Notes under the pieces: generated by a model
The model's input: only the letters and a program-made list of their open reading frames with translations
Told to the model about the DNA's origin: nothing
Databases searched by the model: none
Made by a program: the position numbers and the translations under genes
DNA from: Pirellulales bacterium
GTDB lineage: Bacteria; Planctomycetota; Planctomycetia; Pirellulales; UBA1268
Reading direction: 5' to 3'
NCBI GenBank assembly: GCA_044369655.1
Contig: JBILWX010000001.1
Location: 56,133-120,132, forward strand
Length of the DNA stretch: 64,000 bases
In this document: positions 1 to 64,000 of the stretch, piece after piece
Position numbering within the stretch: the first letter of the stretch is position 1
How the letters are laid out: each line of letters begins with the position of its first letter

Positions 1-2
1 TC

Positions 3-1760
3 GAGAATTTCTATCCGGCGGGGGAACGGTTCCAGCTGGCCAGCAGGCTCAACACCGTGGCGGCCGCCCCCGGGTTCGAGGCCTGGCTCGAAGGGGAACC
101 GCTCGACGTGGGGCGTCTGCTCTGGACGCCTGCCGGCAAGCCGCGGGTGGCCGTCGTCTCGATCGCGCATCTGAGCGACGCCCAGCGGATGGCGTTCGTG
201 ACGCTGCTCGCCGGACAGACGGTGGCCTGGATGCGGACGCAGGGGGGCACGTCGTCTCTCAAGGCGCTTTTCCTGATGGACGAGGTCTTCGGCTACGTGC
301 CGCCCACCGCCAATCCGCCCAGCAAGACGCCGATCCTCACGCTCATGAAGCAGGCCCGCGCCTACGGTCTGGGTGTCGTGCTCGCCACGCAGAACCCCGT
401 CGACCTCGACTACAAGGGGCTCTCCAACGCCGGCACCTGGTTTCTCGGCCGCCTGCAGACGGCCCGCGACAAGGCCCGCGTGCTCGACGGCCTCGAGGGC
501 GCGGCCTCGACGGCCGGGAAGTCGTTCGACCGGGCCAGGGTCGATCGGCTGCTCTCTGGCTTGGAGCAGCGGATGTTCCTGCTCCACAGCGTGCACGACG
601 ACGAGGAGACGGTGTTTCAGTCGCGCTGGACGATGGCCTATCTCCGCGGGCCGCTGTTGCGCGAGGAGATCCGGCGGCTCACGCAGGGGGTGGCGGTGCA
701 GACCACCGCGGCGGTGCCCGGATCGTCGGTTGCGCCGCCGGCTGCAGGCAACGCTTTCGAGACCTCGGGAAGAACGCCTGCCGGCCGCGAGGCCTTCGCT
801 GGCGGCGGTGCCCGGCCGCTCCTGCCGCCGGGCGTGCGGGAAGTGTTTCTCGCCCCGCGGCATGCGGTGCCGCTCGATGGAGTGGTGCACTACAAGCCCG
901 CCATCCTCGGCCGGGGCCGGGTGCGGTTCGCGAAGCCGGCCGCGCGGATCGACATCAATCGCGACATCATCTGCATGGCGCCGGCCGGTGATTCGGTCGG
1001 CGAATCGGCCTGGGAGCAGGCCGACCAGTTCGCGGAGGCCCCGGAGGTGGAGCCGGCACCGCGGACCGGCACCTTCGCGTCCTTGCCGTCGGCCTTGGCG
1101 GGGCCGAAGGGCTACGCTGCGCTCGCCTCGGCGCTCAAGAGCCATCTCGGCCGCACGTCGCGGCTCGTGCTCTGGACCGCGCACGAGATCGACGCGGTGT
1201 CGCGGCCGGACGAGACCGAGGCCGAATTCCGAGTGCGGATCGCGCAGCGGGTCAGGGAATGGCGCGATGCCGAGATGGATCGTGTCCGCGACCGCAACGC
1301 CGCCAAGCTCGCCTCGCTCTCCGAGCGGATCGACCGGGCGAGGCAGAAGGTGGAACGCGAGCGGGCAGAGGCCAAGAACAAGTCGATGCAGACCTACGTG
1401 TCGATCGGCTCGGCCGTGCTCGGGGCGCTCTTGGGCCGCAAGGCGGCCACGTCCACGAACATCGGCCGGGCGGCCACGTCGATGCGGTCGGCGAGCCGCA
1501 GCGCCCGGCAGCAGGCCGATGTCGTGCATGCGGAGGAGAGCCTCGCGACGCTCGAGGAGCGGAGGCAGGCGATCGAGGACGAGGTCGCGGCCGAACTGGA
1601 GCGGATCAGGCTCGAGTCGAGCCCGGAGCGCATCCGCCTGGAGGAGATGGAGATCCCCGCCCGCAAGACAGACATCGCGGTCGACGACGTCGTGCTGGCG
1701 TGGGTGCCGCAGGAGCCGGCCGAGAGCGGCCGGCGGAAACCGGAAAGCGGGGTCTGGTGA
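3..1760 (+). CDS. HerA/DUF87 (DUF853-like) P-loop ATPase, C-terminal part; the 5' end lies outside the window
   Basis: The frame is open from base 3. Walker-B-like LFLMDEVFGY and the VLATQNPVDLDYKGLSNAGTWFLGRL motif are typical of HerA/YjgR-type ATPases. The C-terminal tail is coiled-coil rich. The stop TGA overlaps the purU ATG (TGATG). Confidence 0.6.
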   Translation, partial: ENFYPAGERFQLASRLNTVAAAPGFEAWLEGEPLDVGRLLWTPAGKPRVAVVSIAHLSDAQRMAFVTLLAGQTVAWMRTQGGTSSLKALFLMDEVFGYVPPTANPPSKTPILTLMKQARAYGLGVVLATQNPVDLDYKGLSNAGTWFLGRLQTARDKARVLDGLEGAASTAGKSFDRARVDRLLSGLEQRMFLLHSVHDDEETVFQSRWTMAYLRGPLLREEIRRLTQGVAVQTTAAVPGSSVAPPAAGNAFETSGRTPAGREAFAGGGARPLLPPGVREVFLAPRHAVPLDGVVHYKPAILGRGRVRFAKPAARIDINRDIICMAPAGDSVGESAWEQADQFAEAPEVEPAPRTGTFASLPSALAGPKGYAALASALKSHLGRTSRLVLWTAHEIDAVSRPDETEAEFRVRIAQRVREWRDAEMDRVRDRNAAKLASLSERIDRARQKVERERAEAKNKSMQTYVSIGSAVLGALLGRKAATSTNIGRAATSMRSASRSARQQADVVHAEESLATLEERRQAIEDEVAAELERIRLESSPERIRLEEMEIPARKTDIAVDDVVLAWVPQEPAESGRRKPESGVW

Positions 1761-2647
1761 TGGAGGCAACCTCCGCGACCCGGGAGATCGTGTTGGTCGA
1801 CTGCCCTGACGAGGTGGGGCTCATCCATCGGATCACGGGCGTGCTCGGCGCCCACCGGCTCAACATCGAGAGCAACCATGAATTCGTCGATACCGAGGCG
1901 AGGCATTTTTTCTTCCGCGCCGAGGTCGCCCGCGCCGGCGACGCGGCGCTGGCGGCAGCTTCGAGCACGGGGCTGGCGGGAGAGTTGGCCCGCGTGCTGC
2001 CGGGGGCGGCCCGCGTGCGGGTGACCCGGGCGGAGCGGCGGCCGATCGTGGTCTGTGCCACCCGTGAGCCGCACTGCCTCGGGGAACTGCTCCTGCTCGA
2101 TGCCGTCGGCGACCTGCCGGGCCGGATCGTGGCCGTGGTCAGCAACCACGACCTGCTTCGCGGGCTGGTCGAACGGTTCGGCCTGCCGTTTCACCACGTG
2201 CCCCATCATGATGCCGCGGGCCGCGATCTGGCCCGGGAGGCGCACGAGGCCGACATGGCGCGGGTGATCGATCGCTACGCACCGGAATACGTCGTCCTCG
2301 CCCGCTACATGCGGGTGCTGTCGGAGGGCTTCGTCGCCCGGTATCCGCACCGCATCGTGAACATCCATCATTCCTTCCTGCCGGCGTTCGCCGGAGCCAG
2401 TCCCTACCGGCAGGCGTTCGCGCGGGGCGTGAAGGTGATCGGCGCCACCGCGCACATCGTGACGGCGGAACTCGACGATGGGCCGATCATCGCGCAGGAC
2501 GTGATCCACGTCGACCACACCTACACGCCGGAACGGATGGCGCAGGCGGGCCGCGACGTGGAGAAACTCGTGCTTGCCAAGGCGGTGCGGCTCGTCCTGG
2601 AAGAACGGGTCTTCCTGCACGGCCGCCGCACCGTCGTATTCGAGTAG
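1760..2647 (+). CDS. purU: Formyltetrahydrofolate deformylase
   Basis: N-terminal ACT-like segment (IVLVDCPDEVGLIHRITGVL) followed by a formyltransferase core with IVNIHHSFLPAFAGASPY and GATAHIVTAELDDGPII. Length 295 aa. Confidence 0.9.
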   Translation: MEATSATREIVLVDCPDEVGLIHRITGVLGAHRLNIESNHEFVDTEARHFFFRAEVARAGDAALAAASSTGLAGELARVLPGAARVRVTRAERRPIVVCATREPHCLGELLLLDAVGDLPGRIVAVVSNHDLLRGLVERFGLPFHHVPHHDAAGRDLAREAHEADMARVIDRYAPEYVVLARYMRVLSEGFVARYPHRIVNIHHSFLPAFAGASPYRQAFARGVKVIGATAHIVTAELDDGPIIAQDVIHVDHTYTPERMAQAGRDVEKLVLAKAVRLVLEERVFLHGRRTVVFE

Positions 2648-2678
2648 CGTCGGCGGCGAGGGTGGCCCGTGAACGCGC

Positions 2679-3431
2679 CTACTCCGCCAGCAGCGTGCGG
2701 AGCAAGCCGGTGCCCCGCACGCGAAGCCGCGAGACGGTGCCTTCGCAGACTCCGATCACGTGCGCGATGACCGCCTGGCTCTTGCCCTCGAGCAGCAGTT
2801 CGATCACCGTCCGCTCCCGGGGCGGGAGCCGTGGGATCACGTCCCGCAGCCTGACGCAGAGGTCTGCCTGCGCCGCGATGTCGTCGCCGGCAGCGTCGCC
2901 GGGGGCCGCGGAGTCCTGCAGCCGGTGCCGTGCTGGTTTTTCGAGTGCGGAGAAGACGGTCGTATGGCGGGCTTGTCGGCGGCGGCTGCGGGCCACGTCG
3001 GCCGCCCGCTCCCGGGTCAGCCAGACGAGAAAGGCCTGGCCCGGATCGCTCAGGCTGTCGTTGCACCGGGCGTTTCGCCGCGGCGCGAACGACGCCACCT
3101 GACGTTCGTCGGTCGGTGCGCCAGGCAGGCGGCGAAGGTGGTCGAGCACGAGCGAGACCACCTCGTCGACGGCGAACGAATCGCGGATCCCGTACCTGTG
3201 AAGCGTGGCTGCGGCCATCCGCTCCGCGAGCGGTCGGATGGCGGCGACCAGCGGTTCGAGGTGGCTCTGGTCGCCGGTCGCTTGCCAAGCGAGTAGAAGC
3301 CTTTCGATCGTCGGGCAGCCATCCTGCAGCGCGATCGTTGTTCGTGGCGATAGCGCGGTCGGCTCGTCGCTGTCGGGGCAAAAAGCCTGACTGGCCGAAG
3401 ACGCCGCCGTGGACCTCTGCGAATTCCCCAC
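2679..3431 (-). CDS. ECF-type RNA polymerase sigma factor
   Basis: Sigma-2-like region (LEPLVAAIRPLAERMAAATLHRYG) and sigma-4 HTH (LPPRERTVIELLLEGKSQAVIAHVIGVCEGTVSRLRVRG). No adjacent anti-sigma gene. Confidence 0.8.
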   Translation of the reverse strand: MGNSQRSTAASSASQAFCPDSDEPTALSPRTTIALQDGCPTIERLLLAWQATGDQSHLEPLVAAIRPLAERMAAATLHRYGIRDSFAVDEVVSLVLDHLRRLPGAPTDERQVASFAPRRNARCNDSLSDPGQAFLVWLTRERAADVARSRRRQARHTTVFSALEKPARHRLQDSAAPGDAAGDDIAAQADLCVRLRDVIPRLPPRERTVIELLLEGKSQAVIAHVIGVCEGTVSRLRVRGTGLLRTLLAE

Positions 3432-3485
3432 CTGAACCCCTCAGCACTTGAAGTCAAAATGCCCTCCCCATGGAGTGGCACTCCT

Positions 3486-3500
3486 TATGCGTGCCATCTG
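3486..3500 (+). promoter_or_regulatory. Candidate sigma-54 -24/-12 element, TGGCAC-N5-ATGC
   Basis: TGGCACTCCTTATGC has the correct GG-N10-GC spacing. It lies in the divergent region between the ECF sigma gene and the 3711 ORF. It is also half of a TGGCAC/GTGCCA inverted repeat (3486-3506). A chance match is quite possible. Confidence 0.25.
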
Positions 3501-3710
3501 GCATAAACGCCCCAACGGTTCCGCGACATCGTGACGACCGGAGCGGCACGCTTGGTCTGCGTTCGACGCCGTTTTTCGTGCCGACCATGGCCGCGGGCCG
3601 CTGGCCTCGAGAGTGATGACGGGTTCTCACCATTTTGAATTTTTTGGTGAGCGCGCAAGACTCCCGCCGCTTCGGCGTATACTCAGTAAGGGGGGGTCTT
3701 TTCCCTCAGC

Positions 3711-4157
3711 ATGGAGTCCCTGATGGCCTTCAATCTCGAGTGCTGCGCGGAGCTCTTGTCGAAAGAGCGGGTGCGGCATCATGTCGATGTGGAACAAGCG
3801 GTGATTCGCGCGGTGTTTGTCACGCGGCACTACAAAAACCTGCGCGGTGAAAAACTCGCGATCGCCCAGATCACGACGCCGGATGATGGGCGTCGGTGTC
3901 GGGTGACCTTGGAACGGGCCTTTGCCGTCGGGCCGGATGCGGCCGCGACCTGCCTGGCCCTGTGTCGTGCGGCGGCCGACACGCCGCTGGTCGGGGTGGA
4001 ATTCGACGCCGACTGCGAGAACCTGCGGATGGTGATCGAAACTGCCGTCGAGGATGGCCGGCTGACGCGGCTGCAACTGCTGGCGATGGTCGATGCGGTG
4101 GTCGAGGCGGCCGAGATCTGGCAGTCGGCAGTCGGCGGCCACCGCAGAGCGGCATAA
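3711..4157 (+). CDS. Hypothetical protein (148 aa)
   Basis: GC3-rich ORF in an otherwise empty interval, upstream of and on the same strand as the WYL regulator. No motif recognised. Confidence 0.5.
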   Translation: MESLMAFNLECCAELLSKERVRHHVDVEQAVIRAVFVTRHYKNLRGEKLAIAQITTPDDGRRCRVTLERAFAVGPDAAATCLALCRAAADTPLVGVEFDADCENLRMVIETAVEDGRLTRLQLLAMVDAVVEAAEIWQSAVGGHRRAA

Positions 4158-4429
4158 CGCTGAAAACCATGTGTTTGGCCCCGCTCGGGGGTAGTTCCCT
4201 CCCCGGATCTGTTTGCAATCTACAATACAGCTCGGCGGGCGTCGCCATACGCCTGACCAAGCGTGCCGACGTTGGTGGGATCATCTCGCCGGGATCGCAA
4301 AGGGGCTCGGGACCGGAAGGGAGCCATCAGGCATTGGCCGTGGTGTGCTTTCGCCGTTCGTCGGTCCATCGCGGGCGATCTGTCCGATGGTGCTCGTTGA
4401 ATAAGCAGCCGTCGGTCACCTCACCACTG

Positions 4430-5218
4430 ATGAACACCGCCGACATGCCCCCAAACTTTTCCCGCCACGAACAATTTCTCCGCATCTTCGCCCTGCTCGA
4501 GATCCTGTCGACCACCCGACAGCCGCTGGATGATCAGGCCCTGATCGCCGCCCTCAAGGAGCGGCTCGGCCTGACGCGGCTGTCGGCACGCACGCTGCAC
4601 CGCGACTGCGACTTCCTCCAGTCTTGTGGGTATCCCATCGACCATGCCCCGCTGCCGGGAGACCGCCGCTATGGCTGGCAGTTGTCGAAAACCTCGGCCA
4701 CCGAGAAGCGGGTGCCGGTCGAGCCGCTCACGCTCCTCGAACTCGTCGCCTTCGCCATGGGCCGCGAACTGCTGCGGGCCTTCGAGGGAACGGTGCTCTG
4801 GACCGGGATCGAATCGCTGCGGCACAAGCTCGAGCGCGATCTGCCGGCGGCGATGCTCGGGCAGCTTGCTGACGCCAAGCGGGTGTTTCAGGTCGAGGGC
4901 GTCGATCCCTCCCGGTATGCGTCACGGCCCCGCCTGATCTCGACGCTCACCAACGCCATCACCGAGTGCCGTGAGATCGATGTCGAGGAACGCGTAGAGG
5001 GTGACGGCCCGACCGTGCGGCATCGGCTTCAGCCCCATCGACTGGTGATCCGGCCGCCGGCCGTTCAGCTCCTCGGCTTTCTCGCCCGCTCGGCGGAGGA
5101 CGAGCCGCCGATGCTGCTCGACCTGTCGCGGATCGAGAAAGTCGTGCTGCTCGACGCGACCTTCGTGCCGCGGGCTCTCGAGAGCGACCACGATGCTGGC
5201 CAGTCTCCAGAGGCGTAG
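4430..5218 (+). CDS. HTH + WYL domain transcriptional regulator
   Basis: N-terminal winged HTH (FLRIFALLEILSTTRQPLDDQALIAALKERLGLTRLSARTLHRDCDFLQSCGYPI) and a C-terminal WYL-type beta domain (HRLQPHRLVIRPPAVQLLGFL). I trimmed the ORF-track start at 3896 to the ATG at 4430. Confidence 0.75.
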   Translation: MNTADMPPNFSRHEQFLRIFALLEILSTTRQPLDDQALIAALKERLGLTRLSARTLHRDCDFLQSCGYPIDHAPLPGDRRYGWQLSKTSATEKRVPVEPLTLLELVAFAMGRELLRAFEGTVLWTGIESLRHKLERDLPAAMLGQLADAKRVFQVEGVDPSRYASRPRLISTLTNAITECREIDVEERVEGDGPTVRHRLQPHRLVIRPPAVQLLGFLARSAEDEPPMLLDLSRIEKVVLLDATFVPRALESDHDAGQSPEA

Positions 5219-5331
5219 CCCCGCGGGCTTACTCCAACCCCGCGGGCTTACTCCAACCCCGCGGGCTTACTCCAACCCCGCGGGCTTACTCCAACCCCGC
5301 GGGCTTACTCCAACCCCGCGGGCTTACTCCA
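5219..5331. repeat. Perfect 19-bp tandem repeat, about 6 copies, unit CCCCGCGGGCTTACTCCAA
   Basis: Read directly: units start at 5219, 5238, 5257, 5276, 5295 and 5314 (last copy 18/19). Each unit contains the palindrome CCCGCGGG. The array fills the whole gap between two convergent stop codons. Confidence 0.95.
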
Positions 5332-5785
5332 TGAGGCCGAGATCCTCGTTGTAGCCCTCCTGCACGACGGCGTTTTCACGCCGTTCGTGGGCCGTCATAT
5401 GGGCGGAAAACAGCTCGAAGGCCTGGTCGGCCCGGTGCCAGGCAGCGGCCGCCGTCGGGGCCGCCTCGAGTTCCCGGATCACGCCGTCCAATTCCGCCAG
5501 CAGTGACGGGTGCTGGCCGAGAATCGACCGCACCGCCGCCGAGAGTCGGGGCATGCGGGCCACCGATTCTTCGAGAAAGCCACCTTGCTCCTCTTGCGCA
5601 AAATGCTCGGCGAGATGCTGCCGCAACTCGTGCAGGCAGGCGAGCAGGGCTCTGCGGCGGTCGGGAGTCGGCGGTCCGGCCGCCGCAAATGCCGACCGGA
5701 CCGAGAGCATCAGGTTGAACAGATCGCGATGCTCGGCGAGCACGTGTCCGAGGATCACCGGGTCGGAACGATCGATCGATGCCAT
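5324..5785 (-). CDS. Hemerythrin-like (HHE cation-binding) domain protein
   Basis: Helical protein with spaced H/E motifs (HLAEHFAQEE, HMTAHERRE). Start chosen at MASIDRSD. The stop TAA lies inside the last 19-bp repeat unit. Confidence 0.6.
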   Translation of the reverse strand: MASIDRSDPVILGHVLAEHRDLFNLMLSVRSAFAAAGPPTPDRRRALLACLHELRQHLAEHFAQEEQGGFLEESVARMPRLSAAVRSILGQHPSLLAELDGVIRELEAAPTAAAAWHRADQAFELFSAHMTAHERRENAVVQEGYNEDLGLME

Positions 5786-5997
5786 GGGAACGATGCTCCG
5801 TGAATCGAGGGCCAATCGCACTCGCAAAGAGCCTCGGGAAAACCGTCCAGCGCGGATGCCATTTGGCGAGGACTCTCCGCCGTCGAAAGCATATGATCGC
5901 AGGATCCCGCGGCGCTCGCCCGGGCCGCAGGCTGCGACTGGCATGCAGGCGCGAGCGCGAAGACACTTGGGTGAAACCGGCTGAGGAGTCTGATGCC

Positions 5998-6900
5998 ATG
6001 TCCGACGCCGTGAGGGATGGAGCGACGCCGGTTTCCGGGGTGATCGCGTGGCGGCTGCCAGGGACTGGGCGGGCCGGATTTCGCGCGCAGGCGGTTCTGG
6101 CGGGTGCCGGCATCGACCTGGCCGCGCTCGGATCGACCGATCGCACCGGCGCCGCGCCCCTGATGGTCGAGATCATCGGCTCGCGGACGGGCAACTCGTT
6201 GCCGGCCACTTCCCCGGTCGGCGGTGGGGTGGCCTTCCTCTTTCGTTACGGTGCCGTGGTCTTCTTCGACGCCTCCACCGCGGGCATCACCGAGTATCTC
6301 CGGCAGATCGGGCCGCACATCCGGCAGCCGTTTCCGCAGGGGGAGCGGGAGACCGAAATGCTCGACATCCGTCTCGATGCGACGGGACGGGAGACGATCG
6401 AGGGCAACACGCTCGTGCTGGCCGATCTGTCGCTCGAAAAGCTGCAACTCGTCGCCGACATCATGGCCAAGAGCGTGTCGCTGGCCCATCACGAGAAGGG
6501 AATCGAACGGCAGTTCGAGCGGATCGAGCCCTTCGCCGTGAACCTCGACCACTGGGGCCGCGGAGGGCGGGCCGCTCGGGAATTGCTCCATAATCTCGGC
6601 GGCGCGCTCCTCGCCGAGCACCGCGTCGTGGCCGGCACCCGTGTGGACGATTCCCCCGACCTGCTCTGGGATCACCCGGAGCTCGAACGGCTCTGGGCGC
6701 GGCTCCGCGACGAGTTCGAGATCCGCGAGCGGTTCGCGGCGTTGCACGGCAAGCTGAGCCTCATCTCGCGGACCGCGGAGACGGCGTTGGATCTGTTGCA
6801 GAACCGGCGGGCACTGCGGGTGGAGTGGGCGATCGTGGGGCTGATCGTGTTCGAGATCGGGCTCACGCTCGTGCAGTGGGCGCTGGGGGTCGGCCGCTAG
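5998..6900 (+). CDS. RMD1/DUF155 family protein
   Basis: VAFLFRYGAVVFFDAS core and a C-terminal transmembrane helix (WAIVGLIVFEIGLTLVQW), typical of DUF155. The start could lie further upstream. Confidence 0.7.
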   Translation: MSDAVRDGATPVSGVIAWRLPGTGRAGFRAQAVLAGAGIDLAALGSTDRTGAAPLMVEIIGSRTGNSLPATSPVGGGVAFLFRYGAVVFFDASTAGITEYLRQIGPHIRQPFPQGERETEMLDIRLDATGRETIEGNTLVLADLSLEKLQLVADIMAKSVSLAHHEKGIERQFERIEPFAVNLDHWGRGGRAARELLHNLGGALLAEHRVVAGTRVDDSPDLLWDHPELERLWARLRDEFEIRERFAALHGKLSLISRTAETALDLLQNRRALRVEWAIVGLIVFEIGLTLVQWALGVGR

Positions 6901-7031
6901 CAATGTTCGCCGGGCGGGCTGCCAGCGGCCCGTCGCCGGACGTTCGCATTCGGCCATCTGGGTTGGTCAGTCTCGCCGGGGAGAGGGTATAACGGGCCCG
7001 CGTCCCACCGTCCGTCGTTCGGAGCCATCGC

Positions 7032-8609
7032 ATGACCCCCTGCCGTCGCCTTGCCGCCTTCATTGCCCCCCTGCTGCTGGCCGCCTGGTGGCTGGGTGGA
7101 CCGGTCGCGGAGGCGCGGGCGCAGCAGGTCGCGGTCGAGGAATTCAAGCTCGACAACGGCATGCGGTTCCTGCTCGTGCCGCGCCGCGATCAGCCCAACG
7201 TCGTGAGCGCCGGCTGGGTGGCGAGAGTGGGGAGCGTCAACGAGCGACCCGGCATCACCGGCATCAGCCACTTCTTCGAACACATGATGTTCAAGGGCAC
7301 CGACACCATCGGCACCCGCGACGCCGAACGCGACGCCAAGTATCGCGCCGAACAGAAGGCGGTGCGGGACGAGATCAATCGGATCGTCTGGACGAAGCAA
7401 TACCAGCGGCTCAAGCGTGGCGAAATCTCCGACGCCTGGGATCCGGCCAACGACACGCAGGAGCTGCGGGTGCTCCGCGGCCGTCTCGACGCGCTGATCC
7501 GCGCCCAGCAGGGGCGAGGCGAGGGCGGGCCGGAGGCCGCCACCATCGTCAAGGACGAGTTCGACCAGGTCTACACGCGGGCCGGCGGCAGCGGCATGAA
7601 CGCCTTCACCAGCCACGACCTCACCTGCTACTTCATCACCGTGCCGTCCAACAAGCTCGAACTCTGGGCCTGGATGGAGAGCGATCGGCTGCACGACAGC
7701 GTGTTTCGCGAGTTTTACTCCGAGCGGGACGTGGTGCACGAGGAACGCCGGCTGCGCACCGACAGCACGCCCACGGGCCGGTTTCAAGAACAGTTCGACG
7801 CGATGTTCTGGGAGTCGTGCGGCTACGCGTGGCCAGTCATCGGCTGGCCCAGCGATCTGAATAGCTACACGTTCGAGCAGGCGATGGAGTATTGGAACAT
7901 CTACTACCGCCCCGGCAACCTGTTCGGCGTCGTGGTGGGTGACTTCGATCCCGCGGCGGCGAAGGCCTTCATCACGCGGTATTTCTCCCGTCTCGAGCCG
8001 GGGACGAAGCCGCCGCCGCCGGTGGTGACGCTCGAGGTCGATCAGATCGCCGAGCAGCGGATGAACGCGGAGGGCGACGTGCCACCGTCGGTGGAGATCC
8101 GCTACCACACGGTGCCGGCCGGCCACGTCGACGGCTATCCGCTCGACATGCTCTCCGAACTGCTCAACGAGCGCACCGGTCGGCTCTACGCCGGCCTGGT
8201 CGAAGGGCGGGCCATCGCGGGATCGGCTCGCACCGCCTCCGACACCCGCAAGTACGCCGGCCTCTTCTCCTTCGAGGCGGAGACCCGCGGTGAGGCGACG
8301 CCCGAGCAGCTCGAGCAGGCATGGTACGAGGAGCTGGCGAAACTGCAGGCGGAAGAGGTGCCGGAACGGGAGCTCCGCAAGGTGAAGAACAGGGTGGCGG
8401 CCGGCAATTACCGGCGGCTCGAAAACAACATGTCGCTCCTGATCCAGCTGGCGTTTTTCGAGACGTTGATCGACTGGCAGGAGATCAACGAGGCGCCGAA
8501 GAAGTACGAGGCGGTGACGGCCGCCGACATCAAACGGGTGGCCAACACCTACTTCTCACCGGCCAACCGCAGCGTGGCGGTCTACCGGCGGGCGACCGGG
8601 GCGAAGTGA
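7032..8609 (+). CDS. M16 (pitrilysin/insulinase) family zinc peptidase, catalytic type
   Basis: Signal peptide followed by the HxxEH zinc motif (HFFEHMMFKGT). Confidence 0.9.
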   Translation: MTPCRRLAAFIAPLLLAAWWLGGPVAEARAQQVAVEEFKLDNGMRFLLVPRRDQPNVVSAGWVARVGSVNERPGITGISHFFEHMMFKGTDTIGTRDAERDAKYRAEQKAVRDEINRIVWTKQYQRLKRGEISDAWDPANDTQELRVLRGRLDALIRAQQGRGEGGPEAATIVKDEFDQVYTRAGGSGMNAFTSHDLTCYFITVPSNKLELWAWMESDRLHDSVFREFYSERDVVHEERRLRTDSTPTGRFQEQFDAMFWESCGYAWPVIGWPSDLNSYTFEQAMEYWNIYYRPGNLFGVVVGDFDPAAAKAFITRYFSRLEPGTKPPPPVVTLEVDQIAEQRMNAEGDVPPSVEIRYHTVPAGHVDGYPLDMLSELLNERTGRLYAGLVEGRAIAGSARTASDTRKYAGLFSFEAETRGEATPEQLEQAWYEELAKLQAEEVPERELRKVKNRVAAGNYRRLENNMSLLIQLAFFETLIDWQEINEAPKKYEAVTAADIKRVANTYFSPANRSVAVYRRATGAK

Positions 8610-8638
8610 GGAAACAGCAAGGAAAAGGCGGCACGTTC

Positions 8639-10264
8639 ATGAACATGCGAGTGATGGCGATTCTTCTGGCGGTGGGCGTGACCGGGGTGGTGCTCCTGTC
8701 GCCGCGGCGGGGCGCCCGTTCGGAGCCTCCTGCGGCCGCTGCCGTAGCCCAGCCCGGAGCTCAGCCCGTCATTCAGGGGAACGCCCTCTCCCAGGCCGCC
8801 ACGGCGGCGAAGCCTGCGGCGGGAGGTGCCGCCGCGGCCGCGGGCATCCCTGCCCGGCCCGAGCAGATCGTGTTCGCCCCGCTCTCCTTCGATCCCCCCG
8901 CCGCCGCGACCTTTCGCCGCGTGTTGGCCGACGGCACGGTCGTCTACCTGGCGCCGTCGCACGAGTTTCCGCTCGTGAATCTCGTGGTCACGTTCAAGGG
9001 GGGGGCGTCGCTGGATCCGGCCGACGTGCCCGGCCTCGCGTCGATGACCGCCCGCATGGTGCGGGAGGGCGGCACGGCGACGACCGCGCCGGCCGCCTTG
9101 GACGAGTCGCTCGACTTCCTCGCGACGGAGGTCGGCGTGTCGTCCAACGACATGTTCACCGCCGCCACGATGAACTGTCTGAAGAGCAACTTCGACGAAA
9201 GCCTGAAGCTCTTTCTCGACATGCTTCGCACGCCGGCGTTCGACCCGCAGCGGCTGGAGACGGCCCGGGCCCGCGTGCTCGAATCGCTCAAGCAGCGGAA
9301 CGACGACGCCTCTTCGATCCTGTCGCGGGAGTGGAAGCGGCTCGTCTACGGCGCCAACCACTTCGAGGCGACGGAGCCGACCGATCGCACGGTGGCGGCG
9401 ATCTCCCGGGAGCGGCTGGCGGAGATGCATCGCCGGATCTTTCATCCGGGCAACATGATCGTGTCGGTCTCGGGTGACTTCGACGAGCAGGAGATGCTCG
9501 GAAAGCTCGAGAAGGCGATCGCCGGCTGGGAGCGGGGCTCGCCCGTGCCCGATCCCGTCGCCCCCACGGCCGTGCTGGAACCCGGGCTGTACCACGTGCC
9601 GAAGGATATTCCGCAGGGGAAGGTGGTGCTTGGGAGCCGCGCGATCACACGGGATGATCCCGACGCCATTCCCTTCCTGCTGCTCAACGAGATACTCGGT
9701 GCGGGCGGCTTTACCAGCCGGCTGATGCAGCAGGTGCGGAGCAACGAGGGGCTCGCCTATTCGGTGCGGTCGGCGCTGACTCCGCGCGTGGCCTACCCGG
9801 GCGACTTTCGCGCCGGCTTCGAAAGCAAGAACGCGACGGTGGCGCTCGCCGCCAAGATCGTGATGGAACAGATCGAAAAGATGCGGGCCGAACTCGTCAC
9901 CGACGACGAGTTGGAGACGGCCAAGGCGAGCTTGATCGAGACCTTTCCGCGACAGTTCGAAAGCCGGCCGCAGATGCTGCGGGTGTTCGTCAACGACGAG
10001 TGGACGAAGCGTCCGCAGGACTACTGGAAGACGTTCCGTGACAAGGTGCGGGCCGTGACCCGCGAGGATCTCAAGCGGGTGGCCCAGAAGCACCTCGACC
10101 CGGCGAAGATGGCGATCCTCGTGGTGGGCGATTGGGAAAACATCGCCGCGGGCGACCTGGAAAAGCGGGCCAGCATGAACGACTTCTTCGGCGGCAGGGT
10201 GAAGCATCTGCCGCTCCGCGATCCGCTGACGCTCGAACCGCTGCCGGAGAAGACGGAAAAATGA
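8639..10264 (+). CDS. M16 family peptidase, non-catalytic partner (no HxxEH)
   Basis: Signal peptide ([20 protein letters not shown]) and M16 N- and C-domain similarity, but no HxxEH motif. It directly follows the catalytic paralog. Confidence 0.85.
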
Positions 10265-10587
10265 TCTTGTCCATACGAACAAGAACGCGTGTGGTCGTCG
10301 GCGTCGTATCGGGAGTGCTGTGCGCGGCCGTCGTGCAGGCCCAGCCGCCTGCGCCACTGGCGGACGTGCCGGCAGTGCCGATGCCCGAGCCCGGGGACGC
10401 CCCGCAGCCGACGGTGATCCCGCCTCGGAACACCGGCCCCGCCGCCAGGTCGCACTCGCGGTATCGCCGCGGCCGGCACGGCAGCACCCGGATCATTCGC
10501 CGTACCCCCGAGGTGATGCGGGAGGATGCGGCCCGTGTGAAGCGGGGCGACCTCTTCAGCACCTGGTCGAACGCATATCTGGAGTGA
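10261..10587 (+). CDS. Small secreted hypothetical protein
   Basis: ATGA overlap with the upstream stop. Signal-like N-terminus ([17 protein letters not shown]). Confidence 0.45.
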
Positions 10588-10763
10588 CACAGGCCGCACG
10601 TGGGACTCAAGCGTGTTGGTTCGGGGATGCCCACGCCAGCCCGGGGGGCACGCAAGGAATCCGACCGCAACTCGCAGCGGCGGTGGCCGTTGAAATCGAG
10701 GAGACGAATCCGTTCGAAACTGTTCGATCTGCCTCTTTCTCTGCCTCTTTCAAGGAGCCCGTG

Positions 10764-11249
10764 ATGAGACGCATGCTGGGAATCGCAAGGGTGGCCGCCG
10801 TGGTGGCGATTGCCACCACGCTGGGGACGGTTTCCGTGGCCCAGCCGCCGGACCGGCCGGAGGGGCCTCCCGATCGTGAGGGCCGGGCCGAAGGCCGGGA
10901 GGCTCGTGAAGACCGGAGGCCGGGCGGTGCTCGCGAGGGACGTGCCGGCCCTGGAGGTGTCCGCGAGGGACGCGGTGGGCCCGGTGGGCCACGCGAGGGT
11001 CGCGGCGGTCCGGGTGGGCCACCGTCGCCCGAGCGGTTCGTCGAACACGCCATGAAGTTCGATGCCGACGGCGATGGCAAACTCGACCGCGGCGAATTGA
11101 CCAAGTTCGCGGAGGAGATCCAGCGGATGCGCGGCGGGGCGGGCGGCCGGGGCGGCCCCGGCGGGCGTGGCCCCGGTGGCCCTGGTGGGTTTGGCGGCCC
11201 GGATGGACCGAGTGGTGGCGGCGGTGCGAGGCCGCCGGTGCCGGAATAA
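10764..11249 (+). CDS. Secreted EF-hand calcium-binding protein with Gly/Pro/Arg-rich repeats
   Basis: Signal peptide, canonical EF loop [12 protein letters not shown], and three REGRxGPGG repeats. Confidence 0.65.
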
Positions 11250-11277
11250 GGGGCGGTCCGCGGCACGGCCGTGCGGT

Positions 11278-12366
11278 ATGCTCCTCGGGACCATGTCCAT
11301 CGCCCTCCCCGCTCGCCCGGCTGAAGCCCACGCTCTCGATCTCGCCCGCGTCCTGGTGGACGCAGATGGCCGTGCGCCCGTTGGCATGCGGGTGATCTGT
11401 ACGACCGCCGGCCGAGGACAGGCGGCGTTCGAACTGGCCGCGGCGTATCCCGCCGCCGAGGTCACCGTCTGGTTCCTGGACCTCTTTCCCCGGGCGGCGG
11501 CGGTTGCGGCCTGGGAGTCGCCGCCGCCGGGTCTGCACGCCGTCTGCGCGGCCGACATGCCTCCGGGTCCCTACGATCTCGCCGTCGTGCCGCTGTCGAA
11601 AAACGGCGAGGCAGAGCTATCGCGAGATATTCTCCAGTCGGCCTTCCTGCAGCTGGCGATCGGCGGCCGGCTCGTGGCGGCGATCGACAATGCCCAGGAC
11701 AACTGGCTCCGCGAGCAGCTGGCGGAGACGGGCGAGACGGTCCGCGTGCGGCCGGCCGCAGCCGGCGACACCGTGGCCTACATCGTGGAGAAGACCCGCG
11801 AGCCGACGAAGGTCAGGGACTTTTCGTGCGAGTTCGTCTTTCGCGACCGCGACCGGCTGCTCACGGCCGTGACCCGGCCGGGGGTCTTTGCCCACCGGCG
11901 AATCGACCCCGGTGCCCGCCATCTCCTGAACGCCGTCGATGTCGCGGCCGACACCCGGGTGGTCGACATCGGCTGCGGCTCTGGCTGCGTGGCGATGGGA
12001 TTGGCCGCCCGTGACCCGAGCGTGCACGTGCATGCCTTCGATGCGGCGGCCCGCGCCGTGGAGTGCACGCGGCGGGGAGCGGCCATCAACGGCCTCGACA
12101 ACCTGACCGTGGCGCTCGAATGCGAAGGCAACGTGCCAGAGCCCGGCAGCTACGATCTGGCGCTGGCCAATCCGCCCTACTACTCCGACTTCCGCATCGC
12201 GGAACTCTTCGTGGAGGCAGCCCATCGGGCGCTGGCCCCGGGTGGGACGCTGCTGATCGTGACCAAGCAGCCCACCTGGTATGTCGAGAACCTGCCGGGG
12301 TCGTGGCGGGATGTGGCCCGGGAGACGGTGAAGAACTACCACCTCATCGAGGCCGTGCGAGAGTAG
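11278..12366 (+). CDS. Class I SAM-dependent methyltransferase, RsmC/RlmG-like (rRNA m2G type)
   Basis: VVDIGCGSGCVAMGLA SAM-binding motif and the LALANPPYY (NPPY) catalytic motif. Two-lobed architecture. Confidence 0.75.
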   Translation: MLLGTMSIALPARPAEAHALDLARVLVDADGRAPVGMRVICTTAGRGQAAFELAAAYPAAEVTVWFLDLFPRAAAVAAWESPPPGLHAVCAADMPPGPYDLAVVPLSKNGEAELSRDILQSAFLQLAIGGRLVAAIDNAQDNWLREQLAETGETVRVRPAAAGDTVAYIVEKTREPTKVRDFSCEFVFRDRDRLLTAVTRPGVFAHRRIDPGARHLLNAVDVAADTRVVDIGCGSGCVAMGLAARDPSVHVHAFDAAARAVECTRRGAAINGLDNLTVALECEGNVPEPGSYDLALANPPYYSDFRIAELFVEAAHRALAPGGTLLIVTKQPTWYVENLPGSWRDVARETVKNYHLIEAVRE

Positions 12367-12414
12367 CGGGTGAGTGCCTGGTGCTGCGGGCTCGGATGAA
12401 CGACCAACACGTCC

Positions 12415-13548
12415 CTACTGGTTGACGTGCACGACCTTTGCCGGCGGAAACCCGTTGAAGTGGGTGGAGCTGGCGGCGGAGTAGGCGCCGATGTTCTCGC
12501 TGTAGAGATACTCACCGAGTTCCAGGTCGGGGAGCTGCTCCGCGAGGCTGATCGTGTCGAGCGCGTCGCAGGTGGGGCCGAAGACGGCGCAGATCTGCGT
12601 GGCCCCCTTCTTGAAACTCTTCATGTGGTAGGTGCAGTGGTCGAAGATCACGCCCGAGTAGGTGTGGTAGACGCCGTCGTTCACGTAGTAGCAGAGCTTC
12701 TCGTTCCGGACCGCCTTGCCGATGATCTTGGAGACGGCGGTGCCCGCCGAGGCCACCAGGAACCGCCCCGGCTCCGCGAGGATCTCGATGTCCTTGGGGA
12801 ACAGGCGGTTGAGTTCATGGTTGATCTTCTTGGCCAGGTCGCCGAACTTCGGCACGCTCGCGTCGTAGGCCGCGGGGAAACCGCCGCCGATGTCGAGCAG
12901 CTTGAGGGTGAATCCGCGGGATTTCGCCTCGGCGAAGATGCTGGCACAGAGGTGGATCGCCTGAATGTAGTTCTCGGGATTCGTGCACTGGCTGCCGACA
13001 TGGAACGAGAGGCCCTCGACGGTGAGGCCGTGGTCGTGGGCGTAGGCGATCAGCTCCACCGCCTCGCCCGGCAGCGCGCCGAACTTGCTCGACAGCTCCA
13101 CCATCGAGCCGGTGTTGGGCACCCGCAGCCGCAGGGCGAGGCCGGCGTGGGGCGCGTGCTTGGCGATCTTCTTGACCTCTTCGTGGTTGTCGTAGGTGAC
13201 GAGCGGCTTGTAGCGGTCGAGTTCCTCGAGCGTTTCGACCGGCTTGATCGGGTTGGCGTAGATGATCTTGTCCCAGATGAAATCCTGCCGCTGCTTCGCC
13301 GGCAGCTTGGCGATGTTCTGATGGACCGTGTGAAACTCCTGCATGCTCGCCACGTCGAAGCTGCCGCCGAGTTCGTAGAACGTTTTGACGATCGCAGGGT
13401 CGCTATTGACCTTCACGGCGTAATAGATCTGCACCCGCGGGAAATGCTTGCGGAACACCGCGTAGTTCTTGCGGAGTTCGTCGTGGTCGACGACGAACAG
13501 CGGCGTGCCGTGCTTCTTGGCGAGGGCGAGCAGTTCTTTTGGCGTCAT
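12415..13548 (-). CDS. Type III PLP-dependent ornithine/basic amino acid decarboxylase
   Basis: MTPKELLALAKKHGTPLFVVD N-terminus, YAVKVN Lys motif, GGGFP, and the overall ODC/DapDC fold signature. An alternative in-frame ATG at 13698 would add 50 aa of a PAPLS repeat (see findings). Confidence 0.85.
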   Translation of the reverse strand: MTPKELLALAKKHGTPLFVVDHDELRKNYAVFRKHFPRVQIYYAVKVNSDPAIVKTFYELGGSFDVASMQEFHTVHQNIAKLPAKQRQDFIWDKIIYANPIKPVETLEELDRYKPLVTYDNHEEVKKIAKHAPHAGLALRLRVPNTGSMVELSSKFGALPGEAVELIAYAHDHGLTVEGLSFHVGSQCTNPENYIQAIHLCASIFAEAKSRGFTLKLLDIGGGFPAAYDASVPKFGDLAKKINHELNRLFPKDIEILAEPGRFLVASAGTAVSKIIGKAVRNEKLCYYVNDGVYHTYSGVIFDHCTYHMKSFKKGATQICAVFGPTCDALDTISLAEQLPDLELGEYLYSENIGAYSAASSTHFNGFPPAKVVHVNQ

Positions 13549-13598
13549 GGGTTCGTCCGTGGATCGCGGATCAGGAGGTCTCTTGGGTTCAGATCTCG

Positions 13599-13691
13599 GG
13601 GGTGCAGGGCTCAGGGGTGCAGGGCTCAGGGGTGCAGGGCTCAGGGGTGCAGGGCTCAGGGGTGCAGGGCTCAGGGGTGCAGGGCTCAGGG
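13599..13691. repeat. Perfect 15-bp tandem repeat, 6 copies, unit GGGGTGCAGGGCTCA
   Basis: Read directly: units start at 13599, 13614, 13629, 13644, 13659 and 13674, followed by a partial GGG. It lies between hss and the decarboxylase and is in frame with the decarboxylase ORF. Confidence 0.95.
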
Positions 13692-13825
13692 ACGGCATGA
13701 GTTTCCTCGCTACGGCAGGATAGCCTCATGCTCGGAATCCTCATGCCGATCCCTTCGCCAGTCCGTGGTGGGGCCGGTGGTGGAGCCCGTGGTGGGCTAA
13801 GGGAATCCACGCGATCCGCATGTGT

Positions 13826-15286
13826 TCAGTCGCCGTCGGTCAACAGAAAATTCTTGAACTGCCACGGGTCGGCGGGGTCGATCTGTGGACGATTGTAGCC
13901 GTGGAAGGCGTTCGAGTAGTGCTTGAGCGGCGTCCAGTCGGAGTCCACGGAGATGAACTTGCCCAGATAGGGCTTCGCGATACCCAGGACGTAGTCGTGC
14001 GGCAGGTCGTCGGGGAGGTGCACGCCGCGGTCGGGATGCTCGATCATCCACATGCAGGCGGCCACCACCGAGATGGCGACCTGCATGGTGGTGGCGTTTT
14101 GATGCGGCACGAGCCGTCGTGACTCCTCGATCGACAGGTCGCTCCCGCACCACCAGGAGTGGAACGGGTGGCCCATGACGAGTGCGCCCAGGGCGTCGGA
14201 GCCGCTGGTGATCTCGTCGGTCATGATCCGGATCCGCGGCTGGAGGCGGTAATCGTTGCCGCGGAGTTCCCAGAGGCTGGCGATCGCCGCGTCGCACGGG
14301 CAGTAGGCATAGTGCACCGTGGGCCGGTAGATCGTCTTCCCGCCGGCGTCGCGAACCGACAGCTTTTCGGTGATGCTGAAGGCCTCGCCGTGGCGGACGA
14401 CCATGCCCACGATCGTGGACCCGGGCACCCAGCTCACCACCGACGTGTTCATCCCCATGCGGGCCAGGCAGATCTGGCTCTGCGGGCCGTCGGCGTGTTG
14501 GTAGGCGAACGGGGGCAGTTCCTTCTCGTGCGTGCCCCAGCCCATTTCCGCAGTCGTCGTGCCCTCTTCGCGGAAGCCCTCCACGCTCCAGGTGTTGACG
14601 AACTCGTCGACCTCCTTCGGCCGGTTGGTGATCTGCGTGTCGCGCTCGCTGCAGTGGATCACCTTCACTCCCAGCTCGTGGGCGAGGTGGTTGAAGGCGA
14701 GGCTCTTGGCGTGGTGGCCGATCCGCTCCGCCTGTTCGCCCGAGAACTTCTTCTCTTCCAGGCACCTGGCGGCGATGTCGAGCAGGGCGTGCTTGGTGAA
14801 GTGGCTGATGAGCCCCGGGTTGGCGCCGTGCTCCAGCACGGCGGTCGGGCCTGGCGAGGCCCAGCCGGCCATCTGGCGGCGAAGGTTCATGTGCCGCCAG
14901 TAGAGCGTGAGGTGCGTGGGGTGGGCCCCCTTCGCATGCTCGTAGGGATCCCAGAGCTCGACCGACGTGTTGAGATAGAGCACGCCGTGGTCGTGGCACC
15001 ACTGCACGATCTCGCAGCAGTCGATGTTCCACGCGAGGTCGATGAGCAGATCGCCCGCGGAGAGGTGCTTGCCGAGGAGCGATCCCAGGTTCTCCGCCGT
15101 CACCTTGTCGCGGACGAACGCGACGCCCTTGTCGGTCCACGGGCGCAGCGCCGCCTCGTTGGGCTCGAAGTCGAGGATCGTGATGCTGCGCGGATCGACC
15201 TTGATGTGGTCGAGAAGAATCGGCAGCGTGCAGCGGGCGACGGCACCGAAGCCGACGAAGAGAATGCGTTTGTTGAAAGACACCAT
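13826..15286 (-). CDS. hss: Homospermidine synthase
   Basis: KRILFVGFGAVARCTLP Rossmann start, VFVNTWSVEGF, QNATTMQV and DPWQFKNFLL match bacterial HSS. I trimmed the ORF to MVSFNKR. Confidence 0.9.
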   Translation of the reverse strand: MVSFNKRILFVGFGAVARCTLPILLDHIKVDPRSITILDFEPNEAALRPWTDKGVAFVRDKVTAENLGSLLGKHLSAGDLLIDLAWNIDCCEIVQWCHDHGVLYLNTSVELWDPYEHAKGAHPTHLTLYWRHMNLRRQMAGWASPGPTAVLEHGANPGLISHFTKHALLDIAARCLEEKKFSGEQAERIGHHAKSLAFNHLAHELGVKVIHCSERDTQITNRPKEVDEFVNTWSVEGFREEGTTTAEMGWGTHEKELPPFAYQHADGPQSQICLARMGMNTSVVSWVPGSTIVGMVVRHGEAFSITEKLSVRDAGGKTIYRPTVHYAYCPCDAAIASLWELRGNDYRLQPRIRIMTDEITSGSDALGALVMGHPFHSWWCGSDLSIEESRRLVPHQNATTMQVAISVVAACMWMIEHPDRGVHLPDDLPHDYVLGIAKPYLGKFISVDSDWTPLKHYSNAFHGYNRPQIDPADPWQFKNFLLTDGD

Positions 15287-15430
15287 CGTTGGGGAAAGGA
15301 TCCTCTGGGACTGCTCGGAAACACTCGTGTGGTGGGGCGACGGCCGGGGTTCGGGCGGTCGGACGGCCGCGGCAGTATATCGAAACTGCTGCGGTGGACA
15401 GAACCGCCCATTCGCGGGCACCATTCTACG

Positions 15431-15814
15431 ATGCACCACGCCATTCAGTTCGCTCTGGTCGGTCTCGCCGGCGCTGCGGGAACGCTGCTGCGGTGGGGCT
15501 GTACGACTCTGGCCACGCGGCTCTGTGGAGTCGGGTTTCCCTGGGGCACGCTGGCGGCGAACGTGGTCGGATCGTTCGCGTTCGGCGCGATCATGGGCTG
15601 GATACGCTCGCGGGATGCGGTGCCCGGGAACCCGGAAACGATCCTGCTCGTGGGCCTGCTCGGCGGCTTCACGACCTATTCGAGCTACGCGTTCCAGTCG
15701 TTCGAGCTCGTGGATGGGGGCCGCCCGCTCGCGGCGGCTGCGTATGTCATCGGCACGAACGTCGCGGCGCTGCTCGCCGTCTGGGCGGGCCTGCGGATCG
15801 CAGGCGGGCCGTGA
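15431..15814 (+). CDS. crcB: Fluoride ion channel CrcB/FluC
   Basis: 127-aa four-helix protein with GTLAANVVGSF and GGFTTYSS(Y)A motifs. Confidence 0.85.
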   Translation: MHHAIQFALVGLAGAAGTLLRWGCTTLATRLCGVGFPWGTLAANVVGSFAFGAIMGWIRSRDAVPGNPETILLVGLLGGFTTYSSYAFQSFELVDGGRPLAAAAYVIGTNVAALLAVWAGLRIAGGP

Positions 15815-15825
15815 CTGCCCGACTC

Positions 15826-16744
<919 letters not shown>

Positions 16745-16918
16745 CAAAGTCGGATGAAAATCCGGGCCGGGAACAAAATTCACCTCGGCATACCAACGGG
16801 GCCCGTCAGTCCAGCCTTCGGCAACTCCCGGCACGTTGAAAACGTGCCGCCACGGGAGATAGGCACAGCCGTGCCGAGGAGGGATGCGCCCATCCCCGTT
16901 GAAATCTGCGAAAACGAA

Positions 16919-16991
16919 TCGGGGCGGAGAGATTCGAACTCTCGACCTCCTGGTCCCAAACCAGGCGCGCTGCCAACTGCGCTACGCCCCG
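16919..16991 (-). tRNA. tRNA-Pro (anticodon UGG)
   Basis: The reverse complement folds as a cloverleaf: acceptor CGGGGCG/CGCCCCG, anticodon stem CCTGG/CCAGG with loop TTTGGGA, T-arm GAGAG-TTCGAAT-CTCTC. 73 nt; CCA is not encoded. Confidence 0.9.
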
Positions 16992-17052
16992 ATGGCAGGC
17001 CCACGGATGGCAGGCCTGCGATGAGGAGAGTCTACCGCATCGGGGACCGGAG

Positions 17053-18108
17053 TCACTCCGCCAAATGCTCGAACAGCCGCTGGAATTCGTCGAGATTCGC
17101 GAATGGGATCACGATTCGGCCCGCCCCCTTGCCGTTGGCGTGCACCACCACCTTCACGCCCAAGGCCCGCCGCAGGTCGTTTTCCACGGCCACGGTCTGG
17201 CTGGAACGCTTCGTGGCCGGGCGGCCCGGCTTTCGTTTCGTCGCCGTGCCGGCGGTCGTGGTGGAGCCTCCTCCGACGGACTGCCCGCCGCCCTCGTCGC
17301 CCAGCGCGTCATCTTCGGAGAGGTCGTCGGCCCGGAGGATCTCGGCCACCTCCGCTTCGATCGTGCGGACGGAGAGTCCGTCCGACGCGATGCGATCGGC
17401 CAGGCGGGACTGCTCCTCTTCGTCGCCCAGCGGCAGAAGCGCCCGCGCGTGGCCCATCGAGATCGCGCCCGATCGCAGCCGCTGCTGCACCGCCTCGGGC
17501 AGTTCGAGCAACCGGATCAGGTTGGCCACGGTGGAGCGGTCGATCGAAAGCCGCTTGGCGAGCTCGTCCTGCGTGCCGCCCCAGGCGGAAAGATACTGCT
17601 TGAAGCTCGCCGCTTTCTCCAGCGGGTCGAGGTCGCGACGCTGGAGGTTCTCGACGATGGCGATCTCCGACATCTGCCGGTCGTCGACCTCGAGCACCCG
17701 GACGGGCACCTTGCCCCAGCCCAGCCGCCGTGCGGCGAAGAGCCGACGCTGTCCCGCGATGAGCTGGTAGCGGTCGCCATACGCCCGCACCACGATCGGC
17801 TGCACGAGCCCGTGCTCCCGCAGGCTGTTGGCCAGCTCGACCAGATCGGTGTCGTTGACCACGCTCCGCGGCTGCCACGGATTGGGGTCGATGAGCCCCT
17901 CGGCGATTTCGCTCGTGGGCAGCGAAGCGGCGGCCTGCTCCAACTCCTCGGGCTTGTGCAGGATCAGGCGGGCGGCACCGGCGCCAAGTTCCGGGCGGGC
18001 GGGCTGCGCGGCGACGGCCGCACTGCCGTGTGTCACCGGCGCGGGGTCGATTCCGGCCCGACCCAGCAGCGCCTCCAGCCCACGGCCCAAGCGTCGTTCC
18101 TTACTCAC
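17053..18108 (-). CDS. parB: Chromosome partitioning protein ParB
   Basis: A GTG start gives VSKERRLGRGLEALL. Also IVENLQRRDLDPLE and an HTH. It overlaps the parA stop by 8 nt. Confidence 0.9.
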   Translation of the reverse strand: MSKERRLGRGLEALLGRAGIDPAPVTHGSAAVAAQPARPELGAGAARLILHKPEELEQAAASLPTSEIAEGLIDPNPWQPRSVVNDTDLVELANSLREHGLVQPIVVRAYGDRYQLIAGQRRLFAARRLGWGKVPVRVLEVDDRQMSEIAIVENLQRRDLDPLEKAASFKQYLSAWGGTQDELAKRLSIDRSTVANLIRLLELPEAVQQRLRSGAISMGHARALLPLGDEEEQSRLADRIASDGLSVRTIEAEVAEILRADDLSEDDALGDEGGGQSVGGGSTTTAGTATKRKPGRPATKRSSQTVAVENDLRRALGVKVVVHANGKGAGRIVIPFANLDEFQRLFEHLAE

Positions 18109-18880
18109 AGTCGCGTACCTCCATGCACAGTTCCGTGTAGGCCCGCGCTCCTCGTGAGCGCGGGGCGTAATCGAGCACACTCTGCGCGTGGCTGGGCGCC
18201 TCCGAGACGGCCACGTCGCGCGGGATCACCGTCTCGAAGACGATCTCCCCAAAAAAATCCCTGACCTCGGACTCGACCTCCGCCGTCAGTTCGAGCGCGG
18301 CGTCGTGCATCGTGAGCACGATCCCGCTGAACCGGAGCCGGCCGGGCCGTTCGGCCATCACGTCGCGGATCACCTCGATCATCTGGGTGAGTCCCTCGAG
18401 CGCGAAGTATTCGCATTGAATGGGCATCAGCACCTCGGTGCTCCCGGCCAGCGCGGTTCGCGTCAGTTCGCCGACGCTCGGCGGGCAGTCGATGAGGCAA
18501 TAGTCCCAGGCATTGAGCCCGCGGGCGAGATGGTTTTCGAGCACCATCGACCCGCTCCTCGCCTCGGCTGCGATCCGCTCGACGTCGCGGACACTACGGC
18601 TGCCGGGGATGATGGAGAGATTGGGGACCCCGGTTTCCACCACGGCTTCGCAGAGCGGAGCCTCCGACACGAGCGGATGCGTCGGGGCCGGGGCGGCACC
18701 GAAGCCCGTTGTGGCATTGCACTGAGGGTCGAGATCCAGCAGGAGCGTGCGGAGTCCGCCGCGGGCCAGGCCGGCCGCCAGGTTGGAGGCGGTCGTCGTC
18801 TTGCCCACTCCCCCCTTCTGGTTTGCCACGCAGAGAATCCTTCCCACGCACACATCCCTTCCAAACGACAGCGCACGCAC
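18101..18880 (-). CDS. parA: Chromosome partitioning ATPase ParA/Soj
   Basis: Deviant Walker A motif VANQKGGVGKTTT with ParA-family similarity throughout. Confidence 0.9.
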   Translation of the reverse strand: MRALSFGRDVCVGRILCVANQKGGVGKTTTASNLAAGLARGGLRTLLLDLDPQCNATTGFGAAPAPTHPLVSEAPLCEAVVETGVPNLSIIPGSRSVRDVERIAAEARSGSMVLENHLARGLNAWDYCLIDCPPSVGELTRTALAGSTEVLMPIQCEYFALEGLTQMIEVIRDVMAERPGRLRFSGIVLTMHDAALELTAEVESEVRDFFGEIVFETVIPRDVAVSEAPSHAQSVLDYAPRSRGARAYTELCMEVRDCE

Positions 18881-18927
18881 AACGCGTGCCCTCGGAATAT
18901 CGGCAGCAACCGGCCCGGCATGGACGT

Positions 18928-18943
18928 GGTTTCACGCGAAACC
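18928..18943. promoter_or_regulatory. parS-like site GGTTTCACGCGAAACC (13/14 of the core)
   Basis: One central mismatch relative to the canonical core GTTTCACGTGAAAC. It lies 48 bp upstream of the parA start. Confidence 0.6.
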
Positions 18944-18973
18944 GCCCTTGCTTCCCAGGTTGCCCATCCTGCC

Positions 18974-18989
18974 GGTTTCACGTGAAACC
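18974..18989. promoter_or_regulatory. parS site GGTTTCACGTGAAACC (perfect 14-bp core)
   Basis: Exact match to the conserved palindromic core GTTTCACGTGAAAC of chromosomal parS. Confidence 0.8.
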
Positions 18990-19019
18990 TATGCGGCCTG
19001 GGTGGTAGTGGCCTGGGGC

Positions 19020-19163
19020 GGTTCGGGGCTGCCCATGCCCCTTCGCCGGATGTTCGCTTTCGCCCTCCGGGCTGTCGCTCACTCGATGCTGACTGCGCTC
19101 CGGCATCCTGCCTGCGCTGGTCAGCAACGCCGGCTCTCGGGGCATGGGCAGCCCCTCACGGAT
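19020..19163. repeat. ~144-bp self-complementary repeat element, left copy
   Basis: GGGGCTGCCCATGCCCC (19025-19041) is the exact reverse complement of GGGGCATGGGCAGCCCC (19139-19155). The whole element recurs reverse-complemented at 20711-20852. Confidence 0.8.
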
Positions 19164-19250
19164 TCCGCAAGGCAGAAGGGCGGCGCCAGGCTCGTGCGCC
19201 AGGCAAGGCAAGGTCGGCAGGAAGCCGAGCCTTGCCGTGAAACCGTCTCG

Positions 19251-20573
19251 TCATGCGAGCGGATTGAAGACCAGGCCGCTGGCGAGCTTGGGGTAGAAGT
19301 AGGTGCTCTTGGCTGGCATGCGTTCGCCGGTCTGGCTCACCTCACGGATGTCCTCCACCGTCGCCGGCATCACGAGGGCGGCCAGCGGGTAGCGGCCGGT
19401 CTTCAGGCCCTCCACCACCTCCCGCACGAGGTGCACGTAGCCCGGCGTCGGGATCTCCTTGGCTCCGAGCAACTCGCCGATCACGAGCCGGTGGAGGATC
19501 GACACGCCGAGGCTTCGCCAGGCTGTCCCATGGTCGGCCGCCACCGCCTCCATCCGGGCCCGGCCCGCCGGGGTGATCCTGGCGAGTGTCCACGCCTGAT
19601 CGCCGCCGGTGTAGAGGCCGAGCGTGCCCTGCCTGTTTTCCGACTCGACTTCGAGCCAGACGTTGTCGGCCTGGGCCGGTCCCGTGCCGGCCGGTTCGAC
19701 CGTAAAGCAGTCGCCCAACCGGCTGGCCAGTTCAGCCGCAGTGGCCACGGCGGGCTGAACGAAGAGCCGGTGGGTGGGCAGAACCACCAGCCCAGGATCG
19801 CTCATGCCAACGAGCATCATCAGGACGAAGTTTGCTGGGTGGTCGGAGGGCAAGGGCTCGCCACCGTGTTCCTCGGCATATTCCCGGGCCACCTCGTCGC
19901 GGTAGTTGCAGGCGGTCTCGTAGCGGTGGTGGCCATCGGCGATGAAGACCGGCTTCGGCCCCAACAGCCCCGCCACTCTCGCAGCGACCGACTCGTTCGT
20001 CATGGGCCACATCCAGCTGCGCACGCCGAGGTGATCGGTCGCCTCGACAGGGGGCTGGCCTGCCACCGACCTGTCGAGCACGTCCTGCACCTCGCCCTGC
20101 GGGTCGGGGTAGAGGCCGAACACCTGGCTGAGGTTCGCCCGGCAGGCCCGCGTCAGGAGGAGCCGGTCCTGCTTGGGGCCCGACATCGTCTCCTCGTGCG
20201 GGTGGATGTTGCCGGTGCCGAAGCGTTCCAGCCGCACGCGGGCCATCACGCCGCGGCGGAGATGCCTCATCCCCTCCACCTCGAACTCCTGGTGGTAGAC
20301 ATAGAGGGCCGCCGCCGGCTCCTGCATGACCACCCCCTGCTCACGCCAGTCTTTGAGGAACTTCGCCGCCCGGGTGTATCTGTTGGAGCGGTCGTCGTCC
20401 CCCGGTTCCTCGCGGTTGAGTTCGAGCCGGACTACGTTGGCGGGGTGCTGCTCGTAGAGCTGTGCCTGCAGGGCCGCATCGATGACGTCGTAGGGCGGGG
20501 CGATGACCTGCGAGAGGGCTCCGACGTGCTTGGGGTCGTAGCGGAGGCCGCGGAGAGGAGCGACGGATGGCAT
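19251..20573 (-). CDS. DUF1015 family protein
   Basis: N-terminus MPSVAPLRGLRYDP...VIAPPYDVI and HPHEETMSGPKQDRL are characteristic of DUF1015. Confidence 0.8.
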   Translation of the reverse strand: MPSVAPLRGLRYDPKHVGALSQVIAPPYDVIDAALQAQLYEQHPANVVRLELNREEPGDDDRSNRYTRAAKFLKDWREQGVVMQEPAAALYVYHQEFEVEGMRHLRRGVMARVRLERFGTGNIHPHEETMSGPKQDRLLLTRACRANLSQVFGLYPDPQGEVQDVLDRSVAGQPPVEATDHLGVRSWMWPMTNESVAARVAGLLGPKPVFIADGHHRYETACNYRDEVAREYAEEHGGEPLPSDHPANFVLMMLVGMSDPGLVVLPTHRLFVQPAVATAAELASRLGDCFTVEPAGTGPAQADNVWLEVESENRQGTLGLYTGGDQAWTLARITPAGRARMEAVAADHGTAWRSLGVSILHRLVIGELLGAKEIPTPGYVHLVREVVEGLKTGRYPLAALVMPATVEDIREVSQTGERMPAKSTYFYPKLASGLVFNPLA

Positions 20574-20710
20574 GCTTCAAGGCCGCGGAAGTGGCGAGGG
20601 GATAGGTCGTTGAAGCGTAGCACACGCGAGCCGGCACAAGGCCAAAACCGCGGGCGACCGGGACCGACGTCCCAGCGATTCCGCTCCGAACGCGTGTTCG
20701 ACTCTGGGTC

Positions 20711-20852
20711 ATCCGTGAGGGGGTGTCCATGCCCCGGGAGCCGGCGTTGCTGACGAGCGCAGGCAGGATGCCGGAGCGAAGTCAGCATCGAGTGAGCGCA
20801 GGCAGGATGCCATAGCGAACGTCCGGCGACGGGTCATGGGCAGCCCCGAACC
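20711..20852. repeat. ~142-bp self-complementary repeat element, right copy (inverted relative to 19020-19163)
   Basis: Its reverse complement aligns with the left copy from GGTTCGGGGCTGCCCATG to CCTCACGGAT, at about 85-90% identity by eye. Confidence 0.8.
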
Positions 20853-20883
20853 GTCGGGGTGAATAGCAGGTCCAGCACCCGGA

Positions 20884-20900
20884 TGTTTCCACGTGAAACG
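20884..20900. promoter_or_regulatory. Degenerate parS-like site TGTTTCCACGTGAAACG
   Basis: The right half CACGTGAAAC is perfect and the left half has an extra C (12/14 of the core). Its position mirrors the parS at 18974 relative to the repeat element. Confidence 0.4.
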
Positions 20901-20933
20901 CCTGTCGCCGCAGCGGGGGGCTGCGGCGACAGG
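20901..20933 (-). terminator. Stem-loop downstream of ahcY (14-bp perfect stem)
   Basis: CCTGTCGCCGCAGC / GCTGCGGCGACAGG with a G5 loop, 30 nt after the ahcY stop. On the minus strand it is followed by only a short CGTTTC tract. Confidence 0.5.
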
Positions 20934-20963
20934 ACCGATTCAAGGGTGGATCGCGGTGACCGA

Positions 20964-22277
20964 CTAGTACCGGTAGTACTCGGGCTTGAAGGGGCCCTCG
21001 ACCGGCACGTGCAGGTACTCGGCCTGGGCAGGGGTGAGCTTGGTGAGCTTCACGCCCAGCTTGTCGAGGTGCAGGCGAGCCACCTCCTCGTCCAGCTTCT
21101 TGGGGAGCAGATGCACGCCGACGTCGTACTTGTCGGTCTCCGTCCAGAGGGCGATCTGAGCGAGCACCTGATTGGTGAAGCTCGTGCTCATGACGAACGA
21201 CGGGTGGCCGGTGGCACAGCCGAGGTTCACGAGCCGGCCCTCCGCCAGCACGATCACCGAGTTGCCACTCGGCAGCGTGTAGCGATCGACCTGGGGCTTG
21301 ATCTCGACCTTCTTCACGCCCTTGGTGTTCTCCAGCCAAGCGACGTCGATCTCGAGGTCGAAGTGCCCGATGTTGCAGACGATGGCGTCGTTGGGCATCT
21401 GCTGGATGTGCTTGCCGAGGATCACGTCGCGGCAACCGGTGGCCGTCACGAAGATCTGGCCGCGGGAGGCGGCTTCTTCCATGGTCGTGACCTCGTAGCC
21501 CTCCATCGCAGCCTGCAGGGCGTTGATGGGGTCGATCTCGGTGACGATCACGCGGGCCCCCAGGGCCTTCATGGCATGGGCACAGCCCTTGCCGACGTCG
21601 CCGTAGCCGCAGACCACCACCACCTTGCCGGCCACCATGACGTCGGTGGCCCGCTTGATGCCGTCGGCGAGGCTCTCCCGGCAGCCGTAGAGGTTGTCGA
21701 ACTTGCTCTTCGTGCAGGAGTCGTTGATGTTGATCGCGGGGAGCTTCAGCTCGCCGTTCTCGTGCATCTGGTAGAGGCGGTGCACCCCCGTGGTCGTCTC
21801 CTCGGAGAGGCCGCGGATGCCGGCGATCAGTTCCGGATACTTGTTGTGGACCATCGCGGTGAGGTCACCGCCGTCGTCCAGAATCATGTTCAGCGGCTGG
21901 TCGTCCGGGAAGAACAGGGTCTGCTCGATGCACCAGTCGAATTCCTCGTTCGTCATGCCCTTCCAGGCGTAGACCGGGAAGCCGGCCTTGGCAATCGCGG
22001 CGGCGGCGTGGTCCTGCGTCGAGAAGATGTTGCAACTGCTCCACGTGACCTCCGCACCGAGCGCCTTCAGCGTCTCGATGAGGACGGCCGTCTGGATCGT
22101 CATGTGCAGGCATCCGGCGATCCGCGCACCAGCCAGGGGCTTGGAACGACCATACTTCTCCCGCAGCGCCATCAGGCCGGGCATTTCATTCTCGGCCAGC
22201 ATGATCTCCTTGCGGCCCCAATCGGCCAGGGACAGATCGGCGACTTTGTACGGCAGGCGGGTTTCGACATGCGACAC
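20964..22277 (-). CDS. ahcY: Adenosylhomocysteinase
   Basis: [40 protein letters not shown] and [13 protein letters not shown] start preceded by GGAG. I trimmed the ORF-track start from 22454. Confidence 0.9.
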
Positions 22278-22365
22278 GGGAAGGCTCCTGAAACGGGTGA
22301 GGGGTGAGAGGGGTGTTCGGCAATGCCTTATCGTAGCCGTCTGCGGGCAATCGCATAGAGAGCTA

Positions 22366-23094
22366 TCAGGGCATTCCCATGGCCAGGCGGGCCGCGGCCA
22401 CGAAGGCCCGAACTTTTCGCGGTTCTTTCCGCCCCGGGGAGCTTTCCACGCCACTGGCGGTATCGACGGCCGACAGCCCCGTCACCCGGATCGCCTCGGC
22501 AACGTTTTCGGGGGTGAGCCCGCCCGCGACGGCCATGGGCACCGTCAGGGAACCGGCCCGGGCGAGCGCCGCCCAGTCGACCAACTCGCCCGTGCCGCCG
22601 AGCTGACCGGCGGCTGTGCCACGGGAAACGGCGGCATCGACGATCACCATGGCCGGCGTGTGGCCCGCGGCGGCGGCAGCCGCGAGCCAGGTTCGCGCCG
22701 CGGTCAGGCCGTCGGCATCCGGACACGAGGTGTCGAGACGCACCGCTCTGATGACGGCCAGACCGGCAAGCTGCCCGCACCGTTCCGGCGGGTCGACCGG
22801 TTCCTGCGGGCCGCCGAGGTGGCCGTGCAGTTGAACGGCATCGAGGCGGAGGTCGCGGGCGATCTGCAGCATCTCGGCCGCCGCCGCGCCGGCGAAGACG
22901 CCCACCCGCAGGACCCCGGCCGGAATGGCCGCGGCCACCTGACGAGCCTGAGAGCGTCCGAGCTGTCGGGGTGAGCCCGAGACGAAGTTGAGGCCGATGG
23001 CATCGGCGCCTGCCGCGGCGACCATTGCCGCATCCTCGGCAGTGGTCACGCCGCAAATCTTCACATGGAACACTCGATCACCTCCGGGCGTCAT
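22366..23094 (-). CDS. trpF: Phosphoribosylanthranilate isomerase
   Basis: [27 protein letters not shown] and DAVQLHG motifs. The start could instead be the GTG at VFHVKICG. Confidence 0.85.
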
Positions 23095-23276
23095 ATCCGG
23101 CGCCACCGGTCCGGGGCGCGGCGTTTTCTCCACGCCGCAAAGTCTACGGCCCCGTCCGATGGTGCAGGAAGATGCGGCCGTTGGTCGAAAGCAGAGGGGT
23201 CAGCAGTTGCGATCGTCACCTCTGGATGCCTCACCCCGTGTATCAACCCCGTCGACACCCCTCCACCCGCCCCTTC

Positions 23277-24728
23277 ATGGCGGTTCCACGCACGCAGTTC
23301 TATCACCCGGCCCGGGTGATCGACGCGGCTCTTCACGGCATCGACCGCGCGATCCGGCGGGCCGAGGGCATCGCGTTGGTGGTCGGTCCGCCGGGGACGG
23401 GGAAGTCGCTGCTGCTGGCGAAGGTGGCCGAGAGCGTGGCGGAGGATTTCAGGGTGGCCCTGCTTTCCGGCGCGACCATCTGCACCCGGCGGGCGCTGTG
23501 GCAGTCGATTCTGGCGGAGTTGGGCCAGCCCTATCGCGGGATCGACGAAGCGGAACTACGAATCGCCGTGGCGGAACTGGTTCGTGGGCTGGCAGCCGCC
23601 GGCTCGGGGCTCGTGATCCTCGTGGACGAGGCCCACACGCTCCCGCTGCGGCTCATCGAAGAGTTGAGGCTGCTGGCAAACACGCCCACTCCGCTGCCGG
23701 CCGTTCACATCGTGCTCGCCGGCCCCGCGGCGCTCGAAGAGCGATTGGGCGATCCAAAGATGGAGAGCTTTTCGCAACGGATCGCCGTGCGTGCCTACCT
23801 CGAGCCGCTCGATCACGCGGAGACCGCCGCCTACCTGCAGACGCAGACCAAGGCTGCGGGACTCGAGTGGGGCAAGTGCTTCGAGCCTGGCTGCGAGGAC
23901 GCCGTCTACACCGCCGCCGACGGCGTGCCGCGGCTGATGAACCAAATCTGCGATCAGGCGATCGTGCTCGTGGCTGCTGCCGGCCGCCGGGTGAAGCCCT
24001 CTGACATCGCAGCGGCATGGCAGGAAATCCAGCGCCTGCCGTCGCCGGTGCTCTTTGGCCATATCGTCGAGGGGGAGACGCGGCATGACGCCGCCGCCGA
24101 CCGCCATGCCGTTGTTCGCGGCGCCGCAGAGGATTGCCCGCAGCAGTGCGAAGACGATTTCCAGGAAGCGTCCGTCGTCGCCGAGCACGGCGGCGACAGT
24201 GGCGTGGGTGTGATCGAGTTTGGGCCGCTCGAGGATCAGCCGGCCGTCCCTGCGATGCGGCCGTTCGCCGACATCGGCGAGCTGATCGGCATGCCGGACG
24301 ACGAGCAGCCGGTCGCCGGCCGCGCCGACCCGTGGCAAGGCCCCGACGTGGAGTTCGTCTTCGATGCCTCCGCCGATCCCTTCCAGGAATTTTTCGAGCA
24401 GGAGGAGCGGATCGTCGAACGCTATCTCATGTCGTCGACCGATGATTTCAGCCGCCATCCCCACGTGTCGAGCTGCGAGGGAGCGGCACTGGTGCGGCAG
24501 TTGGCCGAGGTGGAGGACCACCGGCCGCCCTGCTCACCCCCGGGCGGCCAGCCGACGGCGGTCGAGCGCGAGACACACGCCACGATGGCGGCCGCTGAAC
24601 TCGACGACGACGACATGGTCGTGATCGAGGAGGATCTGCTGTCGCCCCCCGGAGTCCGTCCAGCGGTCGCGGCCGTACGACTGGGCGATTATCGCCGGCT
24701 GTTTGCCAGGCTGCGACGGGGCGGCTGA
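23277..24728 (+). CDS. ExeA-like AAA ATPase with an acidic disordered C-terminal half
   Basis: Walker A VVGPPGTGKS and Walker B ILVDEAH. The PRLMNQICDQA tail is typical of the ExeA/GspA-like ATPases seen in secretion and exopolysaccharide loci. Confidence 0.75.
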   Translation: MAVPRTQFYHPARVIDAALHGIDRAIRRAEGIALVVGPPGTGKSLLLAKVAESVAEDFRVALLSGATICTRRALWQSILAELGQPYRGIDEAELRIAVAELVRGLAAAGSGLVILVDEAHTLPLRLIEELRLLANTPTPLPAVHIVLAGPAALEERLGDPKMESFSQRIAVRAYLEPLDHAETAAYLQTQTKAAGLEWGKCFEPGCEDAVYTAADGVPRLMNQICDQAIVLVAAAGRRVKPSDIAAAWQEIQRLPSPVLFGHIVEGETRHDAAADRHAVVRGAAEDCPQQCEDDFQEASVVAEHGGDSGVGVIEFGPLEDQPAVPAMRPFADIGELIGMPDDEQPVAGRADPWQGPDVEFVFDASADPFQEFFEQEERIVERYLMSSTDDFSRHPHVSSCEGAALVRQLAEVEDHRPPCSPPGGQPTAVERETHATMAAAELDDDDMVVIEEDLLSPPGVRPAVAAVRLGDYRRLFARLRRGG

Positions 24729-24785
24729 CGGTGACGGAGGGCCGCTTTTGGGTTTGTTCCGTGGCCTGTTAGTCTGTCGTCCGCC

Positions 24786-25547
24786 ATGTCCACACGCGCA
24801 GACCTCCATTCACGAGACGATTGGCCCGCGGGCCGGGTGCTCGTCGTGTCTGCCACCTTCAACGAGCACGAGAACATCACGACGTTGATCGACCGCGTGT
24901 TGGCCGTGTCGGCCGACCTGCAGGTGTTGATCGTCGACGACGACTCCCCCGATGGCACGGGAGACGTCGCGCTGGCCCTCGCGGAACACAATCCGCGGCT
25001 GCATGTGCTCGTGCGTCGCGGCCGGCGGGGCCTGGGAACCGCGATCCTCGAAGGCTTTGCGATGGGGCGACGGCATGGCTTCGACGTGGCCGTCAACATG
25101 GACGCCGACTTCAGCCACGATCCGGCCGATATTCCACGGCTGCTGGCGGCGCTCGAGCCCGTGGGGGGCAGGCCCGCGGACGTGGTGGTGGGGTCGCGGC
25201 GGGTGCCGGGCGGGCAGACTGTGGGCTGGCCGCTCTCGCGGCATGCGGCCAGCAGGTTGGTCGGCTGGTTCACCCGCTGGGTGCTCTGGGTGCCGGTGCG
25301 AGACGCATCGAGCGGGTTTCGGGCGGTTCGACTGGCGATTTTTGACCGGCTGTCAGGCCCGTTCGCCGAGGGCTATGCGTTTCAGGAGGATCTGCTCTGG
25401 CGGGTGCATCGGGCCGGTGGCCGGCTGGCCGAGGTGCCCATCACGTTCACCGACCGGCAACGCGGCGTGAGCAAGGCGGATTTTGCCGAGAGCCGTCGGA
25501 GCATCGGCGAACTGCTCGGGCTCGCGTGGCAGACGTGGTTGGGCTGA
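24786..25547 (+). CDS. GT2 polyprenol-phosphate mannose synthase (Ppm1/DPM1-like)
   Basis: VLVVSATFNEHENI, VDDDSPDGTGD and DADFSHDP motifs of dolichyl/polyprenyl-phosphate mannosyltransferases. Confidence 0.8.
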   Translation: MSTRADLHSRDDWPAGRVLVVSATFNEHENITTLIDRVLAVSADLQVLIVDDDSPDGTGDVALALAEHNPRLHVLVRRGRRGLGTAILEGFAMGRRHGFDVAVNMDADFSHDPADIPRLLAALEPVGGRPADVVVGSRRVPGGQTVGWPLSRHAASRLVGWFTRWVLWVPVRDASSGFRAVRLAIFDRLSGPFAEGYAFQEDLLWRVHRAGGRLAEVPITFTDRQRGVSKADFAESRRSIGELLGLAWQTWLG

Positions 25548-25629
25548 AAGAGTCTTGGATCCTTCGTCGACCCAAGCCCGCCTCCATCCAAGCCCGCAGC
25601 GTCAGCAAGGGACAGGCGGACGCCGGGGC

Positions 25630-27543
25630 TCACCTGCCCTGGATGCCGAGCGGATCAAATGCCTTGCCGCCGGGGGCTGGCGATGAGGAGGGGGAAGGCC
25701 CGAGCGTAGACTGGCCCGGAAGCACCTGGCCCGGCAGGGACTGGGTTGGAGGTCTTTCCGGTGTTCGTCCCGCGGTGGGGCCAGGCTGCTCGCCGCGGGC
25801 GACGGCCAGTCCCTCGCGGGCATCCTTCAAGTTGGGGTTGATCTCGAGCGCCCTGACGAACAGCTTGATCGCCTCCTCCTTGTTGCCCTGCCGATAGAGG
25901 GTCACGGCGTAATTGTTGAGCAGGGCCGGATTGTCTGGCTCCTTCTCGAGCATCATCCGAAACCTCTCACCAGCCTCGGTGAAGCGGCCGGCCTGGAAGA
26001 GGGCGTTGGCGAGATTCACCTGCATGGCCGGCACGTGGGGCGTCAGCCGGCAGGCCTCTGCGAATTCCTTGATGGCCTCGTCGAGCCGGCCTTTCGCGGA
26101 GAGTGCCGAGCCAAGGTTGTTGTGTGTCTCGCCAAGGTCAGGCCGAAGTCGCGTCGATTGGGTGAAGTGGTAGAAGCCCCCCTCGATGTCGCCGCGGGAG
26201 AACTTCTTGGCCCCCAACCGGTTGTGGGCCTGCCACGCGTCGTGGTTGGTCTTGAGGGTGTGCGTCCAGAGGGCATCTTCGCTGGCCCAGGCATTCGCAT
26301 AGCGGAACGCCAGCAGCATGCCGGCGGCCAGCGCGATCGTTCCGCCGGCCACGATGAGCGGTTGCGACGAGGCATCCGCGCGTTCGTACCACCGTGTCGT
26401 CGCGGCGCCGATGAGGGCGACCACGCCGATCATGGGCAGGTAGATGAAGTGGTCTGCCACCCATGTGATCCGCATGTAGGAGATGGTGACGAAGCCGAGC
26501 ACGGGCAGCACCATGAGCAGGAAGAAGCCGAGGCCGAAGACGGCATGCCGGCCCCAGCCCGGGCGTTCGGCCGTGCCGCGGTTGGCCCAGATCCACGCGG
26601 CCGCCCCGCCGATTACGGGCCAGGCCAGAAACTGCCACGCCTGTGGCGGATCGACTTCCCAGCGCGGGTAGATCGGCAGCAGGTTGAGAGGCCAGACGAT
26701 CTGCTTGAGGTAAAAGAGAATCGCCATGCCCGCGGTCGCGATCCGCGATGCCGCGCCGCCCACCGGGATCGTTTCTGCACCGATGGCACGGCCCCACTGG
26801 TAGCGGCAGGTGATGATGCCGAGAACGATCGAGATCAGGAAGAACGGCGCTGCTCGAACCGCATCGTCCACGGAGACCCGTCCCCGCTTCCACCAGGCGT
26901 GCAGCAGCAGCACGACGGGCAGGGCCACCATCGACGTCTTCGCCAGCATCGCCAGCAGGAAGCACGCCATCGAGAGCACGTAGAACCGCGCTCGTCGTGG
27001 CCCCTCGGTCGCCTCGTCCTGCACGACCCAGCAGAGGCAGCAGAGGAGAAAGAGCGGCAGCGAGAGCGTGTTCTTGGTTTCCGACACCCACGCGACCGAC
27101 TCCACGCAGACCGGATGGATCGCGAAGATCAGGCTGCTCAGCCAGGCCCCGGGAATCCGCATCCGGGCCAACAGCGCCCAGAGCAGCAGCGAGCCGGTGA
27201 TATGCAGCAGGATCGTGGTGACGTGGTAGCCGGTGGGCTGGTTTTTGAAAAAGGGCCACTGCGCCCAGAGGGCGGTGTAGGAGAGGGGGAAGAAGTCGGC
27301 GCCGTCGGGATTGAACCAGAGCTTGGCCAGCCCCTGGAGCGAGCCCGACTGCACCACGGGGTTGGCTGTAAGCAGTTGGTCGTCATCCCAGAGCCAGTCA
27401 CCGTGATAGGCCGGGGCATAGATCCACAGGCCGGCCAGCACGATGATCGCGGCCTGAAACAGAAGATCACGCCAGCGGCCGGCGTCCGTCACGGGCAACG
27501 CGGAGGCGATGGGCGCGGACGGGGGAGTGGAGGAGCGTGCCAT
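25630..27543 (-). CDS. TMTC-like GT-C membrane glycosyltransferase with C-terminal TPR repeats
   Basis: About 10 transmembrane helices. The first-loop motif HGDWLWDDDQLLTANPVV resembles the DD loop of PMT/TMTC O-mannosyltransferases. The C-terminal ~200 aa are TPR repeats. I trimmed the 900-aa track ORF to MARSSTPP. Confidence 0.7.
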   Translation of the reverse strand: MARSSTPPSAPIASALPVTDAGRWRDLLFQAAIIVLAGLWIYAPAYHGDWLWDDDQLLTANPVVQSGSLQGLAKLWFNPDGADFFPLSYTALWAQWPFFKNQPTGYHVTTILLHITGSLLLWALLARMRIPGAWLSSLIFAIHPVCVESVAWVSETKNTLSLPLFLLCCLCWVVQDEATEGPRRARFYVLSMACFLLAMLAKTSMVALPVVLLLHAWWKRGRVSVDDAVRAAPFFLISIVLGIITCRYQWGRAIGAETIPVGGAASRIATAGMAILFYLKQIVWPLNLLPIYPRWEVDPPQAWQFLAWPVIGGAAAWIWANRGTAERPGWGRHAVFGLGFFLLMVLPVLGFVTISYMRITWVADHFIYLPMIGVVALIGAATTRWYERADASSQPLIVAGGTIALAAGMLLAFRYANAWASEDALWTHTLKTNHDAWQAHNRLGAKKFSRGDIEGGFYHFTQSTRLRPDLGETHNNLGSALSAKGRLDEAIKEFAEACRLTPHVPAMQVNLANALFQAGRFTEAGERFRMMLEKEPDNPALLNNYAVTLYRQGNKEEAIKLFVRALEINPNLKDAREGLAVARGEQPGPTAGRTPERPPTQSLPGQVLPGQSTLGPSPSSSPAPGGKAFDPLGIQGR

Positions 27544-27747
27544 GCCGGAGAGTATCGTTCTTTTTCTGCATGATGCCAGCCGAAAATGCCCGTCCACCGG
27601 TCGGCCGATCACGCCATGCAGCAGCGACCGGGCTTGGTACCACTTCGCTCGCCGGCGGTGACGACGGCTGGGTAGACTGTCCCGCGACGATGCGGGCTCG
27701 ATGGCCCAGGTTGTCTCGGCCGCGGAAATCCCCAAAAGACCATTTCG

Positions 27748-28914
27748 ATGCCCACCCACAAGCCCACGATCGGCATCCTCACCAGCGGCGGCGATTGCCC
27801 CGGACTCAACGCCGTGATCCGGGCGGCCGTCAAAAGCTCGGAGCGGCTCGGCTACGACTGCATCGGTTTCCTGCGCGGCTACGAGGGGCTCGTCGAGCCG
27901 GTCAGCTACATGCCGCTCACCGCCCGCAACACCGCCGGCATCCTCACCCAGGGTGGCACCATCCTCGGCTCCACCAACAAAGGGCGGTTCTCCGCCACGG
28001 TCGGCGAGGACCAACGGGTCGACCTTGATCCCGCCCTGCTCGAGCAGGTGGCCACCACTGTCCGCCAGCTCTCGATCTGCGGGCTCGTCTGCGTGGGTGG
28101 CGACGGGTCGCTCACCATCGCCCAGCAACTGCACGAGCACGGCATCCCCGTGGTGGGAGTTCCCAAGACGATCGACAACGATCTGGGCGCCACCGCCTTC
28201 ACGTTCGGCTTCGACTCGGCCGTGGCCTGCGCCACCGACGCGCTCGACCGGCTCCACACCACCGCTGCCAGCCACGAAAGGATCATGGTGCTCGAGGTGA
28301 TGGGCCGGCACGCCGGCTGGATCGCCCTGCACGCGGGAATTGCCGGTGGCGGCGACGTGATTCTCCTACCGGAGATCCCCTGGACCTTCGAAAACATCTG
28401 CCGCAAGATTCGCGAGCGCGAGTCGGAAGGGAAGAAGTTCACGCTCATCGTCGTGGCGGAAGGGGCTCGTCTGCCCGAGGGCGGCACGGTGCACCGCAAG
28501 GATGCCAGTGCCGAGGCGGCCGGATATCACCAGCAGGTGAAACTCGGCGGCATCGGGGCGCTCGTGACCGCCGAGGTGGCGAAACGACTCGACCGCGAGG
28601 TTCGCAACGTCGTGCTCGGCCACCTGCAACGCGGCGGCAACCCGACGACCTTCGATCGCGTGCTCGCGACGGAGTTTGGCGCCCATGCCGTTCGCCTCAT
28701 TCATCACGGCCAGTTCGGACAGATGGTCTGCTACCGGCCGCCCAACATCGAAAGCGTGCCGATCGCCGCGGCCATCCAAACGCTCTCGCGGGTCGACCCC
28801 GGCAGCTCGGCGGTGCAGGCCGCCAGGGCTCTCGGCATCAGCTTCGGCGACGCGGCCGAACTGCCAAGCCCGTTCGCCTCCCCGTGCACCGAAGAGACCG
28901 TCCGCCGCGGCTGA
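27748..28914 (+). CDS. pfk: 6-phosphofructokinase
   Basis: IGILTSGGDCPGLNAVIR, GGDGS and PKTIDND. The combination of Gly at position 104 and Lys at position 124 (E. coli numbering) resembles actinomycete-type non-allosteric PFKs. The phosphoryl donor cannot be decided from sequence. Confidence 0.9.
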   Translation: MPTHKPTIGILTSGGDCPGLNAVIRAAVKSSERLGYDCIGFLRGYEGLVEPVSYMPLTARNTAGILTQGGTILGSTNKGRFSATVGEDQRVDLDPALLEQVATTVRQLSICGLVCVGGDGSLTIAQQLHEHGIPVVGVPKTIDNDLGATAFTFGFDSAVACATDALDRLHTTAASHERIMVLEVMGRHAGWIALHAGIAGGGDVILLPEIPWTFENICRKIRERESEGKKFTLIVVAEGARLPEGGTVHRKDASAEAAGYHQQVKLGGIGALVTAEVAKRLDREVRNVVLGHLQRGGNPTTFDRVLATEFGAHAVRLIHHGQFGQMVCYRPPNIESVPIAAAIQTLSRVDPGSSAVQAARALGISFGDAAELPSPFASPCTEETVRRG

Positions 28915-29052
28915 AATGGACGCGACCCATTGCCCGCCGGCCCGGCGGATGGTCTGCTGATCGGGCTGTTTGCAGTCATGGCTTTCGCAGTCAGGTCTTC
29001 CATTTCCACGTTTTTCATCGCGTAGCGATCCGCGCCGCAGGGGGAGCATTTC

Positions 29053-31023
<1,971 letters not shown>

Positions 31024-31038
31024 GGCGGCCTGCACCCC

Positions 31039-33543
31039 ATGCCCTGTGTTCCTGAACTCCTCGCGCCCGCCGGTGACTGGGACTGCGTTCGCGCCGCGAT
31101 CGAAAACGGGGCCGATGCCGTCTACTTCGGTCTCGATACGGGGTTCAACGCGCGGGCCCGGGCCACGAATTTCGCCGTCGACGACGTGCCCCGGCTCATG
31201 GCGATGCTCCACCGCCGCGGACTCAAGGGCTACGCCACGCTCAATACGCTCGTCTTCAGCGACGAACTCGGCCGTTTCGAGCAGGTCATCATCGCCGTCG
31301 CCGAGGCGGGGGTCGACGCCGTGCTCGTGCAGGATGTCGGCGCCGCCCGGCTGATCAAGGCGATCTGCCCCGATCTGCCGCTGCATGCCTCGACGCAGAT
31401 GACGCTGACGAGCGCCGAGAGCATCCGTCTGGCGGAGGAACTCGGCATGGAGCGGGTGGTGCTGGCTCGGGAGCTCTCCATCGACGAGATCGTCGCCATC
31501 CGCCGACAGACGGCGATGCCGCTCGAGGTGTTCGTGCACGGGGCGCTGTGCGTGGCCTACTCGGGCCAGTGCCTCACGAGCGAGTCGCTCGGCGGCCGCA
31601 GCGCCAACCGCGGGCAGTGTGCGCAGGCCTGCCGTCTGCCCTACGACCTCGTCTGCGACGGCAGGGATGTCGACCTCGGCGACCAGAAATACCTGCTCTC
31701 GCCGCAGGATCTTGCCGCCTACGCGCTCGCGCCGGAACTGATCGCGGCGGGGATCGCGTCGTTCAAGATCGAGGGGCGGCTCAAGACGCCGGAATACGTC
31801 GCCAACATCACGAGGCACTATCGCACGGCGATCGATGCGGCGGTGGCCTCACAGCCGGTGGTGTTCACGCCGCGCGACGTGGAGGAGATGGAACTGTCGT
31901 TCTCCCGAGGCTTCTCGCCGGGCTGGCTTCAGGGCTGCGACCATAAAATGTTGGTGCCCGCCACGAGCAGCGCGAAACGCGGCGTGAAACTCGGCACGGT
32001 CGTGGCCGTCCGCCGCGGCCGCGTGGTGGTCGACCTCGCGGCCGGAGTGAAGCGGGGCGACGGGGTGGCGTTCGACTGTGGCCAGCCGATCGATGATCCG
32101 GAGGGGGGCCGCGTCTACGAGGTGTTTCAGAACGGCGAATCGCGCACCGATGCGGTGGCGAGCGGCACCGTGGAACTGACGTTCGGCCACGGGGCGGTCG
32201 ACTACGAGGCTGTCCGCCCGGGGCAGACGGTCTGGAAAACCGACGACCCCCATCTCACCGCCCGCCTCCGCAAGACCTACGCGTCGGCCGATCCCGCACG
32301 GCGGATGCCCATCGACCTGCACGTGACCGTGGCCGCCGGCGGGCCGGTGCGGATCGTGGCCACCGCGCCGGGCGGGCAGCGGTGCGAGATCGAATCGGAC
32401 GAGCCCACGGCCGCCGCCACGAAACACGCTCTGACTGCCGAGAACCTGCGGCTCCAGCTGGCCAGGCTGGGGGGCACGCCGTTCGAACTGAAGTCGCTCA
32501 CGGCCGACATCACGGGTGGGCCGATGGTGCCGCACAGCGTGCTTGGAAAGCTCCGGCACCAACTCGTCGCCCGGCTGGAGGAGACGGTCGTGGCGGTGCC
32601 GCCCCGGCGGATCAACCGCGGTGCGCTGGCGAGCCGGCCTCCTCTCGAGGTGAAACCGGAGCGCGGAGAGCCGAGAGCCGGGATGGTCTCGCTGCACGTC
32701 TTGGTGCGGTCGCTCGACCAACTCCGCAGCGTGCTCGAACTCGGCGAGCACAGCCTCTACGCCGACTTCGCGGACATCCGCCAGTATCGTGAGGCGGTGG
32801 AACTGGCCCATGCACGAGGAGCCACGATCCACCTCGCCACCCCGCGGATTCAGAAGCCCGACGAGATCGGCATCTTCCGACTCATGGTCAAGGCACGTCC
32901 CGATGGGGTGCTCGTCCGCAATGTCGGCGGCCTGCAATTTTTTCGTGAGCAGGGGCTGGCGATCCGTGGCGATTTTTCGCTGAACGTCACGAACGAGTTG
33001 ACGGCGGCCTTCTTCATCGAGGAGGGGCTCTCGCGGGTGACCGTGTCGTATGACTTGAACCGAGAGCAGGTGCTGGCGCTGGTGGCGGCGACGCCACCGG
33101 AGTGGCTCGAGGTGGTGATCCATCAGCACATGCCGATGTTTCACATGGAGCACTGTGTGTTCTGCGCGGTGCTCTCGCCGGGCACCAACAAGACCAACTG
33201 CGGACGGCCGTGTGACGACCACGTGGTGAAACTCCGCGATCGGATCGGCGTGGAGCACCTGCTCACCGCCGACGTGGGCTGTCGCAACACGCTCTTCAAC
33301 GCCGTGCCACAAAGCGCGGCCGAGGCGGTGCCGGCGCTTTTGACACGCGGCGTCGGCCATTTCCGCGTGGAACTCCTCGACGAGCGCGGTGATGCCATCG
33401 GCGACATCATCCGCAGCTACCGCGACCTGCTGGCGGGCAGGACGACCGGCCGGGACGTCTGGGCCCGTCTCAAGGCAGCCAACCGGATGGGCGTGACCAG
33501 GGGGACTTTGGAGGAACGCCGCAATCCGCTGGCGATCCTGTGA
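31039..33543 (+). CDS. U32 family protein (peptidase U32 / DUF3656-containing, long form)
   Basis: ELLAPAG, TIM-barrel U32 core, E..HGALCVAYSGQC motif, and a second U32-like half at the C-terminus. Confidence 0.85.
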   Translation: MPCVPELLAPAGDWDCVRAAIENGADAVYFGLDTGFNARARATNFAVDDVPRLMAMLHRRGLKGYATLNTLVFSDELGRFEQVIIAVAEAGVDAVLVQDVGAARLIKAICPDLPLHASTQMTLTSAESIRLAEELGMERVVLARELSIDEIVAIRRQTAMPLEVFVHGALCVAYSGQCLTSESLGGRSANRGQCAQACRLPYDLVCDGRDVDLGDQKYLLSPQDLAAYALAPELIAAGIASFKIEGRLKTPEYVANITRHYRTAIDAAVASQPVVFTPRDVEEMELSFSRGFSPGWLQGCDHKMLVPATSSAKRGVKLGTVVAVRRGRVVVDLAAGVKRGDGVAFDCGQPIDDPEGGRVYEVFQNGESRTDAVASGTVELTFGHGAVDYEAVRPGQTVWKTDDPHLTARLRKTYASADPARRMPIDLHVTVAAGGPVRIVATAPGGQRCEIESDEPTAAATKHALTAENLRLQLARLGGTPFELKSLTADITGGPMVPHSVLGKLRHQLVARLEETVVAVPPRRINRGALASRPPLEVKPERGEPRAGMVSLHVLVRSLDQLRSVLELGEHSLYADFADIRQYREAVELAHARGATIHLATPRIQKPDEIGIFRLMVKARPDGVLVRNVGGLQFFREQGLAIRGDFSLNVTNELTAAFFIEEGLSRVTVSYDLNREQVLALVAATPPEWLEVVIHQHMPMFHMEHCVFCAVLSPGTNKTNCGRPCDDHVVKLRDRIGVEHLLTADVGCRNTLFNAVPQSAAEAVPALLTRGVGHFRVELLDERGDAIGDIIRSYRDLLAGRTTGRDVWARLKAANRMGVTRGTLEERRNPLAIL

Positions 33544-33807
33544 CGGCAGCCGGTGCCGCCGTGAAAGGCCTCGTTTGTGGCCGCTTTCATGCTGTTCGAC
33601 CGCAACTGTCCGTGGTCGAGGTCGAGCCTTTGTCGCCAGTTATGCCGACTTTGCCGGCTGCTTGCATCGCCGCCCGACGCCCCGTAAGACAGTTGTTCAC
33701 GGATGGCGGTTTTCGCGGCTTCCGACGTCGGGAGCCGCGCCGTGATGGCAGGCTCGTCACGGGCCCACGTGCCCTGACGACGCTTTGTTTCCTTTCTTTG
33801 GAGAAGT

Positions 33808-34941
33808 GTGATTATGAATCTCGTTGATCTCGTGACAAGCCAACTGACCGGCGACGTGCTGGGCAAGCTCGGCGGACTGGTCGGCGCCAATGAGTCGCAG
33901 ACACGTTCAGCCACCAACGCCGCCGTGCCGGCGCTGTTGACCGCGTTTGCGAAGATGGCATCGACCAACAGCGGCGCCAGCCAGCTGGCCACCTCGTTGG
34001 GCGGCCTCGACCTCAAGACACTCGGCAATCTCGCCGGCCTGCTCGGCGGCAGCCAGGCATCGGGCCTCGGCAGCATCGGCGGCAGCCTGCTCTCGTCGCT
34101 GCTCGGCAACAACCTGGGCAGCCTCGTCGGCACGATCGCGTCGTTCGCCGGCATGCAGCCCGGCATCATGAAGACGCTGCTCACCTACCTCGCACCGATC
34201 GTGCTGGGCGCCGTCGCCAACACGTTCAAGGGTGCCAAGCCCGACGCGGCTGGTCTGATGCGGCTCTTCTCGGAGCAGCAAAACAACATCCAGTCGGCAC
34301 TGCCTCGCGGCCTGTCGCTCGCCGACTTCGACACGTCCTCGGCCTCGCCGCGTCGTGCCGAGGAGGCCCGCGGCGTGCACCGTCACGAGGAGCCGGCCTC
34401 GGCGTTCCCGTCGTGGCTGCCGCTGCTGTTGCTGCCCCTGCTGGGCCTCGTGGGCTGGTGGCTGTGGCCGAAGCCGGCCCCGGCGCCCCGCGCCGTCGTG
34501 ATCGAGGAGACCCGCCGTCAGGAGGGACCCCTCGTCGTCGACCGCACCGAGGTCATCGAGCGGGAAGGCAACAAGGTTGCCGCCGCGGTCGAGGAGACGA
34601 TCGAACTGGCGCCCGGCATGGCCGAGGCCCTGAAGGTGGGCGAGAACCTCACCGGTCTGTTCGGCAACCTCGGCAAGGTGCTCGGCACCGTGACCGACGA
34701 GGCTTCGGCCCGGGCGGCGATTCCGCAGTTGAACGACTACGCCCCCATGCTCGAGTCGCTGCAGAAGTCGACCGTCGCCCTGCCGGAGGCCGGCCGCTCC
34801 ACGATCGCGGAACTGGTCGTGAAGAACATGGGTGCCCTGACGAAGGTGATCGACACCGTCATGGCGATCCCCGGCGTCAAGGAGATCCTCGGGCCCACCG
34901 TCACGCCGATGATCGAGACCCTCTCGAAGCTCGGCAAGTAA
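33808..34941 (+). CDS. DUF937 domain membrane protein
   Basis: N-terminus MNLVDLVTSQLTGDVLGKLGGLVG...AVPALLTAF is typical of DUF937. There is a central transmembrane helix. The start may be the ATG at 33814. Confidence 0.7.
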   Translation: MIMNLVDLVTSQLTGDVLGKLGGLVGANESQTRSATNAAVPALLTAFAKMASTNSGASQLATSLGGLDLKTLGNLAGLLGGSQASGLGSIGGSLLSSLLGNNLGSLVGTIASFAGMQPGIMKTLLTYLAPIVLGAVANTFKGAKPDAAGLMRLFSEQQNNIQSALPRGLSLADFDTSSASPRRAEEARGVHRHEEPASAFPSWLPLLLLPLLGLVGWWLWPKPAPAPRAVVIEETRRQEGPLVVDRTEVIEREGNKVAAAVEETIELAPGMAEALKVGENLTGLFGNLGKVLGTVTDEASARAAIPQLNDYAPMLESLQKSTVALPEAGRSTIAELVVKNMGALTKVIDTVMAIPGVKEILGPTVTPMIETLSKLGK

Positions 34942-34984
34942 GGCGGTCGGGCGGCGTCACGCCGCCGGTCTGCTGAAGACATCA

Positions 34985-35025
34985 CCGGCCCGGATCGGCC
35001 CCGCCGATCCGGGCCGGCTGCTTTT
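34985..35025. terminator. Bidirectional intrinsic terminator-like hairpin between convergent genes
   Basis: CCGGCCCGGATCGGC / GCCGATCCGGGCCGG (about 14-15 bp stem) followed by CTGCTTTTC on the plus strand. Confidence 0.6.
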
Positions 35026-35030
35026 CGCAT

Positions 35031-38000
35031 CTACCAGTAGATGTACTGCAGGAACCGCTCGCGGTCGGGTTTCGGAAGATCGTCCACGTCGTGGACGACC
35101 CAGCGGTTGTCCTCCGTGTCGACGAGCATCTTGCCGTCGGCGCCGAAGTCGATCGCCTGGCTCTGCGTCCATCGCATCGTGAACGCCTGGCGACCGGCCT
35201 CCGTCTCCACCTCGAGATCGAGGTAGCCATGGGCGAGCTTCACGCCATGCACCCGCGTGATCGTCCGCACGAGTGACCGCCGTGCCAGGGCCATCCGCAC
35301 GATCGCCGCATCGGTGACGCTCCAGCCGTCGAGCGAGCGGATCATTCCCAACTCGATTTCCTCGCCCGTTTCGCCCCAGCACCGCACCGAGAGATATCCG
35401 TCCGGATGCGTGGCCGGGAACGTGCGAACCATGAAGATCCCGGCGGCGACCCGCACGTCGCCGTTCCAGAGTTCGACCCGGTCGTGCGTTCCGATCGCGA
35501 AGCGGTGACCCTGCGGTTCGAGCCAGTGGATGCAGGCGGCGGCGGGCGGTTGCGGGCCGTCCTGCGGCGCATCCGCATGAGGCTGGCCCGGGCCGCCCTG
35601 CTCGCCAGGATTCGTCTTTTCCTCCACCAACAGGCTGTCGACGGTGGGCTGCTTCGAGACCTGGGTCTGGATCCGCACCAAGCGGGCATAGATGCCGTCG
35701 GCGGCGAGCAGTTCGGCGTGGGTGCCCTGCTCGACGAGCCGGCCGCGATCGAAGGCGAGGATGCGGTCGGCGTTGCGAAGCGTGGAGAGCCGATGGGCGA
35801 TCGCGATCGTCGTGCGGCCGCGGACGAGCACGGCGAGCGCCTCCTGGATGCTCTTCTCCGCCTCGGCGTCGATGTTGCTCGTGGCCTCGTCGAGCACGAG
35901 CACGCGGGGATCGTAGAGCAGCGTGCGCGCGATCGAGAGCCGCTGCTTCTCGCCGCCAGAGAGCCCGGCGCCATGCTCACCCAGCAGCGTCTCGTATGCC
36001 AGCGGCTGGCGGCAGAGGAAGTCGTGCGCGCCCGCCGCCTTCGCGGCGGCCAGACCCTGTTCGATCGTCGCCTGCGGCCGGCCGTAGGAGAGGTTTTTCC
36101 AGATCGTGCCCCGGAAGAGAAACGATTCCTGGAAGACGACGCCCAGCTTCTCACGGAGGTCGTGCATCGACAGGTCGCGGATGTCGATGCCGTCGACCGT
36201 GATGCTGCCCTCCTGCACGTCGTGAAACCGTGACAGGAGGCTGACGAGCGTGGTCTTGCCGGAGCCGCTCCGGCCCACGATGCCGACCATCTCCCCGGGA
36301 GCCACCTCGAACGTCACGTCGCGAAGCACCGGCTGATTGCGGTCGTAGCCGAAGGTCACATCCTGAAACCGGATCCCGCCGCGGACGTTCTCCCAGGCCA
36401 CCGGGGTCTTCGGCTCGGTGATCAGTGCCGGCGTGTCGAGCAGTTCCAGCACCCGCTGGCTGCCGGAGAGAAAACTCGTCAGCCAGGTGGTGAAGTTCGA
36501 GAGCGCGCCGAGCGGTGCGTAGAACATGGCGAGGTAGGCGAGGAAGGCGATCAGCTGGCCCAGCGTCATCTGGTGGCCGATCACGTCGCGTCCGCCGACA
36601 TACCAGACGATCAGCCCGCCCAGGCTGAAGACGATCTGCATCGAGGCGGCATAGGTGGTATTCGTATGTTCGACCCATTGCCGCCACTGGCGGAGGTGGT
36701 CACTGGCGGAATGGAAGCGGTCGCGCTCCCGAGATTCCTGCGCAAACGCCTTCACGACGCGGATGCCGGAGAGCATGCCGGAAAGCGCCGCCATCTGCTT
36801 GCTCGATGCGTCCCAGAGCCGGTAGTGCCGGGGATAGACGTGCCTCCAGAAGATCCACGACCCGAGGAGGACCAGGGGCACGGGAATGAGCGTGAACAGG
36901 GCCAGCTTGGGATTGATCCAGACGAGCATCGCCCCCACGCCCACCAACTGCACGATCTGCAGCAGGAAACCGCCGGTGATCTGGTGCATCAGCCCGTGCA
37001 GGGCCTCGCTGTCGTGGGCCACGCGGCTGATCATCGAGCCGACCTGGTGACGGTCGTAATAGGCGATCGAAAGGCTCTGGAGCTTGTTCACCATCTCGTC
37101 GCGGAGCGTGGCGGTGATGCCCGTGCCGATATCCGTGGCGAGTCGGCCCTTGAGAATGCCGACGACCGAGAGCAGCACGCGGGAAAGGGCCAATGCCAGC
37201 ACGACGACCAGCAGCGCTGTCTTGAAGTCGGGGGGCGTCGTCGCCGTCGCGTCGGCACGCCCCGACAGGATGTTGTCGACCATGTATTGCTGGAGCTTGG
37301 GCGGCGCGAGTTCGGCCACGACCCCCAAGAGCGTGAGGAGGCACAGCAGGATCGCGCCGCGGGTGTAGGGCCGGAGAAGCTCCCCCACACGCCGCAGAAT
37401 CTGACCTTTCTGCATGCACCGCGGGCAGGTGTCATCACGAGTGGCGAGCCTCAGGCTGCACGACGGGCACCGCGGCGGGTCGAGCGGCCCCGATCCGCGG
37501 TCGCCCTCGCTCCAGCCCGGCAGCATGGCCAGCGGCTTGCCACCGGCCGGAGCTGCGTCGCGGGCCTGCTCCAGTGCCCGCGATACCTTGTGAAACCGGG
37601 TCGCCATGGCGTTGGAATACCGCACCAAGTCGACCCAATCGCCTCCTTCGCGGACCTGCAGCGTGCCACCCCCCACGCCGGCGCTGGTCCGCACCTGATC
37701 GATGCCTTCCCAGGGAACGCTTCGCAGGGGACTGCCGGCCAAGCCCTCGGCGGGTGACCTACCGGAGGCTTGGGTCAGCGGGGGGTCGGCAACGACCGAG
37801 AGGTGGTCCGAGGTGACGACCAGCCACTCCCGCGAAGGGCGGCCGTCGAGCGCCACGTCGGTGTCGACGGAGAGCAGAATCGGCCTGTGGTTGAGCCCTG
37901 CCTGATCGAGCGCCCGCCGTACCGCGGCCGGAAGCGGCGGCAGTGGCGCCGCGGGGCTATCGCTTGGCGTCCTGCCCACAGCGGGCGTATGATCCGGCGG

Positions 38001-38063
38001 TTCTGCAGCGAGCGTGGTAATCGCGGCGTCCTTCTCGATCCTGGCGCGACGGAGTGTGTGCAT
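35031..38063 (-). CDS. Multidomain ABC exporter: N-terminal PH-like domain + zinc ribbon + 6-TM ABC permease + ATPase + C-terminal DUF1854
   Basis: CPSC..x..CPRC ribbon. Type I exporter transmembrane domain. Walker A GRSGSGKTT, signature LSGGEKQR and Walker B LVLDEATS. The C-terminal 150 aa ending DRERFLQYIYW match the DUF1854 pattern. Confidence 0.85.
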   Translation of the reverse strand: MHTLRRARIEKDAAITTLAAEPPDHTPAVGRTPSDSPAAPLPPLPAAVRRALDQAGLNHRPILLSVDTDVALDGRPSREWLVVTSDHLSVVADPPLTQASGRSPAEGLAGSPLRSVPWEGIDQVRTSAGVGGGTLQVREGGDWVDLVRYSNAMATRFHKVSRALEQARDAAPAGGKPLAMLPGWSEGDRGSGPLDPPRCPSCSLRLATRDDTCPRCMQKGQILRRVGELLRPYTRGAILLCLLTLLGVVAELAPPKLQQYMVDNILSGRADATATTPPDFKTALLVVVLALALSRVLLSVVGILKGRLATDIGTGITATLRDEMVNKLQSLSIAYYDRHQVGSMISRVAHDSEALHGLMHQITGGFLLQIVQLVGVGAMLVWINPKLALFTLIPVPLVLLGSWIFWRHVYPRHYRLWDASSKQMAALSGMLSGIRVVKAFAQESRERDRFHSASDHLRQWRQWVEHTNTTYAASMQIVFSLGGLIVWYVGGRDVIGHQMTLGQLIAFLAYLAMFYAPLGALSNFTTWLTSFLSGSQRVLELLDTPALITEPKTPVAWENVRGGIRFQDVTFGYDRNQPVLRDVTFEVAPGEMVGIVGRSGSGKTTLVSLLSRFHDVQEGSITVDGIDIRDLSMHDLREKLGVVFQESFLFRGTIWKNLSYGRPQATIEQGLAAAKAAGAHDFLCRQPLAYETLLGEHGAGLSGGEKQRLSIARTLLYDPRVLVLDEATSNIDAEAEKSIQEALAVLVRGRTTIAIAHRLSTLRNADRILAFDRGRLVEQGTHAELLAADGIYARLVRIQTQVSKQPTVDSLLVEEKTNPGEQGGPGQPHADAPQDGPQPPAAACIHWLEPQGHRFAIGTHDRVELWNGDVRVAAGIFMVRTFPATHPDGYLSVRCWGETGEEIELGMIRSLDGWSVTDAAIVRMALARRSLVRTITRVHGVKLAHGYLDLEVETEAGRQAFTMRWTQSQAIDFGADGKMLVDTEDNRWVVHDVDDLPKPDRERFLQYIYW

Positions 38064-38727
38064 GGCTTACGTACGATTCAGGGGCTTGGTTCACGGCCGA
38101 AGGCGGTGGCGGTCGGCGGGGGTGATGGGAGGCTTGCTGGTTTGTGCGGTGGCCACGGCTTGCGCGGACGAACCGGGCTTCGAGCCCCTGTTCGACGGCA
38201 AGAGTCTGACAGGCTGGACGGTCAATGAGAACCCGGGGAGTTGGCGGGTGGTCGACGGGGAGATCGTCTGCCACGGCCCGCGGAGCCATCTCTTCTACGT
38301 GGGGCCCGACGCCACGAAGCCCGCCGAGTTCAAGGATTTCCATTTCAAGGCCGACGTGCTGACGAAGCCCAAGGCCAACTCGGGGATCTTCTTCCACACG
38401 AAGTTCCAGCCGGAGGGCTGGCCCGCGCAGGGCTATGAGATGCAGGTGAATAACTCGCAGGGGGATCCGGTGCGGACCGGCAGCATCTACAACGTCGTGA
38501 AGAACTTCATGCCGCCGGCACCAGACGACGAGTGGTTCACCGAGGAGGTGATGGTGAAGGGCAAGGCCGTCACCGTGCTCGTGAACGGAAAGGTGCTCTT
38601 CGAATTCGTCGAACCCGAGGGGGTGACCGGCACGCGGAAACTGTCGAGCGGCACGTTCGCCCTGCAGGCCCACGACCCGGGCAGCGAGGTGCACTTCAAG
38701 AACATTCGGGTGAAACGGCTGCCCTGA
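38062..38727 (+). CDS. DUF1080 (3-keto-disaccharide hydrolase-like) secreted protein or lipoprotein
   Basis: FEPLFDGKSLTGWT...NSGIFFH...ALQAHDPGSEVHFKNIRVK. Signal peptide ending VATAC. The alternative start at 38125 would avoid overlap with the divergent ABC gene start. Confidence 0.8.
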   Translation: MAYVRFRGLVHGRRRWRSAGVMGGLLVCAVATACADEPGFEPLFDGKSLTGWTVNENPGSWRVVDGEIVCHGPRSHLFYVGPDATKPAEFKDFHFKADVLTKPKANSGIFFHTKFQPEGWPAQGYEMQVNNSQGDPVRTGSIYNVVKNFMPPAPDDEWFTEEVMVKGKAVTVLVNGKVLFEFVEPEGVTGTRKLSSGTFALQAHDPGSEVHFKNIRVKRLP

Positions 38728-38922
38728 ACGGGCCGGGGAACAAGCCAGCCACGGCGTCTTTTCACGAGGTCGACCGCTGGAAACACGGAGGGTTTACGCG
38801 GTCTACGGGCATCTCCTCGGACCCGGCGTCACTTTGACGACAGACTGCTAAAGTTATGCTTCGTTCAGTCCGATCGTAAACATGGTAAAGATTCCCGAAA
38901 AATCGTTTCAACAGGTGCATTC

Positions 38923-39885
38923 ATGATCATGCCCACGCTGCCGGCAGGGATTCGCGACGACATCACGCAGTGCATTGGCCGGACACCGCTGGTGCGCCTG
39001 CGGCGGGTGACCGAGGGCTGTGTGGCGACGGTCGTCGGCAAGATCGAAAACATGAACCCGCTCTGGAGCGTGAAGGATCGGATCGCCGCCGCCATGATCG
39101 ATGCCGCCGAACGGGACGGGCAGATCAGTCCTGACACGATCATCATCGAGCCCACCAGTGGAAACACGGGAATCGGGCTGGCCTATGTCTGTGCCGCCCG
39201 CGGCTACAAGCTGCGGGTGACCATGCCGGAGAGCATGAGCCTCGAACGCCGCCGCATGCTCAAGGCCTTGGGAGCGGAGCTGGTGCTGACGCCCGCCGCC
39301 GAAGGCATGCCCGGCGCGGTTCGCCACGCCGACGAGATCAGCCGCTCGAGCAGTCAGTTCTTCATGCCACAGCAGTTCAAGAACCCGGCCAATCCGGATG
39401 TGCACCGCCGGACGACGGCGGAGGAGATTTGGGCCGATACCGAGGGGCAAGTCGACATCCTCGTCTGCGGCGTGGGCACCGGCGGCACCATCACCGGCTG
39501 TGGCGAGACCCTCAAGGCGAAGAAGCCCGGGCTCAAGGTGGTGGCCGTCGAACCGGCCAACAGCCCGGTGATCTCCCAGAAACTCGCCGGCGAGCCGATC
39601 AAACCGGGGCGGCATACCATTCAGGGCATCGGCGCCGGCTTCATCCCCGACATCCTCAACCTCAACGTCATCGACGAGGTCGTGAAGGTGGATGACGAGG
39701 ATGCGATGGAGACCGCGAGGCAGATGGCGAAGCGTGAAGGCCTGATGTGCGGCATCAGTTGCGGTGCCGCGGCCTGGGCAGCGCTGCAGGTGGCGCGGCG
39801 GCCTGAGAACGCCGGCAAGATGATCGTGGTGGTGCTGCCCGACCTGGGCGAGCGTTACTTGTCGACCCGGCTGTTCCCCGAGTGA
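38923..39885 (+). CDS. cysK: Cysteine synthase A (O-acetylserine sulfhydrylase)
   Basis: [18 protein letters not shown] (PLP Lys), TSGNTG and GTGGTITG motifs. Confidence 0.9.
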
Positions 39886-39919
39886 GCCCCGGACGCCGGA
39901 CAGTGCTCGGCCCGCTCTG

Positions 39920-40648
39920 CTAGCGCCGCTGGCTGAAGAGCCAGTCGAGCACGAATTCGTCACGGTAGGCCGGGGTCCACGAATCGTGCCCCACGCCGGC
40001 CAGTTCCGAATAGATGGGCCGGCCACCGGCCGCTTGCACCGCCGCGATCATGGAGCGTGATCGTTCCACCGGGACGGCCGTGTCGGCGTCGCCATGAAAA
40101 CACCAGATCGGCAGCGCCGCGACACGGGCCGCCGTCCGCTCGTCGCCGCCACCGCAAACCGGCAGCATCGCGGCGAACCGGTCGGGCATCCGGGTCGCCA
40201 GATCCCAGGCGCCGTAGCCGCCCATCGACAGACCAGTCAAGTAGATGCGATCTGGGTCGACCTGTTCCCGGGCGATGGTCTCTTCGAGGGCCGCGGCCGC
40301 CGCCGACAGATCGACGGTGGGCATCGCGGCCTGCGGATCGCTCTGCTCATCGGCCCACGAGACATCCACCCAGCGTTCATCCATCCGGCACTGCGGTGCC
40401 AGCACGAAGCACGGGTGCCGCCGACGCAGGGCCGGATCAGCCAGCCATGTCGGCAGATACTTGAGCTGCTTGGCGTTGTCGTTGCCGCGTTCCCCCGCCC
40501 CGTGCAGGAAGAGCACGAGCGGGTACCGGACCCCGGCAACGCCATCGCCTTCGGTCGGCTCGGGGCGGAGCAGACGGTAGCGAAACTCGACCGATTCGTT
40601 CCCGTCGGTCGTGCGGACGGATCGTTGCTCGTAGAGCGTCGTGAGCAC
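39920..40648 (-). CDS. Alpha/beta hydrolase (carboxylesterase / prolyl oligopeptidase-family esterase)
   Basis: LFLHGAGERGNDN, nucleophile elbow GLSMGG, and C-terminal HGDAD...GHDSW. GTG start preceded by GAGG. The longer ATG start would overlap the upstream gene. Confidence 0.7.
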   Translation of the reverse strand: MLTTLYEQRSVRTTDGNESVEFRYRLLRPEPTEGDGVAGVRYPLVLFLHGAGERGNDNAKQLKYLPTWLADPALRRRHPCFVLAPQCRMDERWVDVSWADEQSDPQAAMPTVDLSAAAAALEETIAREQVDPDRIYLTGLSMGGYGAWDLATRMPDRFAAMLPVCGGGDERTAARVAALPIWCFHGDADTAVPVERSRSMIAAVQAAGGRPIYSELAGVGHDSWTPAYRDEFVLDWLFSQRR

Positions 40649-40677
40649 GGGGGGAGCCTCGGGGGTGAGGCACGATC

Positions 40678-41364
40678 CTAGTTCGGCGCGGCGCCGATCG
40701 CCACTTTCACGCGGCGTGGCATGGACATCCGCGAGAAAAGACCGACCGCACCGGCGGGCAGACCGAGGAATTCCAGGCGTGCGAACCACGACGGCACCTC
40801 GGTGGCCAGTTTTCCCACCGCCGTGCCCCGCAGATCGAGTGAGCGCAGGTTCTTGAGACCCTTGAGTTGCAGGAGCCCTTCGTCGGTGAGGCTCCCGCCG
40901 GCCAGATCGAGCACGGCCAGGTCGAGGAGCGACTCGGCCCGGAATCCCAGCAGGATCGCGAACACGTCATCGGCGGCAGGTCCGTGAAGCCGCACCGAGA
41001 CGAGTTTGTCGGCGACATGGCCGAAGTCTTCCCCAAACGACTTGCGGAGCCAGTCGGTCTCCTCCATCTCCACCTCGCCGCCGCGCTCGATCGTTTCCGT
41101 CACGACATCCTGCTGCTGGGCATAGGCCTCGACCTTCGATGCCAGCCATTCGAGCTTGCCCGCCTTGAACCGCACGAACTCGTTGGCCTCTTCATAGGCC
41201 TTCTGCAGCCGGATGAACTGCTCCGGGTCGCCCCCGCGGTCGGGATGCATCTCCTTCGCCTTGAGCAGATAGGCCTGCTTGACGTCCTCGGCAGTGACAG
41301 GCGGCAGCAACCCCAGGGCGACCAGGCACTTTGGGTGGTGTGGGGAGGACTGGGGGTTGTTCAT
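40678..41364 (-). CDS. J-domain (DnaJ-like) protein with C-terminal leucine-rich repeats
   Basis: J domain with an intact HPD (AYLLKAKEMHPDRGGDPEQFIRLQKAYE). The C-terminus has LRR-like LDLAGGSLTDEGLLQLKGLKNLRSLDLRGT. Confidence 0.7.
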   Translation of the reverse strand: MNNPQSSPHHPKCLVALGLLPPVTAEDVKQAYLLKAKEMHPDRGGDPEQFIRLQKAYEEANEFVRFKAGKLEWLASKVEAYAQQQDVVTETIERGGEVEMEETDWLRKSFGEDFGHVADKLVSVRLHGPAADDVFAILLGFRAESLLDLAVLDLAGGSLTDEGLLQLKGLKNLRSLDLRGTAVGKLATEVPSWFARLEFLGLPAGAVGLFSRMSMPRRVKVAIGAAPN

Positions 41365-41507
41365 AAGCCGTCGCCGCCACGAGAACCGAGTTGCATGCCT
41401 CTGGCAGGGTAAAGGCACGGCGAACCGCGTGCAACGCTCATCTTGATCCCGTTGGCAAGGATGCCTATTTTCCCTGGGTGTCAGGAGATGCCAAGGAGGG
41501 CAGGCCG

Positions 41508-43583
41508 ATGCGAGCATGGTGGCGGATGTGCAGCGAGCGACTCGGAGTGGTGTGTGGTTCCAGCCGACGCCCGGGACCGGTCCGCGAGATCGCCGCCGCG
41601 GTGCTCGTGGTGGCCGTCTGCCTGGCGTGGCGGGGGCTTTCCGGATCGCCCCAGGCCGACGCCAAACCGCCGCAGAAGCCGGCACCGGCCGCCGCCAAAG
41701 CCAACCCGGCGACGGGCAAGCTGGGCGCGTCGCCCGATGCTGCCGACCGCGTGATGGCGCTGGTCAACGGCGCCGAAATCACGCACGACCAACTTGCCGC
41801 CGAGTGCCTGAGCCGCCACGGAAACGCCGTTCTGGAGGCGCTCGTCAATCGCGAGATCATCGCGCAGGCTTGCGGACGGCAGGGCATCGCCATCACGAAA
41901 CAGGATGTCGACCTCGAGATCGACTCCATGGCGAAGCGGTTCAGCGTGCCCCGCGACAAGTGGATCAGTCTCATCGAACAGGAACGCGGCATTTCGCCCC
42001 AGCAATACTCGGAGGACATCGTCTGGCCGATGCTTGCGCTCAGGAAGCTGGCCCATGCCGGCATCGAGCCGACGCCAGGGGAGCTGCAGAAAGCGTTTGA
42101 AAACCAGTTTGGCGAGGCGGTCAAGGCGCGGATCATCGTGGCCCGCTCCCAGAAGGAGGCCGAGCAACTGCGGATGCAGGCGTTGGCCGCACCCGATGAT
42201 TTCGGTGGCTTGGCTCGACAGCATTCCGTCGATGTCGGGAGCGCCAGCGCCAATGGCTGGGTTCAGCCGATCCGCCGTCATGCCGGCGATCCGGGGTTCG
42301 AACGGGTCGTGTTCTCGCTGCAGCCCAAGGACATCTCACCGGTGGTGCAGGTAGCCGATCAGTTCATCGTCGTGAAGTGCGAGGACCGTCTCCCCGCCGC
42401 CGACGTGAAGCTGGAGGATGTCCGCGCCCGCCTGCTCGAGGATCTCCGCGAGCGGAAGAGCCGATCGGCTTCGGGCGAGGTGTTCCGTGCGCTTCAGGAT
42501 GCGTCGACCGTGGAAAACGTGATGAACGACGCGGCCAAAGCCGCCGCCAGCCCCGGGGTGGCTGCGCGTGTCAATGGTCAGGCGATCGAGATTCAGGCGG
42601 TGCAGGCGACCTGCATCGAACGCCATGGCCGCGACGTGCTGGAGATCCTCATCACCCGCCGGCTGCTCGACCAGGCCCTCAGCCGCGAGCAACGCACGGT
42701 GACGCAGGCCGACATCGATGCCGAGGTGACCCGCGCCGCCGAGACCATGGGATTCCGCAAGCCGGACGGTTCGGCAGACGTCGCCGCCTGGTTCGACCGC
42801 GTGACGCGTGAGCAGAAGGTTCCGCTGCGGCACTACATCGAGGACATCGTGCAGCCGACGGTGGCGCTCAAGCAGCTCGTGGGCAAGGTTCCCGTGATGC
42901 AGGAGGACCTCGACAAGGCCTTCGAAGCGACGTTCGGCCCCCGCGCCAAGTGCCGGATCATCGTGATGGACAGCCAGCGGCGGGCACAGGAAGTCTGGCA
43001 GCTCGCCCGCCAGGATCCGAAGCCGGAGCGGATCGGCGATCTCGCCGAACAGTATTCCGTCGACCCCACCAGCCGCACGCTTCGCGGCGAGGTGCCGCCG
43101 ATCCAACGCTACGGCGGCCAGCCCACGCTCGAACGGCAGGTGTTCGCCCTCAAGCCGGGCGAACTGTCGGGGATCGTGCAGATCGCCGATCGCTTCATGG
43201 TGATCCTCTGCGAGGGGTTTACCGAGCCGGCACAGGTGAAGTTCACCGAGGTGCGGGGCGAACTCTACGACGACATCCACGAGAAGAAGCAGCGGATCGA
43301 GATGTCGCGGTATTTCTCGCACCTCCGCGAGGCCGCCACGATCGACAATTTCCTGGCCGGCACCAGCCAATCGCCCACCAAACCGCCCGCCGGCGGCCCC
43401 GGCCAGACGACCGTCGCCACGCCAGGACTCCAGGCCGGCACGGTGCTCTCGAAGGCCACGGCTCTCCCCGGGGGACTCGAGGCGGATGCGGGCCAGCCCC
43501 GCGCCGGCAGCCGCAAGGCTGCACCGCCGGCGCCCGGTCAATCGGGCGTGCGGCCGGCATCGCTCGACGCTCCCGTCCGGTAG
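41508..43583 (+). CDS. Secreted SurA/PrsA-like peptidyl-prolyl isomerase with two parvulin domains
   Basis: Signal/transmembrane anchor and two parvulin-like blocks (ARIIVARSQKEAE...FIVVKCEDR and CRIIVMDSQRRAQ...FMVILCEG). Confidence 0.75.
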   Translation: MRAWWRMCSERLGVVCGSSRRPGPVREIAAAVLVVAVCLAWRGLSGSPQADAKPPQKPAPAAAKANPATGKLGASPDAADRVMALVNGAEITHDQLAAECLSRHGNAVLEALVNREIIAQACGRQGIAITKQDVDLEIDSMAKRFSVPRDKWISLIEQERGISPQQYSEDIVWPMLALRKLAHAGIEPTPGELQKAFENQFGEAVKARIIVARSQKEAEQLRMQALAAPDDFGGLARQHSVDVGSASANGWVQPIRRHAGDPGFERVVFSLQPKDISPVVQVADQFIVVKCEDRLPAADVKLEDVRARLLEDLRERKSRSASGEVFRALQDASTVENVMNDAAKAAASPGVAARVNGQAIEIQAVQATCIERHGRDVLEILITRRLLDQALSREQRTVTQADIDAEVTRAAETMGFRKPDGSADVAAWFDRVTREQKVPLRHYIEDIVQPTVALKQLVGKVPVMQEDLDKAFEATFGPRAKCRIIVMDSQRRAQEVWQLARQDPKPERIGDLAEQYSVDPTSRTLRGEVPPIQRYGGQPTLERQVFALKPGELSGIVQIADRFMVILCEGFTEPAQVKFTEVRGELYDDIHEKKQRIEMSRYFSHLREAATIDNFLAGTSQSPTKPPAGGPGQTTVATPGLQAGTVLSKATALPGGLEADAGQPRAGSRKAAPPAPGQSGVRPASLDAPVR

Positions 43584-43598
43584 GCTGACCCCGCTCGG

Positions 43599-43662
43599 CC
43601 GAGATTTACCCTAGCCGAGATTTACCCTAGCCGAGATTTACCCTAGCCGAGATTTACCCTAT
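43599..43662. repeat. 16-bp tandem repeat, 4 copies, unit CCGAGATTTACCCTAG
   Basis: Read directly: units start at 43599, 43615, 43631 and 43647 (last copy 15/16). The sigma-factor stop codon (CTA on the plus strand, 43659-43661) lies in the last unit. Confidence 0.95.
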
Positions 43663-45200
43663 TCGAGTTCCGGCAGGACCGCCTCCTCGGCGGCCGCCTC
43701 ACGGAGTTTCTCCATCGCCTTGGCCTCGATCTGCCGGACGCGCTCCTTCGTCACGCCCAACGCCGAACCGACTTCCTTGAGCGTCTGCGGCTCATGCTGA
43801 TGGTCGAGGCCGTATCGGCGGATGATGATCGTCTGCTCACGTGAATCAAGACGGTTCAGGAATTTGCCCACCTGCTGCAGCCGATCGGTCTCCGCCAGCC
43901 GCTGCTGGTGTTCATCCGGCCGCAGATCGGTCGCCGCCTGCAACAGTTCCATGTCGGCCGCCCGGAAACGGTCGCGTCGGCGATGCTCGTCGGGAATGGT
44001 GCGGGCGTAGTTCTTCATGATCGCCCACGACGCATAGGTGCTGAACTTGTTGCCCCGGGCGTAGTCGAACTTTTCCACGGCGCGGATCAGCGACATGTTG
44101 CCGTCGCTCACCAGGTCGAAGAAACTGTCGCCGGGCGACACCCGCCGCTTGGCGATCGACACCACCAGCCGCAGGTTGGCCCGCACGATCCGGTTCTTGA
44201 TCTCGACGATTTCCCCGTAGAGCTTGTCGATCTGGTCCATCAACCGCGCATTGGGCCGATCGAGGTCGAGCTGTGTTCGCAGATCCGCCGCCTTGTGCTT
44301 CAGGTAGTTGAACTTCCGGAACAGCCACACTTCCTGTTCCCGCGTCAGCAGCGGCACCTCGTAGAGGCTCGCCAGGTACGCGGGCAGGCCGGACGGCCGC
44401 CGCACACGCTTGGCGGGCTCGTCGAGGCCAGGAAAGGGCTGGTTCACCACCTTTTCCGCACTCTTCCTGGCGAACAGCGCGTTGGGGATGCAATCCAGCG
44501 GCAGTTCCATGATGTGATCGGCGCGCCGCGTCAGGATCACGCGATAGATGCTCGCCTTGGAGCGGTGGTAGCGCTTCGCGATCGATTCCACCGGTTCCCC
44601 ATGCTGGTAGTGCTGATAGATCCGCTCGCAGCTTTCGGGCCGCAGCCGGCCGTCGGCAATCGGAAACACCGCCTCGGACGGATGCTCCTGATCGTGCCGC
44701 TTGATCGTGTAGCGGATCGTCTCCACGCTGCGGTTGAGCCGACTGGCGATCCGCCGATGCACGTCGGCCGGGCAGGCGCCGGCGGCTGCCAGGCGACGGG
44801 CCCAGCCGATGATCCGGTCGTGTTCGTCCTGCGACAGCTGGCTGAATCGGCTGCCTCGCTCGATCCGCAGCGGGTTGTCACGGATGAACCGGTCGACCGC
44901 GCTGGCAAGAAAGCCCACCCGCCTGCGGCCTCCGACGAGGTGCCGTTCCGCCACCAGGCCGTGGTCACGCCAACGGGAGATCGTCTTCGTGGAGACATTG
45001 AAGCGATTGGCGAGATCCTCGATCGAGAGCACCTCGTCGCCGTCCGCGACCGGAACGTTCTGTTCGTCGATCAGCGGGATTCCGGGAGCGGTGCGACCCG
45101 CGGCGGATTCGGCATCACCGTGCCCGCCGTCGAACCGGCCGTAGTCAGTCGGGATCAGGTGGAAAGAACCAGCAGACGAAGCATCAAAATTCGATCGCAT
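43659..45200 (-). CDS. Sigma-70 family (RpoD/SigA-like, regions 2-4) sigma factor with a long N-terminal HTH-containing extension
   Basis: Regions 2 (DLVSDGNMSLIRAVEKFDYARGNKFSTYASWAIMKNYAR), 3 and 4.2 (LKEVGSALGVTKERVRQIEAKAMEKLR). The N-terminal ~230 aa carry an excisionase/MerR-type HTH (LSIEDLANRFNVSTKTISRWRDHGL). Start chosen at MRSNFD. Confidence 0.8.
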   Translation of the reverse strand: MRSNFDASSAGSFHLIPTDYGRFDGGHGDAESAAGRTAPGIPLIDEQNVPVADGDEVLSIEDLANRFNVSTKTISRWRDHGLVAERHLVGGRRRVGFLASAVDRFIRDNPLRIERGSRFSQLSQDEHDRIIGWARRLAAAGACPADVHRRIASRLNRSVETIRYTIKRHDQEHPSEAVFPIADGRLRPESCERIYQHYQHGEPVESIAKRYHRSKASIYRVILTRRADHIMELPLDCIPNALFARKSAEKVVNQPFPGLDEPAKRVRRPSGLPAYLASLYEVPLLTREQEVWLFRKFNYLKHKAADLRTQLDLDRPNARLMDQIDKLYGEIVEIKNRIVRANLRLVVSIAKRRVSPGDSFFDLVSDGNMSLIRAVEKFDYARGNKFSTYASWAIMKNYARTIPDEHRRRDRFRAADMELLQAATDLRPDEHQQRLAETDRLQQVGKFLNRLDSREQTIIIRRYGLDHQHEPQTLKEVGSALGVTKERVRQIEAKAMEKLREAAAEEAVLPELE

Positions 45201-45712
45201 CACACACCTCCAGTGCCGGCTGTCCGTGCCGGATAGTGAAAGGCGAAGACCAGCAGGGGGAATCCAGTGGCGAGGCTGAGCAGTTGCAGCTTCGGCCGGA
45301 CCCTGATGCCAGATCACTCCGCGATGACTCACACCGCGTCCCCGCGTGTTGACCGTTTCCGGCGGCGTGCCGAGGGTCATCCGTAACCCGCTGCCCGCCT
45401 CGCGAGGACGTCAGAGTTATACGGCCGCGGTCCAGAAACGGTTCATCTCCGGGAGGTGTTCTTGAGTTTTTTTGAGGTGGCCCATACCACCGCTCGGCCA
45501 GCGGCCGCCAGCGAACACGCCACAACCCGCTGTCCGCCAACGGTTTGCGGCCAGCGGGGCGTTGTCTTTAATTCTCGCTTGGCAGCCGCTCCGATAGTGA
45601 TGGATCGGTAAAACAAGTGGTTTAATCTGCCTGGACACCTGGTATTTCCGCGGGCCGTCACTGGTCCGTCGAAGACTAGTGATCGAGATCTCGAGGCACC
45701 TCTGGAGGGGGG

Positions 45713-47353
45713 ATGATGGGCAGGACTGCCGAGGCGATGCGGGCTGGACGATCGGTGGCTGGCACGGGCTGGCCGGCTGCTGGCGGCGAACGAAACGGCA
45801 ATCCAGGCCCCGTTGCGGGACTGCTCTGGAGCCGTTGCCTCCTCGCCTGCCTCCTCGCCGCGGTCTGCGTGGCGGCGATCGAGCGGGCGTCGGCGGAGGA
45901 GGCGACGCCGGCGGGCATCGGAGAGGCGGTGCCCTCCGCGACCCGGGTCCGCGTCAAGCTCGACGTCTCCGGAGAACTGACGCTGCCGGCCGTCGGCGAA
46001 GCCGCTCCTGTACGTGAACCGGTGGAGATGGCAGCCACGTTTGATTTCGATGAAACACCGGCCGCCGGCGTGGGACAGGCGGGGGCTGCCAAGGCGGCGG
46101 TCCGCCGCCGCTATCGGGATGCCGCGGCTGCCATGCGGATCGGCGAGTCGAGGACGAGCGCGACACTGGCGGCGGACGCGCGCGAGCTGCTCGTGGCCAG
46201 ATGTGGGACCACGCCGCTGCCCTACCTGGTGGATGGGTTCCTGTCGGGTGAAGAGTCCGACCTTCTGGAAACCCCGTTCGATGCTCTGCTGCTCGACGAG
46301 CTGCTGCCGAGGGACTCCGATGCCGGAGTGGCACTCGCCGAAGCGTGGCAGATTTCCGGCGACCTGACCGCTGGCTTGTTGGCCATCGACACCGTCGAGT
46401 CGGGCGGTCTCGAGGCGCGTATCGAGCAGGTGACCGATGGACTGGCGCAAGGAATCATTTCGGGCATCGTCGCCGGCGCCGTCGACGGCGTGCCGACCCA
46501 CGTGACCGTCGAGGGCAGTTTCACAGTGTCGGCCCGGGATGCCGCCGCCAACGAGGACGCCGACCCGAACCAATCCGCGCGGTATCTGCTCGATGGGCGG
46601 GTCAGCCGGGCCGCGGTCGTGATTGTGGAGCGGCGGCAGGCGAGCCATGTGGCGCCGGGGTTCGAGGTGGAGGCGCGGCTGGCCATCGAGCGGGCGCCCG
46701 TCGAGGCAGACTGCATGGATCCTGACGTCGTTGCCGAGACTGCTTCGCCGGCAGGGCGGCGGCGGGGCGCGGGTGGGCCGGGGCAGATCTGGTATCGCGA
46801 CAGCCAGGGCCGCCTCGACCTCGTCCATGACAGCCGTTGGCGGCGGGTCGAGGACGGCGCGCATGGGCTGGTGCTGCGGCTGGTGGACCGGGGGGCATTG
46901 GTCGGCCAGTGCTCGATCACGAGCCTGCCGCAGGCACCAGCCACCACTCTCCCCACCCGCGCCGACGTGCAGCGCGACATCGAGCGGTCGCTGGCGGGAC
47001 AACTCGAACGCATCGTCGCCGCCGAGGAGAGCGATCGCACGGATGGTTTGCGGGTCGTGCGGGTCGTCTCCTCCGGCACGGCGGGCCGCCTGCCGTTTCG
47101 GTGGATCCACTACGTGGTGGCGGCCCGGGATGGCAGTCAGGTGGGTGTGACCTTCATGTTCGAGGAGTCGATGCAGCAGCGGTTTGCGGATGCCGACCGG
47201 CCGCTCGTGGAGTCGTTGCGGCTGGCGACGGCTTCCGGGCAGGACCGGGTGCCGGGGGCGGGGCAGGAAGGGGGGCAGGCAAACCCCGAAAAGGCGACAC
47301 CGGAGCCACCGGCTGGGCAGACCGCCACCCTCCCCGGGGCTGCCCTGCAATAG
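45713..47353 (+). CDS. Hypothetical secreted protein (546 aa)
   Basis: GC3-rich ORF with a hydrophobic signal-like segment (LLWSRCLLACLLAAVCVAAIERASA). No recognisable domain. Confidence 0.55.
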   Translation: MMGRTAEAMRAGRSVAGTGWPAAGGERNGNPGPVAGLLWSRCLLACLLAAVCVAAIERASAEEATPAGIGEAVPSATRVRVKLDVSGELTLPAVGEAAPVREPVEMAATFDFDETPAAGVGQAGAAKAAVRRRYRDAAAAMRIGESRTSATLAADARELLVARCGTTPLPYLVDGFLSGEESDLLETPFDALLLDELLPRDSDAGVALAEAWQISGDLTAGLLAIDTVESGGLEARIEQVTDGLAQGIISGIVAGAVDGVPTHVTVEGSFTVSARDAAANEDADPNQSARYLLDGRVSRAAVVIVERRQASHVAPGFEVEARLAIERAPVEADCMDPDVVAETASPAGRRRGAGGPGQIWYRDSQGRLDLVHDSRWRRVEDGAHGLVLRLVDRGALVGQCSITSLPQAPATTLPTRADVQRDIERSLAGQLERIVAAEESDRTDGLRVVRVVSSGTAGRLPFRWIHYVVAARDGSQVGVTFMFEESMQQRFADADRPLVESLRLATASGQDRVPGAGQEGGQANPEKATPEPPAGQTATLPGAALQ

Positions 47354-47390
47354 CCGCCGGCTGGCGGTTTACCCAGATTCCCGCAGGCCT

Positions 47391-47420
47391 GTTGACGCTG
47401 CCCCCCGGTCCTTGGGATAG
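47391..47420 (+). promoter_or_regulatory. Candidate sigma-70-type promoter for the infC operon (TTGACG-N18-GATAGT)
   Basis: TTGACG at 47391-47396 and GATAGT at 47415-47420. This would give a leader of about 170 nt. Planctomycete promoter rules are poorly known. Confidence 0.3.
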
Positions 47421-47594
47421 TATCTGGCTTGTCCGGTCGCAGCCCGGCGAACGATTCGTTCGCCGCTGGGTGACGCCGGGAGTGCCGAGGAGGAATGTCG
47501 CCGACACATTCCGTGCCAGTGCCTGGCGCGCGTGGTCGCTGTCTTCCCGGCCTGCGAAGGTCACTTCGCATCCGACGTCCGGGAGGCGTGAGCC

Positions 47595-48095
47595 ATCGAG
47601 AAGCAGCATCGCATCAATGAACAGATCCGGATCACCCCGATTCGGGTGATCGCCGATGATGGCGAACAACTCGGGATCATCCCGACGGAAGAGGCTCTGA
47701 GCCGCGCTCGCGAGGCTGGGCTCGATCTGGTCGAGGTGGCGCCGAACGAGAAGCCGCCTGTCTGTCGGATCATGGACTTCGGCAAGTTCAAGTATCAGCA
47801 AAAGAAGAAACTTCACCGCACGCACGTCCACCAGACGAAAATCAAGGAAATCCGCCTGCGTCCAAAGACAGGCGATCACGATATCGAGTTCAAGGTCAAT
47901 CAGGCGAAGGGATTTCTGCAGCACAAAGACAAGGTGATCGTGTCGGTCGTGTTTCGAGGCCGTGAACTGGCTCACATCGACGAGGGGCAGCGGGTCATGC
48001 GAAACATCATCGAACAACTCGATCCCGTCGGAAAAATCGATTCCCCTCCGCAGCAGATGGGCCGTCGGCTGGTCTGCACGCTGTCTCCCAAATAA
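47595..48095 (+). CDS. infC: Translation initiation factor IF-3, starting at a non-canonical ATC codon
   Basis: The conserved N-terminal INEQIR...DDGEQLGI lies upstream of the ORF-track start (47646). The frame is closed by TGA at 47589. Between that stop and INEQIR there is no ATG, GTG, TTG or CTG. ATC at 47595 sits 8 nt after GGGAGG. Confidence 0.85.
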
Positions 48096-48226
48096 ACATC
48101 GTCAAGTAATCCTCGTCGGGCAGTCCTCGTCAGCCAGTCCGCGTCAGCAGGCTTTCACGGCACCGCACACTCCCGCATTCAACCGTTCTTCCGTCCCTCT
48201 TCCTTCCCGATACCAGAGATTCAGTC

Positions 48227-48430
48227 ATGCCGAAGCAAAAGACCCACAAGGGCGTCAAGAAGCGTTTTCGAGTCACCGCCCGGGGCAAGGTGAAGCATCG
48301 CCGCGCCGGCACGAGCCATCTGCAGGTACGGCTGACGAGCAAGCGGAAACGCAATCTCCGCGGCACCGCCGTGCTCGCCGTTCCCGAGACGGCGAAGATC
48401 GTCGAGATGCTCGGCGGCTACAGCTACTAG
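48227..48430 (+). CDS. rpmI: 50S ribosomal protein L35
   Basis: MPKQKTHKGVKKRFRVTARGKVKHRRAGTSH is a canonical L35 sequence. Confidence 0.95.
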   Translation: MPKQKTHKGVKKRFRVTARGKVKHRRAGTSHLQVRLTSKRKRNLRGTAVLAVPETAKIVEMLGGYSY

Positions 48431-48642
48431 ACCCAATACAAACCCGGCGCGGCTTGCCGGCGGCTGGGGCGTGAACCGCCCCGAAACCCGCCGGTGTCGC
48501 CCCGAACCCCGGCAGGCCCTCCCGGCCTGACGGATCCCGTCAGACCCTCCGGCCTGACGGGGTGTTGCGGCCCGGAATCCAGGGGCCTTGAAAATCCCGT
48601 TGAAATCGCGACAGTGTCCGTTCCAGAAGGCAAGCCAAAACC

Positions 48643-49020
48643 ATGCGCACTAAAAACGTCGTTCCGCGTCTCCGAGCCAAGAAGCGTCTCTTCAAGCGGG
48701 TGAAGGGCTCGGTCGGCGGCCGTCGTCGCCTGCTTCGCACCGCCAAGGAATCAATCATCCGCGCCGGCGTCTATGCCCGGCGTGACCGGCGGCGCAAGAA
48801 GCGGGATTTCCGGCGGCTCTGGATCGTGCGGATCAATGCCGCCTGCCGCGAACGCGGTCTGCGGTACAGCCAGTTCATCGCCGGCCTGGAAAAGATCGGA
48901 TCGGAACTCGATCGCCGCACGCTGTCCGAGATGGCCGTGCTCGATCCGACCGGCTTCGACGCCGTCGTGAATGCGGCTCGAAAGGCCCTTGGATTGCCGG
49001 AGCCGGCTGCGGTCGCGTAG
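48643..49020 (+). CDS. rplT: 50S ribosomal protein L20
   Basis: RAKKRLFKRVKG...RRDRRRKKRDFRRLWIVRINAA is a canonical L20 sequence. Confidence 0.95.
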   Translation: MRTKNVVPRLRAKKRLFKRVKGSVGGRRRLLRTAKESIIRAGVYARRDRRRKKRDFRRLWIVRINAACRERGLRYSQFIAGLEKIGSELDRRTLSEMAVLDPTGFDAVVNAARKALGLPEPAAVA

Positions 49021-49024
49021 TGCC

Positions 49025-50122
49025 GTGACTGTGTCGAAAGGCCGCGACGATGCGGCTCGAGGCGATGTGCAGGCCGCGGGTGGCAAGCCGGCCGGAGAGC
49101 CCGTCGGAATCGAGGCGTTCCTGGCGGAACTCGCGACCTTTCGCGAGGCCGCGTCACGGGCCCTCGACGGCGTGATCGACATCGCCGGGCTCGAGCAGGC
49201 CCGCGTCGAGTTTCTCGGAGCCCGCAGCGGTCGGCTGAAGGCGATTCAAAAGCTCCTCTCCGCACTCGCTGCCGCCGATCGGCCGGCGGGCGGCAGGCAT
49301 TTCAACGAGGCGAAAGGGGCGGTGACGGCAGCCTTCGCTGCCGCTCAGGAACGGCTGGCAGGCGGCGGTGTCGACGCCGCAGGAGCGGCTGCCGATGGGA
49401 TCGACGTGACCCTGCCTGGCGATCCGGTGCCGCTGGGCCACCTGCATCCGATCACGCAGACGATCCGCCGCGTGCAGGAGATCATGGCCCGCCTGGGCTT
49501 CGAAAGCGTCGACGGACCGGAGGTCGAGGACCAGTGGCACAATTTCGAGGCCCTCGCCATTCCAGCCGAGCATCCGGCCCGCGATCCGCTCGACAACTTC
49601 TATCTGGCGGTGGCCCGCGGGGCCGATCCGCTCCTGCTGCGGTCGCAGACGAGCACCGTGCAGATCCGCGTCATGGAAAATCGCCGGCCGCCGCTCCGGA
49701 TCGTGTCGTTGGGCCGGGTGTATCGCCCCGATACGGCCGATGCCACCCACTACCCGATGTTTCATCAGGTGGAGGGACTGCTCATCGAACGGGGCACGAC
49801 CATGGCCCACCTCAAGAGCGTGCTGAGGCAGCTCGCCTCGAGCTTCCTCGGCGGCGACGTCCATGTGCGGTTCCGGCCGTCGTTTTTCCCGTTCACGGAG
49901 CCGAGCGTGGAGTTCGACATGGAATGGGGCGGGCGGTGGATCGAGATGGGCGGTGCCGGCATGGTCGACCCGGCCGTGCTGGCGGCGGTCGGCTACGATC
50001 CCGACGAAGTGGCGGGCTTCGCGTTCGGCCTCGGGGTCGAACGGATCGCAGCCCGTCGCTACGGGGTGGCCGACATCCGGGATTTCTATCGCAACGACGT
50101 GCGTTTCCTGCGGCAGTTCTGA
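49025..50122 (+). CDS. pheS: Phenylalanine--tRNA ligase alpha subunit
   Basis: HPITQTIRRVQEIMARLGF, class II motifs (LLRSQTSTVQIR, FRPSFFPFTEPS, GAGMVDP). GTG start just after the rplT stop; 49031 is also possible. Confidence 0.9.
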   Translation: MTVSKGRDDAARGDVQAAGGKPAGEPVGIEAFLAELATFREAASRALDGVIDIAGLEQARVEFLGARSGRLKAIQKLLSALAAADRPAGGRHFNEAKGAVTAAFAAAQERLAGGGVDAAGAAADGIDVTLPGDPVPLGHLHPITQTIRRVQEIMARLGFESVDGPEVEDQWHNFEALAIPAEHPARDPLDNFYLAVARGADPLLLRSQTSTVQIRVMENRRPPLRIVSLGRVYRPDTADATHYPMFHQVEGLLIERGTTMAHLKSVLRQLASSFLGGDVHVRFRPSFFPFTEPSVEFDMEWGGRWIEMGGAGMVDPAVLAAVGYDPDEVAGFAFGLGVERIAARRYGVADIRDFYRNDVRFLRQF

Positions 50123-50198
50123 TCGGCCGCGGCCGGCCTCTTCGCATCGTGTCCAGTCACCGCTTGCCGCCGTGTTCACTTGAGAAGGGATCGAGTCG

Positions 50199-52307
50199 AT
50201 GATCATCTCCACGAACTGGCTGTCCGAGTACGTGAGCCTGCCGGCGTCGGTCGATGCCTTGGTCGAGCGGCTGATGCTGTCGGGGCTCAATCACGAATCG
50301 ACGAGGGCTGTCGGCGCCGACACGGCCGTCGAGATCGAGGTGACGAGCAACCGACCCGATTGCCTCGGCCACATCGGCGTGGCCCGTGAGGCGGCCGTGC
50401 TCTTCGCCAGGCCGCTCCACATTCCCGATCCACGGCTGCAGGAGGGCGGAGCCGCCGCCGCCGCCGAGGTCGCCGCGAAGATCCTCGCCCCCGAGATCTG
50501 TCCGTTCTACACGGCCCGTGTGATTCGGGGCGTGCGGGTGGGGCCGAGTCCGGCCTGGCTCGTCGACCGGTTGGCCACGGTGGGCGTGGCGAGCGTCAAC
50601 AACGTCGTCGACATCACCAACTACGTCATGCTCGAATGCGGGCAACCGCTGCACGCGTTTGATCTGGGAAAGATCCGCGGCGGCCGCATCAGCGTGCGGC
50701 GGGCGGCCACCGGAGAAACCTTCACCGCCATCAACCACAAGACCTACACCCTCACCGAGGCGATGGGCGTGATCGCCGATGCCGAGGGGCCAGTGGCGTT
50801 GGCCGGGGTGATGGGCGGGGCCGGCACCGAGATCGTCGCCACGACGACCGACGTGCTCCTCGAATCGGCCCAATTTGCGCCGCTGACGGTCCGCGCCGCC
50901 GCCCGGGGACTCGTGCTGGCAAGCGCGTCGTCGTATCGCTTTGAACGGGTGCCCGATCCCGCCGCCGTCGACTGGGCCAGCCGCCGTGCGGCCGCCTTGA
51001 TCGTGGAGATCGCCGGCGGGCAGGTGCTGCGGGGCGTCGTCGAGGCCGGCCGGCTCGCGGCGAACCCCGCCACGATCGACCTGCGACACGGACGCGTCGC
51101 CGAGGTGCTCGGCATCGACGTTGCCGTCGCTCGGCAGCAGGCGATCCTGGTCGGCCTGGGATTCGTGGCCGAGTCGATCGAGGGGAAACGTTCCCGCTGG
51201 AAGGCGCCCACGTGGCGGCGCGACTGCTGGCGGGAGATCGACCTCGTGGAGGAGATCGCGCGGATCGAGGGCTACGACAGCGTCCCGGAGGATGTGGCGA
51301 TCGCCGCCCGGCCGGTGGTCGAGTCGGCCCGCGACCGTGCGCTCAGGCGGGCGGCCGAAGTGCTGGTGGCGGCGGGCTTCTGTGAGGCGATGACGCGAAG
51401 CGTGGTCGCCGCGCCGCTGGAAACGACCGCCAGCCCGTGGGGGGACGCGGCGCCGCTCGTCTGCGCTCCGCCGCTCGTCCGCGGAGCGGACCGTCTGCGG
51501 CGAACGCTCCTGCCGAGCCTGCTGGAGGCCCGCGCGGCCAACAGCGCCGTCGGAGCGCAGCGGCCGGAACTCTTCGAGACGGCCCGTGGCTATCTGGCGC
51601 GGCCGGCTGCAGGTTCCGATGGCGCGACCGGACAGGGAAGCCAGGGCGGCGCACAGGCGGCGGCAGCACCGATCGAGGAGCCGCTGCTCGTGTCGTTCGT
51701 GGTGGGTGGGCACTTCGCGGCGGCGAAGGGGCTCGCCACGGCGCTGCTCGATCGCCTCGGGCTCGCGGCCGACGCCACCGGTGCGACCCGCGTGGTCTAT
51801 CGACCGGTCGCCGGTCTCGATCTGTTCGCCGCCGGTCGAGCTGCCGAGCTCGTGCTCCAGCGGCCCGACAGGCCGGCCGAGCGGGTGGGCGTCGTGGGCG
51901 AGGTGGCGACCGCGGTGCTCTCCCGCCTGGGGCTGAAGGGGGCGGTCTGCGCCGCAGAAGTGCGGCTGGACCGGCTCGAGTTTGCCATCGATACCGAGCC
52001 GACCCGATTCCGACCGAGCGATTTTCCGGCAGTCGAGCGGGACGTGAATCTGGTCGTCGATCAGGCGCTGCCGTGGGGCGACGTCGATGCGGTGATCCGC
52101 GCCGCCGCCGCCGGCCCCCTGGAGGAGTGTCGGCTCGTGCAGGTCTGGACCGACGCCGAACGGCTCGGGGCGGGCAAGAAGAGCTTCGTCGTCTCCCTGC
52201 GGCTCCGCAGCAGCACGGGCACGCTCTCGGGCGAGGAGGCCAGCCGGACGGTCGAGTCGGTGGTGGCGGCCTGTGGTCGGCAGTGCGGTGCGGTGTTGCG
52301 GGCGTGA
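50199..52307 (+). CDS. pheT: Phenylalanine--tRNA ligase beta subunit (short form without the N-terminal tRNA-binding domain)
   Basis: MIISTNWLSEYV, NRPDCLGHIGVAREAA, B3/4 and B5 domains and a C-terminal FDX-ACB-like domain. Confidence 0.9.
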   Translation: MIISTNWLSEYVSLPASVDALVERLMLSGLNHESTRAVGADTAVEIEVTSNRPDCLGHIGVAREAAVLFARPLHIPDPRLQEGGAAAAAEVAAKILAPEICPFYTARVIRGVRVGPSPAWLVDRLATVGVASVNNVVDITNYVMLECGQPLHAFDLGKIRGGRISVRRAATGETFTAINHKTYTLTEAMGVIADAEGPVALAGVMGGAGTEIVATTTDVLLESAQFAPLTVRAAARGLVLASASSYRFERVPDPAAVDWASRRAAALIVEIAGGQVLRGVVEAGRLAANPATIDLRHGRVAEVLGIDVAVARQQAILVGLGFVAESIEGKRSRWKAPTWRRDCWREIDLVEEIARIEGYDSVPEDVAIAARPVVESARDRALRRAAEVLVAAGFCEAMTRSVVAAPLETTASPWGDAAPLVCAPPLVRGADRLRRTLLPSLLEARAANSAVGAQRPELFETARGYLARPAAGSDGATGQGSQGGAQAAAAPIEEPLLVSFVVGGHFAAAKGLATALLDRLGLAADATGATRVVYRPVAGLDLFAAGRAAELVLQRPDRPAERVGVVGEVATAVLSRLGLKGAVCAAEVRLDRLEFAIDTEPTRFRPSDFPAVERDVNLVVDQALPWGDVDAVIRAAAAGPLEECRLVQVWTDAERLGAGKKSFVVSLRLRSSTGTLSGEEASRTVESVVAACGRQCGAVLRA

Positions 52308-52393
52308 CGCGGATCGTGTCGCCACGCAGTTCCCGCGGTCGCGCTGCGGGCTTGCAGGCACGCGGGTTCACGCCGCGCCCACATGGCCGGCCG

Positions 52394-54955
52394 TCAGCGG
52401 TCGGCGTAGACGCGGGTGATCTCTTCCTTGGTGATCGGAGCCGGATGGTCGTCGCTCACCAGTTGCACCTGCATACGCTGGTCGCCTTCCCGGCGGCCAC
52501 GGACACGCACGCGAAAGACGGCCTCCTCCGAGGGGGCGAGCTTCGCCAGTGGTTCGAACACGACGGCGAGATTCTCGACCCGGTGGGCCGCCGGCCCCTT
52601 GGCGTCGACCGGCTCGAGATCGCCAAGCAGCGTTGCCGTGAGCCGCACGCCGCTGGCGGCCTTCGTCCCCTGGTTGCCGATGCGGACGATGAATTCCGTC
52701 ATCCCCCCCACTTCGATCGGATCCTCGCTGTCGGTGACCTCGAAGAAGAGTGCGGCGAGGCCCTCGACCTCGACGGTGTGCGAGGTCTGGTCCGAAGGAC
52801 CGTCGCTACTGCGCGCGGCCGCGACGATCTTCTGCGGCCCGAGGTCGACCGGCATGAGCACCATCTCCACGGCGCCGACCTCGCCTGGAGGCAGTTCCTC
52901 CAGGTTCCAAAGCACGCGGTGCGAGCGTTCCTCGTACCAGCCGGCATGGTTGGCCCGCACGAATTTCATGCCTGGCGGCAGTTGGGCGGCCAGTTCCACC
53001 GACCGAGCCGGTGCCGTGCCCGCGTTCACCATCGTCAGCACGCAGGTGGCGGGCCGCTGCAGATACCGACGCGACGGCATCTCGGTCGAGAGTTCGAGGG
53101 TGGGGGCCGTGATTTCGATCCGCACCGGCTGTTCGACCTCGAGTTGACCGTCGGCCCGCGCGGCGAAACGGGCCATGTGGACGCCCGGGCCGGTCGAGCC
53201 CATGACAAGGTCGATCGTCCGTGACTCGCCCGGCCGGAGTTGGCCGACGTCGAATTCCAATTCGCGGCCGGCGCTGTGCGCGACGCCTGCGGGCAGTTCG
53301 CCCTCCAGCACCACGCCGGTGGCGATACCGGTGCCTGGATTGCTGACCTTGAGCGACAGCTTGACCTCACCTCCGATGCGTACCGCCTTGGTCTCGGAGG
53401 CCTCCAGCCTGAGATCGGGCTTGGTGGCGCGGGATCGAGCCGACGCTTCCGTGCGGAACGTGACGCTGGCCACGCTGCCGATTTCGCCTTCGATCTGCGG
53501 CATCACTTCCATCGACACGCGTGCTTCTCCGCCCGGCGCCAGCGGACCGAGCGGCCAGACCAGTTCCGCCGCGGCGGCGCCGCCCTGACCGGCGGCGAGG
53601 CCCGCGGAGGGGCTAGCACTCGCCGGGCTGGCCGGTGGTGTCGTGGTGATGAGCGTCGTGCCGTAGGGCACCGCATCCCGCAGCGTGACATCCTGAGCCG
53701 TCGCCGTGCCGACGTTGCGAACGAGGATCTCGTAGCGGACCGGTTTCCCCACCTGGATTTCCCGCGGGCCACGCTTTTCGACGGCGAGTTGCGGCGTCTG
53801 CAGGCCTTCCAACTGCATGGCACCGGGACGTCCCTGCCCGGTCGTTTCAGGGGCATTGGGCTGGGGCACGCTGCCTCCCACCGCCCCGGGGGCTGTTCGC
53901 AGCGACGGTGCGGGGCCCATGGGTGGCGCACTCGCAAAGGGGTTTGTCGTGGCGGCGGCGCCGACGACCGGAGACGGTGACGGGGCCGGGGAGAGTGCCG
54001 TGGCCGGCGGGACGGGGGCGATCGCCGCCGGCCTGAAACTGGCCGGTGGGGCGGCGACATCGGAGGAGGTGAACCGCCGCGCCGGGGCGGGCGGGGAGAC
54101 CGGCGGAGCGATGGTCGGCGGTGGAGCGGGTGCTGGTGGCAGCAGATCGCCGGCTGCAGCCGGCGATGGTGGAAGCGGTGGTTGCTCCAGTGGCGGCTGG
54201 GGGGCCGGTGCCGCCGCGGTGAACGCTTCGGGAGGAGGCGGCGCAACGGCCGAATCAGCCACCTCGTTGGCGGCCGGTGGAGGCAGTTCGCTCCCATCGT
54301 CCACCGGCAACGCGGCATCGGCGGGTTCCGCGGGCAGCTGGGTATCCGAGGCCTGGGTATCCGAGGCCACAGATTCGGCGGATGCCAGTCGGATCGGCTC
54401 GGCGCCGGTCCCTGGAAAACGGCCGGGAGGCGTAAATCGCGACGTGCTGCCTTCCGAAACCGGCGGCAGGGGCTGCTCGTCGACCGGGGTTTCCAGCGTG
54501 GCCGGTCGGGCAGGATAGCGTTCTTCGACGGGCGTGCCGGCGGCCGGCGAGGCGGGGGGCCGCCAATCGCGTTCATGCATGGCCCGCGGGGCATTGGCTT
54601 CGTTATCGGCCTCGGGAAGTGGCCGCGGCTCCCAGGTGGCGTTGCCGTTCTGGCGGGTGGTGACTCCGGCATCCCCAACGGCAGGCAACGGCTCCTGCGT
54701 CGCGAACGCGACGTCGGATTCGACATCGGTGCTCGAGACGGCAGCCTGCGCCGAGGCGACCGACTCCCCGCCCGCCGGGGAGCGGCCGATACCAAACGCC
54801 CAGACGAGCCCAAAGCCGGTGCTGGCGCAGAGGATCGCTCCCAGCACCAGCGGCAGGTTCGATTGCCGCAGAGGAACGACGAGATCTTGTCGCGAGGGGC
54901 GTTCGAGTTCTTGCATCGGCGGGTCCCCGGAGGATGAATCGGGGGGAAGTACCAC
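52394..54955 (-). CDS. Membrane-anchored surface protein with a Pro-rich linker and repeated DUF11 (OmcB-like) domains
   Basis: N-terminal transmembrane helix and a ~300-aa Pro/Ala-rich linker. Then about 5 repeats of the pattern G..V.Y.I.V.N.G...A..V.L.D.LP. The start may be the internal ATG at 54916. Confidence 0.75.
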   Translation of the reverse strand: MVLPPDSSSGDPPMQELERPSRQDLVVPLRQSNLPLVLGAILCASTGFGLVWAFGIGRSPAGGESVASAQAAVSSTDVESDVAFATQEPLPAVGDAGVTTRQNGNATWEPRPLPEADNEANAPRAMHERDWRPPASPAAGTPVEERYPARPATLETPVDEQPLPPVSEGSTSRFTPPGRFPGTGAEPIRLASAESVASDTQASDTQLPAEPADAALPVDDGSELPPPAANEVADSAVAPPPPEAFTAAAPAPQPPLEQPPLPPSPAAAGDLLPPAPAPPPTIAPPVSPPAPARRFTSSDVAAPPASFRPAAIAPVPPATALSPAPSPSPVVGAAATTNPFASAPPMGPAPSLRTAPGAVGGSVPQPNAPETTGQGRPGAMQLEGLQTPQLAVEKRGPREIQVGKPVRYEILVRNVGTATAQDVTLRDAVPYGTTLITTTPPASPASASPSAGLAAGQGGAAAAELVWPLGPLAPGGEARVSMEVMPQIEGEIGSVASVTFRTEASARSRATKPDLRLEASETKAVRIGGEVKLSLKVSNPGTGIATGVVLEGELPAGVAHSAGRELEFDVGQLRPGESRTIDLVMGSTGPGVHMARFAARADGQLEVEQPVRIEITAPTLELSTEMPSRRYLQRPATCVLTMVNAGTAPARSVELAAQLPPGMKFVRANHAGWYEERSHRVLWNLEELPPGEVGAVEMVLMPVDLGPQKIVAAARSSDGPSDQTSHTVEVEGLAALFFEVTDSEDPIEVGGMTEFIVRIGNQGTKAASGVRLTATLLGDLEPVDAKGPAAHRVENLAVVFEPLAKLAPSEEAVFRVRVRGRREGDQRMQVQLVSDDHPAPITKEEITRVYADR

Positions 54956-54999
54956 AGCAGACCGGCTGCAAGAAAGCCCATTTACAGGGGAATCACAGA

Positions 55000-55893
55000 T
55001 CAGGAAGGTGTGAGAAGCTGGCGAAGATGGAAGTGAAACTTGCCCAGCTTCCCGCCGTAGTTGCCTGCCGAGATGGCGACGATGTCCGGGCCGACGGCGG
55101 CGCGGATGCCGTCCACCATGGCTACCGACACGGAGGGCTCATCGATGCCGTCGATGACGATTTCAAGGCTGCAGGCCGCTCCGGCAACGAGGCCCGTTTC
55201 CACGCGGCCCACGAGCGAAGGGCAGAAGGCTTCGTTCGTCGAGGCGCGGAGAGCCTCGTACCGTGAGCCGACCTTGCTGCCCGACCGCACGACGCCACCC
55301 GGAAAGGGTGTGATGGTGCCGGGCGTGATCGCGATGGCGTCGACCGCCCGCCTGGCGGCGGCGAGCGTGGCGTCCAGCGACCTGCCCTGCAGGATGAAAT
55401 TGCCGCCGCCGACCCCCTTGTCGATGCCGACCGACTCCTCGACGAGAAACTCGCCGTCCATGACCGGCACCCGCCAGTAGCGGCGCCCGTCCACGACCTT
55501 CGTTTTTTCATACCCGTCGCCAAAAAACCGGACGTGGGCTCCCAGCGGTCGCCGCTCTTCGGCGGCAGGCAGGCCGTCGAAAACGCTCGCCGTGGGGCAG
55601 GTCAGCAGGCATTGGGCCGTGCGGTTGGCCACCGCCTTCCCCACGCCATCCGCGGAAAAACCGCAGGCCAGCACGGCCGCGCCGGGCCGGCCGTCGGGTG
55701 TTTCGTCGGCCGTCAGCCACCGCTCGACGCCGATCTCCGCATCGCAGCCGATGACGCTCGTGCCGTAGCCGCAGGCGGCGCGGATCGCGGCGTCGAGCCA
55801 GTGGGCATCGGCCGCCGTGACGATGAGCCGCGCGTGCCTCAGGCGGAAGGCTTCGGCGAACGTGTCGACGATCTGTGTCGTTCCGATGAGCAT
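55000..55893 (-). CDS. ftr: Formylmethanofuran--tetrahydromethanopterin N-formyltransferase (Ftr / FhcD)
   Basis: 298 aa, colinear with archaeal Ftr: VDTFAEAF, GYGTSVIGC, ETPDGRPG, FFGDGY, PVMDGEF, GGGNF, PFPGGVV, ASTNEAFCP, ISAGNYGGKLG. I trimmed the track start from 56163. Confidence 0.9.
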   Translation of the reverse strand: MLIGTTQIVDTFAEAFRLRHARLIVTAADAHWLDAAIRAACGYGTSVIGCDAEIGVERWLTADETPDGRPGAAVLACGFSADGVGKAVANRTAQCLLTCPTASVFDGLPAAEERRPLGAHVRFFGDGYEKTKVVDGRRYWRVPVMDGEFLVEESVGIDKGVGGGNFILQGRSLDATLAAARRAVDAIAITPGTITPFPGGVVRSGSKVGSRYEALRASTNEAFCPSLVGRVETGLVAGAACSLEIVIDGIDEPSVSVAMVDGIRAAVGPDIVAISAGNYGGKLGKFHFHLRQLLTPS

Positions 55894-56123
55894 GGTGGCG
55901 TTTCCGCAAGGACGAAGGTGGCAATCCGTTCCGTGCCAGGGGTGTGTCTGGCGGCGGCGGGGGGCGTCAGGGGGCCGCTGCTCAAGCGTTGGCCGGAAGT
56001 TTCCGGGTTCTCTCCGCAGTTGGGTTTCGCATATCCTATCAAGCGTCGCGCCCGGTCCTCCACGGCCCGCGCGGCCCCTGGCACTGCCCTGTGCCAGGCT
56101 GCTTCCTCTCGCCCCAGCAAAGG

Positions 56124-58511
56124 ATGACGACGATGCTGTTCCCGAACCGCGCAATCCCGACACCGGTGCTCCCTGCCCTCGTCGCCACGGTCATCGCCCT
56201 GTGTGCGTCGGGTGCGCCGGCCGCCGACTCTCTGGCCACGAGCGGTGTTGCGCTGATTCCCGAAGATGCCGCGTTTGTCTCGGCAACCCTGCGGGCACGC
56301 GAGCAATACGACCGCCTCGAGAAGAGCAACGCCTTCGCCGCCCTGCGGAAACTGCCGTTCGTGTCCCGCGCCGCCGATTCGATCGAGGAGCAGAAACTCC
56401 AGCCGGGCAGCCCGCTCTCCATGGCGTCGACCTTCATGGAACTGCCCGAAAACGAGCAGGCGCTGGAACTGCTCAAGGACATGGTCTCGACCGACACGTT
56501 CGTCTATGGCGAGCCGTCGTGCATCGCGTTCGTGGAGCTCTTGAAGAAGATCCAGCAGGCGCAGAATGCAGCGACGCTGTTGCAACTGGCGAGCGGAGAC
56601 GCCTCGGTCGGCGGCATCGAGGTCGACATGCTCGAAGGCATCGAACTCGATGAGGACGACGACGAGGAGGATGAGGACGACGACGAGGGGGCCACCGACG
56701 CCCGCCGCGGCGTTCGTGTCAGGCCGGTGCGGTTTCAGGCGGTCGAGGACGCCGAGCAGATTTCCGCCGAGGAACTCGCGACCCGCCTGGTGGTCAAGAC
56801 CTTGTCGGAGAACATCCACCTGATCGTGGTGCCCGACGTGGTCTGGGGGTTCAAGACGACCAAGCTCGATGCCGCCACGTCCCAGCTGAAGCGGATCGAG
56901 GTGCTCGCAAAACTCGTCACGCAGGCCAACCCCGAACTCGCACAATCGCTCGCGCGACGCAAAGTGGCGGGTGGCGAGGTGCTCACGTTCACGATCAAGC
57001 CCGACTCCACCCTGATTCGTGAGGGCATTCCCGGCATCGAGGATCATGGCCAGGAGCTCGAAAAAGTTCTCGAGAAGGTCGAGGGTCTCGAGCTCGTGAT
57101 CGCTCTCGGCGTGATCGGCGACCGCGTGATCCTCTCGATCGGCGACTCGATCGATCACCTCGAGAAGCTGGCCGTGACGGGGAGCAACCGGAAGTCGCTC
57201 GTGACGTCGAAACCGTTCGAGCCGCTCGTGGCCCAGCAGGCCAAGCCGCTCACCGGTATTTCCTACCTCAGCGAGGCGATGCAGAAGGCACTGGCGCCGT
57301 CGGCTGCCGACATTGAACAGTTGGCGGCGCTGAGCGACACGGTCGCCGATCTCGCCGAACTGCCCGACGGGGCGGCTGCCGAGGCCCGTCGGGTGCTCGG
57401 CAAGGTGGCCGAGGGCTACAAGCGGCGGCTGCCCGTGCCCGGCGCATGGATGTCGTTCGCGTTTCTGTCCGAACAGGGCTACGAGGGCTACGTCTGGGAT
57501 TGGTCGAAGAACCTGCCATTCGATGGCTCGAAGCGGCTGGAACTCCTCGAGCACACGGGCGGTGCACCGCTGGCGGCTGTCGCCGCCCGAGTGAAGACCG
57601 ACCCGGGGCAGTTCGAGGACTTCGCCTCGTGGGCCGACATGGGCTGGTCATTCTTTCTGAAGTACCTGGTGCCGAAGGCCGATGGCGAAGCCCGCGAGAA
57701 GATCGCGGAAGTCGATGAGCACCTGGCGCCGCTGGGAGAGAAGCTGGTCGGCATCCTGCGGACCAAGGTCCTGCCGTCGCTTGCCGACGGGCAGCTCGGG
57801 TTCGTGATCGACGGCAAGAGTTCCACGAAGCGGCCTCACGCGGCGCTTCCCTCCGCGGCGGAGCCCCTGCCGCTCGTGGAGCCTGCCATCGTGCTCGGGC
57901 TCGACGATCCCAAGCTTTTCCGGGAAGGAATGAGCGACCTCTTCGAACTGGCCGACGAAGTGGTCGATGCGGTGCGGGAGATGAACCCCGATGCCGTGCC
58001 GGCTGAGTACAGCGTGCCCGAGCCGGTGAAGACCAAGGTGGAGGGAGGCACGCTCTGGTCCTTTCCGATGGCCAACAGCGGCCTCGACGACAAGGTGCAG
58101 CCGTCGATCGGCGTGGGCGAGGATGCGGCGGTGCTGTCGCTCGTGCCGAAGCAGGCCGGCCGGTTGCTCGTGCAGACCCGCTTGGAAACAGGCTCCCAGC
58201 TCTCGAAGTTCGAGGAGCCGTTGGTGGGGGCCGCCGCGCTCGACTTCGCGGGACTGGTCGACGCCATCCAGCCGTGGGTCGTCTATCTGACCCGGTACGG
58301 CTGCGCCCAGCAGCGTGACGGCAGCGTGGATCCCGAGTCGGAACTCGGGCCAGACGATGAGAACGAACAGGCGAAGGACGCGCTGGCCCAGGCGAAGGTG
58401 GTGTTCGAGGTGATCAAGTCGCTGCGTGTGGCGGTGGCGGAAACGTCGATGCAGTCCGACGCCATGGTGACGCACTGGCGGAACGTGATCCGCGACATGC
58501 CGGCCAAGTAG
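56124..58511 (+). CDS. Large secreted hypothetical protein (795 aa) with an acidic D/E tract
   Basis: Signal peptide (VLPALVATVIALCASGAPAA). GC3-rich ORF with an EGIELDEDDDEEDEDDDEG tract. No domain recognised. Confidence 0.6.
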   Translation: MTTMLFPNRAIPTPVLPALVATVIALCASGAPAADSLATSGVALIPEDAAFVSATLRAREQYDRLEKSNAFAALRKLPFVSRAADSIEEQKLQPGSPLSMASTFMELPENEQALELLKDMVSTDTFVYGEPSCIAFVELLKKIQQAQNAATLLQLASGDASVGGIEVDMLEGIELDEDDDEEDEDDDEGATDARRGVRVRPVRFQAVEDAEQISAEELATRLVVKTLSENIHLIVVPDVVWGFKTTKLDAATSQLKRIEVLAKLVTQANPELAQSLARRKVAGGEVLTFTIKPDSTLIREGIPGIEDHGQELEKVLEKVEGLELVIALGVIGDRVILSIGDSIDHLEKLAVTGSNRKSLVTSKPFEPLVAQQAKPLTGISYLSEAMQKALAPSAADIEQLAALSDTVADLAELPDGAAAEARRVLGKVAEGYKRRLPVPGAWMSFAFLSEQGYEGYVWDWSKNLPFDGSKRLELLEHTGGAPLAAVAARVKTDPGQFEDFASWADMGWSFFLKYLVPKADGEAREKIAEVDEHLAPLGEKLVGILRTKVLPSLADGQLGFVIDGKSSTKRPHAALPSAAEPLPLVEPAIVLGLDDPKLFREGMSDLFELADEVVDAVREMNPDAVPAEYSVPEPVKTKVEGGTLWSFPMANSGLDDKVQPSIGVGEDAAVLSLVPKQAGRLLVQTRLETGSQLSKFEEPLVGAAALDFAGLVDAIQPWVVYLTRYGCAQQRDGSVDPESELGPDDENEQAKDALAQAKVVFEVIKSLRVAVAETSMQSDAMVTHWRNVIRDMPAK

Positions 58512-58529
58512 CGGCGGCTGCGGAACACG

Positions 58530-59666
58530 TCATGTGCGTCGCACGACGCCCCGTACGAGCAGATCGCCGCCGGGGCGTGAGACATGCTCGATTGCGATCG
58601 AGGCCGCTGCCGCGAGCAGCGAGATCCCTGCGCCGCCGACCGGGGCGGGCGCCGCCGCGCCGCCGATGATCGTCGGGGCGATGAACGCCCACACCTCGTC
58701 GATGGTCTGTGCATCAGCCAGGCTTCCCAGCACCGTCGGGCCGCCTTCGACGAGCACGTTCGTGAGTCGCCTCGATCCCAGTTCGACGAGCAACGACTCC
58801 AGGCGTTGCTGCGGACGCTCGTCGCGGCCTTGCCAGACCTCGCATCCAGCCGCTTCCAAGTGCCGCAGGCGGTCGGCGGGAGCCGTCGGGCCCGTCGCTA
58901 TGAGCAGCGGCACCTCGCGAGCGGTGCGGACCAGACGGCTTTCCAGCGGCAGGCGGGCCGAGCCGTCGAGCACGATCCGCAGCGGCTGCCGCGGCCCGGC
59001 CGGCCGCGCGGTCAGGAGGGGATCGTCGGCGAGTGCCGTGCCGATGCCACAGAGGATGCCATCCATCCGCCCGCGAAGCCCATGCACGAGCGCCCGCGAG
59101 GCTTCCGACGAGATCCAACGGCTCGCCCCGGCGGCGGTCGCGACGCGACCATCGAGACTCATCGCCCACTTCGCGATCAGCCAGGGCCGCTTGCGCTCCA
59201 CCAGTGTGCGGAAGGGGGCTGTCAGCCGTCGGCACTCCGCCTCGCAGAGGCCTGTCTGCACCTCGATGCCAGCCTGACGCAGGGCGGCGATGCCGCCGCC
59301 GTCGACGGCTGGAAATGGATCACGGCAGGCCACGAGCACCCTCGCGATGCCGGCGGCGATGATGGCGTCGGTGCAGGGAGGCGTCTTGCCGTGATGGCAG
59401 CAGGGCTCCAGCGTGACGGCCAGTGTGCCCCCACGGGCCGCGGCTCCGGCGGCGGTCAGCGCCGACACTTCCGCGTGCGGACCGCCAAACGCGGCGTGCC
59501 AGCCCTCGGCGACGATCCGGCCGGCGCCGTCGACGCCAGGTGCGGCCGCGACGACCGCGCCCACCATCGGATTGGGTTCGACGAATCCCTCGCCACGGCC
59601 GGCCAGTTCGAGGGCCCGCCGCATCAGTTGCTCATCGAATCCGGTGGCGGACCCGCCTTCGCGCAT
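58530..59666 (-). CDS. ribD: Bifunctional riboflavin biosynthesis deaminase/reductase RibD
   Basis: Deaminase zinc motifs HAEVSAL and TLEPCCHHGKTPPC, followed by the reductase domain (KWAMSLDGRVA). Confidence 0.9.
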   Translation of the reverse strand: MREGGSATGFDEQLMRRALELAGRGEGFVEPNPMVGAVVAAAPGVDGAGRIVAEGWHAAFGGPHAEVSALTAAGAAARGGTLAVTLEPCCHHGKTPPCTDAIIAAGIARVLVACRDPFPAVDGGGIAALRQAGIEVQTGLCEAECRRLTAPFRTLVERKRPWLIAKWAMSLDGRVATAAGASRWISSEASRALVHGLRGRMDGILCGIGTALADDPLLTARPAGPRQPLRIVLDGSARLPLESRLVRTAREVPLLIATGPTAPADRLRHLEAAGCEVWQGRDERPQQRLESLLVELGSRRLTNVLVEGGPTVLGSLADAQTIDEVWAFIAPTIIGGAAAPAPVGGAGISLLAAAASIAIEHVSRPGGDLLVRGVVRRT

Positions 59667-59679
59667 GGACGGCCTCACC

Positions 59680-61905
59680 TCAGCCCGGCGTCCAGATCGA
59701 CTTCTTCTCACCTGCCGGACCCGACTGGTCGCCACCCGGCGTCCACAGGCGTCCGGTTTCGGCGGCCGGCTTGCCGCCACCCATCGGCATCCCTGCAGCG
59801 CCCGGCATCTGCGTCGCAGCAGACTGCGCGGCCAAGGCAGCGAGGTCGACCCCCGCCTCCCCGAGCACTTCGGCCAGCGCCGCGATCACCTTCTGATCGC
59901 GGGCATGCTCCCGCTGCAGGTGATTGAGCAGCCGCATGATGCCGGCCTCGTCGGCGCGCGAAAGCCGGACACGCAATTCGGCGACGTCGAGCATGCCGTC
60001 GTTGGCGTTGAGCGTCGTGGCGAGTTCCCGGAGTTTGGCGATGATCGCGAGTTTCTCCAGGCTCGTCGCCGCCCGATCCTCGAGCAGGCCATAGGCCTCC
60101 CAGCGGTCGGCCGGCGTGGTGTCGGCCCGCGACACGATCGCCTCGGCGGCCCGCGCGGCCGACAGGTCGAAGCCGGCGTCGAGCGAGGTGAGGAAGAGCG
60201 CCCGGAGTTCGTCGACCGGGAGCCCGTCGAGCACGACCCGGTGCCAACGCAGCGGCGGCACCTCCTCGAGCGGACGTTCCGATCGCAGTGGCGCTGGCGC
60301 GGGCAGCCCCAGTGTTCCGCGAACGGCCGTCCAGGCGGCGGAGGCGTCGGGTTGGCGAGAGGCCGCCTCCCCCTCGTTGATCATGGCTTCCACGCGACGG
60401 GCTGGTTCCTTTCCCGCCTCGGCGGCAGCCTGTCTGGGCGTCTTGCCGAGCAGTTCGGGAAGTGGTGTATCGGGCCAGACCGCCAGGAACCGATCCCAGA
60501 CCGCCTGCCGCTGTCGGGCGAGCAGCCGGTCGACCATGGAAGGACCGTCGGCAGCCGCAGGCTCCTTCGACAATTCCCCCGGCTTGACGCGGAACTGCGT
60601 GTTTTGCAGCCAGGCGGTGGGCGAGGTGGTGGGGAGGCGACCGCGGCCGGTGTCCACCGGGGCGGCGAAGGTGCAGGCGAGGATGTGTTCGACCACCGGC
60701 TTGGCTTCCGCGACGTCGGGCTCGAAGCCCTGCAGCACCGCCTCGGGCTCTCGGTCGGTCTGCCGTCCGAAGATCATCAGCGATGCCAGCAGGCGATCGG
60801 GCTGCCCTGCCGATGACGAAGCGCCCGTCGGTGCCGGAGCAAAGACCCGCCACACCGAGTGGGGTGGCGCCGCGCCACGCGCCACCCACGCCGAGCGATC
60901 GAATGTCGAGACATCGAAGCGTCCATCGTGGCGGAGTTTGTCTTCCAAGAGCTCGATTCCACCGCCTGCAGCATCACCGGCCGCGGATGCGAGCGGGGCG
61001 ATGATGCTCGTGATGGTCACGACGGGCGAGCGATCCGGGTCGGCCTCTGTTTCCATCGCGATCGCACGGCCCGTGGCCTCGACGGCGTCGTCGGACATGC
61101 CGGCGCGGAGTCTGGCGACGGTCAGCCAGGCCTCCGAAGCTTCGTATGGCCGGGCGAGCATCTCGCAGAGAACCGCGATGTTGGTGAACAGTTCGGGGCT
61201 CTCACCCGCAACCGTCTTCAGGCTGCGGAACGTGGCGAGGGACTTCGAAAGCCGCCAGTCGGCGGCCGCTTTCAACGCCGATTCGAACTCGAAGCGATAG
61301 GGTGAATCAGCCGGTGACGCCTCGAACGACACCTTGGTGCGAAGCGCCGGCGGAACGCCGCCGGCGCCGACGATCGAGGCCAGCACCTGCCGCTCTTCCT
61401 CGCTCCCGAGCGACTTGTCGATCAGCCATTCAACGATGCCTTGGGCACAGCCCGGATGGCTCGTCTGGGCGGCTGCCTGCACGAGCGTCTGGGCCGTCCG
61501 CACGAGGTCCTGAGGCATCTCGGCACCGGTCACCTCGCCGGCCTTCTCCCGCGCCTGGTCGAAGAGCGCCATGGCCTCCTGCATCCGCCCGACGATCGCC
61601 TCGGACACCGCAGCCTGGCCGAGGGCCACCGGGTTGTCCGGGCACGCTTCCAGAAACGCCATGCTGCCCGCCGCGGCCTCGGCGAACTGCTTGGTGGCCA
61701 ACTGCAGCCGGGTGCGGTGGGCCATGAGGCAGGCCCGCCCCGGATACCGCTGCGTCAGTTTGTCGACCTCCGCGAGCGCCGCCGCATATTGCTGCCCCTC
61801 GGTCAGCCGGTCGAGTTGTTCCAGGTCGCCCACGAGTTCGGAGCAGCAGAACTTGATCTTCTTGCCGGTGCCGCCGGGACAGGGCGAATAGGGGTCGATG
61901 GGCAT
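59680..61905 (-). CDS. Large helical/TPR-like protein with an N-terminal degenerate SEC-C motif
   Basis: The N-terminus PYSPCPGGTGKKIKFCC resembles the SEC-C metal-binding motif CPCGSGKKYKKCC, with the second Cys replaced by Gly. The gene ends 13 nt before ribD. Confidence 0.65.
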   Translation of the reverse strand: MPIDPYSPCPGGTGKKIKFCCSELVGDLEQLDRLTEGQQYAAALAEVDKLTQRYPGRACLMAHRTRLQLATKQFAEAAAGSMAFLEACPDNPVALGQAAVSEAIVGRMQEAMALFDQAREKAGEVTGAEMPQDLVRTAQTLVQAAAQTSHPGCAQGIVEWLIDKSLGSEEERQVLASIVGAGGVPPALRTKVSFEASPADSPYRFEFESALKAAADWRLSKSLATFRSLKTVAGESPELFTNIAVLCEMLARPYEASEAWLTVARLRAGMSDDAVEATGRAIAMETEADPDRSPVVTITSIIAPLASAAGDAAGGGIELLEDKLRHDGRFDVSTFDRSAWVARGAAPPHSVWRVFAPAPTGASSSAGQPDRLLASLMIFGRQTDREPEAVLQGFEPDVAEAKPVVEHILACTFAAPVDTGRGRLPTTSPTAWLQNTQFRVKPGELSKEPAAADGPSMVDRLLARQRQAVWDRFLAVWPDTPLPELLGKTPRQAAAEAGKEPARRVEAMINEGEAASRQPDASAAWTAVRGTLGLPAPAPLRSERPLEEVPPLRWHRVVLDGLPVDELRALFLTSLDAGFDLSAARAAEAIVSRADTTPADRWEAYGLLEDRAATSLEKLAIIAKLRELATTLNANDGMLDVAELRVRLSRADEAGIMRLLNHLQREHARDQKVIAALAEVLGEAGVDLAALAAQSAATQMPGAAGMPMGGGKPAAETGRLWTPGGDQSGPAGEKKSIWTPG

Positions 61906-62115
61906 GCTGTGATGATCTCCGGGAAGCGGGCTGTCGAGCGTGTCCGGCAATGTACCACCAGCACTCCGTCCGGGCGAGTTGCCGCCTGTCCGCCGCCGCT
62001 GCATACTTTGCGGTTCTCAGCGGCGTTTCGCGGCCGAGGGCAGGCGGCCAATACCGCGGCGGAACGTCTCGAGTTCGTTCCTCCCGTCGCCAGCCACATC
62101 CGCCCGAGCCATCCC

Positions 62116-63495
62116 GTGCAGCAGCCCCGCATCCTCGTCGTCGATTCCGCGGGCAGCGCCGGCCTGCCCTACGCCAAACTCCTCGCCCGCCTGCAGCCGT
62201 TCGAGGTGCGGGTGGAAAAGTCGCTCGCAGGGGCAGTCGCCACGCTCTCCCGCGACTCGTGGGACCTCGGCGTCGTGACCGCCCGTTCGGATCCATCCGC
62301 CGATGTCCTTCACGCCGCGCTCAGGCAGGCCGATCCCCAGCTGCCGATGGTGGTGATCGATCCACGGCCGAACATCGACACGGCCCGCGTCTGCCTGCAG
62401 GCGGGCGCGGGGGAGTACCTCGACCTGGGGAGGGCCGAGGCCGAGCTCGAGGACGCGTTGGTGAGGCTGCTGACGGAGTCGCGGCGGAAAGCGGCGGAGG
62501 AGGTGCTCCGTCGCGCCGTCGAGCGCCCCTATTCGTTCGATGACTTTCTGGGGGAAAGCCCGGCGATGCGGCAGGTCTATTCGATCATCGACCGGATCGC
62601 GTCGAGTTCCGTGGACGTGCTCGTGACGGGCGAGACCGGAACGGGCAAGGAACTGGTGGCCCGGGCCATTCATCTCCGCAGCCGCCGCAGCGGGGGGCCC
62701 TTCGTGCCCGTCGACTGCGGTGCGATTCCCGACGCCCTCATGGAGAGCGAACTCTTCGGCCATGAGCGGGGCGCCTTCACCGGGGCCGACGCCAGGCGGA
62801 TGGGATTGGTCGAATGTGCGGACGGTGGCACGCTCTTTCTCGACGAGGTTGGCGAACTGCCGCTGCCGTTGCAGGCAAAACTGCTGCGGGTGCTGCAGGA
62901 ACGACGGGTGCGGCGGGTGGGGGCGCGGCTCGAAAATGCGGTCGACGTGCGGGTGATCGCGGCGACGTCGAGAAACGTCGATGAGATGGTCGAGCGGGGC
63001 GAGTTTCGCCGCGACCTCCTCTACCGGATCAACGTGGTGCGGATCGACCTGCCGCCGCTCCGTGTTCGTGGCGACGACATCGGGCTGTTGGCCGAGTTTT
63101 TCGCCAACCGCGCCGCCCAGGAGATGGGCCGGCGGGTGAACGGACTGTCTACCGACGTCTATCAGGTGCTGAAAAGCTACCATTGGCCGGGCAACGTTCG
63201 CGAACTGCAGAACGTCGTCCGCCGGGCGATCGCCATGACGCAGTCCCCCACGGCCGGAGTGGATGATCTCCCTGACGAGCTGGTCGCTGCGGCCGGCCGC
63301 ACCAGCGCCGCGGCGGGCTATTTCGCGCAGCGTGCCGAACACGTGGCCAGGTTTGAAAAGCAGTATCTGCACGACCTGCTCTCGCGTCACTCGGGCGACG
63401 TGTCGGCAGCCGCCCGCGACGCCCGCCTGCCCCGCGGCACGCTCTACCGGCTCATGAAGACCCACGGCCTCGACGGATCCGCATTTCGGAAGTGA
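62116..63495 (+). CDS. Sigma-54-dependent transcriptional activator (NtrC family) with an atypical receiver domain
   Basis: AAA+ core with Walker A GETGTGKE, an intact GAFTGA and a C-terminal Fis-type HTH. GTG start chosen at VQQPRILVVD. An in-frame ATG at 61912 would abut the divergent gene start. Confidence 0.85.
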   Translation: MQQPRILVVDSAGSAGLPYAKLLARLQPFEVRVEKSLAGAVATLSRDSWDLGVVTARSDPSADVLHAALRQADPQLPMVVIDPRPNIDTARVCLQAGAGEYLDLGRAEAELEDALVRLLTESRRKAAEEVLRRAVERPYSFDDFLGESPAMRQVYSIIDRIASSSVDVLVTGETGTGKELVARAIHLRSRRSGGPFVPVDCGAIPDALMESELFGHERGAFTGADARRMGLVECADGGTLFLDEVGELPLPLQAKLLRVLQERRVRRVGARLENAVDVRVIAATSRNVDEMVERGEFRRDLLYRINVVRIDLPPLRVRGDDIGLLAEFFANRAAQEMGRRVNGLSTDVYQVLKSYHWPGNVRELQNVVRRAIAMTQSPTAGVDDLPDELVAAAGRTSAAAGYFAQRAEHVARFEKQYLHDLLSRHSGDVSAAARDARLPRGTLYRLMKTHGLDGSAFRK

Positions 63496-63502
63496 GCGGC
63501 CA

Positions 63503-64000
63503 GTGCGAACACGTGCCCGAGTCAACGCCCCTTCCCGGTCTCCGTCCCGGTCTCCGTCTCCGTTCGGCTTTCTCAACGGCCTCGGTCGGCGCTGGCCGAC
63601 GATCCTGGTCGTCACCTATGCGGTCGCAGCCTTCAGTTGGTCGATGCCGGCCGGCCTGTTTCCGCCGAAGCCCGTCATCGACCGGGTGACGGCTGGTCCG
63701 TTCCTGGTGCTGGGGTTGTGGCAGTCGTGGGACATGTTCTCTCCCGATCCTCGCACCGCCGACATGTGCGTGGAGATGCGGTGCACCGATCGTGACGGCA
63801 CCAGCGATCGCAGAATGCTCACCGACATGGTCGCGATGGGCTTCTTCGAGCGCTGGCAGAAGGATCGGTGGCGCAAATATTTCAACGACCACCTCCGGCT
63901 CGACGACGAACGGTTTCTCTGGCGGCCGTTCGCCGACTATGCCGCACGACGACTGCGGGCCGAGGGGAACGACCCGGTGGCGATCGAGCTGGTGCGCTGG
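63503..64000 (+). CDS. Hypothetical membrane protein; the 3' end lies outside the window
   Basis: Open GC3-rich frame running to the window end. It has a transmembrane helix (ILVVTYAVAAFSW) and a WQSWDMFSPDP motif. It is not in the ORF track, presumably because there is no stop codon. The GTG start at 63503 is a guess. Confidence 0.45.
   Translation, partial: MRTRARVNAPSRSPSRSPSPFGFLNGLGRRWPTILVVTYAVAAFSWSMPAGLFPPKPVIDRVTAGPFLVLGLWQSWDMFSPDPRTADMCVEMRCTDRDGTSDRRMLTDMVAMGFFERWQKDRWRKYFNDHLRLDDERFLWRPFADYAARRLRAEGNDPVAIELVRW

Follow-up and report, generated by a model that had tools for sequence, protein, structure and literature searches.

A 19-bp tandem array between convergent regulator and hemerythrin genes of a lake planctomycete, most likely a young slippage-born minisatellite

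What fills the space between two convergent genes when that space consists entirely of a short repeat? In the DNA analysed here, a stretch of 64,000 nucleotides with a G+C content of 67.6% (hereafter the window), the genes for a transcriptional regulator and a hemerythrin point towards each other, and everything between their stop codons belongs to a tandem array of a 19-bp unit. Such an array might be a set of binding sites for a protein, an RNA element acting at the 3' ends of both genes, a switch based on copy number, or the product of polymerase slippage. Taken alone the locus has little weight, as one more bacterial variable-number tandem repeat (VNTR). Its interest resides in its metagenome alleles, an unusually complete stepwise record of a minisatellite that appears to have been born from a 10-nt convergent gap and then to have expanded, and in the removal of a tempting and unsupported story, that of an iteron array bound by a WYL protein.

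The array and its two neighbouring genes

TRF describes the array (Table 1) with a period of 19, 5.9 copies, 100% matches, and a score of 226. A pattern search and a unit-by-unit print resolve it into five exact copies followed by a sixth that deviates solely at its final base (T instead of A at 5332), just as the initial annotation of this DNA had described. The unit reads CCCCGCGGGCTTACTCCAA on the plus strand and TGGAGTAAGCCCGCGGGGT in the direction of the hemerythrin gene. Six matches to this 19-mer were observed against ~0.05 expected by chance, and the search for further copies that had been proposed as a check found it to be local, with no other copy at up to three mismatches in the 64-kb window. 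A scan of the metagenome_contigs collection with two consecutive units gave no match, this collection evidently being without the population concerned. The head-to-tail arrangement, the unit length within the range of ~10-100 nt, and the copy number beyond chance are those of a VNTR or minisatellite, and a CRISPR array could be ruled out because the units are contiguous and devoid of spacers.

The stop codon of the regulator (TAG, 5216-5218) directly adjoins the array, and the 105 nt that separate it from the stop codon of the hemerythrin gene (TAA, 5324-5326) are array sequence throughout. On the minus strand, the end of the hemerythrin gene (...ATG GAG TAA) overlaps the first unit to be read, so that two bases of the ATG codon, the GAG codon, and the TAA stop have been co-duplicated into every unit. 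Reading of the sequence thus bears out the earlier statement that the array starts right after the regulator and ends within the hemerythrin gene, to which it supplies the stop codon; it does so because this codon lay within the duplicated segment. Since 19 is not divisible by three, duplication of the stop codon has placed stops in all three minus-strand frames of the array; the plus-strand frames have none. Every unit also holds the palindrome CCCGCGGG. Both the palindrome and the minus-strand stops had been noted before, and they are visible in the unit-by-unit print. Each unit had further been described as an SD-like GGAG followed by a stop, which stands as far as the sequence itself is concerned, but the GGAG is part of the Met-Glu codons of hemerythrin and no ORF follows it.

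An artefact of the window's single assembly is excluded because the six-copy array recurs in contigs from three other metagenome samples (L001, L002, and L068), whose identity to the window is 99.5-99.97%. Misassembly is a well-known risk with short tandem repeats, and two Logan contigs (k=31) do end within this one. However, the fact that the window and three samples assembled separately all show the same six-copy array, together with the graded and sequence-distinct alleles described below, makes it scarcely conceivable that the array was created by assembly.

The plus-strand neighbour is probably a YafY/WYL-type regulator, an assignment supported by Pfam matches and by the names given to its homologues. 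The matches all lie below threshold (HTH_11 0.008, HTH_PafC 0.08, and WYL 0.017), with that to WYL covering 66 of the 70 profile positions and with the matches following one another in the canonical order of WYL regulators. The source records of the homologues call them “transcriptional regulator YafY” or “WYL domain-containing protein”, and PF13280 is present in two. A profile search with the regulator against PDB sequences retrieved chance-level matches only. Gene boundaries were taken from homology and from the JGI gene calls, which likewise contain a 262-aa regulator product. The hemerythrin is found as an identical protein on 12 metagenome contigs. A gene map based on GC3 was discarded, as it assigned both the regulator and the hemerythrin to the opposite strand, misled by antisense frames in DNA of high G+C content. 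The neighbouring genes encode M16 peptidases, a DUF155 protein, a sigma factor, a formyltransferase, and a methyltransferase, which amounts to a chromosomal housekeeping environment.

Table 1. Position of the array, its flanking genes, and the two other main arrays in the window
Feature	Position	Strand	Evidence	Context
YafY/WYL-type HTH regulator (putative), 262 aa	4430..5218	+	Translation, sub-threshold Pfam, homologue names, JGI gene calls	
19-bp minisatellite, 5.9 perfect copies	5219..5331	.	TRF, pattern search, unit-by-unit print	
Array/hemerythrin overlap: part of ATG, GAG, TAA	5324..5331	-	Sequence reading, allele series	
Hemerythrin (HHE cation-binding domain), 153 aa	5324..5785	-	Translation, Pfam PF01814 (E=3.9e-7)	
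15 bp x6.5 array, unit CTCAGGGGTGCAGGG, 98% identity	13595..13691	.		Saccharopine-dehydrogenase-like / Orn/DAP decarboxylase genes, same strand
16 bp x4 perfect array, unit GCCGAGATTTACCCTA	43598..43661	.	TRF	Most of the SurA-like rotamase/sigma-70 convergent gap

Alleles of the gap and its counterparts in relatives

Alleles were collected from a cluster of regulators at 90% identity (P0001, 14 members) and from contigs with the identical hemerythrin; the gaps were read on the hemerythrin strand, from TAA to CTA, and ordered by their flank mismatches to the window, counted over the 462 nt of the hemerythrin gene and the 219 nt of the regulator 3' end (given here in this order). The most distant members (L061-63, 49/28 mismatches) have a gap of 34 nt with no clear repeat, and L065 (13/20) has a gap of 24 nt with two degenerate cores, AAGCCYGCGG. 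L064 (12/14) contains two copies, TGGAATAAGCCCGCCGGG TGGAAGAAGCCCGCCGGG, with a period of 18 and one mismatch; its core is CGCCGGG and the TAA of the second copy has become GAA. In L004 and L005 (0-1/12-13) there are ~2.5 copies, again of period 18, with the core GCCCGCAGGG (CGCAGGG), whereas the period is 19 in L008 (2/7), which has two perfect copies with the core GCCCGCGGGG, in L007 (0/2), which has four copies, one of them with a G-to-A SNP in the core, and in the six perfect copies shared by the window, L001, L002, and L068 (0-2/0). The hemerythrin protein is identical across L001-L009. Contigs with identical hemerythrin and flanks diverging by 0-6% therefore carry 6, 4, 2, or ~2.5 copies, the variation that defines a VNTR, although all copy numbers except that of the window come from short-read metagenome assemblies, which are prone to collapse tandem repeats, and each single count is provisional. 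Differences among the alleles in unit sequence, SNPs, and flanks argue that they are real and that the series is not a collapse artefact. The comparison of copy number across strains, suggested beforehand as a way to recognise VNTR behaviour, thus revealed variation among close strains, as read from these short-read assemblies, and no copy at all in sister species, in agreement with the recent slippage expansion that had been proposed.

The unit is of local origin, as is typical of VNTRs: it corresponds to the 5 nt that end the hemerythrin coding sequence (TGGAG), the TAA, and the ancestral 10-nt gap (GCCCGCNGGG), and the window contains no second site for it. Whatever the number of copies, both stop codons are preserved in all alleles. 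The seventh base of the core is G, A, or C depending on the strain but uniform across the copies within a strain, and the copies therefore appear to evolve in concert through repeated contraction and expansion. Three other samples show the 6-copy allele unchanged, and the array therefore does not seem to be hypermutable on the sampled time scale. In metagenome time series, the locus could be used to tell apart strains of this lake planctomycete population.

Outside the species cluster, MAGs with the labels Planctomycetia and Pirellulales come closest (81-84% protein identity), the Pirellulales one coming from a lake time series, and a metagenome profile search added 44 orthologous loci with 55-80% identity. 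The convergent regulator/hemerythrin pair is kept in almost all of these related loci, usually with 13-54 nt of unique sequence from stop to stop (20 unique bases in L010); in some of them the two genes overlap. None of the ~25 related lineages that keep the gene pair has the 19-mer array. The array is thus a recent addition in one species-level lineage, since its relatives are devoid of the 19-mer. Other repeats do occur in the same gap. L023, a different species (68-72% protein identity), possesses a 16 bp x3.2 array of CCAGACGCCGGTCACT at 1524-1574 that includes the GAG-TGA end of its hemerythrin gene; its unit is unrelated and the array independent. L011, a sister species, has a 73-nt direct repeat in two copies (2561-2721, 88-bp spacing, 99% identity) within a 279-nt gap; the repeat ends exactly at the hemerythrin stop and contains the hairpin CCCCGGGTGGGAACCCGGGG in each copy. 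We dropped the idea that this gap is a special hotspot: arrays occur throughout the clade at about one per 15-20 kb, or one in 14 gaps, and chance placement at this density roughly accounts for repeats in ~3 of 25 lineages, so that no hotspot is needed. In one clade (L026-L040 and L048), the gap reaches 408-426 nt and contains an extra small minus-strand CxxCH gene downstream of the hemerythrin gene; in L039 (3790-4200), this small gene in the regulator/hemerythrin gap carries a CxxCH haem-binding motif.

We consider that the array is most likely a slippage-born, essentially neutral, and young intergenic VNTR specific to this lineage. Its history would have begun with the tandem duplication of an 18-nt segment made up of the hemerythrin end, the stop codon, and the whole 10-nt gap. 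The gain of one T would have turned the period from 18 into 19, and slipped-strand mispairing, which we infer to be the mechanism, would then have taken the array from 2 copies through 4 to 6 in the strain lineage of the window. A duplication across the 3' end of a gene would be harmless, the first copy to be read keeping the normal codons and the stop, and repeated contraction and expansion would keep the copies identical. Because one hemerythrin copy is intact and the regulator stop lies outside the array, changes in copy number are expected to alter neither a protein nor a promoter; with no effect on protein, promoter, or ribosome-binding site, selection would therefore not remove them. Convergent gaps would be safe places for arrays to persist for the same reasons, since the gene ends remain intact and no promoter or ribosome-binding site is involved.

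The flanks of the array differ markedly in their divergence. Among strains, the hemerythrin gene is near-invariant (0-2 mismatches over 462 nt) while the adjacent regulator and the upstream region differ by 3-8%. In L005, for instance, the regulator gene is 91.5% identical to that of the window over 650 nt and the hemerythrin gene is almost unchanged, a situation comparable to that of L008. An invariant hemerythrin amid diverged flanks suggests either recombination with its breakpoint in or close to the array, or a sweep confined to this gene. On the other side of the hemerythrin gene, upstream of its start (~5816-5827), L004, L005, and L008 have ~53 extra nt that include a 19-nt tandem duplication (CTTGGCCCTCGATTCCACG / CTTGGCCCTCGATTCACGG), an indel polymorphism located in the divergent hemerythrin/DUF155 promoter region.

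Hairpins, operator sites, and copy-number switching

The quasi-palindromic, G+C-rich cores of neighbouring units would be able to pair as a hairpin, which probably stabilises slipped intermediates and would favour growth once the core is the perfect palindrome CCCGCGGG. With DNA parameters, the hairpin formed by a two-unit gap is predicted at -14.2 kcal/mol for the type found in the window, versus -11, -9, and -8.9 kcal/mol for the non-palindromic alleles with ~2 copies. The alleles suggest accordingly that the palindromic core aids growth, and hairpin-stabilised slippage may have favoured expansion after the core became palindromic, the number of alleles from which this can be judged being small.

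The same hairpins might instead be functional, with the array acting as a bidirectional terminator lacking a U-tract, or as a REP-like stabiliser of 3' ends, and with its cores under selection. The position of the array is precisely the one expected of a terminator shared by the two genes. For RNA of either strand, a strong fold is predicted (-91.4 and -69.1 kcal/mol, z = -4.2 and -3.1), with nested or neighbouring 8-bp G+C helices, and every allele of the species cluster, including those with 2 copies, is predicted to form a gap hairpin (z = -2.5 to -3.9). Such RNA could act on transcription, by pausing or ending it, or shield 3' ends. Nevertheless, a terminator consensus scan of positions 4800-5900 found no site, the stems being devoid of a T-run after them, and Rfam yielded no family match, its two hits being at chance level (18.4 bits against a gathering threshold of 70 and 12.5 against 535). 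The gap hairpin is not a conserved element, since most related lineages show a z of about 0 for this gap; an ancient conserved terminator that later expanded was rejected on these grounds, most related gaps being without a significant fold. The 15-bp and 16-bp arrays of the window and the array that L023 has in the same gap do not fold either (z about 0), the SNP of L007 breaks one palindrome, and a single hairpin would be enough, which leaves six copies unexplained. For these reasons we regard a functional set of hairpins as unlikely.

Two known classes of elements can be compared with the array. Rho-independent bidirectional terminators share with the array the convergent position and the potential for G+C-rich stems on both strands; by contrast, the array lacks a U/T tract, offers a six-fold repeat instead of a single hairpin, and has mostly hairpin-free gaps as its orthologous counterparts. 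With REP and BIME elements it has in common a G+C-rich palindromic core, a convergent 3' intergenic site, and possible RNA hairpins. REPs are dispersed elements with conserved sequence tags, present in tens to hundreds of copies per genome, whereas the 19-bp unit occupies one locus of the 64-kb window and its palindrome is not conserved among strains.

The palindrome also underlies the proposal, made in the initial annotation, that the array consists of iteron-like operators to which the neighbouring YafY/WYL regulator, or some other protein, would bind. A palindromic octamer that returns at a regular 19-bp spacing beside a transcription-factor gene does invite this reading. However, the array occupies the 3' side of both genes and not a promoter, and it is missing at all orthologous loci outside the species cluster although these retain the regulator (55-84% identity), that is, in the ~25 lineages mentioned above. 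The palindrome is itself missing in sister strains, whose cores are CGCAGGG or CGCCGGG, and seems to be a lineage-specific accident, as one variable core base creates it. Moreover, the octamer occurs elsewhere in the window at chance frequency (7 found versus 8.6 expected), with none of these sites upstream of the regulator gene, copy number varies freely, and the gene lists show no rep gene, origin, or plasmid context within +/-6 kb. True iterons, the Rep-bound repeats of plasmid and phage origins, resemble the array as tandem direct repeats of ~19-22 bp, but the 19-bp copies are contiguous without spacers, have chromosomal housekeeping neighbours, and are not conserved across relatives. A conserved protein-binding or regulatory site is thus not supported, and the operator proposal, which we abandon, appears very improbable.

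A role for copy number itself would make the array a contingency or phase-variation locus that tunes a neighbouring gene through readthrough, antisense transcription, or spacing. Copy number is indeed polymorphic among strains, and bacterial intergenic VNTRs reportedly sometimes tune the expression of neighbouring genes (Zhou et al. 2014, cited in PMC9426551). Here, however, a change in copy number touches no promoter, ribosome-binding site, or coding frame, both stops are kept in every allele, and the 6-copy allele is stable over three other samples, unlike the within-population switching of contingency loci. We give such a switch very little credence.

Array richness of the lineage and likeness to known repeats

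The array is not the only one of its kind: TRF reports two others in the window (Table 1), both near-perfect and with units unrelated to the 19-mer. The initial annotation had drawn a parallel with a 16-bp array located far downstream, and this parallel is well founded: that array also lies in a convergent gap, also supplies a stop codon, its final CTA being the TAG stop of the sigma-70 gene, and also varies in copy number, with 4 copies in the window, L057, L058, and L059 and 3 in L060, one of them with a SNP. For the sigma-factor gene, a start giving 513 aa is on record; a start giving 573 aa is not.

The related loci, ~195 kb in total, contain at least 8 further arrays with unrelated units of 11-24 bp, and the perfect ones among them sit in 5', divergent, and convergent gaps. 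Several differ between close relatives. The 12-mer GCATATTGTTGG is repeated 8 times in L045 and L047 (2081-2176) and 10 times in L046 (1377-1496) and is absent from L044, whereas CGTCGATGGGCGACTT forms 4.9 copies in L013 (491-568) versus ~2 degenerate copies in the near-identical L014 (about 2780-2815). Over the sampled sequence, the density of perfect arrays is ~40-50 per Mb. For bacteria, a survey of satellites in prokaryotes gives a maximum of ~23/Mb, with 4/Mb in Rhodopirellula (Subirana & Messeguer 2019, PMC6749651), so that the density found here is roughly twice the highest tabulated bacterial ones, a comparison between a small sample and a survey with different criteria. Lake Planctomycetota have disproportionately many structural variants according to a long-read study (Okazaki et al. 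2022, PMC9426551), and their non-coding deletions often fall at intergenic tandem repeats and have been ascribed to polymerase slippage (PMC9426551). The 19-bp array, whose host shares ecology and taxonomic group with the organisms of that study, is one instance of the intergenic richness of this group of freshwater Planctomycetes in perfect, copy-number-variable arrays, and it gives sequence-level documentation of a trait of lake Planctomycetota, their “intergenic plasticity”, mentioned only in passing by long-read work. A stronger version would combine exceptional birth and turnover of minisatellites in this clade with a function, the arrays of convergent gaps serving as expanded quasi-palindromic hairpins, either bidirectional terminators without a U-tract or stabilisers of 3' RNA ends, whose copy number tunes insulation between the convergent genes; we hold this extended version to be rather doubtful.

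Among known systems, the array is closest to bacterial VNTRs such as the MIRU-VNTR of Mycobacterium tuberculosis and the VNTRs of Burkholderia pseudomallei and, more specifically, to the polymorphic repeats that Okazaki et al. described between genes of lake Planctomycetota. It shares with them the head-to-tail intergenic arrangement, a unit of 10-30 nt, a copy number that varies among strains, homogenised copies, and a likely origin by polymerase slippage. It differs from them in that its unit includes the last codons and the stop codon of a gene and in that the locus offers a near-complete birth series, from a unique gap to two copies of 18 nt, two of 19 nt, four, and finally six. MIRU elements, moreover, constitute a dispersed family; the 19-bp unit, which has a single locus in the 64-kb window, is probably not part of one.

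Some arrays of the clade are located 5' of genes, and there the number of copies could influence expression. One of them, a 13-bp array of GACGCACACCACA in L021 (254-295, 3.2 copies), reaches the ATG of the regulator. In the window, the 15-bp array lies upstream of the Orn/DAP decarboxylase gene (JGI start 13548) and in frame with an upstream ATG at 13698, from which it would encode an N-terminal (LSPAP)x6 extension. With a 15-nt unit, gain or loss of copies leaves the reading frame unchanged, and one of the very few differences between the window and L056 (99.97% identical) falls inside this array. The window also contains a degenerate 30-bp x3 repeat with 79% matches at 10932-11022 and several short G+C-rich repeats at 11131-11188.

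What the first reader, a model, noticed from the sequence alone, without database searches (positions are those of the whole stretch)
18928..20933. Mirror-image parS + 143-bp palindromic repeat modules bracket a single DUF1015 gene next to parAB
Three parS-type sites lie just upstream of parA. They are a perfect core GTTTCACGTGAAAC (18974-18989), a 13/14 site (18928-18943) and, 1.9 kb away, a 12/14 site (20884-20900). About 30 bp inside the 18974 and 20884 sites lie two copies of a ~143-bp element in inverted orientation (19020-19163 and 20711-20852, about 85-90% identical by eye). Each copy is itself a long imperfect palindrome: 17-bp termini GGGGCTGCCCATGCCCC and GGGGCATGGGCAGCCCC, with inner TGCTGAC/GTCAGCA arms. 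The spurious ORF translations MLTALRHPACAGQQRRLSGHGQPLTD (+) and MLTSLRHPACARQQRRLPGHGHPLTD (-) independently show the duplication. The two modules enclose exactly one gene, DUF1015. There are three possible readings. It may be an organised ParB-loading region with structured spacer elements. It may be a MITE/REP-like palindromic element family that landed on both sides of the gene. Or the 1.5-kb segment may invert by recombination between the arms. I know of no description of such an arrangement.
Basis: partly seen in the sequence, partly recalled or inferred. Interest (0 to 1): 0.6.

Follow-up and report, generated by a model that had tools for sequence, protein, structure and literature searches.

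The report
Dispersed palindromic repeat beside parS sites
The two mirror-image 145-bp palindromes around the DUF1015 gene are separate insertions of an abundant, apparently mobile intergenic repeat of freshwater Planctomycetes, and they sit next to an ordinary, conserved cluster of parS partition sites by coincidence of location, not as one organised module.

Summary
Two good parS sites lie upstream of parA and a weaker third lies upstream of DUF1015. Two inverted copies of a ~145-bp palindromic element, about 90% identical, lie about 30 bp inside the parS sites.

The two features are independent of each other:
- All nine orthologous lineages examined keep the three parS sites, but the elements come and go. 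Some lineages have none, some have one, one has an inverted copy, and one carries a different repeat family at both sites.
- The element is a dispersed family.
- Of 282 copies outside the source contig, only the orthologous one lies near a good parS.
- Each window copy is closer to copies elsewhere (96% and 94%) than to the other window copy.
- Copies are intergenic and favour gene 3' ends.
- They keep a three-way-junction hairpin with many compensatory changes. Wobble pairs fall on one strand only.

Best reading: a previously undescribed REPIN/MITE-like non-autonomous element inserted into two parS-bearing intergenic regions. Its mobilising enzyme is not identified. Inversion of the DUF1015 segment is untested and unlikely. 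This is a new member of a known kind, of modest interest.

The parts
17053..18090 (-). parB gene
   Evidence: Pfam ParB_N, HTH_ParB and ParB_C. The JGI gene call in L001 maps to these coordinates.
18101..18880 (-). parA gene (longest ORF; the JGI call starts at 18808)
   Evidence: Pfam AAA_31, CbiA and ParA-type ATPase.
18928..18943 (.). parS site, 13/14 of the core (GGTTTCACGCGAAACC)
   Evidence: A pair of sites 46 nt apart (65 in some) upstream of parA is conserved in all orthologs.
18974..18989 (.). parS site, perfect 16-bp palindrome (GGTTTCACGTGAAACC)
   Evidence: conserved in orthologs.
19019..19162 (+). Copy A of the dispersed palindromic repeat (family F1), in model orientation +
   Evidence: nhmmer 155 bits. 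Folds at -91 to -93 kcal/mol, z about -6 to -7. Orthologous copies are present in L237, L079 and L245, inverted in L240, and absent in L243, L246 and L247. The closest relative is L209:507-654 at 95.9%.
19230..19243 (.). Decayed parS remnant (10/14) just after the DUF1015 stop codon
   Evidence: Read from the sequence (inverted repeat I4). The same position holds a 13/14 site in L243 and a 12/14 site in L246.
19251..20573 (-). DUF1015 gene
   Evidence: Pfam PF06245, E = 4.7e-86. There are 5806 homologs at E <= 1e-100, and close ones are syntenic with ahcY and parAB.
20712..20853 (-). Copy B of family F1, in model orientation -
   Evidence: nhmmer 156 bits. Absent at this site in L079, L240, L243, L245, L246 and L247. 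The closest relative is L053:2362-2507 at 93.8%.
20885..20899 (.). Third parS-like site, GTTTCCACGTGAAAC (the consensus with one extra base; 12/14 ungapped)
   Evidence: A parS-like site just downstream of the ahcY stop is conserved in all orthologs, at 13/14 in most.
20901..20933 (-). Perfect 14-bp hairpin downstream of ahcY (terminator-like, without a U-tract)
   Evidence: the repeat finder I11. Shared with L242. Other orthologs have a canonical hairpin plus T-run terminator on the other side of parS3.
20964..22277 (-). ahcY gene (S-adenosylhomocysteine hydrolase)
   Evidence: Pfam AdoHcyase and AdoHcyase_NAD; JGI call of 437 aa.
6916..6964 (+). Solo left arm (partial copy) of family F1 in another intergenic region
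   Evidence: nhmmer E = 7e-4, model positions 10-57; the repeat finder I6; sequence.

Best explanation
Two unrelated things share this locus.

(1) A conserved chromosomal partition-site cluster. Two good parS sites lie upstream of parA, one weaker site lies downstream of ahcY, and a decayed fourth lies after DUF1015. I infer that ParB encoded next door binds the good sites.

(2) Two independently inserted copies of a ~145-bp non-coding palindromic repeat, here called family F1. F1 is dispersed at roughly one copy per 30 kb in the genomes of a clade of freshwater Planctomycetota. It behaves like a non-autonomous mobile element of the REPIN/MITE kind. It sits in intergenic DNA, mostly downstream of gene 3' ends, in either orientation. 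It is gained, lost and flipped between close relatives, and it is sometimes truncated to solo arms or amplified in tandem.

The sequence population is kept foldable: an 18-bp terminal stem, a 5-bp GCCGG stem and two internal hairpins. Compensatory changes maintain the pairs, and wobble intermediates fall on one strand only. This suggests that copies propagate through a single-stranded intermediate whose fold is required. That intermediate would most plausibly be ssDNA handled by an HUH/Y1 (RAYT- or IS200/IS605-like) enzyme.

Shown: the family, its distribution, the site polymorphism, the structure conservation and the independence from parS. Inferred: mobility itself, the single-stranded mechanism and the enzyme. 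The mirror symmetry arises because the only two intergenic gaps around DUF1015 each already contain a parS site and each received a copy, by chance in opposite orientations.
For: Dispersal:
- The left-arm pattern hit at least 120 metagenome stretches and at least 114 GTDB-genome stretches.
- nhmmer found 286 hits, 240 of them near full length, in 1.58 Mb.
- These fall into at least 161 distinct flank clusters.
- The 899 neighbouring ORFs fall into 638 clusters. The most recurrent are housekeeping or paralogous families, not transposases.

Independence from parS:
- Of 282 copies outside the source contig, only the ortholog L079 has a site with 1 mismatch or fewer within 100 bp.
- All nine ortholog lineages keep three parS sites while F1 occupancy varies.

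Independent insertion: copy A is 95.9% identical to L209 and copy B is 93.8% identical to L053, against about 90% to each other.

Context:
- 227 of 240 copies are intergenic.
- Gene 3' ends face the element 122 and 121 times, against 48 and 46 for 5' ends.
- Counting one copy per site gives 38 convergent, 33 tandem (18 and 15 in the two orientations) and 5 divergent contexts.

Structure:
- 97.6% of cells are paired, against 89.6% in shuffles and 32-40% in slid controls.
- 21 of 42 pairs show double changes.
- In the terminal stem, uncompensated cells are A.C 250 against G.T 23 on the model strand.
- The complementary strand folds better in 224 of 236 copies, by a mean of 8.9 kcal/mol.
- The transition asymmetry is present in paired columns only.

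Other evidence:
- Solo arms, tandem arrays and contig ends falling inside the element.
- The REPIN literature describes the same population features: palindromic doublets, compensatory changes, singlets and tandem clusters (PMC3116915).
Against: - No transposase, RAYT or autonomous parent element was found in the 1.6 Mb available.
- No target-site duplication was detected.
- No clean empty/filled pair from near-identical strains was available, so the exact ends and actual transposition are not demonstrated.
- The element lacks the GTAG tag of RAYT-associated REPs.
- Orientation correlates with local GC skew (88:41) in the sense opposite to what the IS608 lagging-strand-template model would predict for the better-folding strand.
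- At least five separate repeat insertions, of two families, have occurred in the two parS-bearing gaps within one narrow clade. This hints at a local hot spot that pure coincidence does not explain.
Confidence: 0.85

Rival explanations
1. The elements are functional structured RNAs that have been multiplied around the genome. They could be orientation-independent hairpin terminators or mRNA 3'-end stabilisers, or a small RNA. At this locus they would insulate ahcY, DUF1015 and parAB transcription. This overlaps with the best explanation rather than excluding it.
For: - Strong covariation with G.U wobble on one strand.
- Very stable folds.
- Marked preference for gene 3' ends and convergent gene pairs.
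- Both window copies lie between co-directional genes where a terminator or insulator would make sense.
Against: - There is no orientation bias relative to the flanking genes' transcription: 25 against 23 in tandem contexts, 18 against 15 per site, and 33 against 34 for contexts known on one side only. The strand that folds better is therefore antisense about half the time. That includes copy B here.
- No U-tract follows the stem.
- No Rfam family matches.
- Orthologs without the element use ordinary terminators.
Confidence: 0.15
2. The parS sites and the palindromic elements form one organised ParB-loading or ParB-boundary module. The elements would be recruited or retained next to parS because they shape ParB spreading, for example as cruciform roadblocks, or because ParB-parS complexes attract their insertion.
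For: - Elements of two families lie 30-35 nt from a parS in several apparently independent insertions: window A and B, L250 and L242.
- The two parS-bearing gaps have been hit repeatedly within a narrow clade.
Against: - Three ortholog lineages keep all parS sites with no element (L243/244, L246, L247-249).
- 281 of 282 other copies have no good parS nearby.
- The empty gaps are only 143-213 nt long, so any insertion must fall within tens of bases of a parS.
- The locus was selected for having two copies, so the apparent hot spot is partly ascertainment.
Confidence: 0.05
3. The 1.5-kb DUF1015 segment is an invertible switch that flips by recombination between the two inverted copies.
For: - Two inverted repeats of ~145 bp, about 90% identical, flank exactly one gene.
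- A short contig with the identical gene ends inside both repeats (L002). That is compatible with unresolved orientation, but also with ordinary assembly breaks at a dispersed repeat.
- An F1 copy is flipped between L079 and L240.
Against: - The longest perfect match between the arms is 23 bp.
- No recombinase or invertase gene lies within 10 kb.
- All nine ortholog lineages, including those with inverted F1 or F2 pairs, have DUF1015 in the same orientation as ahcY and parAB.
- The arms belong to a genome-wide family, so such inversions would be a generic hazard rather than a dedicated switch.
Confidence: 0.04

Closest known systems
REPINs (REP doublets forming hairpins) mobilised by RAYT tyrosine (HUH/Y1) transposases, e.g. 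Pseudomonas fluorescens SBW25 (PMC3116915; PMC3337134)
   Same: - Short non-coding palindromic unit made of two conserved inverted arms around a less conserved but structure-preserving spacer.
- Dispersed in extragenic DNA at tens to hundreds of copies.
- Compensatory changes keep the hairpin.
- Solo arms (singlets) and tandem clusters occur.
- The fold is relevant in a single-stranded state.
   Different: - F1 is longer, at about 145 nt.
- Its interior is a three-way junction with a duplicated 39-nt sub-unit rather than a simple hairpin.
- It has no GTAG (or clear CGTC) tag.
- No RAYT gene was found.
- The hosts are uncultured Planctomycetota.
Bacterial MITE-like palindromic elements: Correia/NEMIS (Neisseria), ERIC (enterobacteria), RPE (Rickettsia), Nezha (cyanobacteria). 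The comparison rests on my own knowledge of these families.
   Same: - Length of 100-170 bp with terminal inverted repeats.
- High copy number and intergenic location.
- Often co-transcribed as stable hairpins.
- Presence/absence polymorphism between relatives.
   Different: - No target-site duplication was detected.
- No parent IS with matching termini was found.
- The one-strand wobble asymmetry is not expected for double-strand cut-and-paste by DDE transposases.
Chromosomal parS clusters next to parAB (consensus tGTTtCAcGTGAAAca; several sites within a few kb of parB in many phyla). Established knowledge.
   Same: - 16-bp palindromes matching the consensus.
- Two to four sites in the gaps around parAB.
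- Positions conserved in relatives.
   Different: Nothing unusual. The third site in this lineage carries a one-base insertion and may be weak or dead.
Integron attC sites, including Vibrio VCRs. My own knowledge.
   Same: Imperfect palindromes of 60-140 nt whose function depends on folding of one specific strand.
   Different: - attC sites sit in one orientation in cassette arrays next to an integrase and carry R-box cores (GTTRRRY).
- F1 is scattered among housekeeping genes in both orientations, has no such core and has a highly conserved sequence.

Membership tests
parS (ParB-binding partition site) | 16-bp palindrome matching tGTTtCAcGTGAAAca | tested here: met
   18974-18989 is perfect in the 14-nt core and 18928-18943 is 13/14. 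Three hits were found against 0.11 expected. 20885-20899 is only 12/14, or the consensus with one inserted base.
parS (ParB-binding partition site) | Located next to parAB and conserved in position in relatives | tested here: met
   parA and parB were identified by Pfam. Three sites sit at equivalent positions in nine ortholog lineages.
parS (ParB-binding partition site) | Bound by ParB in vivo or in vitro | not testable with these tools
   This needs ChIP-seq or a binding assay.
MITE (non-autonomous DDE-transposon derivative) | Small, non-coding, with terminal inverted repeats | tested here: met
   About 145 nt. The terminal stem is 17-18 bp and 100% complementary in copy A, and it is conserved across the family.
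MITE (non-autonomous DDE-transposon derivative) | Many dispersed copies, with presence/absence polymorphism between relatives | tested here: met
   At least 240 near-full copies at 161 or more sites. Occupancy varies at orthologous sites.
MITE (non-autonomous DDE-transposon derivative) | Target-site duplication flanking each copy | tested here: not met
   No offset/length combination stood clearly above the shuffled control. The best excesses fall inside conserved, paired flank positions. Exact ends are not fixed by an empty site, so a short duplication could have been missed.
MITE (non-autonomous DDE-transposon derivative) | Related autonomous IS with the same termini | tested here: inconclusive
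   None was found among the partial hits or neighbouring ORFs in 1.6 Mb. Whole genomes were not available.
REP/REPIN-RAYT system | Two inverted conserved arms plus spacer that form a hairpin kept by compensatory change | tested here: met
   Feature as described in PMC3116915.
REP/REPIN-RAYT system | Conserved GTAG (or CGTC) tag at the foot of each REP hairpin (PMC3733652) | tested here: not met
   The family consensus contains no GTAG or CTAC. A CGTC occurs after the terminal 17-mer, but the stem and loop dimensions do not fit the CGTC families described in PMC3733652.
REP/REPIN-RAYT system | A cognate RAYT (Y1/HUH) gene flanked by the repeats | tested here: inconclusive
RAYTs are single-copy, so they are unlikely to be sampled.
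REP/REPIN-RAYT system | Extragenic, with a bias to gene 3' ends | tested here: met
   227 of 240 copies are intergenic. Per site, 38 contexts are convergent and 5 divergent.
Curated structured RNA family (Rfam) | Match to an Rfam covariance model | tested here: not met
   No hit at gathering score in the window other than tRNA-Pro. No hit at E <= 1 in 18800-21000.
Invertible DNA switch | Inverted repeats flanking the segment | tested here: met
Invertible DNA switch | Dedicated recombinase nearby, and both orientations present in the population | tested here: not met
   No recombinase appears among the genes called within 10 kb. The orientation is the same in all nine ortholog lineages. Read-level data for the source population are not available.

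The most novel reading that the evidence does not exclude
The short intergenic gaps that carry parS sites around DUF1015 may be a true hot spot for structured palindromic elements. At least five apparently separate insertions, from two related families F1 and F2, lie mostly 30-35 nt from a parS within one narrow clade. In two lineages they form inverted pairs bracketing the gene. This could arise in two ways. The ParB-parS nucleoprotein, or origin-proximal single-stranded DNA, could attract a strand-specific, fold-dependent transposition machinery that is not yet identified. Alternatively, cruciform-forming repeats could be retained as boundaries to ParB sliding.
Probability: 0.07. Interest if true: 0.6.

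Novelty: new member of a known kind. Interest (0 to 1): 0.3.

Why it matters
Mainly it clears up a tempting misreading. The symmetric 'parS + palindrome' architecture is not a new kind of centromere organisation.

As a by-product it defines an abundant repeat family, and a sister family F2, that I found no description of. I checked Rfam, a plasmid collection and the searchable literature. The hosts are uncultured freshwater Planctomycetota. The family has three practical and scientific uses:
- It breaks metagenome assemblies, because many contigs end inside it.
- It can serve as a lineage marker.
- It shows unusually clean evidence, namely compensatory changes plus one-strand wobble asymmetry, that a bacterial intergenic repeat population is selected for the fold of one strand. 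This bears on how REPIN-like elements replicate in phyla where no RAYT association has been described.

Tried and rejected
- **Rfam.** Gathering thresholds on the whole window and E <= 1 on 18800-21000 gave nothing but tRNA-Pro.
- **Promoter/terminator consensus scan.** Nothing informative in the elements.
- **PLSDB plasmids, blastn.** No match.
- **Empty-site search.** I blasted element flanks against all fetched loci. It returned only other repeats next to the elements and no clean empty site.
- **Insertion boundary of copy B.** Aligning the ahcY-DUF1015 gaps of orthologs did not pin it down, because the flanks are too diverged and L242 carries a different repeat there.
- **Target-site duplication scan.** All offsets with k = 2-5 were tested and gave no convincing signal.
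- **Y1/RAYT search.** This is a weak test.
- **Recurrent neighbour genes.** Clustering 899 ORFs and running Pfam on the ten largest clusters gave housekeeping or paralogous families only.
- **Autonomous parent.** Pairing partial arm hits showed only truncations, mostly at contig ends.
- **Integron attC, riboswitch/sRNA and local inverted duplication.** These were considered and rejected on distribution, orientation and the nearest-relative test.
- **Literature.** Searches for Planctomycetes MITE/REP families or for parS-repeat associations found nothing specific.
Full report
**Layout**

All genes in the region are on the minus strand. In the direction of transcription the order is:
- ahcY (20964-22277)
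- a perfect 14-bp hairpin (20901-20933)
- a parS-like site (20885-20899)
- repeat copy B (20712-20853)
- DUF1015 (19251-20573)
- a decayed parS remnant (19230-19243)
- repeat copy A (19019-19162)
- parS (18974-18989)
- parS (18928-18943)
- parA (18101-18880)
- parB (17053-18090)
- tRNA-Pro (16918-16992)

This rests. The window is part of a 106-kb contig from a JGI freshwater metagenome (3300043786, Ga0453106_0000074). GC content is about 67%.

**Checking the observation**

The two sites upstream of parA are as described. One is a perfect 16-bp palindrome and one matches 13/14 of the core. A 16-mer scan allowing up to 3 mismatches gave 3 hits against 0.11 expected. The third site reads GTTTCCACGTGAAAC, which is the consensus with one inserted base, or 12/14 without a gap.

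The two element copies are inverted and 89.7% identical over 145 nt. Copy A has perfectly complementary 17-bp termini and folds at about -92 kcal/mol, z about -6 to -7. Copy B is more decayed, z about -2 to -3. The gaps between parS and element are 29 and 31 nt. The enclosed gene is DUF1015. A further solo left arm lies at 6916-6964.

**The element is a dispersed family**

I built a degenerate 31-nt pattern of the left arm that matches all three window copies.
- The metagenome contigs could not be sourced directly; the contig names give no habitat, and freshwater origin is inferred from the MAG record titles.
- The genomes are almost all MAGs labelled Pirellulales, Planctomycetaceae, Planctomycetia or Planctomycetota, with several hits per MAG. 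A few carry odd labels that probably reflect submitter taxonomy or binning.

An HMM built from the two window copies found 286 hits in the 1.58 Mb fetched, 240 of them near full length. Their flanks fall into at least 161 distinct clusters. The 899 neighbouring ORFs fall into 638 clusters. The ten most recurrent of these are ABC transporters, NADH dehydrogenase subunits, DUF1559 and DUF1501 proteins, kinases and similar, not transposases. Extra copies away from the seeding match occur about once per 30 kb, which is similar to the window's two copies in 64 kb. That is an inference, not a measured genome count.

**parS and the element are independent**

Of 282 copies outside the source contig, the only one with a parS-like site (1 mismatch or fewer in 14) within 100 bp is the orthologous copy in L079.

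I collected orthologous ahcY-DUF1015-parAB loci from nine lineages with DUF1015 85-92% identical to the window's. Every one has a parS-like site just downstream of ahcY and two sites upstream of parA. Some also keep a good site right after the DUF1015 stop codon, where the window has only a 10/14 remnant. Element occupancy varies:

| Lineage | Site A (DUF1015-parA gap) | Site B (ahcY-DUF1015 gap) |
|---|---|---|
| Window | F1 | F1 |
| L237-239 | F1, 174-nt variant | unknown; the contigs stop just upstream of the gene |
| L079 | F1 | none |
| L245 | F1 | none |
| L240/241 | degenerate F1 in the opposite orientation | none |
| L250-252 | none | partial F1, on the other side of the ahcY-proximal parS |
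| L243/244, L246, L247-249 | none | none |
| L242 | family F2 | family F2 |

Lineages without elements have gaps of only about 140-250 nt. In L242 both gaps carry a different ~140-nt dispersed palindromic repeat (F2), again as an inverted pair.

Each window copy also has closer relatives in unrelated loci than it has in its partner. Copy A is 95.9% identical to L209 and copy B is 93.8% identical to L053, against about 90% to each other. The two copies are therefore independent insertions, not a local inverted duplication or a designed module.

**Anatomy and behaviour of family F1**

The consensus core is 132 nt, flanked by about 6-7 further conserved and partly paired bases on each side. Its parts are:
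- An 18-bp terminal stem, GGGGCTGCCC(A/G)TGCCCCG with its complement. Each 17-mer is itself a small hairpin.
- A 5-bp invariant GCCGG/CCGGC stem.
- Two internal hairpins that derive from a duplicated ~39-nt sub-unit (D1).

On 90 copies filtered to 90% identity or less, RNAalifold predicts 42 pairs, and 21 of them show double (compensatory) changes. The independent count gives 97.6% of cells paired. This compares with 89.6% in column shuffles (0 of 500 shuffles reached the observed value) and 32-40% when partners are slid by 1-3 columns. The covariation score is 0.243 against 0.102.

Copies are intergenic in 227 of 240 cases. They face gene 3' ends far more often than 5' ends. Counting one copy per site gives 38 convergent contexts, 33 tandem and 5 divergent. 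There is no orientation preference relative to flanking transcription: 25 against 23 in tandem contexts, or 18 against 15 per site.

Solo arms, an 87-89-nt tandem amplification of the left arm, longer variants and many contig ends inside the element also occur.

**A strand asymmetry**

In the terminal stem, uncompensated cells are A.C 250 times and G.T 23 times on the strand as modelled. On the complementary strand these are therefore G.U or G.T wobbles. The ratio is about 11:1 even at the positions my search pattern left free.

The complementary strand folds better in 224 of 236 copies, by 8.9 kcal/mol on average.

The four transition types are equally frequent (4-5%) in unpaired columns. In paired columns they are skewed towards the wobble-preserving ones, so this is not a general mutation bias.

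Orientation is random with respect to transcription, so I think the constraint acts during propagation through a single-stranded intermediate rather than in mRNAs. That is the logic proposed for REPINs and the IS200/IS605-related RAYT enzymes (PMC3116915). It remains an inference for four reasons:
- I found no Y1/RAYT gene (a weak test).
- I found no parent IS.
- I found no target-site duplication.
- The element lacks the GTAG tag typical of RAYT-associated REPs (PMC3733652).

One unexplained result remains. The modelled strand lies on the G-rich strand of the flanking DNA in 88 of 129 sites (p = 4e-5). This suggests an orientation bias relative to replication. Its sense is opposite to the simple IS608-type expectation for the better-folding strand.

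**Rival readings**

A functional link between parS and the elements is contradicted by the ortholog comparison and the family-wide test. There is a residue that I cannot dismiss. At least five apparently separate insertions of two families fall in these two short gaps within a narrow clade, mostly 30-35 nt from a parS. Two cautions apply. The empty gaps are so short that any insertion must land close to a parS. The locus was also selected for having two copies.

An RNA-level role as terminator or stabiliser is compatible with the 3'-end bias. It is not supported by orientation, by a U-tract or by Rfam.

Inversion of the DUF1015 segment could not be tested on assembled contigs. The longest perfect match between the arms is 23 bp, no recombinase is nearby, and all ortholog lineages share one gene orientation.

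**Verdict**

The finding is a real sequence feature with an ordinary explanation. A conserved parS cluster next to parAB has two independent copies of a dispersed REPIN/MITE-like palindromic repeat inserted into the parS-bearing gaps on either side of DUF1015.

The repeat family appears to be undescribed. It has no match in Rfam or in the plasmid collection, and I found no description in the searchable literature. It shows clean evidence of selection on a single-strand fold. I class it as a new member of a known kind and give it modest interest.

Noticed in passing
L242:812-954 and L242:2457-2591; also L219, L145, L211, L042, L208, L155, L134, L188, L124 and L108: There is a second ~140-nt dispersed palindromic repeat family (F2). 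In ortholog L242 it occupies both gaps flanking DUF1015 as an inverted pair, where the window has F1. It shares the motifs GTCGCCGG and CCGGCTC with F1 and often lies within 100 nt of an F1 copy.
   Followed up: partly
L240:4417-4528 versus L079 (same site, flanks 92% identical): The F1 copy between DUF1015 and parS is in opposite orientation in two closely related lineages. This is either an in-place flip of the palindrome's interior or an independent re-insertion.
   Followed up: partly
Family-wide (129 sites on loci of at least 4 kb): F1 orientation correlates with the GC skew of the flanking DNA (88:41, p = 4e-5) but not with flanking gene direction. This suggests a replication-related orientation bias of unclear sense.
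   Followed up: partly
window 19230-19243: A decayed parS (10/14) lies immediately after the DUF1015 stop codon. The same position holds a 13/14 site in L243 and a 12/14 site in L246, so the ancestral locus probably had four parS sites.
   Followed up: partly
window 5219-5331, 13595-13691 and 43598-43661: Three perfect or near-perfect short tandem arrays: 19 nt x 5.9, 15 nt x 6.5 and 16 nt x 4. They look like VNTRs. Similar short tandem repeats flank F1 copies in other loci (L231, L087, L214).
   Followed up: no
L062:233-445, L074:244-363 and L186:5873-6077: The F1 left arm plus about 55 nt of other sequence is amplified as an 87-89-nt tandem repeat directly abutting a full F1 copy.
   Followed up: no
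L002 (both ends), L237-239 (start), and many loci: Metagenome contigs frequently end inside F1 copies. The family evidently breaks short-read assemblies of these Planctomycetota, including around the DUF1015 gene itself.
   Followed up: no
window about 16190-16530 (L001:14044-14382): A BrnT-type toxin gene with a small upstream partner ORF, a probable toxin-antitoxin pair, lies just downstream of parB and tRNA-Pro.
   Followed up: no
window 20901-20933 versus L079/L240/L243: The terminator after ahcY differs between lineages. In the window and L242 a U-tract-less perfect hairpin lies before the parS. In the other orthologs a canonical hairpin plus T-run lies after it.
   Followed up: no
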